The notes below the pieces were generated by a model. The model made no database searches. It worked only from the letters and a program-made list of their open reading frames with translations, and was not told the origin of the DNA. A program made the translations under genes and the position numbers. 64,000 bases of DNA from Eledone cirrhosa (Eukaryota), in contig OZ024741.1 of NCBI GenBank assembly GCA_964016885.1, positions 33,728,001-33,792,000 of the forward strand, read 5' to 3'. This document shows positions 1 through 64,000 of this stretch, piece by piece; the first letter of the stretch is position 1; every line of letters begins with the position of its first letter.

Positions 1-244
1 TTTTATCTGTGGATTATAAACTTACAGAGACATTAGCCTTGAATTTTCGTATTTGCATACATCTTTTTGGCATGCGTATGCATGTTGGGCATATATCTTT
101 GTATAAATATCTGTACGGGGTTAGTTACATGTATATACACACACCAAACTGCATAAAACTTTTTGTATTTTCATTGGTCAATTTTGAACTCCGTTCCCAA
201 ACGGACCTGAAATTTTGAATTGTTGTTATTATCAATAAATATAT

Positions 245-399
245 TTCATTATTTCTGAAGACGGCATATATCTGTGTTTGGTATGTATATTTAATCTTGA
301 TAGTTTGTATAATTTTGTATAATTTTGTACATAGATCTGTTGAATATGCATGCCAATTCTAACACATATATATCCTAGAAACGATCGTTAAATAATGAA
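245..399 (+). ncRNA. Type I hammerhead ribozyme with long rod-like stem II
   Basis: Stem I TTCATTATTT(245-254)/AAATAATGAA(390-399); CTGAAGA 255-261; GAAA 378-381; palindromic stem III ACGATCGT; stem II includes TGGTATGTATATTTAA/TTGAATATGCATGCCA. Confidence 0.8.
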
Positions 400-593
400 C
401 TTTTTTTGTTTAATATAAGGAACTGTTTCATTGTTTTATTCATTATTTGTTTAATATTTTATCTTGACTCTGTATTCCGTTTATCTTTCACCGAAAGTGA
501 TTTTTCATTACATCTCTTCTTTCCATGATATCCGGAATACATTGAGTTCTTCATACGGATTGGACACTACCGTAAACTCTTGGTAGATTTATC

Positions 594-627
<34 letters not shown>

Positions 628-1415
628 GGCATGACATATTGTTAATATGATATCCCTGAAATATATATAATGAAATAAATATGGTTTTATAAATATAGTT
701 TCCATTTATTTAATATCATATATATATATATATATATATATTAGTAATTGGAAAGACCAACGGAAACATTGTTTCCTCGGTCCGATTTGACGAAAGTTGA
801 TCGACTGTCGATAGATAGATAGATAGATTATATACGCATATATACATATATTCAAAAAAAGGAAATAAGTGTTTCTTCACGTGCCACAAGGTCATGGAAG
901 GAGACATGTTACAAGTGAAAGAGCCGAAACAGGAAACCACGAAACAGTGAAGGTTTTACAAGACTGGGTCAAAACAATACAGAAACGTCTTCGAATATGA
1001 GTTTGTGTTGGGGGAGAAAAAGCGGGACTGACATAGAAAGAAAGTGGGTGTGTGAGAGAGAGAGAGAGAGAGTGAGAGATTGAGAACGTGATTTAGTGAG
1101 AGATATAGTGAAGATGTGTGTGTGTGTGAGAGAGAGAAAGAGAACGTGATTAAGTGAGAGATGTTGTGAAGATGTGTGTGTATGAGTGATTGAGAGATAT
1201 AATGAAGATGTGTGTGTGAGAGAGAGAGAGAGATAATGAAGATATGTGTGTGAGAGAGAGAGGAGGAGAGGGAGAGAATGAGTAAAAGAGAAAGTGAGTA
1301 TGACAGTGATTATGTGGGTGAGAGAGAGACGAAGTACATAGTATATAACTGTGAGAAAGAACATCAGTAGGTAATAAATACAAACAGAAAGAGAGTGTGA
1401 GTAAGTGAGAGAGAG

Positions 1416-1453
<38 letters not shown>

Positions 1454-1851
1454 AGTGTTTAAAAAATAGAGAGAGAGGGGGGGGGGGGGTGGAAAGATGG
1501 AGGAGATAGAAAGAAAGAGCTAGTGTGGGCGAGAAATTGAGAGAGAGAGAGAGAGATTTCACGCACAATGAAATGTTCAGCTGTGTTGTGTGAATGGTGT
1601 TAAACTGGCCCAGATATTTAACACAGTTTAACAATAAAAACTTAGTTTGTTAACGTAGAGAGAGGTTAAAAAAAAGAGAGAGAGAGATAAAGATTAGTGG
1701 GTTTTAGTTTGACATTTTCTCTCCGTCTGTCCTTCCTTCCTTCCTACATTCCTACCTTCCCAACTTTCCATATTAAACTAGTATTCCAGAACGAAGAACA
1801 CTGTAGGCTTTGATAGTAAGGGCTTCCGAACAACACTAGAGCTGGTGCGTG

Positions 1852-1934
<83 letters not shown>

Positions 1935-2182
1935 ACATATATATATATGTTCCCAGGTACGAGACGAAACGCCTTATACAATAGAACACCTACACATAGT
2001 GAGAATAGATAAGAAAAATACAAGAGAATATTTAGCTCTTTAGCTGACACGCCTGCCTAGAGGCAAATATATATATATAATTATGTGCATTCATGTGTGT
2101 GCGTGTGTAAAAATATATTCTTTTCGTTTGCCGATTACAATCATTAAATTACGGTCATACTGAGAGCGCTTTTATGTGTAAG

Positions 2183-2243
<61 letters not shown>

Positions 2244-2249
2244 TATTAT

Positions 2250-2309
<60 letters not shown>

Positions 2310-2990
2310 TATATATAGTAATAATAATAAATTTGAAGACTAAAATCCAAAGAGGGCTCGATAAGGATATATATATATCAAATATATAAGAACCGTAGAG
2401 CAAATATTTATTAAAATAACAGATTAAAGTTTAAGCAAAGAATCGCTGCTTTCACCCTTAACGGGATCTTCTGAAACTAACAAAGTCAATCTGTAAACGC
2501 AGAAGTGGATATTTCAAAAAACGTTGCAGCCGGAGGAAGACAGGAAGACGATACTTTGGTTCGTGGAAACGAATATATAAAACATGAGAAGAAAGAAGAA
2601 TACTGCGTGGTTGCACATGGGTTACATATGATAAAAATAGTCCTTCGTCAGTGATTTTCCAACCATCATTGATATTTCATCGCATTAAAAATCATATACC
2701 TCAGGTTGGTGCGAGCAATAGCTAAATAAAGCTATTGGGACAATCGCGTAAAGCGAGTGAGACAAGTAAACAACATAGAAGCATGAAAGCAACGCAAAGA
2801 TAGGAATAAACAAGCAACATGGTTATCTGGTCAGCATAAGCTGGGTGGATTTCATGAGCGATCGTGATACAGACCGTCCGACCGTGAGTGAGACCCCACT
2901 ACAAGCCAAACGGGAGGAAGTGAGAAGGGGAGAAACAGAGAGTGAGTGAGTGGAAGTGCGAGGAAGTATATATATATATATATATATATA

Positions 2991-3230
2991 GGAAAAAGTA
3001 TGACCCCGGCGGCAGAGCTCAAGCCGTTTCGACGTCCAGAAATAGCCGTCGAAACGGCTTCAGCTCTGCTGTCGGGGTCATACTTTTTCCTATTTCCCAC
3101 TCTACTACTCTAAGTATTGAGTACTCTCGTGCGTTATGGTCCATCTGGTTCCTTACCACATTTCCTTTGTTATATATATATATATATATATATATATAAC
3201 AAAGGAGATGTGGTAAGGAACCAGATGGAC
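2991..3230. mobile_element. Fold-back pseudo-LTR fragment, family B (hammerhead 3' half plus tail), between (TA)n tracts
   Basis: Inverted repeat 2991-3033/3047-3090; second inversion across (TA)n 3139-3170/3199-3230; related copies at 56203-56336, 60127-60237, 60752-60956, 62089-62225. Confidence 0.7.
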
Positions 3231-3264
<34 letters not shown>

Positions 3265-3280
3265 ATAATATATATATATA

Positions 3281-3315
<35 letters not shown>

Positions 3316-3421
3316 TTTTTTCTAAGGCGGGTAAAATTCCCGAGATCCATGGACGAGTTCTCTCCAGCGGTCTCTGTCCCTCATTATCGCTGCCATGCCC
3401 TGCGTCTCCAATATATATATA

Positions 3422-3560
3422 AAGGCTAAATAGTGAGTCTTGTTACTCTGGAGTTTTGCCTGTTTAGTAACAAGACTCACTATTTAGCCTTAATAAAATG
3501 AATAATAAAACTCTACTTCGGTATTGAGTACTCCTTTTTTTCTCAGCCGTGATCAACATA
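3422..3560. mobile_element. Fold-back pseudo-LTR fragment, family E
   Basis: AAGGCTAAATAGTGAGTCTTGTTACT inverted at 3422/3491; second copy at about 12028-12090. Confidence 0.55.
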
Positions 3561-3658
3561 TGGATATATGTATGCGAAAAGTAAACGGAAACAATCATGC
3601 AAACAACACAGTACAGAAAAAATATATTAGTTTTACACTTGATATGGGAGGAAAAGAG

Positions 3659-3694
3659 TCTTTACGTTTCGAACACTAGTCCTTCCTCAGAAGA
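3659..3694 (-). ncRNA. Minimal type I hammerhead, family C
   Basis: Minus strand: TCTT CTGAGGA A GGAC tagt GTTC GAAA CG TA AAGA; stem III palindrome ACGT; decayed relatives at 33764-33797 (+) and 60596-60631 (-), tail only at 9482-9575. Confidence 0.8.
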
Positions 3695-3719
3695 TAGAGT
3701 GAGAAATGAAAGATGGAAT

Positions 3720-3794
<75 letters not shown>

Positions 3795-3874
3795 CAAGAT
3801 GTTGGAAGACCAAAGATTTCTATACAAATCGTGTTATATAGGAAAAATAATGTAGATTTTTGAATATGTATATG

Positions 3875-3924
<50 letters not shown>

Positions 3925-4295
3925 CCTTTTATGTTACAGTACAAAACGTGGCCAATATTATTATGAGTGTACGCGCCTGCTTGTATTTAATTCGGGTGGA
4001 TTTCAAGGTGTTTCTCTCGTTATATCTTTTCTGTTTTATTTATGTATATAATGTAACCGATATTTCTTGTGCAACTATAACTGATCTTCACAGTCTTTGT
4101 ATTGAATATCTTAATATATTTGTGGCAGACTAGAAAATATTTCGTAACTAACCTAAAGTATTTCTAGATATATTTCATATGATATTACGTATTTTACTAA
4201 ACAGTGGCTTGAACCAGCTGATCATTCGTGTTGGTGCGATGCTACACTGCTTATTACTCTTCGCTAAAAAAATTCCTTCTTCCTTAAGCCTATTT

Positions 4296-4384
<89 letters not shown>

Positions 4385-5153
4385 TTATTATTATAATCAT
4401 CTTCATCATCATCATCATCATTTTTATTTTTATTATTATTATTATTTCTTAGGCACCGTTGTCTAATTAGCAGCTTTTTATAAAAGTAAGTCTATCTGAG
4501 GATATAGTGGATATTCAGTCTGTGTGTTTGTGCGGCGGGGGTGTTAATGTAAGGATTTTTATTTTTTAAATATTTTGTGTGGAGAAAAGTAGTACCAACT
4601 TTACTCAGCTGAAAACCAAATTATCTTCATAATGTAACTCGATAAATGATATTAAGGAGGAAAAAAACAAGGAGTTTGCAGAAATGCCGCCATGAAAGAA
4701 ATATCTACCTAATGAGATGATGCCAGACTCATCTATCAAAATTATTCAACACTCGTTCATTTGTAACACTAATCAGTATCACCGAGTCAGTTGCATCTTT
4801 AACAAATAAAAGTTTTTCTACTTTCAAATTATGTATATACATACATACATACATACATACATACATACATACATACATACATACATACATACATACATAC
4901 ATACATACATACATACATACCTATGAGGTACATTTGGCGGCATTTTTACTGTTTTAACAGCTTCTTTGCGCTATGTTCTTACAATTTACTCTATGAATTC
5001 TAATACATTCGCATTTCAAACTCGATATTCGAGATACATTTGTTTATACATACATATATGTATATCTAAGATATTCCGGGTTGAATCGGGGGTAACCACA
5101 GTAAGTAAGGTACTCAATACATAGCAGAGTATAAATGTTTTAATATAGAAGAG

Positions 5154-5200
5154 CTTCTACAGGACTAGAACTGTTTCATTCGTGAGAAATCATCAGGAAG
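5154..5200 (-). ncRNA. Type I hammerhead, family A (element about 5070-5220)
   Basis: Minus strand: CTTC CTGATGA T TTC tcac GAA T GAAA CAG ttctagtc CTG TA GAAG; family copies at 36487-36650, 40803-40960, 57355-57553. Confidence 0.8.
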
Positions 5201-5220
5201 ATCTGATGATTTCTCACGAA

Positions 5221-5297
<77 letters not shown>

Positions 5298-5300
<3 letters not shown>

Positions 5301-5399
5301 GGTGTCCAAAAATAATGTATACACAAAGGCTGTGCATTCTAATAAACATTGCCTGTACAGGTAACCGAAGTGCGTACACATGTTTTAAGGGACACCCTG
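5298..5399. mobile_element. Tc1/mariner-type MITE, 102 bp
   Basis: TA|CAGGGTGTCC ... GGACACCCTG|TA terminal inverted repeats with TA target duplication. Confidence 0.8.
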
Positions 5400-5862
5400 T
5401 ATGTATGTGTATGTATATATGTGTGTGAGTGTGTATGTATGTATATATACACACACATACATATATATTATTTGAAAGTAGAAAACAATTTATGTTACAG
5501 ATGTAACCGACTCGGTGATACTTGGGTGTGGTTGTGTAGCCAAAATATCGACGAGTAAAAAGCTTCCATATATATATATATATGTGTGTGTGTGTGTATA
5601 CATATATATATATTTATATATATATGAAAAATCGCGTTCAGCCATTTTATGAATATTCTCCTAAAGATAATAGAAGTATCCATACTTTGCAGCTTTGAAG
5701 GCTTTGTTTGCTCATGAAGCCATGGTTTACAAATGGAATACTGTGTGTCCGAATCATGATTATACATACATACACACATACATACATACATACATACATA
5801 CATACATACATACATACATACATACATACATACATACATACATACATACATACATACATAAA

Positions 5863-5893
<31 letters not shown>

Positions 5894-7699
5894 TTAGTTA
5901 GTGCGTCATAAAGCACATACGTACCTAAAATGGTAGACCAGAATTAGTTTTAGAAATGCTCAACAAGTATTCATGAAATTATGATTGGTTTCTGTGTTTG
6001 TTTAATTGAGATTGCTCTCTTACTATCTTATTTGTCCATCTCCTTTGTATTTCATATTTAATTACGGATTGTATCAATACAATATATATACATTCGATAT
6101 TCTGTTATTGAGTCATTATCCAAAAGTAGAAACAATTATTTGTAGTCTTAATATACATTTTTATCACAATCGTAATAATAATAATGCTGTTTTTTCGTTG
6201 TTATTTTTCCACTGTAGGAAATGGTTTGTAGTTAACTGAACTAACTTCTAATAGATGTTTTACTATTTATTCTACCAACCATGACACTCTGATATATAAT
6301 TTCGCTGGAAACCTTCACTATCTGAACTGAAAGGCCTTTAGTCCAATGTTAGCAACCTATTATTCTATATTAATGATATTACCAGTAATAAGTATTTCTA
6401 AAGTTGGCACACGGTCAGTTGATTGAATCGATAGCGATTCTTTATCCTTTCCTTCTTTTTCCCTCCTCCTGAGCCTTTGCTCCTTTTCTTTTTCCTTCTT
6501 TTTTCCCTCTTTCAGATCCTTCGCTCCTTTTCTTTTCCTTCCTTTTTCCTCCTTCAGATCCTTCTCTCCTTTTCTGCTCCTTCTTTCATTAGTATTTATT
6601 TCATCAACACTTGAAACTTGGAAGTAAAATTAATCCCGGTAGGATTTCAACTCAAAATGTTCCATCATCTAAGTGAATACTGCAAGGGATTTGAGTTTGA
6701 CACACTATATGGCTTTTGCCACTCACTCTATTGCCAATAATAAATAAATTGAATAAACTGAGGTTCATTCAAGCCAACGTATGTGTTGCTGCCTACGTAA
6801 TAAACTAATTACCGTTGTTGACACAGCTTACTGCGTTTCGACCTGACGCATCTCCCAGATTGATGGCGTGACTTCAGATGGTTTCCTAGATATTTGGCTG
6901 AATCCAGTAAATAAACGTACGACCAAATGTAAGTTTTAGACAATTAATCAATTGATAGATTAACTAAATTATTATTGATAAGTGAATTTCCATTCGTATA
7001 TTTTTAAACTGAGCGTGGACACACACAGAGAGATAAGACACTGTGATAAGAGATAGTTTTTTGTTTCTAAAATGGCGGATGCTATTTGGATACTAGTTGG
7101 TAATAACGTCGTCACTCTAGAATTTACGCTATAATGGCGAAAACTCAGCTGGAAAAAAAATTGATGGAATCGTCCGGTAAAGCTCCAGGATTGTGAAAAA
7201 GCCTTAAATGCAAACATTCGTTGCTGTAAAGAAATATAAAAGGTAGACATTTTTTTAATACTTAGGATTGTATGCATAGAAAATTTTCTATGAGGTGAGA
7301 GGATTATGGGATATGTTAGAAAATTGAATTCGCTGGGAGCTGTAGCTGCATAATTAGTAATTTTCCAAGTTGTTTACTAAACATAGTTTTGATTGTTTCT
7401 TCTTTTATTTGTTTGTCAGTCAATATTCATGTCTGTTTGTCTATCTCTTTGTCAATCTGGTTCTTGTTTTTTTTTTCCTTTTTTTTTTGTGTTCAACGTT
7501 AAAATTACTTTAGACACATTTTTTTTTCTCGTGGACAATTCTCGATATAAAGTAATTTAGACCAATTTCAGGCTTATATAATATCCATAGGCCACTACTA
7601 CTACTACTACTTCTACTACTACTACTAATAGTACTACTACTACTGCTGCTACTACTACTAATACTACTACTTCTACTACTACTACTACTACTACTACTT

Positions 7700-7730
<31 letters not shown>

Positions 7731-7805
7731 TATTAGTACTACTACTACTACTGCTGCTGCTACTACTACTACTAATACTACTATTGCTGCTGCTACTACT
7801 ACTAC

Positions 7806-7869
<64 letters not shown>

Positions 7870-8082
7870 TCATTTTCTGTTATATATTAGTTTCATTTAT
7901 TTATTTCTGCCTATACACTTAATATATATTAGAGACGAAAGTCTCGAAGCGAATGCATCTAAAAGTAATAAATAGTAATATATGTATGGGGTATGTGTGT
8001 TGTGTCTGTGTGTGTGTGTGTGTCTGATCAGAGGACATATCCGTACTCACATAGACATATATATATATATATGTGCATATAC

Positions 8083-8147
<65 letters not shown>

Positions 8148-8154
8148 CATATAC

Positions 8155-8206
<52 letters not shown>

Positions 8207-8636
8207 ATATATATATGTGTGTGTGTGTGTGTATATATATATGTGTGTGTGTGTGTGTGTATATATTTATATATATATATATAGTGAAAGAATGAAGAGT
8301 TACATGCTTGGCTGTATGCATGTATATATATATATATATATATATATGCGAAAAACACAAAATGACACACCATTTTATTTAGCAATAAACTCACGCAGTT
8401 TGGTTGTTTAATAATGCATGATAAATAAATGAAAGATTGGATGTGACGGCTGACGCCTCGCATTCGCAATCTCACATATTTTCTTTTACATAGTTTAAAT
8501 CACCAGACGGGATTTCCATTTTTGTGTCGTTGGTGTTTAATCCCAAGTCGGCCATATTGACCATACCTCATACATAGATATATATATATATATACATACA
8601 TACATACATACATACATACATACATACATACATACA

Positions 8637-8667
<31 letters not shown>

Positions 8668-8689
8668 GTATATATATATATATATGGTG

Positions 8690-8870
8690 GCTGCCAACTC
8701 GTTTTCGAGTACGGCCACTACTTTATATCCATGTAGGAGAACCCCTACCGATGCGCTGAACGAATGTGACTTTAGTCCAGCCAGCGACTTGAAAACTCTG
8801 GTACAAAGACTACACTTGTGACCATTATTGACACATAGTGCAGGGCCCATGGTACCATGTGATGACAAGT
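8690..8870 (-). mobile_element. 3' end of an RTE-like LINE with a C-terminal zinc knuckle
   Basis: Minus-strand peptide HKCSLCTRVFKSLAGLKSH followed by a short tail and microsatellite. Confidence 0.5.
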
Positions 8871-9123
8871 GCAGAGAGATCTCTAGATATAAAGCAATGC
8901 CTGTGCTGTGAAGCTTTTATAGTGAGCAAAGGCACTGCACAAAGCCAGTCCCACTCTCTTAACCAAGATGATATTTACCAAAAAGAAGAACAGGTCAACA
9001 TCATTGGATACCATCAGGATTGCAGGTGTTATATCAGAGTTTTCCTTCTCCTAGAATTCTGCCTTGACAAAGGCTAAGGGGTCATCTCTCCCGATATATA
9101 TATATATATATATACATACATAC

Positions 9124-9226
<103 letters not shown>

Positions 9227-9437
9227 CACATGTGTGTGTGTGGCGGGTAAATAGTCAGTCTCGCTTTGGTATAATGGTAACTCAGCCGTCCGGCACACGG
9301 CAGATGTGCGTTCCATTTCCCCTAATAATTCTGTCAACTATTTCCGTTCTCGGGAGTTTTTTCACCCAAATTATTCCACTATCATATAGTCAAACCTGCC
9401 TTGTAACAGCTTATAACAATAAGCTAACATACGTTCA

Positions 9438-9472
<35 letters not shown>

Positions 9473-9582
9473 CGTGTGTGTAAAAAGGTAAACAGAAATA
9501 ACAAAAATAAAAAAACTAATGACACAGTACATGGAGGGAATATATTAGTTTAACGCTTGAAATAGCAAGAGAGTCTCTCTCT

Positions 9583-9616
<34 letters not shown>

Positions 9617-9720
9617 GTCCGAGAGATGTAATTGTTATTGAGGCGGTCTGTATAATTTTATTTTTATCATTCTGTCTGTTTCATGGTTAAATATTTCAAA
9701 CAAATGTAGTTCTTCAACCC

Positions 9721-10240
9721 TCGTAATATTGGACACACGATTTACTGTGTTTATTACTCGTAATATTAGACACACGATTTACTGTGTTTATTACTCGTAA
9801 TATTGGACACACGATTTACTGTGTTTATTACTCGTAATATTAGACACACGATTTACTGTGTTTATTACTCGTAATATTGGACACACGATTTACTGTGTTT
9901 ATTACTCGTAATATTAGACACACGATTTACTGTGTTTATTACTCGTAATATTGGACACACGATTTACTGTGTTTATTACTCGTAATATTGGACACACGAT
10001 TTACTGTGTTTATTACTCGTAATATTAGACACACGATTTACTGTGTTTATTACTCGTAATATTGGACACACGATTTCCTGTGTTTATTACTCGTAATATT
10101 AGACACACGATTTACTGTGTTTATTACTCGTAATATTAGACACACGATTTACTGTGTTTATTACTCGTAATATTAGACACACGATTTACTGTGTTTATTA
10201 CTCGTAATATTAGACACACGATTTACTGTGTTTATTACTA
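9721..10240. repeat. 37-bp minisatellite, about 14 copies
   Basis: Unit TCGTAATATT(G/A)GACACACGATTTACTGTGTTTATTAC repeated head to tail with no spacers. Confidence 0.95.
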
Positions 10241-10350
10241 CATATATTATTGTTATAAGGCTCAGTATTTATACTTTGAGCTTCTTAATTACAGGGTTTC
10301 AGTATGAGTTATTAACTCTACCTTTCATATATATATATAAGAAAATTTAG

Positions 10351-10460
<110 letters not shown>

Positions 10461-10910
10461 TCGGGTTTCTCCAATGTCTGTCAATGCCAGGTGTGCTCAG
10501 GTTTTGATCATAAATATATTAATTACCTTAACTGACGCAAACCTGCCTTCACTTTTATCTATATACTACCTGTGACCTCTTCTTTCTCTCTTTCTTCCTC
10601 AATCTCTATCGCTCTCCCTCTTTGGCCCCTACTGTTAAACACCTCACAGATACTATCCTGCTGTTCTTTTGTCTCCTGAAGACTAATGGCCGCTGAAATT
10701 ATTAATTAAATTCTTCTCTCCATGTCCTTTTGGTTTATTATTGCACACTGCACCTAGTTTTCATTGTTTTTCGTTTCTGTTCGAACTATCCTGGGTTTTG
10801 TACTTTTACGTGTCCTTTTACGTGTTTTATGTTACTTTGGTCGAAAAGACTCGTTCTATCGTATTTTACAGATTTTCCACTGTCTATGCCACGTGTGATC
10901 ACATTTCAAC

Positions 10911-10949
<39 letters not shown>

Positions 10950-11003
10950 GTGGCTAATAAAGAAATATATCTATCTATCTATCTATATCTATATATCTAT
11001 ATA

Positions 11004-11970
11004 GTGCCCAGGCGCTCACGGCTCTCTGGCAGGCGGACCCGGCTGTCAGTGGAGAATCCACCTCGTCATTCTATAGAGGGCTGGTGGTTAGCAGGTGCGA
11101 CGACGCCCTCGAAGAAGCCCTAGGCATGGAGGAAGACGAACTGGCAAACCTGTTCGGTAGAACATTCAGCCCGGGACCCATGGATAACTTCCAGAGGTCC
11201 CTGGCCTGGCAATGCTACAGAAGGTCTCTGCCCGTTCGAGAAAGGCTCTAGAGACACGGGCGCCCGGGTAGGGACCCCTCGAAAAAGATCTGTCCCAGAT
11301 GCGTGTGTGACGAGGAAACCGTTGCACACGCATTGGTACACTGCTCGGGCATTGCCGATCTGTGGGGCTATGTCGAACAACTGCTGTCAAGGGTGGGACC
11401 GATCCGGTTGACCACCGAGTCTATTGTAACGATCAAGCCGCCTCCCCTCTTCAAAAACGAAGGAGAGGCGGTGTTTCTGTGCGTAATAGCCATGGCGAAA
11501 GAGGTTGTATGGTGGACGCGTCTGAAAGGACTGAGGTCGGGCACCTTTCTCTCTGGCCAACAACTGGTCCGTTTCTTCCGATATCATTTCGGAAGAAGGA
11601 TCAGGATGGAGAGAGAGGTGCTGCACCCCAGCCGTTTTTATGAAAGATGGGTGAAAGTGGCGAGAATGGCCCGTGTGAATGGGCCTTCACTCTACATCAG
11701 ACTATAGGTGAGGAAGATGAAAGACCAAGGGAGCACCCCTTCTCTGTGCTCCTGAGGAAAAGGGTTGCACACTTTTTTTCGGGGGTGTGTGCGACCCACC
11801 TAGGCGCCTCCTCTCTATTGAGGACTTTGTTATAAATTTTATTTTTTGTTATATTTTATTTTATTTTTATATATTGTTATTGCCTCCTCCTTATTGAGGA
11901 CGCCTTGTTTGTAAACTCCCCCCATTGTACTTGTCCCACTTTTGATGCCCTGGTGGCAAATAAAAGAAAC
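11004..11970 (+). mobile_element. 5'-truncated Tx1/L1-like LINE, ORF2 C-terminus (zf-RVT-like) plus 3'UTR
   Basis: CPRCVCDEETVAHALVHC..IADLW motif; frameshifted upstream part; AATAAA at about 11959 followed by microsatellite. Confidence 0.8.
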
Positions 11971-12089
11971 ATATCTATATCTATATATCTATATCTATAT
12001 ATCTATATCTTTATATCTATATATATATTCATTTTATTAAGGCTAAATAGTGAGTCTTGTTACTCTGAAGTGTCGCCTGTTTATCACGT

Positions 12090-12155
<66 letters not shown>

Positions 12156-12699
12156 ACTTTATAATGACATCGAACAATACTTGATTGAATTACCATTGTT
12201 TACTCATATCGATTATGCCTTAATTGGTGTTCACCTTACACCAAAGTTGTAGACACGATTTGTCAGGTCCAAAATGTTTTCAATACGGATTTTCAATTAC
12301 ATACGTTGAATTGCGGGACTTAGTGTCTGTATCTATGCGCACGCGCCTCAGAATAAAACATTTAATTTCTGTTAGTTTAGAAATAAAGGTTTCTTTCGGC
12401 TCCAGTCTATGTTTATGTTGAAATCTAGGAATAAGATACCCGAAAATTAGCGGAGATCAAGTCAATCGATACGTTGTTTATGTAGGTTTTCCAAGAATTA
12501 ATTTGCGAAGGATCCCAGGGCTTGGAAGCTCGTTGCAAATTTTGAGGGCTCTTTGAAGTTTTATGGAACGGTGGGAGTCAGATATCCAAGGGAATTTCTT
12601 TGTCTCTTTGGATCCTGGACATATATATCGGCTGAAAAAAATCCTTTTATAAGGTCCGTGTGTAGATATACTTATTATAAATATATACACTATTTAGAT

Positions 12700-12955
12700 C
12701 CGTAGTGACGAGCCTATGACACGCGTGTCAACAGTGACACACGAGAGACTTTAGAAAAAATATATATATCTGTGTAATATCATGTTATAAATAGTTACAT
12801 ACAGGTGACACGATTATTGAAAAATAATTATAAATTTCATCATTTTGGGATAAAATGTTTCAGCTTCACTGCAATAGATGAAGTTTAATTAGATTTTAGA
12901 AATCAAAATCTTATTAGAAACATGTGTTTAGTAATCCTACCCTTGACACTCTCCG
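12700..12955. mobile_element. Decayed hAT-like non-autonomous element
   Basis: Start GTAGTGACGAGCCTATGACACGCGTGTCA resembles hAT/Charlie subterminal motifs; no clean second TIR. Confidence 0.3.
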
Positions 12956-13923
12956 CCGATATACTGCTTACAGGGCCTCTAAGAGAAATATTGCAATGTG
13001 GAACAAGGCTGCTTTTTTGGCCTCGATGTGAAGAGAAGCTTCTTATGAAATTTAAGAGAATTTTTTGAAAAGATTTTTTTTTTTCATTTGTCTTTTAGCA
13101 CACAGACAGATTTTCATAGTTCCCTATTAGACTCCCCAGGTACCATATTGATGCACTGGCAGAACATCACTCATATTGGCCGTGGACTCACATAACATAT
13201 TTTTGGAAGTCTATTCTATAATGAGGCTCATGTGGTGAGGGTTTTTGTTGGGTTTTATTTTTTTTGTTTTTGCGTTGGTAATTTCTAATCCTTCAGATCT
13301 CTGCTGGTGGCTGACATCCGAATAATTATATATATATTCTATTTTTTATATAATACACACACACACATACACACACACACATACACACACACACATACAC
13401 ACACACACATACACACACACACACACGTGCACATAAGCGGTCACAGATACACACGCGCACTAATCAGATATATTCATATACACTTCACACACACACACTC
13501 GACGCACTCACACATACACATACATATATATATATATTAAAGACAACAGCTTTGGTAATATAAAGTGAGACAACTGACAGAATAACTCTTTAAATTATTT
13601 TTATTCATTGTTGGGAAAGACAAAATTACCTTTGAAGTGCTCAGCAGTTCCCGGATGTAGACATAAAATGGGACAAAAAGAGACAAAGGCTATAGCAAAT
13701 TTTGAACTCTTGTTTTCGTCCGAATTATTTGTTAACGCCATTTTAAAACAGGATGGAGTCGATTAACCTGCTAAAAATAGCAGCTAAATGTCCTCCACAA
13801 TCATCAATCACGATCATCAGCATCATCACCATCATCATCAATTATCTGTTGAGGCCATTTTAAAACCGGATGGAGTCGATCGACCTCTTAATCATCAATC
13901 ATGATCACCATCATCATTATATC

Positions 13924-13954
<31 letters not shown>

Positions 13955-15702
13955 ATTATCATTATCGTCGTCGTATTCATTATAATCGTCACCATCATCA
14001 TCATTACCATCCTTCTCTTCATCATCATCATCATCATCACCAACGACGATGTCATTACTATCACTCTATCAACATTAACCCATCACAGACCTCCAATCGT
14101 CAGTAAAGGAACATAATGCTCTATTTTCCAATCAAATTTCTTTTACCGATATTGTTGATCTGAACTTATATTATTGACTTTTCCTTCAACCTTGTAAATT
14201 CGTATTCACGTAAGAGGTCGGCCCTGGGGATAGGGCAGTCTTTTTGGAAAGTCTGTCTTGTCTCTTCCATTCATTCAATGTTGTTGTTACAACTCACATC
14301 AGGACAGCCTGCAAAACCTTATATGACATTGAATCTCAAATGAGATTTCCTGGTGTTTTAGTGGTAAAGGCTACTGTACTATCATATCACCATTTAGTTT
14401 TTTCAGTGTTATGAAGCGAAGATTGAACTCAGAATACACAGAGCCGGAGCATAAACCGCAAGGTACCCTGTACGGTGCTCTAGCAGTTCCACCATTCCTC
14501 TGCTCTGTAGTGGTGCTATATTTTATTGAACACAAGAGGGTGAAAGGCAAAGTTAATCTGATCATGTATTTAACAAGTCTACCAATCTATCGTTCTGGAC
14601 TGGTGCTTGCTTAGCTGAGAAAAGTGAGCATTCTCATACAGAACTTTGCTTATGTCATAGTTAACAAAGTGCACGGTACATAAGTATGGAACTATATTAC
14701 GGGCAAAACTTCATTTTCCTCACAGACTGGGTTGTGTCGAAGCAGCCGAAACACATGTTTTCGCGATATTTAGTTTTATAATAATTGTATTTCCTACAGT
14801 ATTTTTGTGTGTATATTTTAGTAGATTATTTTAGTTTTATTCCTTTATATCGAGTACTTTGTTCTTTGGCACATGACTTAGTAGGTATGGTGTGGCGTCA
14901 CGGTCATAATGTCGAGGTTTCGTTTCCCTTACCATGTGTTTTAAAGCGACGGCTGTCGACAATTGGGCTGTTAAATCCTAGGCTCTCTGTTCAAGACGTC
15001 CAACCGTACAATAGAGTTCAACTGCATAAAGTCGTTTATTTTATACAAACCAGTGTAATTATAGTAAAGACAGAGCATACAAGGCATGCGGCCTCGTGAG
15101 TCATCCCACGTGAGACACAAACGTAGAATAGTTCATTGTCACTTGATAGGGGAGGATAGGGGGTGAACATGTGCACTATCAGACACACACGCCGGTAGCG
15201 TTCAGTCTTCCTCATACTGTGCGATGCGTTTTAACTTTGAGCAAAGCACTTCAGTTGACGTTGCTCCAGTTCACTCAGCTGAAACCCAGAACCAGTGGCA
15301 GAAGTCTACGGGGGGAGTTGTGTACTCTCAGTCGCGTAATGTCAAATGAAACGTTAATAAGCTCCGGCCTTTGTCTCTCTTGTGTAAGGAAAGACTGTTC
15401 CTGTGACAAAAAATGTATATGTTGAGATATATTGAGAAATATCTATGAATATTTATGATTTGTGTGTGTGTGTGTGTGCACACATTTGTACACTACACAG
15501 AGGTACATACATATACATAGATACACACACATACATGATGTCATAATTATAAGCCATAAGTAGATACATTCAGCTAGTTCTGACTTACACAAACGTATGA
15601 GAGAAAGATTTATATCCTGAACTATTAATCATCAACACTGTGTCCCTCGTGCGAATTTGATGGACATCCTTTGTATCAATTACAACTGTACTTCTATGGC
15701 TG

Positions 15703-15761
<59 letters not shown>

Positions 15762-15897
15762 ATGTCAGTTTAAGTGTCAGTATGTCTATGTGCAAGTGAG
15801 TTTAGTGAGTGCGTGCATGCAAAGTTAATGCTCGCGCCCGTCTGGGGGTGAGGGTTGGTCGCAGGAGATCCGTACACACAACGGTTCACACGTAACA

Positions 15898-15948
15898 TCC
15901 CTGATGAGGCTCTGCAAATGTTGAAAACTGATCCTGAAACACTTTGGG
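15898..15948 (+). ncRNA. Degenerate hammerhead-like motif
   Basis: TCC CTGATGA GGCTC...GATCC T GAAA CACT TT GGG; mismatches in stems II and III. Confidence 0.4.
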
Positions 15949-16094
15949 GGAAATTATTACCAAAAACAAATAAATAAGTAAAAGTGCATTTTTATTTTTA
16001 TATTTTTAATTTGTTGTTGTGGTAGTGATGGGGATGGTGGTGGTGGTGGTGGGGGAGGTGGTGGTGGTATCATTATTATTATTATTAAAATTAG

Positions 16095-16285
16095 GGCGGT
16101 GGATTGGCAGTATCGGTAGAGGGTCTGACGCCATGCTTTGCAGCATAGAGTTACGGCCCTTTATGGTCTGAGTTCAAATCCCACCGAGGTTAACTTTGCC
16201 TTTCATCCTTACGGGGTCGATAAAATAAAGTACCAGTAAAACATTGGGATAATTGCTGGCCTTATAACAAAAGTAGAAACAATTA
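16095..16285 (+). mobile_element. tRNA-derived SINE, main family
   Basis: A-box TGGCAGTATCGG, B-box GAGTTCAAATCC, core GAGGTTAACTTTGCCTTTCATCCTTACGGGGTCGATAAA resembling the MetaSINE/Sauria-type core; (ATT)n tail. Confidence 0.9.
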
Positions 16286-16294
16286 TTATTATTA

Positions 16295-16337
<43 letters not shown>

Positions 16338-16711
16338 CATCATCATCATCAAAACTTCCCAAACTCTCTTTTAATGCCAGCTTAAAGAGAAACCCCCAGC
16401 GGGAGTAATAGATAGTCGAGAAGAGATTGGGAAGATAAATAACTGCATATGAAATTTCCTACCTATTGCAACTTACTACTGCTGCTGCTGCTACTACTAG
16501 TACTACTACCCCCACCAATAATAATAACAACAATAGCTGTTGTTGTTGTTGTTGCTGCTGTTGTTGTATTGAATATAGGTACAAGGCTAAAAACGCGGAT
16601 CAGAAGTATATCTTCTGTGGCTGGCAGAGAAGTATTATATTGCTTGTGTTTCATTTCAATATTTAGGTGGCTTAGGTAACTGTAGATTATACTAATGTAT
16701 AAATAATAATA

Positions 16712-17105
16712 ATTGTTTCTACTTTAGGCACAAGGCCAGCAATTATCCAGTGCATTACTGGTACTTTATTTTATCGACCCCGTAAGGATGAAAGGCAAAG
16801 TTAACCTCGGCGGGATTTGAACTCAGAATGGCAAGGGCCGTAACTCTATACGTCAAAGCATGGCGTCCGACCCTCTACTGATACTGCCAATCCATCGCCC
16901 TACTAATAATAATAATGATTTGTACTATAGGCACGAGGCCAGCAATTTGTGGGGAGGGAAAAGTCGATTAACTCGGCCCCAGTGCATTACTGGTGCTTAT
17001 TTTATCGACCCCGTAAGAATGAAAGACAAAGCTAACATCAGCGGGATTTGAACTCAGAACGTAAAGGGCCATTACTCTATGCCGCAAAGCATATTCGACT
17101 CTCTA
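16712..17105 (-). mobile_element. Two tandem copies of the tRNA-derived SINE
   Basis: Reverse complement of the same head and core at about 16712-16900 and 16925-17105. Confidence 0.85.
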
Positions 17106-17354
17106 ACGACAAGAACAACAACAACAGCAACAACATTTTAGCAGCCATAAAGGTCCATATATATATATATATATGTATAGGAAACGCGTCATACAAAGGG
17201 ACTGCAAAACGCCGGGGAGTTATACATACATGCACACACATATATATATATGTGTGTACGTATATATATGGATTTTAGTCTTCACATTTATTATTATTAC
17301 TATGTACGTTTATATATATATATATATATATACATGCATATGCACATATATATT

Positions 17355-17388
<34 letters not shown>

Positions 17389-17393
<5 letters not shown>

Positions 17394-19304
17394 ATAAATG
17401 CTCTGAAATAGCGATATATATGTGAATATAGACATAGAATATTCGAAAATATTCTGTATGTTTATAATAAACATTTTGAAGACCTAATCGCTATAGAATA
17501 GAATACGTCACGTATTACAATTAGATTCTCGATAAAAGCAAGGGAAGTAATCTACGCGTTTCATTCTCGTTAGAAATCATCAGGACTACATATCCAGTGC
17601 TTTTATCGAAAATGACACAGCTAGAGACTTATAGAATACTTAGCTGTGTACAGGAACTGGTTTGAAAGAGCGGTTGCCGGTCCGGCAGAAATTAGAAATT
17701 GGAATAAATGCTCTGAAATAGCGATATATATGTGAATATAGACATAGAATATTCGAAAATATTCTGTATGTTTATAATAAACATTTTGAAGACCTAATCG
17801 CTATAGAATAGAATACGTCACGTATTACAATTAGATTCTCGATAAAAGCAAGGGAAGTAATCTACGCGTTTCATTCTCGTTAGAAATCATCAGGACTACA
17901 TATCCAGTGCTTTTATCGAGAATGACACAGCTAGAGACTTATAGAATACTTAGCTGTGTACAGGAACTGGTTTGAAAGAGCGGTTGCCGGTCCGGCAGAA
18001 ATTAGAAATTGGAATAAATGCTCTGAAATAGCGATATATATGTGAATATAGACATAGAATATTCGAAAATATTCTGTATGTTTATAATAAACATTTTGAA
18101 GACCTAATCGCTATAGAATAGAATACGTCACGTATTACAATTAGATTCTCGATAAAAGCAAGGGAAGTAATCTACGCGTTTCATTCTCGTTAGAAATCAT
18201 CAGGACTACATATCCAGTGCTTTTATCGAGAATGACACAGCTAGAGACTTATAGAATACTTAGCTGTGTACAGGAACTGGTTTGAAAGAGCGGTTGCCGG
18301 TCCGGCAGAAATTAGAAATTGGAATAAATGCTCTGAAATAGCGATATATATGTGAATATAGACATAGAATATTCGAAAATATTCTGTATGTTTATAATAA
18401 ACATTTTGAAGACCTAATCGCTATAGAATAGAATACGTCACGTATTACAATTAGATTCTCGATAAAAGCAAGGGAAGTAATCTACGCGTTTCATTCTCGT
18501 TAGAAATCATCAGGACTACATATCCAGTGCTTTTATCGAGAATGACACAGCTAGAGACTTATAGAATACTTAGCTGTGTACAGGAACTGGTTTGAAAGAG
18601 CGGTTGCCGGTCCGGCAGAAATTAGAAATTGGAATAAATGCTCTGAAATAGCGATATATATGTGAATATAGACATAGAATATTCGAAAATATTCTGTATG
18701 TTTATAATAAACATTTTGAAGACCTAATCGCTATAGAATAGAATACGTCACGTATTACAATTAGATTCTCGATAAAAGCAAGGGAAGTAATCTACGCGTT
18801 TCATTCTCGTTAGAAATCATCAGGACTACATATCCAGTGCTTTTATCGAGAATGACACAGCTAGAGACTTATAGAATACTTAGCTGTGTACAGGAACTGG
18901 TTTGAAAGAGCGGTTGCCGGTCCGGCAGAAATTAGAAATTGGAATAAATGCTCTGAAATAGCGATATATATGTGAATATAGACATAGAATATTCGAAAAT
19001 ATTCTGTATGTTTATAATAAACATTTTGAAGACCTAATCGCTATAGAATAGAATACGTCACGTATTACAATTAGATTCTCGATAAAAGCAAGGGAAGTAA
19101 TCTACGCGTTTCATTCTCGTTAGAAATCATCAGGACTACATATCCAGTGCTTTTATCGAGAATGACACAGCTAGAGACTTATAGAATACTTAGCTGTGTA
19201 CAGGAACTGGTTTGAAAGAGCGGTTGCCGGTCCGGCAGAAATTAGAAATTGGAATAAATGCTCTGAAATAGCGATATATATGTGAATATAGACATAGAAT
19301 ATTC
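17389..19304 (-). mobile_element. 310-bp tandem array (6.2 units), one hammerhead per unit; non-LTR retrozyme-like
   Basis: Unit starts at 17391, 17701, 18011, 18321, 18631, 18941, 19251; only one substitution noticed between units; minus-strand hammerheads at 17547-17589 + n*310. Confidence 0.9.
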
Positions 19305-19595
19305 ATCGCTATTTCAGAGCATTTATTCCAATTTCTAATTTCTGCCGGACCGGCAACCGCTCTTTCAAACCAGTTCCTGTACACAGCTAAGTATTCTATA
19401 AGTCTCTAGCTGTGTCATTCTCGATAAAAGCACTGGATATGTAGTCCTGATGATTTCTAACGAGAATGAAACGCGTAGATTACTTCCCTTGCTTTTATCG
19501 AGAATCTAATTGTAATACGTGACGTATTCTATTCTATAGCGATTAGGTCTTCAAAATGTTTATTATAAACATACAGAATATTTTCGAATATTCTA

Positions 19596-19603
<8 letters not shown>
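19305..19603 (+). mobile_element. Inverted, nearly full copy of the 310-bp unit
   Basis: Sequence switches to the reverse complement of the array at 19305 and runs into (TA)n. Confidence 0.92.
19441..19483 (+). ncRNA. Type I hammerhead of the 310-nt unit
   Basis: GTAGTC CTGATGA T TTCT aacg AGAA T GAAA CGCG TA GATTAC; stem III palindrome ACGCGT; stem I extended by ATTCTCGATAAAAGCA/TGCTTTTATCGAGAAT. Confidence 0.88.
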
Positions 19604-19643
<40 letters not shown>

Positions 19644-19672
19644 TATGCACATATATATATATTTGTATATAT

Positions 19673-20940
19673 ATAGCGGCGATGAATTAGTTTAGCGAGG
19701 TTTTTTATATGAAATCGTGTGTCGAAACAAATATTGTTATACTTGGGGAGGGTCATATTTGTGTAATATTGCCAGAATTAATAACAGAACACACTCACTG
19801 TTTGGTTGGTTTTCGCTTCTCGCTGTCTTTTATATCTGTAATCTAACTTACTCGGTCCTCAATGTTGCCATTTACTGACCGACGGTCAAAAATAATACAG
19901 ATACAATATAGACACAAACACATATATATATAGTTTACATAAATCTTTCGTTGCACATCTGCAACATCGTCAGTGGTGTTATATTCTTTGTTCCTCCTGT
20001 TGTGTTGTATGTCTACGCCATTTTTTATTCAGTCTGTCTATATATTTATTTATTTATTTGCTTGTTTGTTTATTTTATTTTGTCTTCGTTGCGCATGCGT
20101 TTGCGTGTGTGTATAGTGTTATGTTTGCTGTGTGACTAGTGTGTATAGTGTTATGTTTGCTGGGTGACTAGTGTGTGTTTATGTGCTTGTTGTTATTGTG
20201 CTTGTGTATGTATTTATTTATCTTATTTTATTTACTTATTTATACTTCTCTTAGGTCAGTGTTGTTTGTTTGGGTGTTGTTGTTATTCCACTCATTCTTT
20301 CTGTTTAGCTTTGGTCTTCTAATTTCTATTTCACTGGCCTCTCTGATTTGCCTATCTGCTGGGTCATTTCTATGTTTAGATATTATTCTAATTTCTATGT
20401 TCTCTATGTTACCGTCATGTTGTTGTCTAGCATGTTCGTATAGTACTGACCCGTTTTTTCGTCCTTTTAGTTCCCCCCAGTGTTGGTCTATCCTTTCACC
20501 TATGCTACGAGCTGTCTCACCTATGTATGTTGTTGTCATGTTTTTGCAAGTACCCTCTGTACATCTTATGCTATAGACTACGTTTCTATTTTTACAGTTT
20601 ATCCGGGGGTTCACCTTACATATGATACATTTCCTATTGGTACAGTGGGTTTTCTTAAAAGGGTAGGTTTTGCTGATCAGGGATTTTATGGTGGTTCCTG
20701 GCTTTTCTACCACCTTTATTTTTAAGTGGGTCTTTCTCAGGGCCTTTCTACACTGGTTAGCTAATTTCCCTCCAGGGGTGGCGTCCACAAACATGACACT
20801 CTGGTATCTCTGGTTGTCGTACCATGATGTGGCTTTCCCTATCTTATGTCTAGCCCTATCTAAGCTATTCCATGATTTGCTCCTGTATAATGGGCAAATT
20901 CCTTTCATGTCCAGTTCTATGAGGGTCTTATACTTTTCCA
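19673..20940 (-). mobile_element. Penelope-like element, inverted 3' arm (GIY-YIG plus pLTR)
   Basis: Near-exact reverse complement of 21228-22505; ORF 20240-20998 is chimeric across the inversion junction. Confidence 0.92.
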
Positions 20941-20941
20941 C

Positions 20942-21928
20942 CTCACTCTCAATGATCATCTCCACACATCTTTTCACGAGAGAGCCCAAATTCTCCACTC
21001 ACACTATGCTAAACCCATGGCCTCCAAATACCTGATACTCAAAAACTCAGCAATGTCCAGTAGTGCTAAGTTTAATATTCTGATCGCAGATTTGGTACGA
21101 GTGATGAAGAATGTGTCCAGCATGTGCGACCCAACAGAAATGGAAAGACACATCCAACACTTCATCAACCGCATGCAGTTCTCTGGCTACAACCAAAGAG
21201 ACAGAGTCAGAGTATACGAAGGAGCCATGGAAAAGTATAAGACCCTCATAGAACTGGACATGAAAGGAATTTGCCCATTATACAGGAGCAAATCATGGAA
21301 TAGCTTAGATAGGGCTAGACATAAGATAGGGAAAGCCACATCATGGTACGACAACCAGAGATACCAGAGTGTCATGTTTGTGGACGCCACCCCTGGAGGG
21401 AAATTAGCTAACCAGTGTAGAAAGGCCCTGAGAAAGACCCACTTAAAAATAAAGGTGGTAGAAAAGCCAGGAACCACCATAAAATCCCTGATCAGCAAAA
21501 CCTACCCTTTTAAGAAAACCCACTGTACCAATAGGAAATGTATCATATGTAAGGTGAACCCCCGGATAAACTGTAAAAATAGAAACGTAGTCTATAGCAT
21601 AAGATGTACAGAGGGTACTTGCAAAAACATGACAACAACATACATAGGTGAGACAGCTCGTAGCATAGGTGAAAGGATAGACCAACACTGGGGGGAACTA
21701 AAAGGACGAAAAAACGGGTCAGTACTATACGAACATGCTAGACAACAACATGACGGTAACATAGAGAACATAGAAATTAGAATAATATCTAAACATAGAA
21801 ATGACCCAGCAGATAGGCAAATCAGAGAGGCCAGTGAAATAGAAATTAGAAGACCAAAGCTAAACAGAAAGAATGAGTGGAATAACAACAACACCCAAAC
21901 AAACAACACTGACCTAAGAGAAGTATAA
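20942..21928 (+). CDS. PLE ORF C-terminus: RT thumb (HSHYAKPMAS), zinc linker (CTNRKCIIC), GIY-YIG endonuclease (NVVYSIRC...YIGETARS...R...H...REA...LN)
   Basis: Frame is open from the inversion junction through ATG 21017 to the stop at 21928; RT catalytic core is absent. Confidence 0.88.
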   Translation, partial: LTLNDHLHTSFHERAQILHSHYAKPMASKYLILKNSAMSSSAKFNILIADLVRVMKNVSSMCDPTEMERHIQHFINRMQFSGYNQRDRVRVYEGAMEKYKTLIELDMKGICPLYRSKSWNSLDRARHKIGKATSWYDNQRYQSVMFVDATPGGKLANQCRKALRKTHLKIKVVEKPGTTIKSLISKTYPFKKTHCTNRKCIICKVNPRINCKNRNVVYSIRCTEGTCKNMTTTYIGETARSIGERIDQHWGELKGRKNGSVLYEHARQQHDGNIENIEIRIISKHRNDPADRQIREASEIEIRRPKLNRKNEWNNNNTQTNNTDLREV

Positions 21929-22191
21929 ATAAGTAAATAAAATAAGATAAATAAATACATACACAAGCACAATAACAACAAGCACATAAACACACACTAG
22001 TCACCCAGCAAACATAACACTATACACACTAGTCACACAGCAAACATAACACTATACACACACGCAAACGCATGCGCAACGAAGACAAAATAAAATAAAC
22101 AAACAAGCAAATAAATAAATAAATATATAGACAGACTGAATAAAAAATGGCGTAGACATACAACACAACAGGAGGAACAAAGAATATAACA

Positions 22192-22231
22192 CCACTGACG
22201 ATGTTGCAGATGTGCAACGAAAGATTTATGT
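22192..22231 (+). ncRNA. Minimal hammerhead-like motif in the PLE pLTR
   Basis: CTGACGA T GTTGCA gatg TGCAAC GAAA GATT TA; perfect stem II but weak stem I; also at 19937-19976 (-), 36200-36240 and 59563-59603. Confidence 0.6.
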
Positions 22232-22578
22232 AAATTATGTAAACTATATATATATATGTTTGTGTCTATATTGTATCTGTATTATTTTTGACCGTCGGTC
22301 AGTCAATGGCAACATTGGGGACCGAGTAAGTTAGATTACAGATATAAAAGACAGCGAGAAGCGAAAACCAACCAAACAGTGAGTGTGTTCTGTTATTAAT
22401 TCTGGCAATATTACACAAATATGACCCTCCCCAAGTATAACAATATTTGTTTCGACACACGATTTCATATAAAAAAACCTCGCTAAACTAATTCATCGCC
22501 GCTATATATATACAAATATATATATATGTGCATATGTATATATATATATATATATATATACAAATATATATGTGCATA

Positions 22579-22682
<104 letters not shown>

Positions 22683-23494
22683 TGAAAAAGTGGAGAATAA
22701 CATGGTCAACAGTACAAAAAAGGGGATTTATTTGCAGTCTAAACACATAAAATTGACGGGGAATAGGAACTAAAATTTAATACAATATATGAAGACATCT
22801 GAAGAGTTTAATACACAAAAACACGCACACACAAAGGAAACACACACACATACACAGGGTTTAGAAACTGCCGCCTTCTAAAGCGATCGCCTTCTCCAAA
22901 CTAAGTCCACCTAACTTGCTCGTGAGCATGTCCTGTTTTGTTAGAATATTGTTGTAACTTATAAAAACTAACGTCTCCAAGTATTCACATCACGTCCTCA
23001 ATCTATACAGTATTTTGTTCTCTTTTAGATTTCCCAGTAATTCGTATAGGTTCAGATTGTTCCTTTGGATTATCGTGAAATTCAGGCATAGCAGAGTGGT
23101 AGAGGCCAATTGTTGAATAACTTCCAGCCTTCTGCGTGTCTTTCATCATGGCACATTTATTTTTGCTCCTTTCTTTATCTTTTTCTGGGGTGTTTGGGGT
23201 GTTTTTGTTTTACAAGCCTTGGACGGTTTCCTGCCATTCGTCAGTCTCCTCCTCATAATCATCGTTTGACGATGGGGTGGAGGTGAGATATAAACCTGCT
23301 CAGAACCTCAGACAGATACTGTGCTTGATGAATAAATTTCATTGTCTTCTCCATGTCTTACCACAGCAAACCTTGTTGCTGGTGGCACAGTGAATGAGGT
23401 TATTTCCCTTGTATTTGCTTCTGTTCTTGCTATTCTATAAGATGCATCAGGTAAGGCTCTGAAAGCAGCCCTAGCAGCAGTCAATTTAGTCCCC

Positions 23495-23697
23495 CACCTC
23501 TGGGGGGCCTGGTGTTGTTAATGCCCCTAATGATGTCTCAACCTCTGGGGGCCTGCTGTTGTTGTTATTACTGCCCCTAATGCTGTCTTACACCTCTGGG
23601 AGCCTGCTGTTGTTGTTATTACTGCCCCTAATGCTGTCTTACACTTCTGGGGGCCTGGTGTTGTTGTAGATACTGCCCCTAATGCTGTCTTCACCTC
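23495..23697. repeat. About 51-bp minisatellite, about 4 copies
   Basis: CACCTCTGGGGGCCTGCTGTTGTTGTTATTACTGCCCCTAATGCTGTCTTA repeated with variation. Confidence 0.85.
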
Positions 23698-24480
23698 CTT
23701 TTGTATTTCATTTCTTTTCTTTTTCTGCTTGTCAGAAATCTCTGAAGTGGCATTCACTACCTCACGTATTGCACTTGAGCCTAATGCACGGCACCACTGG
23801 TCTGATTAACCCTTTCTCTGTCAATTCAAACACTCAAAAACTAAATAGCTATGTGCTATCCTTGCAATTCGTGCTGTTTATACAGCTTTTCTGCATTTAA
23901 ATTAATGCTTTCAACAATATTCTCTTTTATGTTTAATTTTCCCGATGTCTTTTTTTTCTATTGCTATGTTAAACGTTACACGCAGTGTAAATTATAATTA
24001 GTTTATACATGTTTTTAAAATGTTAACAGTAATATTACAAAGTCGTTAATTACTTTTGACATCAATACTTGAGCACGTACGTTAATCCATATTGAAAACA
24101 CACACACACACACACACGTGTGTGCATATATACACTAATAAAAGGCACACGCATGCATTCTTACACACATACAAACACTTACATGATCTCGCATTAACAC
24201 ATGGATGCTGAAAAACAACTAATAAAAATGGCATAATTCAAAAATTGTGTGTGTATGTGTTGGCGTGTGTGTGTGTGTGTTGGCGTGTGTGTGTATTTGT
24301 TTTATGCCGTCTTATAATTGTTTTAAACGTTTCACAAAAGCTCTGTTGCTCTTTTGCACCTTTTACAATTTTCTAAAGATTTCTCAACCAACTAATCTCA
24401 TTAATGTTATAAATCTTTCTACATCTTCAATAATCGACAATGAAATGATCAATATTATTATCAGTATTATTATTATTTGG

Positions 24481-24845
24481 ACGGTGGATTGGCAGTATCG
24501 GTAGAGGGTCGGACGCCATGCTTTCTAGCATAGTTACACCCCTTTACGGTCTGAGTTCAAATCTCACCGAGGTTAACTTTGCCTTTCATCCTTACGGGGT
24601 CGATAAAATAAAGTACCAGTCACGCACAGGGGTCGATTTAATTGGCTTTCCCCTCCCCCAAAATTGCTGCCCTTCTGCCTATATAAGAAACCATTAGTGT
24701 GGTAGATTGGCAGTATCGGTAGAGCGTCGGACACACTGTTTCGCAGCATGGAGTTATAGCCCTTTGCGTTCTGAGTTCAAATCCCGCCGCGGTTAACTTT
24801 GCCTCTCATCCTTAATTGCTGGTCTTGTGCCTAAATCTGAAGCCC
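24481..24845 (+). mobile_element. Two tandem tRNA-derived SINE copies
   Basis: Head plus core at 24481 and about 24700. Confidence 0.85.
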
Positions 24846-25084
24846 TTATTATTATTATTTGTTTTTGTTTTGATAGGACAGGTTTCAGATTGCCCCGTAA
24901 GTTTGTTGTTTCTTTACCTATTTAGAAATCTTTTTTCTTTTTTTTTTTTTGCTGAAATTTTCATGTGACTAAATCAACCGGAATCATAAAGAATCGGTTG
25001 GTTTCCCCATTGTTTTCAGCCCTTTAAAGGCAACATTTGTGATATAAACACAACACCACCCTCTCCGTTTCCTACCCCCTTACC

Positions 25085-25415
25085 CGAAAAATGGATGCGA
25101 ATAAAAACCCTGTCCATCCGTCGTTAGAGAGTGGCGAACATGGTCCGAGTGAGAACGTACCTGTAGATTGGGGGAGGACAACTGAGAGAAGGCTTTGTTT
25201 TAGTGGTCAAGGTGACCGTATCTTTTTGTGGGTTTTTCTAAGAGCTGCTCGCGGATATTTCCTCTTTATTGGAAATTTACATTGTTCTGGATTTTATTGT
25301 TAAAGCTTTTGTTATTTTTCATCTGTATACGTTTCCATACGTCCACACTGTATCACCCTGTGCCGTCATTAGTGTGTTTTTCCTTTTGTAAACCCTTTAT
25401 GGTTAATAAAGAAAT
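25085..25415 (+). mobile_element. 3' fragment of a Tx1/L1-like LINE
   Basis: RVANMVRV resembles KVARMARV at the end of the 11303 ORF; T-rich 3'UTR, AATAAA and (ATT)n tail. Confidence 0.45.
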
Positions 25416-25559
25416 CATTATTATTGATGTTGTTGGTGTTGTTGTTGCTGTTGTTTTTGCTGTTGCTGTTGCTGTTCAAAAAGCCATTATAATTTAATAA
25501 ATTAGAAATTCTTGTCCTTTACATTGTTACAGCTGTTGTCATTGGTTTTCTTCTTCGTC

Positions 25560-25638
25560 TTCTTTTACTTCTCCCTTTTCTTCTTATTCTTCTTCTTCCA
25601 TTTCTTCCTCTTCTTCTTCCACTTCTTCTTCTTCTTCC

Positions 25639-25669
<31 letters not shown>

Positions 25670-25772
25670 CTTCTTCTTCTTCTTCTTCTTCTTCTGCCAC
25701 TTCTTCCTTTTTTTCTTCTTCTTCTTCTTCTTCTTCTTCTTCTTCTTCTTCTTCTTCTTCTTCTTCTTCTTC
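25560..25772. repeat. (TTC)n microsatellite
   Basis: Direct reading. Confidence 0.95.
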
Positions 25773-25887
25773 TATCAAGACTTAGTTGTCTTCTGGCAGT
25801 GTTGTTCCTTGATTCAAAATTTTATTCAGGTATTCTTACTATTACCATTGCTGTTATTGTAATTACTGCTGCAGCTGAGGTGCTAAT

Positions 25888-25973
25888 AATTGTTTCTACG
25901 TTTGGCACAAGGCCAGCAATTACCCAAAGCATGGCGTCCGACCCTTTACCGATAGTGCCAATCCACCGCTCTC

Positions 25974-26014
<41 letters not shown>

Positions 26015-26120
26015 TGTTTCTACTTTTGGCACACGGTCAGCAATTACCCCAGTGCATTGCTGGTACTTTATTTTATCGACCCCATAAGGATGAAAGGTAA
26101 AGTTAACCTCGGCGGGATTA
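25888..26120 (-). mobile_element. SINE fragments (head and core)
   Basis: Reverse complement of the main SINE family. Confidence 0.75.
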
Positions 26121-26169
26121 ATATTTCTTTATTAGCCACACAGGGCTCCCATTAAGGAAACATTCATGA

Positions 26170-27335
26170 TAATAACAATAAAAACCCGTCACCAAGAAAT
26201 ACAGAGTGGGCGGTCGGTGGGGAATAGCCGTGTCTCATGGGGAAAACGACCCCTCTAGTCTTGGTTGACACTCGTCCTAGGAGTGGTAACTCGAAATAAT
26301 TACCCCTTGGCGGTTATGGATAGAACGCAACAAAATAAATCAAATGTCAAATAAAAAAAAAATGATACCAGATCAGCCGTCACCCGGGTCAACAAGGGTT
26401 GCGTCCCTCAGAGAGGGACCACACTGGGGTCGAAAAATCAGCTAATGGTTCAAACCTTCCCATCAATTCGGAGTTGGAGACCTTCCATATCAGGGATACT
26501 CCAACTGATGGCCCTCCATGCTCACCACCAAGAAATCCAAAGAAAAAGAGAGAGAAATGGTCAAGGGAAGACAATAAAGAAGTCCTTGGGGCTTTCTACA
26601 CTGCCATATACTGCCCATCAAATAGATCGAATACAGAACAGACTTATATCAACTGGAAAAAGAAACATCCTGAAAACAGAGGCTATATTGACAATAACAA
26701 ACTAACCAATATACGAAGAAACATTGTTAAGAAGAAGTTACTAACTGACATAGAAATTGATCAGATCAAGCAATTAGCGCAAAGTCAGCAAAGGGAGAAT
26801 GAAACATGTGTCAGTGAAAATGAAATAAATTGTAACACCTTAAATCCCAGGGGCGGGGCAGAATTACTAACAGCAGAACAAATTAAAGAAAGGATCCAAA
26901 AAGTGGAAGGAGTGCATGTTCAAGATGAAACTCAAAATGAAAACAATGAGGAGATCATCAATGATAAAGAAATGAATGCGAATGAACTCGGCAACTTGAA
27001 GAATAAAATTATGATCGAATGGATGAAAATGAAAGAATCTGACATGGGGGAAGGAGACACTCTCCCTAAGATCCAGAACTCCAAACAAAACCAGAGGATA
27101 ATACGCAAGACTCGCATAGCTCTCAAAGACATTATCACCACAAATAAGCTAAACATTACTGATCTAAATCGTCTCTATTGTGCATCGGCTAAAGTCACCA
27201 TTCACTTCTGTGGAGTGAAAAAGAAAAAAAAAAGGAATGCCCACAAAAACCTACTTGTTGTCTCTTGAGGTCACTGGTTGTGACTTGGTTATAACTCGTA
27301 TGACCATAAAGCAAGATAAATGAAAAATAATAATA
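26170..27335 (+). mobile_element. R4/Dong-like non-LTR element, internally deleted (5'UTR plus ORF N-terminus fused to a putative 3' end)
   Basis: ORF 26399-27268 with REKWSREDNKEVL.AFY...W...HP......KL..IRRNI....LL...EI..IK, typical of the R4/Dong N-terminus; no RT; ends in (AAT)n. Confidence 0.7.
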
Positions 27336-27488
27336 ATGATAATGAGGATGATGATGACAGGCAAGTACCTTCTCCAAGTTTTCCTGCTCCGATCTACAGG
27401 TGTATACTCAGAGCTGGGCCCGCTACTCTCACCCACCTGTCTTTCTCACGATATATATATATATATTTATTCATTGAACCTTGTTTAA

Positions 27489-27529
<41 letters not shown>

Positions 27530-27584
27530 TCCTATCCTTTAGCCTCTCTCTCTCTCTCTCACTCTCTCTCTCTCTCTCTCTCAC

Positions 27585-27657
<73 letters not shown>

Positions 27658-27711
27658 CCCTTCTCTACATCACCATCCCCACAATAAGCCTACAGATACA
27701 TCATCATTATA

Positions 27712-27895
27712 ACGGTGAATTGGCAGTATCGGTAGAGGGCCGGACATGCTTTGCAGCATAGTTACGTCCCTTTACGATCTGAGTTTAAATCCCGCCGAGG
27801 TTAACTTTGCCTTTCATCCTTATGAGGTCAATAAAATAAAATACCAGGAATGTACTGGGTAATTGCTGGCCTTGTGCTAAAAGTAGAAACAATTA
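27712..27895 (+). mobile_element. tRNA-derived SINE
   Basis: Same head, core and tail as the 16095 copy. Confidence 0.85.
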
Positions 27896-28215
27896 TAAAG
27901 TTTAAGACTCCCATGCTAGTGTTTCGTTTTCGTTCAAGTTTTGTTGTTAAATGCAATATTTGCTTGTTATTGAAAATAATTATTCGTAATTATTTTTTTA
28001 AATGATGAAAAATATTTTATGCATTGAAAAATAGATTAAAAATATACAAACACCTTATTTCACCTGTGTTGTCGTATAATTAGTATCAGCTAAATAGAAT
28101 TTTCTAACTGAATTCTTATTAGTGTAAATACTCTCCAGCATTGACAAACAGGCACGACAAAAAAATTAGTTCGTGTTTCTACGCATGTGTATGTGGGCGT
28201 ATGTATATGCATGTG

Positions 28216-28251
<36 letters not shown>

Positions 28252-28272
28252 CATATGTATGTAGATAGATAA

Positions 28273-28330
<58 letters not shown>

Positions 28331-29257
28331 GCAATGTGTGGACGTATGTATGAGTGTGTGTGCTTCTACATGTATGTGAGTTTATATATATAATAGTATG
28401 TTTTGTTAGAAGGCTACAGGAATCCGAAAGGTACATTAAATATTTAAGATAATGAGAAGAAATATGTTTGTTCCCTTAGACTTGTTTAACAGTTTTTAAT
28501 ATTTCGGGATGAAATCCTTTCATCAAAAGAAGAATTAAGGAAACTAATTCTTGTATCGTTCTTGTTGCCATATTTTAATGTGAAAGTAGTGGCGGTGTAG
28601 CCTAGGAAGTGGTGAATGGATCGCATGGCATGTATTCTAAGTTCTGATGTAAGCTACGATTATATATATTTTTAAAGTTGACTGAAATGTAGTATTAAGT
28701 CTGTTTATGTAAGCCACTAAGTGATGAGTTCTAGTCTTGTTGATTGGGGGGGAGGGTGAATTTGGCTATTAAAATAGGTTCGTCGATTCTAGGGTTGCCA
28801 GTATTCCTTAGGTGTTAACTGTGATGTCTTTATTCGTGTTTTTGTATTTATCTGTGTGGTTTATGAAGGAGAATGCATGTGAGTTGAGGTATTCTATATG
28901 TTTAATAGCCAGATGGGGCTGTCGATGCAAACTCCACACATTTGGTACATTAGATACGATATGCCACATCTTATCACTGTAGAGTGCAAGGATGATCAAA
29001 TATATGCATTGTGTGAAAGAAAGAGATAGGGAGAAAAAGAGTGTGTGTTGTTTAGCCTCAATTCAGCTCTGGTTGAGTAGGCACACTATTTTTAAAAATC
29101 ATTCGATTCGTATCAGCGCTTCTTTTTTTTTTTTTTTGCAAGGGCGCAGATCACATGGAACCACATTATCCAATAAATATTTTTTATTTCTTTAAGTTGC
29201 TAGGATATGATCTGAAGGACATTTTATTTAGCTACTGTTTCCGGGGCGTAAACAAAG

Positions 29258-29622
29258 TACTCTCGGGTCTCGAATAATCGTACACTCATATTCCAACCTC
29301 ATATTCCAACCCCCAATTAGATATAGGTTATTAAATTTTGCTAATCTATCTCCTGCGAAATTATATTTTAAGTGGTAACATTCCTGCGACAATTAATATT
29401 CTTTATACATTAAAAACCATAATACATTACCAGAAATTCTATGTTATAAAATAAATAGGATGGGTTGGCGTCTCAATATATAAACTAAACGACTAATTCT
29501 GTTTTTTTTTTAAATCAACGGAGACAACCTTAGAAAAATTACCGATTTTCCACCTCCACCCCACCCTGCTTATGCCACCACCACCCAACCCACCCAACCC
29601 CTAATATTTGGGGCCCGAGAGT
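29258..29622. mobile_element. About 360-bp MITE-like element, copy 1
   Basis: Imperfect TIRs ACTCTCGGGTCTCGAATA / TATTTGGGGCCCGAGAGT; internal segment shared in reverse with 38258-38611. Confidence 0.6.
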
Positions 29623-31193
29623 GTACATACTTTAAATACCGTGCGGAAGTCTCTTGCTATCATTTCTATTTGAGTAGTGCTAACAAATGTACTTTGCATT
29701 TATTCTGTGATAAAGGTATATATAAATTTGGTATATACATATATCTTTAGAGTGCCACAAAAACAATCTTGAGTTTCCACGAAGCGGAAAGATGTGATCC
29801 GCTATGATAATTTTTATCTAATTTCGTCTCCTGCATTTATTTCCACTAGAGTAAGAGGTTATCTTAGATATGTTAAACTCATAAAAGTATTTTAGAGTAA
29901 AGACTCTATATTCTCGTCACATCAACGAATCTGAAAATAACATTTATTATTTTTAAAATGGCAAATTTCCAGTTTCATGTTTGTTTTTGTGTGTGTGTAA
30001 GTGTTTCAGTATATCTGTATGTATGTGTGTGAGTATTTCAGTATATCTGTATGTATGTGTGTAAGTATTTCAGCATATATGTATGTATGTGTATGAGTGT
30101 TTCAGAATGTATGTCTGTATTTGGGTATTTCCATGTGTGTGTGAGTTTCGGTGTGTATCATTCTCTGCGTGTTGTTCTGTGTGTGTGCGTTTCTGTGTTT
30201 TTCTGTGTGTGTATGCGTGTTTCTCTCTATATGTATGTGTGTTTCTGTGTGTATGCGCGTTTCTGTGTACGTGTTTCTGTGTGTATGTGTGTTTCTCTCT
30301 ATATGTGTGTGTTTCTGTGTCTTTCTGTGTTTTTTTATGTATATATATATGTATATGTATGTGTATGTGTGTGTGTTTCTCTGTGTGTGAGTGTGTATTT
30401 ATATATATGTGTGTATCTGTATGTATGTGTATGTGTCTGTCTGTGTGTGTATGTATCTGTATGTATGTCTGTGTATGTATGTGTGTCTATGTATGTGTCT
30501 ATGTGTCTGTGTGTGTATGTATATGTATGTATGTCTGTGTATATATCTGTATGTATGTGTGTCTATGTATGTGTCTGTCTGTGTATATATGTCTATGTAT
30601 GTGTCTGTCTGTGTATATATGTCTGTGTATGTATGTCTGTGTATGTGTCTGTGTGTGTATGTATGTCTGTGTATGTGTGTGTATGTATGTCTGTGTGTGT
30701 ATGTGTCTGTGTATGTATTTAAATATTCGCCTCATTTCCTCCCATTTGATTCTTTGATGCTGCTCACCAGATTATCTTCTTACTTTTTGCTCTTCTTTTT
30801 CCGATATACACCTTTATGTGTGTATATAATGTGTGGGTACATAATGTATGTGTGTGTATAAAGAATGTGTATGTGTATATAATGTATATACACATACTTT
30901 GTGTGTGTATACAATGTATCTGGGTGTATATAATGTAAGTGTATATATAATGTAAATATATATGTGGTGTGCGAAAATAAGGATACATACCTACCTATAC
31001 ACATACATACATACATGCATACATACTTACATCCATCCATACATACATACATACATATATACATGTTTACTTACATGCATTCATACGTATATGCAAATAT
31101 ATATACATACATATATATGTGTGTGTGTGTGTATACATACATACATATAAATACACAATATAAATGAAAATAAATAACCCCTGCCTCCCCACT

Positions 31194-31302
<109 letters not shown>

Positions 31303-31494
31303 GCACTCACCATAAAACAATCATACTATACTCCAACATCTAAAAAAAACACTTACCATTCTCTGTAAAAGATTGCCGTAGGAAAGTTTGGAATCTCCTC
31401 CCATGTTTCAACCAAACAGGGACCCTTACCATAACTTAACAGAATCTAAGTAAAAGAGTTCTTCACATCAAAGAGAGGTTTACCAAAAAATAAA

Positions 31495-31563
<69 letters not shown>

Positions 31564-31704
31564 GAAAAAGATGTGATAGACATCACACACGCGTACGAGT
31601 AAAGAGACAGACAGGCAAATATATATATAGAGGGGGGGGGGGGGGCTAGATAGATAGAGAGAGAAGGAGAGACAGAGATATATAGATGATTAGATAGATA
31701 GATA

Positions 31705-31795
<91 letters not shown>

Positions 31796-31883
31796 GAAGA
31801 GAGTTAGATAGATAGATAAAGACAGAGGGGGGATACAGAGATATATAGGTGATTATATATATATATATATAGTGAGAGAGAGT

Positions 31884-31939
<56 letters not shown>

Positions 31940-32199
31940 CATATATGTATGGAGCATGTGGAGATAACTATATGTGTGTGTTTAGATAGAAGCGATATTT
32001 TTTACTGGTTTGTGTATGTTGTCATTTTTGTCCTCCTGTTAGTCTGTGTGTGGAGGATTAACTTACGAAGTAGATTTAAAGATATAGTCGCCACAATACA
32101 GATAACTATAATAATGTTTCTTGAGACATTCTAACAACATTTTTGTAGTATCAGAGCTGTGATCTCTCAATTCGGAGAAGTAGCTGCTCTACCTGGAGA

Positions 32200-32450
32200 G
32201 ACTCTCTGTTATCTGAGCTACACACTCTATCGAGTAACGTTACTCCAAAGACCCTTCGGAGGAACCCCATTTCGGCAGCTTGTATTCGCGATCGTATTCT
32301 TTTGGTCATTACTCAAGATTAATAACCATAGGTAAGCGTTGGCACGAATACCGAATTGAAGATAGCCAGTTTGGCTTTTACACCTACCTCCCTTCATCTG
32401 ATTACCGAATACTGAATATTAAATTTAATAATTCCTTAATTACAACATTC
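32200..32450 (-). mobile_element. Decayed RTE-like RT fragment
   Basis: GCTTGTATTCGCGATCGTATTCTTTTGGTCATTAC...ACCATAGGT resembles the antisense RTE RT C-terminal region; no intact frame. Confidence 0.35.
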
Positions 32451-32701
32451 TATGTAACGATTCTTGAATCCGATTTTCATGGAGTCCTACCTCTTGTCAC
32501 TCCGACCAACGGTTTATTTGGTTTTATTTCAATCAATTATAATAATTTTCTTTCGTTTTTTACACAAAATTAGAAAGACTTTGTTCTACCGATATATCTG
32601 TCAATCTTGGAGTTGCTATTGAGATTCGTGCTTCGTTTGTGTTGTTATTGTTTTTCTTGTCCGAATATAGATACATTGGTAAATATACGTAGATAGCTAT
32701 C

Positions 32702-32752
<51 letters not shown>

Positions 32753-33103
32753 GTATTTATTGTCCGAATATGATATGTATATCTGGTAGTGTCTATAACT
32801 TGTTGCTGAACATATTGAAAGGACTCCGCATAATGTATGAATATGTGTATGAATATGTGTATGAATAAATAAATATATGCTTGCACATATATGTCTGCGT
32901 GTGTGTGTGTGTGTGTTAGTATGTATGTGTATATATAAATATATGTTAACGAGGAGAACATCTGTTTACTAGTTGACAGGACATCGATGTACTGAGACGC
33001 CCGTGAAGAGGAAATAACCAAAGTATGCCAAAAGCTGTTTTTCCCTCATTTTTGTCAATTCCAGGGTGTGTCACATATATGACCGTCCTGTTTTATTATT
33101 ATG

Positions 33104-33185
<82 letters not shown>

Positions 33186-33260
33186 TTATGTATATATATG
33201 TGTGTGTTTATGTTTATACATATGTGTGTGTTTATATATATATATTTGAGTGCGTGTGTT

Positions 33261-33295
<35 letters not shown>

Positions 33296-33563
33296 ACTTA
33301 TCTATATATGTGTGTGTGTGTGTATTATATTTTTCTATGTGTTTTCACCTATTGGGATGTGATCATGCAGTAGCTCTACCTTTGGATTGTATTGCTGAAT
33401 ATGTCGTTCTTTTATACTTTGACCAAGAAATAAAAGTAGTCAACGGTTCGTAAAGGAACATAACTGAAGCAGAAACAAATAGCTCAAGATATCTTTGTTC
33501 GACGCACTAATTTCTCATTACACTTCCCCCTATACATAAATGTGTGTATGTGTGCGCGCGCGT

Positions 33564-33594
<31 letters not shown>

Positions 33595-33984
33595 AGCGCC
33601 CGTGATTGTGTGTGTGTGTGTGTGTGTGCGTGCGTGTGTGTATACACATATATGAGATGGCGACGTGAATGGGCTTGTTTCTTTTCAGGATATTTTTGCT
33701 TTCGTTTTTGACACTGTCCAGTCTCCTCTGGCTTTCTATTTCTTCTTTCAATTTTCATACTACTTTCTGATGAAGCACTAGTGTCCGAAACATTAAAACA
33801 CTTTTCTTACTGTATTAAACGTAAAACTAATAATATTTATTTCTTCATTGTACTGTTCTGTTTGCTTTGTATATATATATATATATATATATGTGTATAT
33901 TATGCATGTGTGTATATGCATATATATATATTATGCATGTGTGTATATGCATATATATATGTGTGTGTGTGTATGGTATATATA

Positions 33985-34081
<97 letters not shown>

Positions 34082-34413
34082 TATTTGTATAAATTTTATA
34101 TAACATTTGAAACGTAAGGTGTACATTTTTAATTAACATTAAATTTAATCCCACTGTGAAAGTGTTTACAGTACAGATTTTAAAACCATACATTTCAAAT
34201 TATGCCAAAAATACTTGTGAAGTATACTATTAATTAATTACTCCGTGCGCTCAGTAAACGCTCTATTATGCAAATTGACGAATTTAGCTCTGTCTACGTT
34301 GATATTCATTATAAATATCTCTAAACTAATTATACGCCTTACGTCTTTGTAGACTTAGTGCAACGTCTGAGAAAACTGGAATTTATATATGTATGTATAT
34401 GTGCTTGTGTGTG

Positions 34414-34460
<47 letters not shown>

Positions 34461-34641
34461 GCAAACATCACGGGCGCTCTATCTCAAAATTATTTTTGAA
34501 AAGCAATTAGAAATGCGCAACCAGTAAAAACTTAAAACCAAAACTGAATACTAACCAATACTATTACTAATTTTTGCTTATTCCTAATTAAACTATTTTT
34601 CACTGGGAACAATTTGTCAGCATTTTCTTTTCCTTTTACCA

Positions 34642-34735
<94 letters not shown>

Positions 34736-34827
34736 AACTTGGAGTACAACCCAACGAGAGACGGACCCCGTAACAGCATCGAGTGCTTCGACCAGCGTCG
34801 CCGCTAGTAATCACAAGTTACTCACAT

Positions 34828-34881
<54 letters not shown>

Positions 34882-35168
34882 ATAAAAAACGAAAAAAAAA
34901 AGCAATAGAAAATGCTGAAGGGATTTTCTTTCAGAATAACATCAAAATATTTATTTACAAAATAGGTTTCCGCATTTAATTGTACCGGTTTCAGCTTATA
35001 TGCTTTTTCAACGACGGAAGTGTACAATGCAATTAAATTGCATATTAATAAGAATATGGAGGAAAAAATTAGTTTTTACAGACATATTTAGGGAGAACAG
35101 TTCATATTTTTGTCAGTAGTTTTCTTTCTTTCCATCTTAGTGTTGATGTTAGCCTTACCAACAGTGTG

Positions 35169-35201
<33 letters not shown>

Positions 35202-35254
35202 ATCGAATAATGGTAGTTAAGACAGGATTAAATCATCATAATTGTGCAACTATA

Positions 35255-35335
<81 letters not shown>

Positions 35336-35569
35336 TTGCTTACGCATGCGTGTGTGCAGTCAATTACTTTTATAGCTGTATGAGTCATTAACTGGTCTTC
35401 CAAGAAATAGATACACGATATGATATATTGAGTGCTTTATTTTCGTTTGCATGTGAACGCATACACCCCCAAAACACACACATACATATATATGTGTGTA
35501 TATATATATGTGTGTATATATATATATATGTGTGTATATATATATGTGTATATATATATATGTGTGTGT

Positions 35570-36435
35570 GTACTAATAGGAAATGTGTTATATGTAAAGT
35601 AAAGCCCCGGATAAACTGTAAAACTAGAAACGTAGTCTATAGCATAAGATGTACAGAGGGTACTTGCAGAAACATGACGACAACATACCTAGGTGAGACA
35701 GCCCGTAGCATAGGAGAAAGGATAGACCAACACTGGGGGGAACTAAAAGGACAAAAAACGGTTCAGTACTTTACGAACACGCCAGACAACAACACAACGG
35801 TAACATAGACAACATAGAAATTAAAATAATATCTAAACATAGAAATGACCCAGCAGATAGGCAAATCAGAGAGGTCAGTGAAATAGAACTTAGAAAGCAA
35901 AAGCTAAACAGAAAAAATGAATGGAATAACAACAATACCCATACAAACAATACTGACTTAAGAGAAATATATAATAAATAAATTAAAATATATATATACA
36001 AGCACAATAATAACAAACACATATAAACTAAGATAGGATGCAATAACCAAAACACAGTCACCCAAACGCGAACACACACCAAACACTATACACACACGCA
36101 AGCGCATGCGCAGAGAAGAAGACAAAATTAAATAAATAAATAAACAGATAAAATAAAAATGGCGTAGAAACACAATACAACAGGAGGAACATAATAGCAC
36201 CACTGATGATGTTGCAGATGTGCAACGAAAGAACTTTGTTAGACTATATATATGTGTTTATATCTATATTATATCTGTATTTTTGACCGTTGGTCAGTCA
36301 ATGATAAACATTGAGGACCAAATGAATTAACTGTGGAGATATAAAAGATACAGAAGGAAAACCAACCAAACAGTGAGTGTGTTCTGTTATTATTTCTGGC
36401 AATATTATTACAACAATATGACCCTTCCCAAGTAT

Positions 36436-36440
<5 letters not shown>
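35570..36440 (+). mobile_element. Older 5'-truncated copy of the same PLE family (GIY-YIG with frameshift plus pLTR)
   Basis: CTNRKCVICKV...NVVYSIRC...YLGETARS; clearly alignable to 21525-22443. Confidence 0.9.
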
Positions 36441-36490
<50 letters not shown>

Positions 36491-36849
36491 GGGGTTTAAT
36501 CAGGGGTAACCACAGTAAGTATGGTTTATCCCGGGTTCAATCAGGGGTAACCACAGTTAGTAAGGTACTCAACACCACAAAGCAGGGTATAAATATTTAA
36601 TATAGACTAGAACTGTTTCATTCGGGAGAAATCATCAGGAAGCTGACTGTCCAAGTAATATGGTGGTATTTATATCTTTTCTGGTGGTAGGAGAGGGTGG
36701 TGATTGGGATGGGTGGAGGTCATTGGTTGATGGGTTTAAAGAAAAGGGAATTCTTTAAAAACTATATTTAGAGTAACAAAGGCAGAAAGAATATATATAT
36801 ATATATATATATATATAAGTAGAAAAAAACCACAAACCCTCCATCTCAA

Positions 36850-36889
36850 TTCTTTTGAAAAGCATAAGAACTGTGAAACCGGTAAAGGA
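36850..36889 (+). ncRNA. Hammerhead-like motif with U3-A8 core variant
   Basis: TTCTT TTGAAAA GCA taagaac TGT GAAA CCGG TA AAGGA. Confidence 0.55.
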
Positions 36890-36994
36890 AACAAATAAAT
36901 ATTCTTAAAAAGACTCCAGTGGCATTTTCGATTTCATCTTTTTTCCTTATACTTTCACTCGTATAAAAAAAAAAGAAACCTCATTTTCTTTATA

Positions 36995-37400
36995 AGGACT
37001 GCTGGCCTTTCGAATCTACCAGTCTCTCTTTAGCGCTTAAGGAGACCATCACTAATTTATTAATGTCGATGTAATTTTTATATCGATATTATTTGGGCAT
37101 CCACTGATGAGTTTATAAGAGCCCGCTTATATATAAAACTATGGATTATATACAAGTTTCTACATAACCTGGACATTATTTATCCCAAATTGTAGAAATC
37201 TTATAACGAAACGATCGTCTGGAAGGAAAGAGATATTTATTTAATTATGTCTCATATAAAATAATACAACCAGCTATCCGCGAAATACTGATTAGTTAGC
37301 ACCCCAAACACTAAATTGGGAGAATACTTAGGTATATCCTAATGTTTGTTGAGTGAGATGGAGTTGGTCAGAGTATCGCATAAGGCTTTCTCTGTTAATG
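36995..37400 (+). mobile_element. Family D pseudo-LTR-like element
   Basis: Near-identical reverse copy at 56381-56788; diverged copy at 46462-46880. Confidence 0.8.
37100..37223 (+). ncRNA. Type I hammerhead with branched stem II, family D
   Basis: TCCA CTGATGA GTTTATAAGA ...two hairpins... TCTTATAAC GAAA CGATCG TC TGGA. Confidence 0.85.
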
Positions 37401-37470
37401 ATTGTGTATAGAAGATTATATTAATAAAAGGAATTCCAACTTTGTCTGATTTACTCGTTTTATTTACAAT

Positions 37471-37667
<197 letters not shown>

Positions 37668-38257
37668 GAGCGGATGCATGTGGTTTCCTTGTCGAACAAA
37701 GAAGCATTGTCTGTTTCTCGAGATGGTAATTGTAGTATCTTATGCCTAGGGAATATATTCTGCTTATCATCCCACTGGGCCTCTTGTAGTTAAAGAGACC
37801 CGGGCGCAGAACTGGATTTCCTTATTTTTCCCAGAATGTGATTAAAACATTGCAAACATGAGGTGTCATCCGCCTTGAATCAAATGAAGTCGTTACATAA
37901 CTACATTTCTCACATCTCTATTTTTGGTTTGCTTACATGGGAAAATGAAACTTTCTGCGGCATTTTATAAACGATTACTAACCATATCCTTGTTCTTGAT
38001 TAGATCTAGAAAATCTAAGGTTTCACGTTTTATGAATCCGCCATTTTCTTTATGCACATATTTATTAGATTACTGTTTAATTTATTAGTTAGTAGCGTGA
38101 GAAGATGACTGAGAATGAAGTAACTAGGTTATACCTACCTATGTTTGTTTTCTCTTTTATTTAAGATTGTCAGGGAAAGAGTTAGTTTCCTCGAAGTAAG
38201 ATCAGTGTTGATGTTGTTTTAAATTTATCTTTTTTGCGCACGGAACATATTTTTCAC

Positions 38258-38611
38258 TACTTTCGGGTCCCAAATAATAGGTGGCGGGAATAAGCGGTAG
38301 GTAGGACATGTGCTTAAATTCTTATGAGGGGTTGGAATAAACGGGGAGGATCGTTAATTGTATAGTTTACGTTCGTAAATAAGGGATTTCTTGTCATCTT
38401 CTTTTTTGTTTTGTCATATATAATGTTTTTAATGCAAAATAAAATTATTATTAGATTCTCCAGCTACTGTATCAATATGAATCACTTACAATAAAATTTT
38501 GCCGGAGATAGATTAGCAAAATTTAATAAGAGTGGAGGGGGTAAGACGCGGGGGGGGATGTCTGAAAAATTAATAAGCGGGGGGGGGGGGGGTATTCAAG
38601 GCCTGAGAGTA
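38258..38611. mobile_element. About 355-bp MITE-like element, copy 2 (opposite orientation)
   Basis: TACTTTCGGGTCCCAAATA ... TATTCAAGGCCTGAGAGTA. Confidence 0.6.
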
Positions 38612-39772
38612 GGTCTTTTGTATATCTTTAGCAGAGAATGAGCCGCACCTATGACTCTTTCCTTGAATTAAATAAAGTGAAATAGTTATCCTCAGGCGTT
38701 GGTTCTATTCAGAATACTGGCAACTGAGTGCACTCCGTTAATGATGCCCAAGTCTTAGGTGGCGGTGTTAAACCTGTTGAAAGATTAAGTTGACCAGAAA
38801 GACTCCACAGAGTTTCCGTCAAATAATGTCTTATATACACATATATACACAGAAGGATCAAACTCCCACTGTCAGTGCCTCCATCTCTCACTATTGTGAG
38901 CAAATGGGGCCCCGGTGGACAGAATAGAGGAGTCATTTCCCTGGAGAGTGGTGAAAGACACGAGCTGGAAGAGCCATTCCAGTTCGCGTGGCTATAACTT
39001 CAACTGACATGACTGGCGAGGCTGACGCTCAAAATGTCTTTCATCATAGAAAGGAAGGCCAATTCCAGGGTGTAATTTTTGTTAATGTTATGTGAACTAT
39101 GTCACGTATTTAGAAACGTGTTGTATGAAAACAAACTTAAAATAAAATGATCGAAAAGGCATGCAATTCTATGAAATCACTAATTAGTATGTCATTCCTG
39201 TTTGAGAAAACATTGTACCGTTAGTAACTGCAGAAATTGTAAACACTAATTCACTCTCAGTTCACGTCTGTTTCAGTTTTGTTATAAATCAAGATTATTC
39301 ACTCAACAAATCATACTAACTCTATTTTTCTCTAGCCATTGCATGTCACTCACATTCAAATACACATGTCTTACTACTGTGTTATACAACACGTCTCCTA
39401 CATTCTTCATATAGTGTGCATTTAGTGTAGAAAGAGAATCTCTTTGGTGTCAACAGAAATAAGAACTCTCTGAACGTCTTCCAACTCTTGCTTACTCTGG
39501 TGACTGTGTGTCTTATTGTATTACTGGACACAGACTTTTATTCTATACTAGACACCCGTCACCCGTCGGGTCACATTCACTTCAAAATATTTTTTTTAAA
39601 TCACGTTCACTTAAAAATAATTTTTAAATAATTAAAATATACACAGACATGTATATAATGTGAAATGAAACTGGAAGGCCCATATATATACTACGTGTGT
39701 GTACGTGTGTGTATACATATATATATAAGTATGTGTGTGTATGTGGGTGTCTGAGATCTATATGCACTGGTC

Positions 39773-39818
<46 letters not shown>

Positions 39819-40609
39819 TCATATATATACACAACAACACAACCATCTCTCTCTCTCCCATTCTCCTTCTCTGACTCCTCTCCCTCTCTCTATGTCTCTT
39901 TTTCAACCTACTCTCTCACAACCACTATCTCTTTCTCTCTATCTTTCTGTCTCTCTGTTTATGAAGGTACCCGGAAAAGCCCCATGTCTCGGGAACCCGT
40001 GATTCGATTTCCGCGAAAGTTGTTTTATTCCATTTGTATCCCCATTTCAGGATCAACTTCCTTTTAAAGTATTTTCCCATTATGCGCCCTTTTGGTTGTA
40101 TTACATTACAGACAAGCAAGCAAGCAATCACAGAGTTTTAGTAGTATATAGATTGCCACATTTCACTTAGCTGTTGGAAATAAATGCCAAATTTAAATAG
40201 ACGTTCATACTATCCATGAGAAAATCAGACATACTGTAAAGCTGGGGACATGCTATACCACATGAGGAGTCTGGGATAACTCTACAGGGTATATTGGAAA
40301 AACTGTAATTAATATATACGTGATATTATTGGGCTGAGTATAGTGAAAAGTGACCAACATCAGCGTTCTACGAATATCATTGCTTGATAAAACAAAGTGT
40401 TTTTCTAAGAAGATCTAATAAGATTGAAACATGTCGGAAGTCGTTCCTGTATCAAACAAATACAAAACGCACTTCTTATTGCAAGTTTAATAGTCATAGA
40501 AAAAATATTAACAGTAATGATTTTTTCTTTTCATTGGGAGAGTAATTTTAATTGCCTAAAAACTAATTAGTTTCACTCACTTCATTATGTATATTGGTCC
40601 CAATTTAAC

Positions 40610-40650
<41 letters not shown>

Positions 40651-41356
40651 AAGAAATGTAAATCTGAGTTTTTCGAATATTAATAAAGAATAGTCGATTC
40701 GTTTGCAATCATGCAAACAGCCTCTTAAGCCATGTAAGTAGAATGACCTCATCATCCTTGCTCTCGTGTTGGTATATATATATATATATATATAAGTTTA
40801 TGCCGGGTTCAATCGGGGGTAACCACAGTAAGTAAGGTACTCAATACATAGCAGAGTATAAATATTTAATATAAAAAAGCTTCTACAGGACTAGAACTGT
40901 TTCATTCGTGAGAAATGAAATAGTTCTAGTCCTGTAGAAGCTTTTCTATATTAAATATATATATATATATGAAAAAGTGTACTGCGTGGCTAAGACCAAA
41001 TAAAAGATAAAAGGAATAAAAAAATGGTGGGCAATGACAAAGAAAAAACGAGCGAAACACCGGAGAGTCCCTTCTCATCAGTCAACCATTTGGGGTCTTC
41101 GTGATTTCAGAGCTTTAAGATCAATACAACTAGCTCCAGTGCACATGGGACTGTATCATATGAACACAAGACAAGACTATTTAAAAATAAAATTAAATTA
41201 AATTAAATTTGCTGCAAACCAATGTGCTGCAACTGAAAGGAAGATATAAAAACAAGACCAACATATTAGCCAAGAGTCAGTATAGACAGAAGGCGAAGTG
41301 AGACAGAGGGGGGAGATAAATAGATAGATAGATCACATGCGCTTCTCATAGCACAT

Positions 41357-41398
<42 letters not shown>

Positions 41399-41536
41399 GT
41401 ATAAAAACATGTACATATATATATATATATACAAATATATATATATATATATTTACATATATGGGTGTGTATATATATATATATCTGTGTGTGTGCGCGT
41501 ACATATATATATATATATATTATATATCTGTGTGTG

Positions 41537-41581
<45 letters not shown>

Positions 41582-42070
41582 AGAGAGAGGGGGGGGAGAC
41601 TCGCTATAAAGAAATATTGCTCGCTGGTTGTGGTTATGCAAATTGTTAGTTGTGAGGTAAATATATAGTTGTGAAGGTCCTAATGTCCTAATGTCCATTC
41701 ACAGCCGGTATTTATAGCTAAAATTCGTTGACAGCTTAATTCAATAGGAGGAAGAAGGACTGCCAGACAAACGTATAGTCAGTCTACCTTAGCTATCCAA
41801 CTAAGCAATCAATCAAGCTAAACCAACCAAGCAGACGACCTTCACTCTAGTATCAACGCCATCTTGTTTTTCGCTATAGTGGTGTAAGAACGTTACTGTT
41901 AGAATTAGTAAATTAGTATATATTGGCTCACATTCGCCTTCATTCAGATACACATTGTTGTCTGGGATTTCACGGGGTGGGGGAGTCATGTTGCTAATTG
42001 TTCTTCTCGTTTTTTGTTGTCTTCATTGTTGTTTGTGTTATATATGTATGTATATATGTGTGTGTGTGTA

Positions 42071-42136
<66 letters not shown>

Positions 42137-42204
42137 ATATATATATATATATATGTTATATATAAATATATTTGATATATATAAATATATATATATTGTA
42201 TATG

Positions 42205-42255
<51 letters not shown>

Positions 42256-42264
42256 GTATATATA

Positions 42265-42324
<60 letters not shown>

Positions 42325-42485
42325 CGTGGCATATGTTTGTAAGCAAGTGGCAATAACAAAAATAACATTTGTCTATATTTGCTAATATTTGTATTGTCTT
42401 TTAGGCACTGTCTATCTTATTTGTAATATTATTGTAGGTCTTTATTGAAATTTCTATGATTTATTTATTATTATTATTATTACAA

Positions 42486-42732
42486 CATCATCATCATCAT
42501 CATCATCATCGTCACTATCATCATCCTCATCGTCACTATCACCATCATCATCGTCACTATCACCATCATCATCATCCTCATTATCATCACTATCATCATC
42601 ATAATCATCACTATCACCATGATCATTATCACCACCATCATCATCATCGCCACCGTCATCATCGACACTATCACCATCATCACCACCACCACCATCATCG
42701 TCACCACTACCATCATCATCATCATCACCATC
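42486..42732. repeat. Degenerate (CAT/CAC)n
   Basis: Direct reading. Confidence 0.9.
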
Positions 42733-43084
42733 AGGAATTGATTGGGTCGTATTTTCCTTTTGAATTTCAATCTTTTTGTTTTGTTTTGTTTTACATTGGC
42801 GGGAGGGGGTGGGGGTGTTGAGTGTATTTTGTCGGAGTTTTTGGTCTTTTCTGTCTTTTTTTTGTCTTTTGCTCTCCTTGTTTTATAGATGTTGTTGTTG
42901 TTATTATTGCCCTCGTTGTTGTTGCTGCTGTTCTTGTTGCTCTCCTATATACGGTAATAGCGTAGAATAATATTTATTCAAAGCTGGGTCTTTGTCAGCA
43001 GCTACTTGCTTGTTGTCGATCTATATGATGCATTCACAGTTTGGAGACAGGGGAACATCACTAATCAAAGTAGAATACAATACA

Positions 43085-43520
43085 CCTTATGGTATATAAG
43101 GGTACGGGCAAAAATCTCAACGAATTACCTTCTTCGTTTCGGCTAAGTCGCAGGTCCATCAGATTGTAACTAATATCTCTGAGATGAAATAGAAGCCTCG
43201 TCAAAGACAATAACTCGTGTGTCGCTTTATCATCTACAGCCGCTACTAATTGAGAGATCACAGTTCCGATACTATGGGCATGTGGTTAGAATGTCTCAGG
43301 AAAGAATCGCTGGACAGATTTTACGGGTAAAACCAACCGGCAAGACACCTAAGGGTAGAGCAAGATGATTGGATAACATCCATGAGCTTGGCTAGTCATG
43401 CTTGGGAATCCAGCCGGATCAGTTGGAGATGGTTGCTTCTGACAGGACCCACTGGAAGGAGTGTTTGAGGACTTCGCCCTCACGACCCTCTCAGGAATAA
43501 GTGAGCGAAGAAGAAGAGAA
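43085..43520 (+). mobile_element. RTE-clade LINE 3' end
   Basis: RSQFRYYGHVVRMSQERIAGQILRVKPTGKTPKGR motif; (GAA)n tail; related copy at 52822-53110 (-). Confidence 0.75.
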
Positions 43521-43524
43521 AGTC

Positions 43525-43675
43525 TATTAAATTGACCCCCAATTTTTGACTGGCACCTTTTTTATCGACCCGCGGGTGTATAAAAGGCAAAGATAATTCG
43601 GCGGGATTTAAACCCAGAACGTAAAATGTTGTAACTAAATGTTGCAAAGTATCGTATCCGACGCTCTACCGATTA
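43525..43675 (-). mobile_element. Diverged tRNA-derived SINE
   Basis: TTTATCGACCC...AAAGGCAAAG...CGGCGGGATTT core in reverse. Confidence 0.7.
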
Positions 43676-43739
43676 AGAATAATAACGAAAGTGATAATAA
43701 TGCTAACAACGCCATAATCACCCTTATCATAAATATCAC

Positions 43740-43800
43740 CATCGTTATCATCATTTCAGTATAACTGATACCCTCAACAATAACACCTCCACTACTACTC

Positions 43801-43842
<42 letters not shown>

Positions 43843-44760
43843 ACATTATCACGAACACAGCCACCACCAACAGCAACACCACCATTACCAACACGGCCAC
43901 CATCATCACCATAACCACCACCATCATCACCACTACCATCACCACCACCACCACCATCACCACTACTAACACCACCATCATCACCACCACCATCAATATC
44001 GCCATCATCTCAATCAAACCACCATTATCACTACCACCATCAGCACCCACCACCACCCACCATTACCACCACTACCACCACCCACCATCACCTTCACTAC
44101 CACCACCACCATCACCACTACCACTACCACTACCATCACCACCACCACCACTACCATCACCACTACTACCACCACTACCACTACCACTACCATCACCATT
44201 ACCACCATCATTAATATCACCACCACCATCACCACTACCTCCACCACCACCACCACTACCACTACCATCACCACCACTACTACCACCATCACCACCACCA
44301 CCACTACCACCACCATCATCACCACCACCACCACTACTACCACAATCACTACTACCGCCATCATCACCACTACCACTACCACCACCACTACCACCATCAC
44401 CACTACCACCACCACCACCACCACTACCACTACCATCACCACCACTACTACCACCATCACCACCACCACTACCATCACCACCACCACCACTACTACCACG
44501 ATCACTACTACCGCCATCACCACAACCAACACCAACACCACCACCACCACTACTACCACCATCACCCCCACCACCACCACCATCACCACCACCACCACCA
44601 CTACTACCACGATCACTACTACCGCCATCACCACAACCAACACCACCACCACTACTACCACCATCACCACCACCACCACCACCACCACCACTACCACCAT
44701 CACCAACACCACCACCACTACTACCACCACCACCACCACCATCATCTCAATCAAACCACC
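43740..44760. repeat. Long degenerate (CAC/CAT/TAC)n tract
   Basis: Direct reading; source of the poly-Val ORFs. Confidence 0.92.
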
Positions 44761-44854
44761 ATTATCTCCCAAACAGATGAAAACTAAATTACCCATTACT
44801 ACTGTATTGTTTCAACATTCCCTGGTTTCACTCCTCGTGCCTTTCATGTCTGAA

Positions 44855-46200
44855 TACACATCTGTGTACATATACACACACATAACTACATACACATATA
44901 TACACATCTGTGTACATATACACACACATAACTACATACACATATATACACATCTGTGTACATATACACACACATAACTACATACACATATATACACATC
45001 TGTGTACATATACACACACATAACTACATACACATATATACACATCTCTGTGTACATATACACACACATAACTACATACACATATACACATCTCTGTGTA
45101 CATATACACACACATAACTACATACACATATATACACATCTGTGTACATATACACACACATAACTACATACACATATATACACATCTCTGTGTACATATA
45201 CACACACATAACTACATACACATATATACACATCTGTGTACATATACACACACACATAACTACATACACATATACACATCTCTGTGTACATATACACACA
45301 CATAACTACATACACATATGTACACATCTGTGTGTACATATACACACACATAACTACATACACATATATACACATCTGTGTACATATACACACACATAAC
45401 TACATACACATATATACACATCTCTGTGTACATATACACACACATAACTACATACACATATATACACATCTGTGTATATATACACACACATAACTACATA
45501 CACATATATACACATCTGTGTACATATACACACACATAACTACATACACATATATACACATCTCTGTGTACATATACACACACATAACTACATACACATA
45601 TATACACATCTCTGTGTACATATACACACACATAACTACATACACATATATACACATCTGTGTATATATACACACACATAACTACATTCACATATATACA
45701 CATCTGTGTACATATACACACACATAACTACATACACATATAAACACATCTGTGTGTACATATACACACACATAACTACATACACATATATACACATCTG
45801 TGTGTACATATACACACACATAACTACATACACATATATACACATCTCTGTGTGCATATACACACACATAACTACATACACATATATACACATCTCTGTG
45901 TACATATACACATACATAACTACATACACATATATACACATCTGTATGTACATATACACATAGATAACTACATACACATATATACACATCTGTGTGTACA
46001 TATACACATACATAACTACATACACATATACACATCTGTGTGTACATATACACATACATAACTACATACACATATACACATCTCTGTGTACATATACACA
46101 CACATATACACACGTATACACATCTGTGTGTACATATACATACACATAACTACATACATACATATACACACATATACACATCTGTGTGTACATATGCAAT
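44855..46200. repeat. 46-48 bp minisatellite built from CA/TA microsatellite
   Basis: Unit ACACATCTGTGTACATATACACACACATAACTACATACACATATAT, about 28 copies. Confidence 0.93.
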
Positions 46201-46389
46201 ACACATAACTACATACACACACATGTAAACATATATATGCACGCATGTATACATACACATAAATCCATACACACACACACACACACATTTATATACACAT
46301 ATGCACACATTTACACATATACGCACATACATACACACACATTTATACACACATATACACAGACATACTTACAAACGTACTTAAACATT

Positions 46390-46461
<72 letters not shown>

Positions 46462-47660
46462 ATAACAGAGATAACTTAAAGCTAAACTCCGACTGGTAAC
46501 CATCTCACTCAACAAACATTAGGTTATACGTTAGTATAAACTCAATTTAAGTGTTTGGGGTGCTAACTATATGTATTTTGTGGAAAGCCAGTTGTATTAT
46601 TTTATATGAGATATAATTAAAGTTAAAATATATCTCTCTTTCCAAACAATTGTTTCATTATAAGTTTTCTACAAGTTGGGAGAATGTTTCCAGTTTATGT
46701 AGAAGCCTAACATATTTTCATGTAAGAAAATATTTAGGTGGGCACTTATAAATCGTCAGTGGAAGCCCATTAAACTTTGATATAAGAAAAAATTTCTTAC
46801 CGCAGTTAATTTTCGTGTCCGTTAAGTTGTCCCTTCACGCATCGAATGACCGCCAAATTTGAAATTCCAGCAGTCTTTTGACTGAGGAAGTATCATAGCG
46901 TCATGAAGCGGAAAAGGGAGACAACCACGAGTCACGAGAAAAGTAAAATAATATACACGTGGGTTAATTAGTTTTTTCAAAAACATTATCAATCCTGCGT
47001 GTTAAGAACTCAATTAATTTAAAAAAATAAATGTATGCGTGTATTAATTACACACGCATATAGATATTTTCTTAGGCTAAAAACAGAGAAGTGATACCTA
47101 AAAACCAACCACATCTCATAACTGTAATCAATACGGAAAGTTACGCTTTAAAAGGCATTTGGGAATGTAAATCTCTGGCCAAATTAAGAGTAAAATATTT
47201 AATACACGCGAGTTAATTAGTTATTTCAAAACCAATATTATTTCGCGTGTTAAGAACTCAATTAATTTTTAAAAATAAATGTATGCATGTAATTATTTAC
47301 ACACGCATATAGATATTTTCTTAAGCTAAAAACAGAGAAGTGATACCCAAAAAAAACAAGCAATATCTCATAACAGCAATAAATACGGAAAGTCATGTTT
47401 ATAAGGTACCTGGAAATAAAAAATCTCTGGCCAAATCAAGAGTAAAATATTTAATACAATAACAGAGATAGCTTAAAGCTAAACTCCGACCGGTAACCAT
47501 CTCACTCAACAAACATTATTCCAGCAGTCTTTTGACTGAGGAAGTATCATAGCGTCACGAAGCGGAAAAGGGAGACAACCACGAGTCACGAGAAAAGTAA
47601 AATAATATACACGTGGGTTAATTAGTTTTTTCAAAAACATTATCAATCCTGCGTGTTATA
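46462..47660 (-). mobile_element. Diverged family D element with internal and partial tandem duplications
   Basis: 46462-46520 repeated at 47459-47518; 46866-47003 repeated at 47519-47657; about 250-bp internal repeat. Confidence 0.75.
46640..46764 (-). ncRNA. Type I hammerhead with branched stem II, diverged family D
   Basis: Minus strand: TTCCA CTGACGA T TTATAAGT ... ACTTATAA T GAAA CAATTG TT TGGAA. Confidence 0.85.
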
Positions 47661-47785
47661 TATATATATATTATACTTTGAAAGGGTCATGCTGCCAAGA
47701 AAAATAAACAGTTGTTGGTTTTGACTTCAATTTATTACAAATTTCCAGTTGGTTGGTTTAATAACCGGATGGTAGTTTACTTATT

Positions 47786-47828
47786 GTCAAAGCTCTTTCG
47801 TCACACATTCTGTGACCTCCTCAGTGAC
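47786..47828 (-). ncRNA. Minimal type I hammerhead
   Basis: Minus strand: GTCA CTGAGGA G GTCACA gaatg TGTGAC GAAA GAGC TT TGAC. Confidence 0.85.
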
Positions 47829-48177
47829 TAATTTGCCATTTTGTGTTTCTCCGTTGTGCTGTCCTACACCAGAAGTTACTGGACCATGCATGCATATGCG
47901 CACATAAATACACATACATGCCTAAATACATATACATACATGTAAATGCGTGGGGAGAGAGCGAAGATATGATGGAGGAGTCGGGGGTGGGTATACGTGT
48001 ATGATGCAGCTGTGTGTGTATGTGTGTGTATGATTCTTCAATTATTGGTGGTTCCAATAATAATTCTTCCCCATATGAAACCATAGTAGGGAGATCTATA
48101 TATAAACGCGGTTAGATAGAATGCTTTTTTTTTTTCTATCTTGTTTGTACTCCCATAATTAGAGTTTTTTCTTGTAA

Positions 48178-48237
<60 letters not shown>

Positions 48238-48872
48238 CATACGTTAAGACGGGCGTTCCGGAAAGTGAAAGTAATTTTTGACAAAACTGTGAATTTGTTT
48301 TTTGTTTTTTTTTACAACAGGTCTCAATAGTGAAAGTTACGATACACACGCAATTGTACGATACACACGCAATTGTATGGATTTCTTAATATATATATAT
48401 GTGTGGGTGTGTATATGTGTGTACACTGTGAATTTGTTTGTTTATTTACAACAGGTCTCTATAGTGATATGGTGTTAATTAATATATACGTCTAAACCAA
48501 TGCTTGCGTGGAAGATAGACGTTAAACGATGATGATGACACAAACACATATATATATATATATACAAACACACATATATATATACATACAGACACACATA
48601 TATATATTAAGAAATCCATACAATTGCGTGTGTATCGTAACTTTCATTGTAAAAAAAAAAAAAAAATACGATATTATATATATAAACTGCATTAGGAGAA
48701 AATTAGTGACAGAAAATTAATATGTTTATTTAAGCGATCGCCACCGGAAGTGTTGACATTTGAATATTTTAAAGAAGTGAATCTTTAAATAAATAATAAA
48801 ATATATTTAATGAACATCCACGAAATTTAGTAGATAAATTATCTAATATTCATTCATTATTTGTTCAAAGTA

Positions 48873-49057
48873 AGGTGGATTGGCAGTATCGGTAGAGGGT
48901 CGGACGCCATGCTTTCCAGCATAGTTACGTCCCTTTACAATCTGAGTTCAAATCCCGCCGAGGTTGACTTTGCCTTTCATCCTTACGGGGTCGATAAAAT
49001 AAAGTACCAGTAATGTACTGAGTAATTGCTGGCCTTGTGCCAAAAGTAGAAACAATT
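48873..49057 (+). mobile_element. tRNA-derived SINE
   Basis: Full head, core and tail. Confidence 0.88.
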
Positions 49058-49140
49058 ATTTATTCAAAGTAATCCAACTTATTTTACTAATGGGATAAAA
49101 AATTATAAACCGTACGCAGTCCCGCGCTTCTTACTTTATT

Positions 49141-49173
<33 letters not shown>

Positions 49174-49264
49174 CAATAATATTAATAAATGGAAAAACTG
49201 TTGAGTGCTTCTAATCTGTTATAAATTAAGTTTGTTGAATAATCAACAAATTAAATAACTCATT

Positions 49265-49295
<31 letters not shown>

Positions 49296-49298
<3 letters not shown>

Positions 49299-49354
49299 TC
49301 TTTTACTTTTTTACCTGTTTCAGCCATCCGGCTGAGGCCATGCTGAGGCACCGC

Positions 49355-49358
<4 letters not shown>
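49296..49358. mobile_element. End fragment of a second SINE family
   Basis: TACTCTTTTAC...TGTTTCAGCCAT..GGCTGAGGCCATGCTGAGGCACCGCC, a terminus I recall from octopus repeats (recall only). Confidence 0.45.
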
Positions 49359-49412
<54 letters not shown>

Positions 49413-49652
49413 TAAAACATGTCTATAGAATCACCAGATAAATTATATACCGTTTCCTCTCCCAATTAGCATAATTAATCATATAAAAAATCAATTAGAT
49501 CAAGCTATAAGAATAAAGGCTCCTATGAAGAAATCTCCGACAAATAACCGAAAGCAACCCCTTCGCGTTTTATGATATATAGCTCTGATTATTTAATTTA
49601 TTAATTCTTCATTGATCCACAAAGTGACCCGTTCAAAACACATTATATCTAT

Positions 49653-49727
<75 letters not shown>

Positions 49728-50044
49728 GTTTGTCTATGTATTTCTCTTTGTACGCTCGCATTTGTATCTGTGTGTGTGACTTTGTACGTGTACCCGCAAC
49801 TTACGCAAGTCACTAATTATTTATCTTATCTATTTCAGAACGTCCAAGATGGAATAACCGTTAGTCGCTGTCTCTCTGCTTTGCTACCCTTTTTCCCGGC
49901 ATTTTTACTACTGACTGACTGATCAAAGCGGAATACTATAAATATATATACATATACATATACACATCAATTTGTATATAGATATACATATATATATACA
50001 TATATATAATATATACGTAGCGACATAGATCCATATAAACAATA

Positions 50045-50141
50045 ATGTTGATACCAAAGAAATACTGGATTTCTCTGTTATTGTGCTTCTGTTTGGTGGG
50101 ACTGGCCTTTTGCGAAAGATCACCAAGAGCAAGGAAGAAAG
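50045..50141 (+). CDS. First coding exon of an Ig-domain cell-surface/secreted protein; signal peptide MLIPKKYWISLLLCFCLVGLAFC-ERSPRARKK
   Basis: ATG at 50045; basic n-region plus hydrophobic core; donor AAG|GTATGG at 50142; 97 nt (phase 1) joins in frame to the exon at 51140. Probable acceptor TATTTCAG at 49838, so the exon likely includes 5'UTR from 49839. Confidence 0.8.
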
Positions 50142-50220
50142 GTATGGTTATGTGGTTTTAACTTCCTCTTTCACTTCTCTGCTGTGTATTATTGTTTCTT
50201 TGTGTGTGTTTTTACGTACG

Positions 50221-50380
50221 AAGGCGGCAGATTGAAGAGTCGTTAAGACGTCGGATAGAATGCTTTACGGTATTCATCCAACCTCATTGCGCGCTCTGAG
50301 TTCAAATCCCGCCCGGGTCAACTTTGTCTTTCATCATTTCGAGGTCGATAAAAAAAAGTAAGTCCAGTACTGAGGTCGAT
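50221..50380 (+). mobile_element. tRNA-derived SINE in intron
   Basis: B-box GAGTTCAAATCC plus core. Confidence 0.78.
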
Positions 50381-50489
50381 TCTTCCTCTATAGAAAAATT
50401 GGCTGTGTTCAGAGCTGGAGATGGTTGGGCTCCGCCAGGTTTAAAAGTGCCCTAGACACGCCACATGACGGTGCCTCTACGACTCCACA

Positions 50490-50880
50490 AGGAGTTATGA
50501 GACTTTATCCTTATCCTTTTACATGTGGAAGATCCTGGAAGGGTAAGGACCAAACTTCGGCATTGAAGGCAGGACTTGCTCACAAATATGACGTTACTGT
50601 GTAATGTAAAAGATCCCATGCGTCTCATCAAAAATAAGGACCACATACTGCAATCACCTGGGGGTTCAAGGGACCCCACCTTTTGAATAAGCTGGCAAAA
50701 AATCTGAGACATCTGCATGGTGTTCAGGTAGATGTTTTCAAGAGACATCTCGACATTCTACTGACTAAGATCTCGGATAAACCCACAGTACGAGGTGAAG
50801 CACAAATAAGAGCAGCAACAACAAACTCCCTTTTGCATCAATGGCCAACCAGGGAAGGCTGGCTATAGAATGTGTAGCAT
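50490..50880 (+). mobile_element. CR1/L2-group LINE 3' end in intron
   Basis: GFKGPHLLNKLAKNLR...VDVFKRHLDILL..I.DKP...RAATTNSLLHQ. Confidence 0.7.
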
Positions 50881-51139
50881 CATGCTATGTGCTGTGGGTT
50901 CATCCGGGATCCCGGTTAGCAGAATATCGTAATGTCTCTTGAAAACACCCACATGCACATCATGTAGATCTCTCAGATTTTTTGCAACTTATTAAAAAGA
51001 TGGGGTCCCTTGAGCCCCATGCTATTACAGTATGTCGGCTGGAATACGTAATAGAGGAATAAGCCACTTGAAAATAAACAACAAATCTAACACTTAAGTT
51101 TTTGTATATATTTTTTATTGTTTGGGTTTTTGTTTTCAG

Positions 51140-51312
51140 GACCCAGACAACCACAATGGAGGAAACGTTCACCTCCAAAGAAAGGAGAGTCACAAGTAAC
51201 GGTTAATGAAAAGAAAAACTTGAAATTGGATTGTTCGGCCCACGGAACGCCGAAACCAAACATTACTTGGTCAAGAAACGGAATAGAAATCACCCTTATA
51301 CCGCATATGAAG
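51140..51312 (+). CDS. Internal exon, N-terminal half of an I-set Ig domain (PQW...LKLDCSAHGTPKPNITWSRNG)
   Basis: Acceptor TTTTCAG|, donor AAG|GTAATT; conserved Ig Cys and Trp; phase 1 to phase 0, compatible with both neighbours. Confidence 0.92.
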
Positions 51313-51363
51313 GTAATTATATATGCTGAGAGAGGGAGAGAGAGAGAGAGGGAGAGAGAGAGA

Positions 51364-51464
<101 letters not shown>

Positions 51465-51808
51465 ATATAGATAGATGGATAGATAGATAGATTGATTAAT
51501 GTCTATTCTTATGCAGAAACTGCATGATATGACGGCTGTAGCTTGAAAAAGTCCGTTTCCCCCATTCTCATTTTAGGGTGGGTTAAGGGTTGCGATATAT
51601 GGATGATGTCTGAGGTAGGGATAATGGGGGAATGTCTTAGATCTAATAAAGACATTTAGTTCATGATTGGCTCAGTTTTTATGAATGTAATTTATACAAG
51701 TTTGGAATCCGACGGTCTTGTCCACTAGATCAGCTCAAGCTTCGATCTGTATCGATCTAGCCCGACTCTGTAATCCGCGGCTCGTTAGACCCCTTACAAT
51801 GGTAATGG

Positions 51809-51864
<56 letters not shown>

Positions 51865-52107
51865 CTTTGGTCCCTGCGGCTGGCTTACCGGTCGCAATCT
51901 TCAATTTGCAAAGCTGTCTAAACGTAATGTTATTACTCTAAGGTAAAATACCTTATTGAGTGCTTAGCTGCACATTCCGATTGTATTCGTTAGCTTGGCT
52001 GCAGCCAGAGCTTCGATTATGTTGAATTTCCATTTATATATATATATAGATAGATATAGATATAGATATAGATATAGATATAAATGTATGTCTTACTTCT
52101 ATTGCAG

Positions 52108-52231
52108 ATAAAACTTCAGAAATATTCATTAACGGTGCAAAACGTAAAGACTAAAGACTCTGGCAACTACACATGCCGTGTGTCCAATGATTACGGTTCT
52201 TTAACTTTCACATATAACGTCGTGGTTACAG
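52108..52231 (+). CDS. Internal exon, C-terminal half of the Ig domain (IKLQKYSLTVQNVKTKDSGNYTCRVSNDYGSLTFTYNVVVT); FGFR/FGFRL1 D2-like
   Basis: Acceptor TTGCAG|, donor CAG|GTAAGT; DSGNYTC.VSN.YG motif; 124 nt, phase 0 to phase 1. Absent from the ORF track and translated by hand. Confidence 0.92.
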
Positions 52232-52294
52232 GTAAGTAATGTTTTTGTGATCCACTGATATTGTTTTGGTGGTTGTTACTGTTGTTGTTATAAA

Positions 52295-52652
52295 TGGCAG
52301 AATCGGTAGAGCGTCGGACAACATGCTTAGCGGCATAGAGTTACGGTCCTTTACGTTCTGCGTCCAGATCCCGCTGAGGTTAGCTTTGCCTTTCATCCTT
52401 ACTGGGTTGATAAAATAAAGTACCAGTCATGCATCATCATCGGGAAGGTGGATTGGCAGAATCACTAGAGCGTCGGAAAAAATACTTTGTAGCGTTTAGT
52501 TATAGCCTTTTACTTTCCGAGTTCAAATCCCGCCGAAGTCGACTTTGCTTTTCATCCGTCCGGGGTCGAGGTCGATAAAATGAAGTACTAGGTCGATTTA
52601 ATCAACATTCTCCTTCCCTTAAATTACTGGCCTTGTGTTAATGTTAGAAAGA
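52295..52652 (+). mobile_element. Two tandem tRNA-derived SINEs
   Basis: Heads at about 52295 and 52446. Confidence 0.82.
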
Positions 52653-52819
52653 ATTATTATTGTTGTCTACATAGAAGGTAGATATCCCCATCCCCAACGA
52701 CCGTTAGGAAGAGGAAACTACTCCCGTTTATTGTTTAATATTCCCATCCACACGATGTCTCTACGAACATGGCAACAGACGTTTTCGCCTAATTAGGTAC
52801 CACTTTCCAATCACCCACA

Positions 52820-52821
<2 letters not shown>

Positions 52822-52850
<29 letters not shown>

Positions 52851-53110
52851 CTTCTTCTTCTTCTTCTTCTTCTTCTTCTTCTTCTTCTTCTTCTTCGTCT
52901 TCCTGGTGAGGTCGTGGCGGCAGGGTCCTCAGACACGCCTTCCACAGGGTCCTATCAGAAGCAACCATCTCCAATTAATCCGGCTGGATCTCAAAACGAG
53001 ACCAGCCGAGATCGTGGATCCTACCCAACTATCTTACTCATGGTCTACCTCTGGGTCTCGGGTTTGTTGGCTTTGCCTGTAAAATCTGACCAGCAACTCT
53101 TTCCTTAGAC
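52822..53110 (-). mobile_element. RTE-clade LINE 3' end with (GAA)n tail
   Basis: EMVASDRTLWKACLRTLPPRP; homologous to 43330-43520. Confidence 0.75.
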
Positions 53111-53297
53111 AATCTAATGTCTATAATGTTAAGGTGAGTTACTCTTGTCAAAAGAACATAACTTCTAATATGGCATGTTTGTTTGCTTGCTTTTGTTTTG
53201 TTTTTAAATCAATTTGAGCTGGAGAAGGAGGCTATTCTCATGTCATTTGCCATACCTCTGAGATCGGTGATATCGACATGGCCATTGTTTCTCTTAA

Positions 53298-53863
53298 ACA
53301 GCTACATGTCGACAACTACAAGTTGACAGCAACAAGCCCTCAGCTACAAGTCGACAGCCACAAGTTGACAACTAAAAGTCGACAGCCACAAGTCGATAGC
53401 TACAAGTTGACAACAACTAAAAGTCAACAGCTATAAGTCGATAGCTACAAGTTGACAGCTACAAGTTGACAGCTACAAGTTGACAATTACAAGTTAACAG
53501 CTACAAGTTGACAACTAAAAGTCGACAGCTACAAGTTGACAACTAAAAGTCGACAGCCACAAGTCGATAGCTACAAATTGACAACTAAAAGTTGACAGCT
53601 ACAAGTTGACAAATAAAGGTCGACAGCCACAAATTGACAACTAAAAGTCGACAGCTACAAGTTGACAGCTACAAGTTGACAGCTACAAGTTAACAGCTAC
53701 AAGTTGACAACTAAAAGTCGACAGCCACAAATTGACAACTAAAAGTCGACAGCCGCAAGTTGACAACTACAAGTTACAACTACTTGTCGACAGCTACAAG
53801 TTGACAACTGACAGCTACAAGTTGACAGCTACTAGTCGACAACTACAAGATGACGGCTACAAT
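53298..53863. repeat. 14-bp minisatellite
   Basis: Unit ACAAGTTGACAGCT with variants. Confidence 0.92.
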
Positions 53864-54102
53864 TGGGTGGAATTCCTGATAACCGATCTTCTTGTGAGGA
53901 AGAAATGAATGTAGTGATTAGTGCGAAGCTGGCTGAGCGGACACAGTGGGGTGACAGGAAAAATTGTGAATAATTGGGGATTGAAGTGAGTAAAGATGGC
54001 ATACAGGGGACACTACCAATGATGGCGTATCATTTCACACCTGTCGATCACGTGGTGGGTTTTTTGTTGTCTTGTGAAACTCTAGGTCATCTCTGGCTAC
54101 TA

Positions 54103-54134
<32 letters not shown>

Positions 54135-54257
54135 TCTGCTGCTATTACTACAACAACTACTACTGCTATAACTATTGCTGCTGCTACTATTACTACTACC
54201 ACAACCTCTACAATTATTACTACAACTACTTTACACACACGTACGTACCTGTGTGTG

Positions 54258-54289
<32 letters not shown>

Positions 54290-55103
54290 CGTGTGCGTGT
54301 GTGCGTGTGTACGTGGCAGGATGAAGGGTTGTAAGTCTATTCTTCGAGAGCGATAATCCTGGGGAAATTATAAAAACCCAGTGTGTGTGTATGTGCCGTG
54401 TATATGTCAGTTATGAGTGTTACGTTTCAATATATGTGCGGTGTTGAAAGACTACATATGATGTATATGGTGTATATAAATACACACCAGTATATTGCGC
54501 TAACTAATGAGTAATGAGCACTATATCTCGATGTATGTGGTGCGTTCAAAGACTGCATGTGGTGTATATATGTATATATGTGTATGTATGTATATGTGTA
54601 TGTGTGTATATGTCAGTAATGAGCGCTGTCACAATATATGTGGTGTGTTGAATGACTGAATATGGTGTATATATATGTATATGTCAGTAATGCACGCTAT
54701 ATATGTATGTGGCGTACATTGTACCACTTACTTTACATAACTCAAATACACATAAACTGGATAATCCATACCTTACATTCTCTAATTTAGTTTATACAAA
54801 TATTTTAAAGGTTAAGTTGTTATTTAACCTCCAGACCAACCCTGAATGAGTAGATCTTGTGATCAGAGGTTTGCCAGCCGTGACCATCCCGTCAATTTTC
54901 GGGCATTGTAATTTATACTTACCTATATCTCACATACATTTAAGACGGGTGAGTATGGTTTGAGAGAAATTTAGCAATTATGTTATAACTATGAAAGCGA
55001 GCGACCATGTAAAGACACTTGCATTACTTCGTCAAATATCAAGTAGTGTGCATATGTGTGTGTGTAGATAGATATATACATATTAGTGTACATATATATA
55101 TAC

Positions 55104-55266
<163 letters not shown>

Positions 55267-56015
55267 CTGAGGTTGGTAATGGCACATGGAATATATAAGA
55301 GACAAAATACTTTTTTGTGAAAAAACATATAATTTTATAAGGTAAGGAAATAATAAAGGGTATAAAAAATGACCGGTTTCGATGGGTCTGCAAAAGCCAT
55401 CTTTTCAAATGTTGATTAATATTAAGAAAAATTAATAATAAGAAGAGTTAAAGTTTGAGATTTGAAAATTCAAGTATAAAATTCATTGTGGGATTTCATA
55501 GTAGTTTTCATCTTGGTAGCCGCAAGTTGACTGCTGTGTGCCTTTCTGGTAGTGAATGAGAAGTTATTTGGGGGTGTGGGTTATTTTATAAAGGTCAGCT
55601 TTAGCAATGGCCAGATGGCCAGCTGCTGGTCAGTGAGGGGGTGGAAGCAATATACATACATATATCTTCCTGTGGTCGGTAGGAGAGGGGAGAGTGATAG
55701 AAAGGGATTTAGTGCACTTACACCTATATATACACACATACCTTCATCCACACATACATACATATACACACATACATACACACACACATACATATACATA
55801 CACACATACACACACACATATATACACATACACACACATATATATATACACACACACACACATATATATACATACACATACATCCAGATACACACATACA
55901 TACACACACACACACACACACAAACAAACACATATATATACACACACATATATATATATATATATAAAATAAAGTTAAATAAAAGTCAAATGATTAAAAT
56001 TTAGCTTCGTTTATT

Positions 56016-56070
56016 ACTGCTATATATATTTCAGTGACAGCCATCTTTGGCTGTGACCTCTTCAGGCAGT
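56016..56070 (-). ncRNA. Type I hammerhead with (AU)4 palindromic stem III
   Basis: Minus strand: ACTGC CTGAAGA G GTCACAGCCA aaga TGGCTGTCAC T GAAA TATATA TA GCAGT. Confidence 0.85.
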
Positions 56071-56334
56071 TTGAATTAGTATGGTATAGACAAGTACATA
56101 TGTTGTTTAGGTGTATAATATTGTCAATACTCTGATATACCCAGTTCTTTGTTGGGTTGTTAATTCACTGAGGAACTGGAGTCATATATATATATATATA
56201 TGAAAATAGCCGTCGAAACGGCTTGAGCTCTGCCGTCGGGGTCATTCTTTTTCCCTATTTCCCAGTCTACTACCCTAAGTATTGAGTACTCTGGTGCGTT
56301 ATGGTCCATCTGGTTCCTTACCACAATTCCTTCG

Positions 56335-56377
<43 letters not shown>

Positions 56378-56380
56378 ATA

Positions 56381-56788
56381 CATTAACAGAGAAATCCTTA
56401 TGCGATACTCTGACCAACTCCATCTCACTCAACAAACATTAGGATATACCTAAGTATTCTCCCAATTTAGTGTTTGGGGTGCTAACTAATCAGTATTTCG
56501 TGGATAGTTGGTTGTATTATTTTATATGAGACATAATTAAATAAATATCTCTTTCCTTCCAGACGATCGTTTCGTTATAAGATTTCTACAATTTGGGATA
56601 AATAATGTCCAGGTTATGTAGAAACTTGTATATAATCCATAGTTTTATATACAAGCGGGCCCTTATAAACTCAGCAGTTTGGATGCCCAAATAATATCGA
56701 TATAAAAATTACATCGACATTAATAGATTAGTGATGGTCTCCTTAAGCGCTAAAAAGAGACTGGTAGATTCGAAAATCCAGCAGTCCT
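56381..56788 (-). mobile_element. Family D element; hammerhead core mutated (CTGCTGA)
   Basis: Reverse complement of 36995-37400. Confidence 0.8.
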
Positions 56789-56954
56789 CTCAAAGATAAA
56801 ATACACGTTGCCCCCAAGAGGGTAAGGGGAGGTCATCTTAAAATATAAAACAAAATATACACGCTGGTCCTTTAAACCTGTTAGGTATTATAACCACGTG
56901 TTTAAGAACTCAATTGGATATTAAAAGAATAACTATATATATACACAACCAATG

Positions 56955-56988
<34 letters not shown>

Positions 56989-57037
56989 CATTGGTTGTGT
57001 ATATATATAGTTATTCTTTTCAATGTAAGCACTCAAC

Positions 57038-57073
<36 letters not shown>

Positions 57074-57120
57074 GTTGAGTGCTTACATTGTTTATTATTA
57101 TTATGTATTATATATATACA

Positions 57121-57320
57121 GGGCGGTGGATTGGCAGCATCGGTAGAGGGTCGGACGCCATGCTTTGCAGCAAAGAGTTACGGCCCTTTATGGTCTGAGT
57201 TCAAATCCCGCCGAGGTTAACTTTGCCTTTCATCCTTACGGGGTACGGGGTCGATAAAATAAAGTACCAGTAATACACTGGGATAATTGTTGGCCTTGTG
57301 CCAAAAGTAGAAACAATTAT
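57121..57320 (+). mobile_element. tRNA-derived SINE
   Basis: Full head, core and tail. Confidence 0.9.
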
Positions 57321-57421
57321 GTATTATATATATAGAGATGTGTGTGTATGTAGATCCCGACTTAAAACGTGGGTAACCACAGTTACAAAGGTATTCAATA
57401 CATTAGTAGAGTGTAAACATC

Positions 57422-57548
57422 ATATTTAATATAGAAATGGCTTCTACAGGACTAGAACTGTTTCATTCGTATAAAATCATCAGGAATTTCCTGATGATTT
57501 CATACGAATGAAACGATTCTAATCCTGTTAGAAGCCATTTCTATATTA

Positions 57549-57553
<5 letters not shown>
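57422..57553. ncRNA. Head-to-head pair of family A hammerheads
   Basis: Minus copy 57442-57486, plus copy 57487-57534 (stem III damaged); whole segment is an imperfect palindrome. Confidence 0.7.
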
Positions 57554-57602
<49 letters not shown>

Positions 57603-58409
57603 TCTGAGTGTGTTTGTGTTGTTGCGTACGCATATCTGTTCATCAATACATTGTCATATATATGTTTACTTCTCTATATCTCTACATATACATGCATGTG
57701 TATGTGTGTGAGTGTATGTATATATACATGTATAGATAGATAGTTATGTACGTGCTGTGTTTATCTTGTTAGTTATTACGGGTGTGTATGTGTTGAAGTA
57801 ATCTCTATGAGATTATGTCAACAGTGTATGAGCGTCTCTCGGCAAACGTCCCGCCCTACTTAAGATTCTTAAGGATCAATGCTTACCTTTATTTTGATAA
57901 GCATTAAGCGGATCATAGATAAAATGTTCGTCCCACTCACCTCAGTTGGTGGATAATATTCCAGTGTGACTCAGGTGACGTTTTCAGAAGTATCTATTCC
58001 CATATTGGGGAATGCTTAGTAATCTATTGACTCACTTTAGCATCATTTTACTGTCCTTCTCTCAGACTGATTCTGAGGAATGTTCCACTGAGAGAACCAG
58101 TATAAAAATCTCAACGACGTCGATGGATCTTCTGGAAATAGTATGACTAATATACCAAAAAATCACTCGACCATATTTATATATATGTATGAATATGTGT
58201 GTGAATATATGTGTGTCCGTGTGTGTGTGTGTGTGCGAGTGTGTATGCGGCGGAGTCGTAGGGGCGCCATATTGACATATGGCATTTCTATAGATTTCTT
58301 TTTAAACCTGGGAGAGCCCATCTTCTCGCCAGGTTTGAATACAGCAGATTTCTTCCAGAGAAGGATAGAGAGTGAAAGAAAGAAGAAGTGAGAAAGAGAT
58401 TTAGAGGAA

Positions 58410-58567
58410 TAATCGAATCCCAGTATTTGATTGGTATTTTTTTATCGACATCGAATAGATGAAAGACAAAGTTGACCTCGACGGGATTTGAATTCAGGGA
58501 TCAGAGAGCCGAAATAAATACCGCAAGGCATTCTATCCGACGTTCTAACGACTCTGCCAATTCACCT
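58410..58567 (-). mobile_element. Diverged tRNA-derived SINE
   Basis: Reverse core and head GGTGAATTGGCAGAGTCGTTAG. Confidence 0.75.
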
Positions 58568-59203
58568 TACGCCAGTGTATATATAACTATACACGAGGTC
58601 TGCCAATTCACCTTACGCCAGTGTATATATAACTATACACGAGGTCTGCCAATTCACCTTACACCAGTGTATATATAACTATACACGAGGTCTGCCAATT
58701 CACCTTACGCCAAGGTTATATATAACTATACACGAGGTGAGCCAATTCACCTTACGCCAGTGTATATATAACTATACACGAGGTCTGCCAATTCACCTTA
58801 CGCCAAGGTTATATATAACTATACACGAGGTGTGCCAATTCACCTTACGCCAAGGTTATATATAACTATACACGAGGTGTGCCAATTCACCTTACGCCAG
58901 TGTATATATAACTTTACACGAGGTCTGCCAATTCACCTTACGCCAGTGTATATATAACTATACACGAGGTCTGTCAATTCACCTTACGCCAGTGTATATA
59001 GAACTATACACGAGGTCTCTCAATTCACCTTACGCCAGTGTATATATAACTATAGGCGAGGTCTGCCAATTCACCTTGCGCCAGTGTATATATAACTATA
59101 CACGAGGTCTGTCAATTCACCTTACGCCAGTGTATATATAACTATACACGAGGTCTGCCAATTCACCTTACGCCAGTGTATATATAACTATACACGAGGT
59201 CTG
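58553..59203. repeat. 46-bp minisatellite, about 14 copies
   Basis: Unit TCTGCCAATTCACCTTACGCCAGTGTATATATAACTATACACGAGG. Confidence 0.95.
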
Positions 59204-59494
59204 TCGAAAAGCTATCCGAAAATACTAGGTTCTATATACATAGAATAATTTTTTTCGTATACTTTTTTCGAAATCTTTATTAGTGGTCGTGTATGTAGGG
59301 TTTTGAGGGGAAGAGGGAAAAGGAGCCCTTCCCATTTCTAAGTTACTTTTACTTATTCTTGTACCCATTCCCCACAACACCCCGACAAAACTGATAACAA
59401 ACATGTAATCTATTTCAAAATTATCTATAATCTTTCACTGCAGTTCATTTCCTGTCTTGATTTTAATGACATATATATATATGTCATATATAAA

Positions 59495-59800
59495 TAAATA
59501 AATAAACAGACTAAATAAAGATGGCGTAGGCATACAATACAACGGGAGGAAACATAATAGCACCACTGACGATGTTGCAGATGTGCAACGAAAGAACTTT
59601 GTTAGACTATATATATGTGTTCGTATCTATATTGTATCTGTATTTTTGACCGTTGGTCAGTCAATGGTAGCATTGAGGACCGAATAAATTAAATTAACCG
59701 ATATAAAAGACACAGAAGCGAAAACCAACCAAACAGTGAGTGTGTTCTGTTATTATTTCTGGCAATATTATTACACAAATATGACCCTCCCCAAGTATAA
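59495..59800 (+). mobile_element. Solo pLTR/3' tail of the main PLE family
   Basis: Aligns to 22130-22443 and 36135-36440. Confidence 0.85.
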
Positions 59801-59827
59801 AAATATATATATATGCGTGTGTGTGTG

Positions 59828-59876
<49 letters not shown>

Positions 59877-59941
59877 GTAATAGATGATAAGTACTATACT
59901 GCTTATATATATTTATATATATATATATACACACATATATA

Positions 59942-59991
<50 letters not shown>

Positions 59992-60007
59992 TACACACAC
60001 ACATATT

Positions 60008-60043
<36 letters not shown>

Positions 60044-60687
60044 ACAAGATCGATACAATAAGAAACTGGTTAGACCATTACACACAAGAGTCGTCGATAC
60101 TTGGGGTAGTATAGTATGGTTATATGAAAGAGTCGGGACCCCGACGGCTGAGCTCTTGCCGTTTCAACAGCTAGTTCCAGTCTAGAACTAGCTGTTGAAA
60201 CATCAAGAGCTCAGCCGTCGGTGTCCCCACTCTTTCATATATATATATATATATATAAAGAAAGTCGGGACGCGACAAGAAAGGAATATAACACAGGAGA
60301 GCATTACAACACAATGAAGTTTAAAACCAGAAAGAAGAGGAGACAAAAGAGAACAGATAGTCGTTGAGGAGGTTACAGATAGATTACAAAAGAACTTTGA
60401 CAAACGAATGAATAACGAGCAATAAAGATAAAATGAAAATCATGTGGTGTATATGCTTCCTTTTATTGGCAATATTGACCATCTCCAAGTATAACAATAT
60501 ATATATATGTAAAAGGTAAACAGAAATAAAAACCCAATCGGTACAGTATATGGAAGGGATCTATTAGGTTAACGCTTGATATAGCAAGAAGAGGGTCTTA
60601 ACGTTCCTGACGCTAGTCCTTCATCAGAAGAAAGAAGGAGAAATAAGATAGATTGAGGGGACGGGCGGGTTGGAATTGGAAAAAAAT

Positions 60688-60754
<67 letters not shown>

Positions 60755-60956
60755 AACATTTTCAAGACCCGGACAGCAGAGCTCAAGCCGTTTCGGCGGC
60801 TATTTTCTGGACTAGCATCCAGTAATAGCCATCGAAATACCTTGAGCTCTGCCGTCGGGGTCTTGAAGATTTTCCTATTACCCACTCTACTACTCTAAGT
60901 ATATGGTACTCTTGTGCGTTATGGTCCATCTGGTTCCTTACCACACTTCCTTCGTC

Positions 60957-60986
<30 letters not shown>

Positions 60987-60987
<1 letters not shown>

Positions 60988-61222
60988 TATACATATATAA
61001 AACTGAAGTTGTCTGTGTGTGTGTCCTAATTTTTGAAAGTCTATACAAATCCACAATTCTACTCTGATTGACTTCAAAGCTGCATTTATGTATTTTTTGC
61101 AGCTTTTATTTTTCAATTTTCTGTTGTTAAAGGCGTTTTTTCTTTTCACTAAAATTTTAAGCCTTTTTTGTCAGTTCGGCAATTTTGTCTACAATGTTCA
61201 AGAGAGACAACTCTTTAGTATT
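60987..61222 (+). mobile_element. Possible non-autonomous Helitron-like element
   Basis: 5' TCTATACATATATAAAACTGAAG..GTCTGTGTG; 3' end not convincing. Confidence 0.3.
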
Positions 61223-61539
61223 TTGAAAGAGTTACCTCTCTTTATAGACTATATTATCCCTACTTAAACGTACATCCCTTGAAATTGTTGATGGTGACCC
61301 CCAATAGTAACTCCGAAGCGTTCGGCATCCGATATAACAGTTCGGTCTATATCAGATTGGGTAGATTTGTGTAACCTTAAAAGTACCCAACTAAATTCCT
61401 TCATGCTCTCCACCACTGCAGTCCCACATGCTTACTGCTCTGTAACTATTGCTTTCATTGTACTATAGCACAACAAATACATGTTCGGTTTGTTGAATGC
61501 CTTTTTACTTAACCCTATCTTCTTGGCTTTCGTCGGTTG

Positions 61540-61598
<59 letters not shown>

Positions 61599-62055
61599 TA
61601 AAAGAGAAAACACACGTAAGCATTAAGAGAAGGATTTTATCCAGGTATTTACGACCGTTTCATTGGTAAGTGCAACCTTATATTGCTATACTGCAAATAG
61701 CAGCCACTCAATTATAATTGTTGTTCACAGTCCAAATTTTCAAAATAGTAAGTTACTCTTGAAATAATTCTTAATATATAGAGAAAAACATTTATTTGGA
61801 ATTGTATTTACTAGTATAGAGAGAGAGGAATCAGGAGGTGAGGGGACAGACGGAATAGTATAGAGAGAGAGGAAGGGGGAAGAGGTAGGAAGTAGAATGA
61901 CAAACTGAGATGGAGGGAGGGGTAGAGGTGGAAGGATTCCTTGGTCAGTTTTGATAGCAGACTTCATGTCGTGGAATGTAGTGAGTTAAAGAGAATTAAA
62001 TTGATCATAGTGGGAGGGATGGATAGGGAGGGAGAGAGGGGGGAGATATAAAGAG

Positions 62056-62088
<33 letters not shown>

Positions 62089-62225
62089 ACGAAGGAAATG
62101 TGGTAAGGAACCAGGTGGACCATAACGCACCAAAGTACTCAATACTTGAGGTAGTAGAGTGGGTAATAGGAACCAGTAAGACCCCGACAGCTGAGCTCAA
62201 GCCGTTTCGACGGCTAATTCTGGAC

Positions 62226-62588
62226 GAATGTAAAGTTATAACTGACACCAATTCCTTCACCTATTTTGGCTCCACTTCCACCTCCTTTAAAGCTCGTCTT
62301 TATAATCATCATTCGTCTTTTAAATACCAACTTAAAAGAACCAACACGGCTCTCTCAGAACTCATATGGTCCTTGAAAGACAAAAATATTAAATATAACA
62401 TCTCTTGGAAAAAGGTTTCTTCTGCTTCTCCATACTTGAACAGTTCTCTATCCAAGACTTGCAATCTCTGTCTAAATGAAAAATTTACCATTATATCTAA
62501 TTTAGATTCTATAATAAATAGACGCACTGACTTGTTTTCTCTCTGCTTGCATAAATTCCACAGAACATTCCATAAAGTATACAGCTAA
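62226..62588 (+). pseudogene. 5'-truncated GIY-YIG endonuclease of a second PLE lineage
   Basis: TYFGSTSTSFKARLYNHHSSF...TALSELIWSLK...I.W...CNLCLNEK..I....INRR...C.H; fused behind an inverted family B fragment. Confidence 0.82.
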
Positions 62589-63568
62589 TATCCAAAACTT
62601 TATCAATTTAGAATCCTTTTCTCAAAGGCACATATATATATATATATATACTTCTTTAAAAATATACCCATCTTTCTACCTTATTTCAAAGTTATTTATT
62701 ATACATTATATAATACTTGTTACTCATTCTATATCACTCCTATTTATCACTTCCCTTTCTTCCTTTTCCTTTTCTTTTCTTTTCTTTTTCTTTTAATTTC
62801 TAACCCCTAATCTGTACCTTTTCTCACTGTGCCTAACATAGAAACAATTATTACACAATACAATATATTCTTACTTTATATCACCTTGAAAAAATCCTTC
62901 GTAAACATAAACACTTTTTTTGACGTTAGATTATTCATCCTCAATTCATTATTTTTTTCTCACTTTCATGTTTCATCCTATCTTCTACTTTTTTCACAAT
63001 ATATCCTTACTTACATTACCTTTGCTATTTTTAATAATACATATCTACATTTTCTTTCGATCGCACATATTATTAAACCCTTAAATATTATTCTTAATAC
63101 ATATAAACATTTTCTTTCCATTGCACATATTATTAAACCCTTAAATATTATTCTTAATACATATTAACAATTTCTTTTCATCGCACATATTATTAAACCC
63201 TTCAATATACAAACCTTAACTTTACATTATTTTTCTCTTCGTTAATTTTCAAATTCTTTTAATTTATACATTATCTTCCAACGGTTTTTCAACCTCTCTA
63301 TGTAAAACAATGTATTTTCTCAGTTATAAAAGCTATCTCTCTCTCTCTATCACCCATCTCTCCTCCTATCTCATCCTTCCTCATTATACTCCTCCTCCTC
63401 CACTTTTTACTCTCATCTCCTCCTCTTTTTTATCCTTTCCAACCTCCCCCCCCCCCCCCTCAAAAAAAATTTCCCCAATATCACACATCAATCTAAAACT
63501 AATTTTCATATGTTGATTTAAAACTGCACTATTCACAAGTGTTTTTTAACCTTCATATCATGTCTTCC

Positions 63569-63639
63569 TATTTTATCTGATGAAAACACAAATGTTATTG
63601 CATGATGATATTTGTTTTTGAAATGCGCATAATAAAATA
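63569..63639 (+). ncRNA. Type I hammerhead about 1 kb downstream of the GIY-YIG ORF
   Basis: TATTTTAT CTGATGA ...ACAAATGTTATT gcat GATGATATTTGT... GAAA TGCGCA TA ATAAAATA; stem III palindrome ATGCGCAT. Confidence 0.88.
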
Positions 63640-63762
63640 CTTGGAACTCTTTTAACCATCTTTTGATCTTATATATTATGTATACTCCAGTCCTACAAAC
63701 TGTAGAGTGCTTCTTATCCGATATCTGCATTGCTTTATTGTACTACAATAAAACTCACCTCC

Positions 63763-63817
<55 letters not shown>

Positions 63818-64000
63818 GTAGAATAATGAGAAGAACTCAATGCAAGAAAGCTGTTAAAGCAGCAAAGTGCCGCCAATGACAGCGTTGGGTAAAATGTACC
63901 TCGAAGGACATTATGACTCGTACTCCAACTCGATCTTCGAGAAGACTTAGTATATATATAAACATATATATATATATATGTATGTATATGTATATATGTG

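Follow-up and report, generated by a model that had tools for sequence, protein, structure and literature searches.

How does a tandem array of short, protein-free units, each carrying a hammerhead motif, come to lie head-to-head with an inverted copy of its own unit inside a (TA)n tract? Such an array is found in the window analysed here, a stretch of 64,000 nucleotides of Eledone cirrhosa DNA. The locus touches on two wider issues: the enzyme that moves animal retrozymes and the template that it uses are left open in the available text of PMC7229834 and of a 2026 preprint (bioRxiv 10.64898/2026.07.22.740005), and the origin of the inverted arm and of the one-sided tail of Penelope elements is left open in that of PMC8557442.

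Repeat analysis recovered the arrangement of the original prediction, i.e. 6.18 units whose hammerhead lies on the minus strand, followed by an inverted 0.97 unit, set in (TA)n (Table 1). The tandem part comprises 6.2 copies of 310 bp with 99% matches. Units 2-6 are identical and unit 1 differs by one base at 17610, the sole differing base of the locus; the inverted arm shows zero mismatches to the unit, and its junction with the long arm is flush. We number the 310-nt unit as RNA, starting at the base after the GUA cut. On this scale the outer ends read at 165 in the left arm and 127 in the right arm, and as predicted neither coincides with the cleavage site. The predicted offset between the two ends in monomer coordinates is present, but it measures 38 nt and not the claimed 40-45 nt, where a few nt of the end positions vary with the assignment of shared AT bases. 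The unit has a G+C content of 107/310. No stop-to-stop frame of at least 120 aa lies over the array, and the RT plus GIY-YIG ORF of an autonomous Penelope-like element is absent there.

Table 1. Coordinates of the array, its predicted ribozymes and priming sites, and the adjoining sequences in the window.
Feature	Position	Strand	Remarks
Long arm, 6.18 units	17388..19304	-	RNA 3' (outer) end at site B, 165; inner end 109
Short inverted arm, 0.97 unit	19305..19604	+	Inner end 138; outer end at site A, 127; haplotype as long arm
Site A tract (unit 1), RNA 123-139, closest to (UA)n within the unit	17414..17430	-	
Site B, RNA 163-172, predicted single-stranded (inverted arm)	19330..19339	+	
Hairpin UGCCG-GAC-CGGCA directly 3' of site B	19343..19355	+	Candidate enzyme-binding element, a lead only
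Hammerhead 1 of six	17547..17589	-	Predicted cut between 17553 and 17552, every 310 bases
Hammerheads 2-6	17857-17899, 18167-18209, 18477-18519, 18787-18829, 19097-19139	-	
Hammerhead of inverted arm	19441..19483	+	Predicted cut after 19477; stem I extended by a 14-16 bp stem
Neighbouring 5'-truncated Penelope-like element, head-to-head	19676..22503		Arms 19927-20940 and 21228-22241, 1,014 nt, 100% complementary
GIY-YIG-type C-terminal frame of neighbouring element	20891-21928	+	
Hammerhead-like core in neighbouring element	near 22187 (+), 19981 (-)		
Left flank, (TA)n	17311..17387		GCATATGCAC(AT)4TTGTA at 17336
Right flank, (TA)n	19605..19675		GCATATGCAC(AT)6TTGTA at 19641

A motif scan finds type I hammerhead motifs in all seven complete copies of the window array, six on the minus strand and one on the plus strand. 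Each consists of stem I (GUAGUC/GAUUAC), CUGAUGA, stem II (UUCU/AGAA over a U-U pair), GAAA, ACGCGU and the GUA site, and the predicted fold of the unit has z = -5.35, with 0/100 shuffles equally stable. Rfam gave no hammerhead match to the array, either at the gathering score or at E<=10, and returned only sub-threshold microRNA-type matches to AT hairpins; the ribozyme call therefore rests on the motif and its stems. Stem III is predicted to form between molecules (-9.5 kcal/mol), and a monomer hairpin is absent from the prediction. Together with the axolotl parallels in PMC7229834, the stem III prediction makes dimeric cleavage of the unit plausible. In a Xenopus preprint (bioRxiv 10.64898/2026.07.22.740005), 8/9 predicted retrozyme dimers did not cleave, and we count this, along with the missing Rfam recognition, against our best explanation. 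Fixed variants in the hammerhead fall at N7, in loop 2, or preserve the stems; the lack of fixed changes in the core partly reflects sampling, because 50/89 of the loci compared were located by exact ribozyme anchors. In 24/89 loci the change 287U>A re-forms the basal pair of stem II, and in 9 loci a one-base insertion beside the cut site (RNA position 3) is fixed in all units.

Pattern searches of the whole genome reveal a dispersed family with thousands of matches, and not a single locus. A 31-base core pattern has 4,226 exact matches (control, 0), and a pattern search finds 1,627 plus-strand arms that reach (AT)8 no more than 310 bases from the ribozyme; the reverse-strand arm count of 26,424 was discarded as inflated by overlapping starts. 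From these searches the family is estimated, not counted, at 1,600-2,000 loci with 14,000-19,000 units. We parsed 89 loci, namely the window array, 10 core-pattern matches, 40 head-to-head matches and 38 loci found by an end pattern, all except the window on contig C1; the second array of L060 (identical with L136) was removed, L148 and L154 were merged as continuations, and positions 29-47 of L049 were left out of the variant counts. Eighty loci are inverted with both ends read, 4 have a single arm, and in 5 an end lies in a gap or beyond the range covered; no LTRs are present in any parsed locus. Singleton variants amount to 4.3e-4 per nt over 851 units, marking a young family. The array belongs to this young, genome-wide, protein-free 310-nt family, and its assignment to the retrozymes was borne out by the non-coding 310-nt unit, the GC content below 50%, the hammerhead motif in each unit and the dispersed copies.

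The original prediction took the array ends to be arbitrary, and this proved wrong for the outer ends. All 89 outer ends in loci not selected by their ends lie within RNA 118-172 of the 310 positions and form two clusters, site A at 118-140 nt after the cleavage site and site B at 154-172, with end peaks at 130, 139, 165 and 167; these class limits were set after the data had been seen, and the few lowest values of each cluster are alignments halted by a nearby variant. The inverted loci all combine one A end with one B end (80/80, and 46/46 of those not end-selected), 26-47 nt apart with a median of 35 in the 80 loci, and the left side is occupied by either site (38 vs 34). Genome-wide, the exact 165 end has 1,013 matches and the exact 130 end 682, and among loci selected for a B165 end 43/45 are inverted or gap-obscured and 2 have a single arm. 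Because the single-arm loci end at A (L048, L165) or at B (L145, L162), each site can prime alone. The ribozymes of the family are oriented head-to-head in 566 matches (gap <=330) versus 0 tail-to-tail (gap <=290), where 566 is a lower bound because junctions with wide ribozyme spacing were left uncounted. Together with the single haplotype across both arms, described below, this orientation agrees with the predicted twofold priming at (TA)n.

An (AT)5 stretch lies within 30 nt of 82/87 outer ends. Site A is the best (UA)n-like tract of the unit, and the target can therefore pair there; site B has just 1-2 bases matching the target and is a predicted single-stranded stretch ahead of a small hairpin. 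At two targets outside (TA)n (L064, L090) the ends still lie at or beside A and B, suggesting that a protein sets the ends.

Scatter is confined to the inner (RNA 5') ends (R=0.18, p=0.064 for the full set of 45 B165 loci in C1:0-121 Mb). An earlier signal of inner-end clustering (p=0.001) was a product of sample choice that did not hold in this complete set. Head-to-head junctions are flush or overlap by 1-3 bases in 48/78 cases and carry 1-21 inserted bases in 20, and three make use of a self-complementary 16-base stem within the unit. Arm lengths range from 0.06 to 45 units and fit a single exponential (KS p=0.40, 84 arms), with no enrichment of whole-unit lengths (16/84 within 0.1 of an integer), and the two arms of a locus are at most weakly correlated in length (rho 0.23, p=0.05). 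The cleavage site is crossed by 135/144 arms, with 648 crossings in total, and 3/144 inner ends lie within 5 nt of it versus 4.6 expected. These crossings without an excess of stops exclude, for 135/144 arms, a cut linear monomer that is copied once. Informative flank repeats of 19-61 bp occur in 13/74 loci compared with 2.4 after shuffling, and about six abut both ends. Target duplications of 25-61 bp abutting both ends are seen in L046, L047, L058, L068, L073 and L079; L073 and L079 have the widest A-B distance and are among those with the longest duplications.

We then asked what the two arms of a locus reveal about their template. The arms agree in haplotype in 80/82 loci (shuffled mean 13.4, maximum 23 of 5,000), and at 16 loci a variant private to that locus in the sample is present in both arms. 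There are 38 haplotypes among the 89 loci, nearly all of them uniform along up to ~20 units. The variants divide into 35 fixed, 113 singletons and 16 intermediate entries in 9 loci. In the register test (65 loci, excluding L049, L084, L130, L137 and open loci), the 178 in-register units covered by both arms contain 2 shared and 40 unshared minor variants, compared with 10-20 shared ones expected if all templates were uncut multimers, a figure that presumes source arrays with half to all of today's singleton load. The uniform arrays would be accounted for by a single unit that was copied again and again, for which a circle is the simplest form. Thus, the predicted single-unit template, copied repeatedly, agrees with the fixed/singleton pattern at most loci and fails at about six that carry signals of a multimer or a switch. 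In L080, read inward from the outer end, each arm has the haplotype order X X Y Y...; a minor variant is common to the two arms in L150 and L169, where it is in register, and in L068 and L136, where it is out of register; and in L144 the haplotype changes mid-arm in the B arm, which stops at 123 beside site A. To explain these six loci, either the template must have been multimeric or switched, or one arm must have converted the other, and they count against a circle-only account because a monomer circle alone gives none of these patterns. The monomer circle is the likely majority template, judging from the genomic copies, beside loci with a multimeric or switched template.

Among the longest arms, variants repeat at a block spacing of 7 units in L136 and of 5 units in L135. 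In the 45-unit arm pieced together from L154, L182 and L071 (G000:C1:97461509-97476480) two linked variants are scattered along the length. By its variant pattern, this arm is a case of local amplification after insertion.

Fixed and singleton variants also differ in kind. Within well-predicted stems, 8/9 fixed changes keep pairing compared with 6/30 singletons (Fisher p=3.6e-4), pointing to selection on the predicted RNA structure. A>G makes up 10/32 fixed versus 5/90 singleton substitutions (p=5e-4), with the direction taken relative to the window haplotype, and A>G at 276, 259 and 20 recurs on different backgrounds. A-to-I editing of paired RNA would yield A>G; tolerance of G-U pairs, RT bias and recombination between haplotypes could be further contributors.

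Among known systems, the family is close to the metazoan non-LTR retrozymes of Cervera and de la Pena 2020 (PMC7229834), which include HHR_Amex1/2 of the axolotl and elements of coral and mussel. It shares with them a unit of 170-400 nt, one type I hammerhead, low GC, no ORF and long target duplications; the palindromic stem III resembles that of HHR_Amex1 and the U-U at the base of stem II that of HHR_Amex2. That study demonstrates circles, whereas here the circle is a likely reading of the genomic copies, and it proposes, without a genomic test, that LINE or Penelope enzymes make tandem cDNA on circular templates. Its main text, as far as available, gives no account of head-to-head arms, two fixed ends, identity of arm haplotypes or an A>G skew. 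Li, Clavereau and Pollet 2026 (bioRxiv 10.64898/2026.07.22.740005) describe vertebrate retrozymes as pLTR derivatives and propose that co-occurring Penelope-like elements move them. Their case, in the preprint text at hand, is built on co-occurrence and homology, with local amplification (satellite birth) also discussed, whereas in our comparison with one family we find no pLTR homology and the insertion anatomy points to arrays that were born multimeric.

The insertion anatomy itself is that of EN+ Penelope-like elements, which likewise have a head-to-head 5'-truncated arm, an AT-rich or (TA)n target and a hammerhead motif. Naiad and Neptune have a 5'-truncated copy in inverted orientation, plus a tail of 30-40 bp that is often confined to one end (PMC8557442), and in PAc of Anolis the tail was mapped to two internal RT start sites, with an enzyme that cuts and extends both strands and is predicted to be a dimer (PMC11167929). 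Our median A-B distance of 35 nt agrees with this 30-40 bp tail (PMC8557442, PMC11167929). In vitro, use of the start sites was equal between strands and uncut RNA was the main substrate (PMC11167929); the strict A plus B pairing in 80/80 of our loci stands in contrast to that lack of strand difference, and we count both the substrate and the strand results against our best explanation. For head-to-head Penelope copies of Adineta, self-priming on an antisense template has been put forward (PMC3846280), but the two target-abutting 3' ends seen here would fit two target primers better. Unlike Penelope-like elements, the array has no ORF, and both of its arms are multimers of one 310-nt unit.

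In L1 twin priming both target strands prime on one RNA, which leaves an inversion, RNA 3' ends at the flanks and microhomology at the junction. There the inversion is a side product, whereas in the 310-nt family it is the rule; the family also differs in that its second site is fixed and the first cDNA passes the second primer. In the retrozyme and Penelope literature covered, including PMC3846280 and PMC7761336 and setting aside subscription papers and supplements, we found no mention of retrozyme arrays lying head-to-head, of strict pairing of A with B, of identity of arm haplotypes or of an A>G skew. The retrozyme class is known, and in that literature we did not find this insertion anatomy described.

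The array adjoins a Penelope-like element (Table 1), which invites the question of whether the two are partners. The (AT)6-then-(AT)4 pair that flanks the array also follows the other arm of the neighbouring element, at 22511 and 22559. This shared pair indicates that the array probably lies nested in the duplicated flank of the neighbour, and the adjacency then shows a shared target and not a partnership. The GCATATGCAC flank pair was accordingly rejected as a target duplication of the window array, since the same pair is present inverted at the neighbour's far arm and is absent from 30 other copies. The neighbouring family has 467 genome matches, and its opposite arm ends ~60 nt upstream of the main end in 13/30 loci, a pairing of the A plus B kind; two main ends within a 3-kb locus were seen in 0/30 of the loci checked. 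The copy in the window is unlike these 30 others, as both of its arms end at the B-type end with the same flank motifs inverted (17311-17387, 19605-19675, 22504-22647); it possibly arose from a read-through template primed in the flank, or one arm may later have converted the other.

A longer copy of the neighbouring family matches RVT_1 at E=2.8e-4, under the curated cut-off, and the family's frame falls into GIY-YIG clusters at a score of 0.96-0.97 with a family share of 13-23%. A PDB search with the ORF of the neighbouring element returned nothing below E=0.045, and Pfam gave no GIY-YIG match to it. Between the start regions of the unit and this one tested Penelope family there is no significant homology (1,065/2,000 shuffles as good), and the comparison does not single out this family as the partner. 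A post hoc motif, TAATT-N2-6-GCCG-NNN-CGGCA, beside B ends has 64 matches compared with 6 for the control and, as a lead, is nearly confined to the 310-nt family and the neighbouring one. Within the neighbouring family, a piece of upstream RT sequence lies at the junction of the window copy, near 20941-20998; the longer copy (L129:1298-3838) has an asparagine-rich stretch ahead of the RT, as in Adineta Penelopes (PMC3846280), and in L128:1846-3102 a Penelope-like frame of another kind lies between two of the family's ends.

Taken together, the array is probably a non-LTR retrozyme insertion made by a Penelope-type RT into (TA)n from both cut strands on one RNA, mostly a single-unit circle. Transcripts of the arrays would be cleaved at GUA, where the hammerheads probably act as dimers, and the products would be ligated into circles of 310 nt. 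A Penelope GIY-YIG domain would then nick both strands of an AT-rich target tens of bases apart, and priming would start at B from one target end and at A, ~35 nt upstream, from the other, never at the same site, as the observed ends suggest. Each cDNA would circle the template for a roughly exponential length, passing through the ribozyme sites, and the free cDNA ends would be joined head-to-head, giving the junctions seen, mostly flush or with an overlap of 1-3 nt. At about 6/82 loci the source would be an uncut multimer or a switch of template, and local enlargement may later have lengthened a few of the very long arms. A more specific version is possible and is put forward tentatively: a Penelope-type dimer on one 310-nt circle may cut both (TA)n strands and start two rolling reverse transcriptions, one on each strand, at two fixed sites 35 nt apart, in which case each of the estimated 1,600-2,000 loci would be a many-fold readout of a single RNA, including A-to-I edits of the circle that turn into heritable DNA variants.

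The same ends could be left by two-site Penelope priming on an uncut linear multimeric transcript of an older array, with homogeneity coming from a few uniform masters and with no circle. The unit order common to both arms in L080, L150 and L169 speaks for such a template, as do the stop of the L144 B arm beside site A, which L1-type twin priming predicts, the dominance of uncut RNA as in vitro substrate of the anole enzyme (PMC11167929), and the weak stem III and U-U pair, which would slow cleavage. We nevertheless consider it unlikely, given that the 38 mostly uniform haplotypes would demand frequent single-unit bottlenecks, that the in-register overlap shares just 2/42 minor variants, that B arms stop at site A in 8/72 loci versus 5.3 expected, and that only 3/59 minor variants are found at another locus as well. 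A monomer that is cut but not ligated, its 5' and 3' ends held by stem I and its extension as a nicked circle across which the enzyme jumps each round, would produce the same uniform arrays, and the arms of L131, L132, L137 and L152 do stop at 3-14 on the first pass. This appears improbable, since the 144 arms together cross the site 648 times with few changes next to it, stops within 5 nt are not in excess (2/86 versus 2.8 expected) and related retrozymes are largely covalent circles (PMC7229834).

Explanations at the DNA level fare poorly. Block duplication in the longest arms (L071, L136, L135) is what one would expect if Penelope-like insertions of one or two units had expanded in place by unequal crossing-over or slippage. 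As a general account this is very improbable: intermediate variants are rare relative to the 113 singletons, most loci would require independent expansion of the two arms, and arm lengths follow the single exponential. Long palindromes and tandem repeats assemble poorly, and N gaps lie at the array in 4/89 loci, which could point to an artefact or to spread as DNA, i.e. rolling amplification of circular DNA or fold-back repair. Against this stand the strict polarity, the two fixed ends, the distinct junctions, the long target duplications and fixed variants that preserve stems and are skewed to A>G, and contigs of the public run X3, which may be the assembly's own sample, run into (TA)n at 17693 (B170) and 17724 (A139). 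An assembly artefact is very unlikely because 80 further loci have individual junctions and flanks; we regard this last group of explanations as already largely refuted and give it next to no credence.

Further sequences related to these elements are found in the window and in public data. Short elements at 5173-5220, 36615-36646 and 57460-57515 have a hammerhead-like core (CUGAUGA UUUC..CGAAU GAAAC) that is 82-89% like that of the retrozyme over 28 bases, and two of the three are head-to-head and adjoin (TA)n; they form another family and a candidate source of the retrozyme ribozyme. More Penelope-like fragments lie at 35392-36450, 59470-59810 and 62052-62588, with two endonuclease-like frames and two pLTR relatives that have hammerhead-like cores at 36195 and 59558 and end at the A-type end. 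The motif scan lists CUGAnGA...GAAA cores with short stems at 46874, 47528, 47832, 33759 and 3698. Two young minisatellites occupy 9720-10239 (37 bp, 14 copies, 97%) and 44854-46170 (46 bp, 28 copies, 93%). Runs X1 and X2, which have different organism codes and an unrecorded run kind, each contain a single 340-base contig, self-closing over the unit.

As far as genomic footprints go, the 310-nt family answers both the question of enzyme and template in animal retrozymes and that of the arm and tail of Penelope elements. It provides a 310-nt substrate, two predicted start sites and a known target, which is enough for a direct test in vitro. Should the tentative reading of a dimer on one circle be true, the Penelope tail and inverted arm would be explained in general. 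If the circle reading holds, the family would represent a natural case of rolling-circle reverse transcription primed from a chromosomal cut, in which satellite-like arrays are born full-length and changes made at the RNA level enter the germ line.
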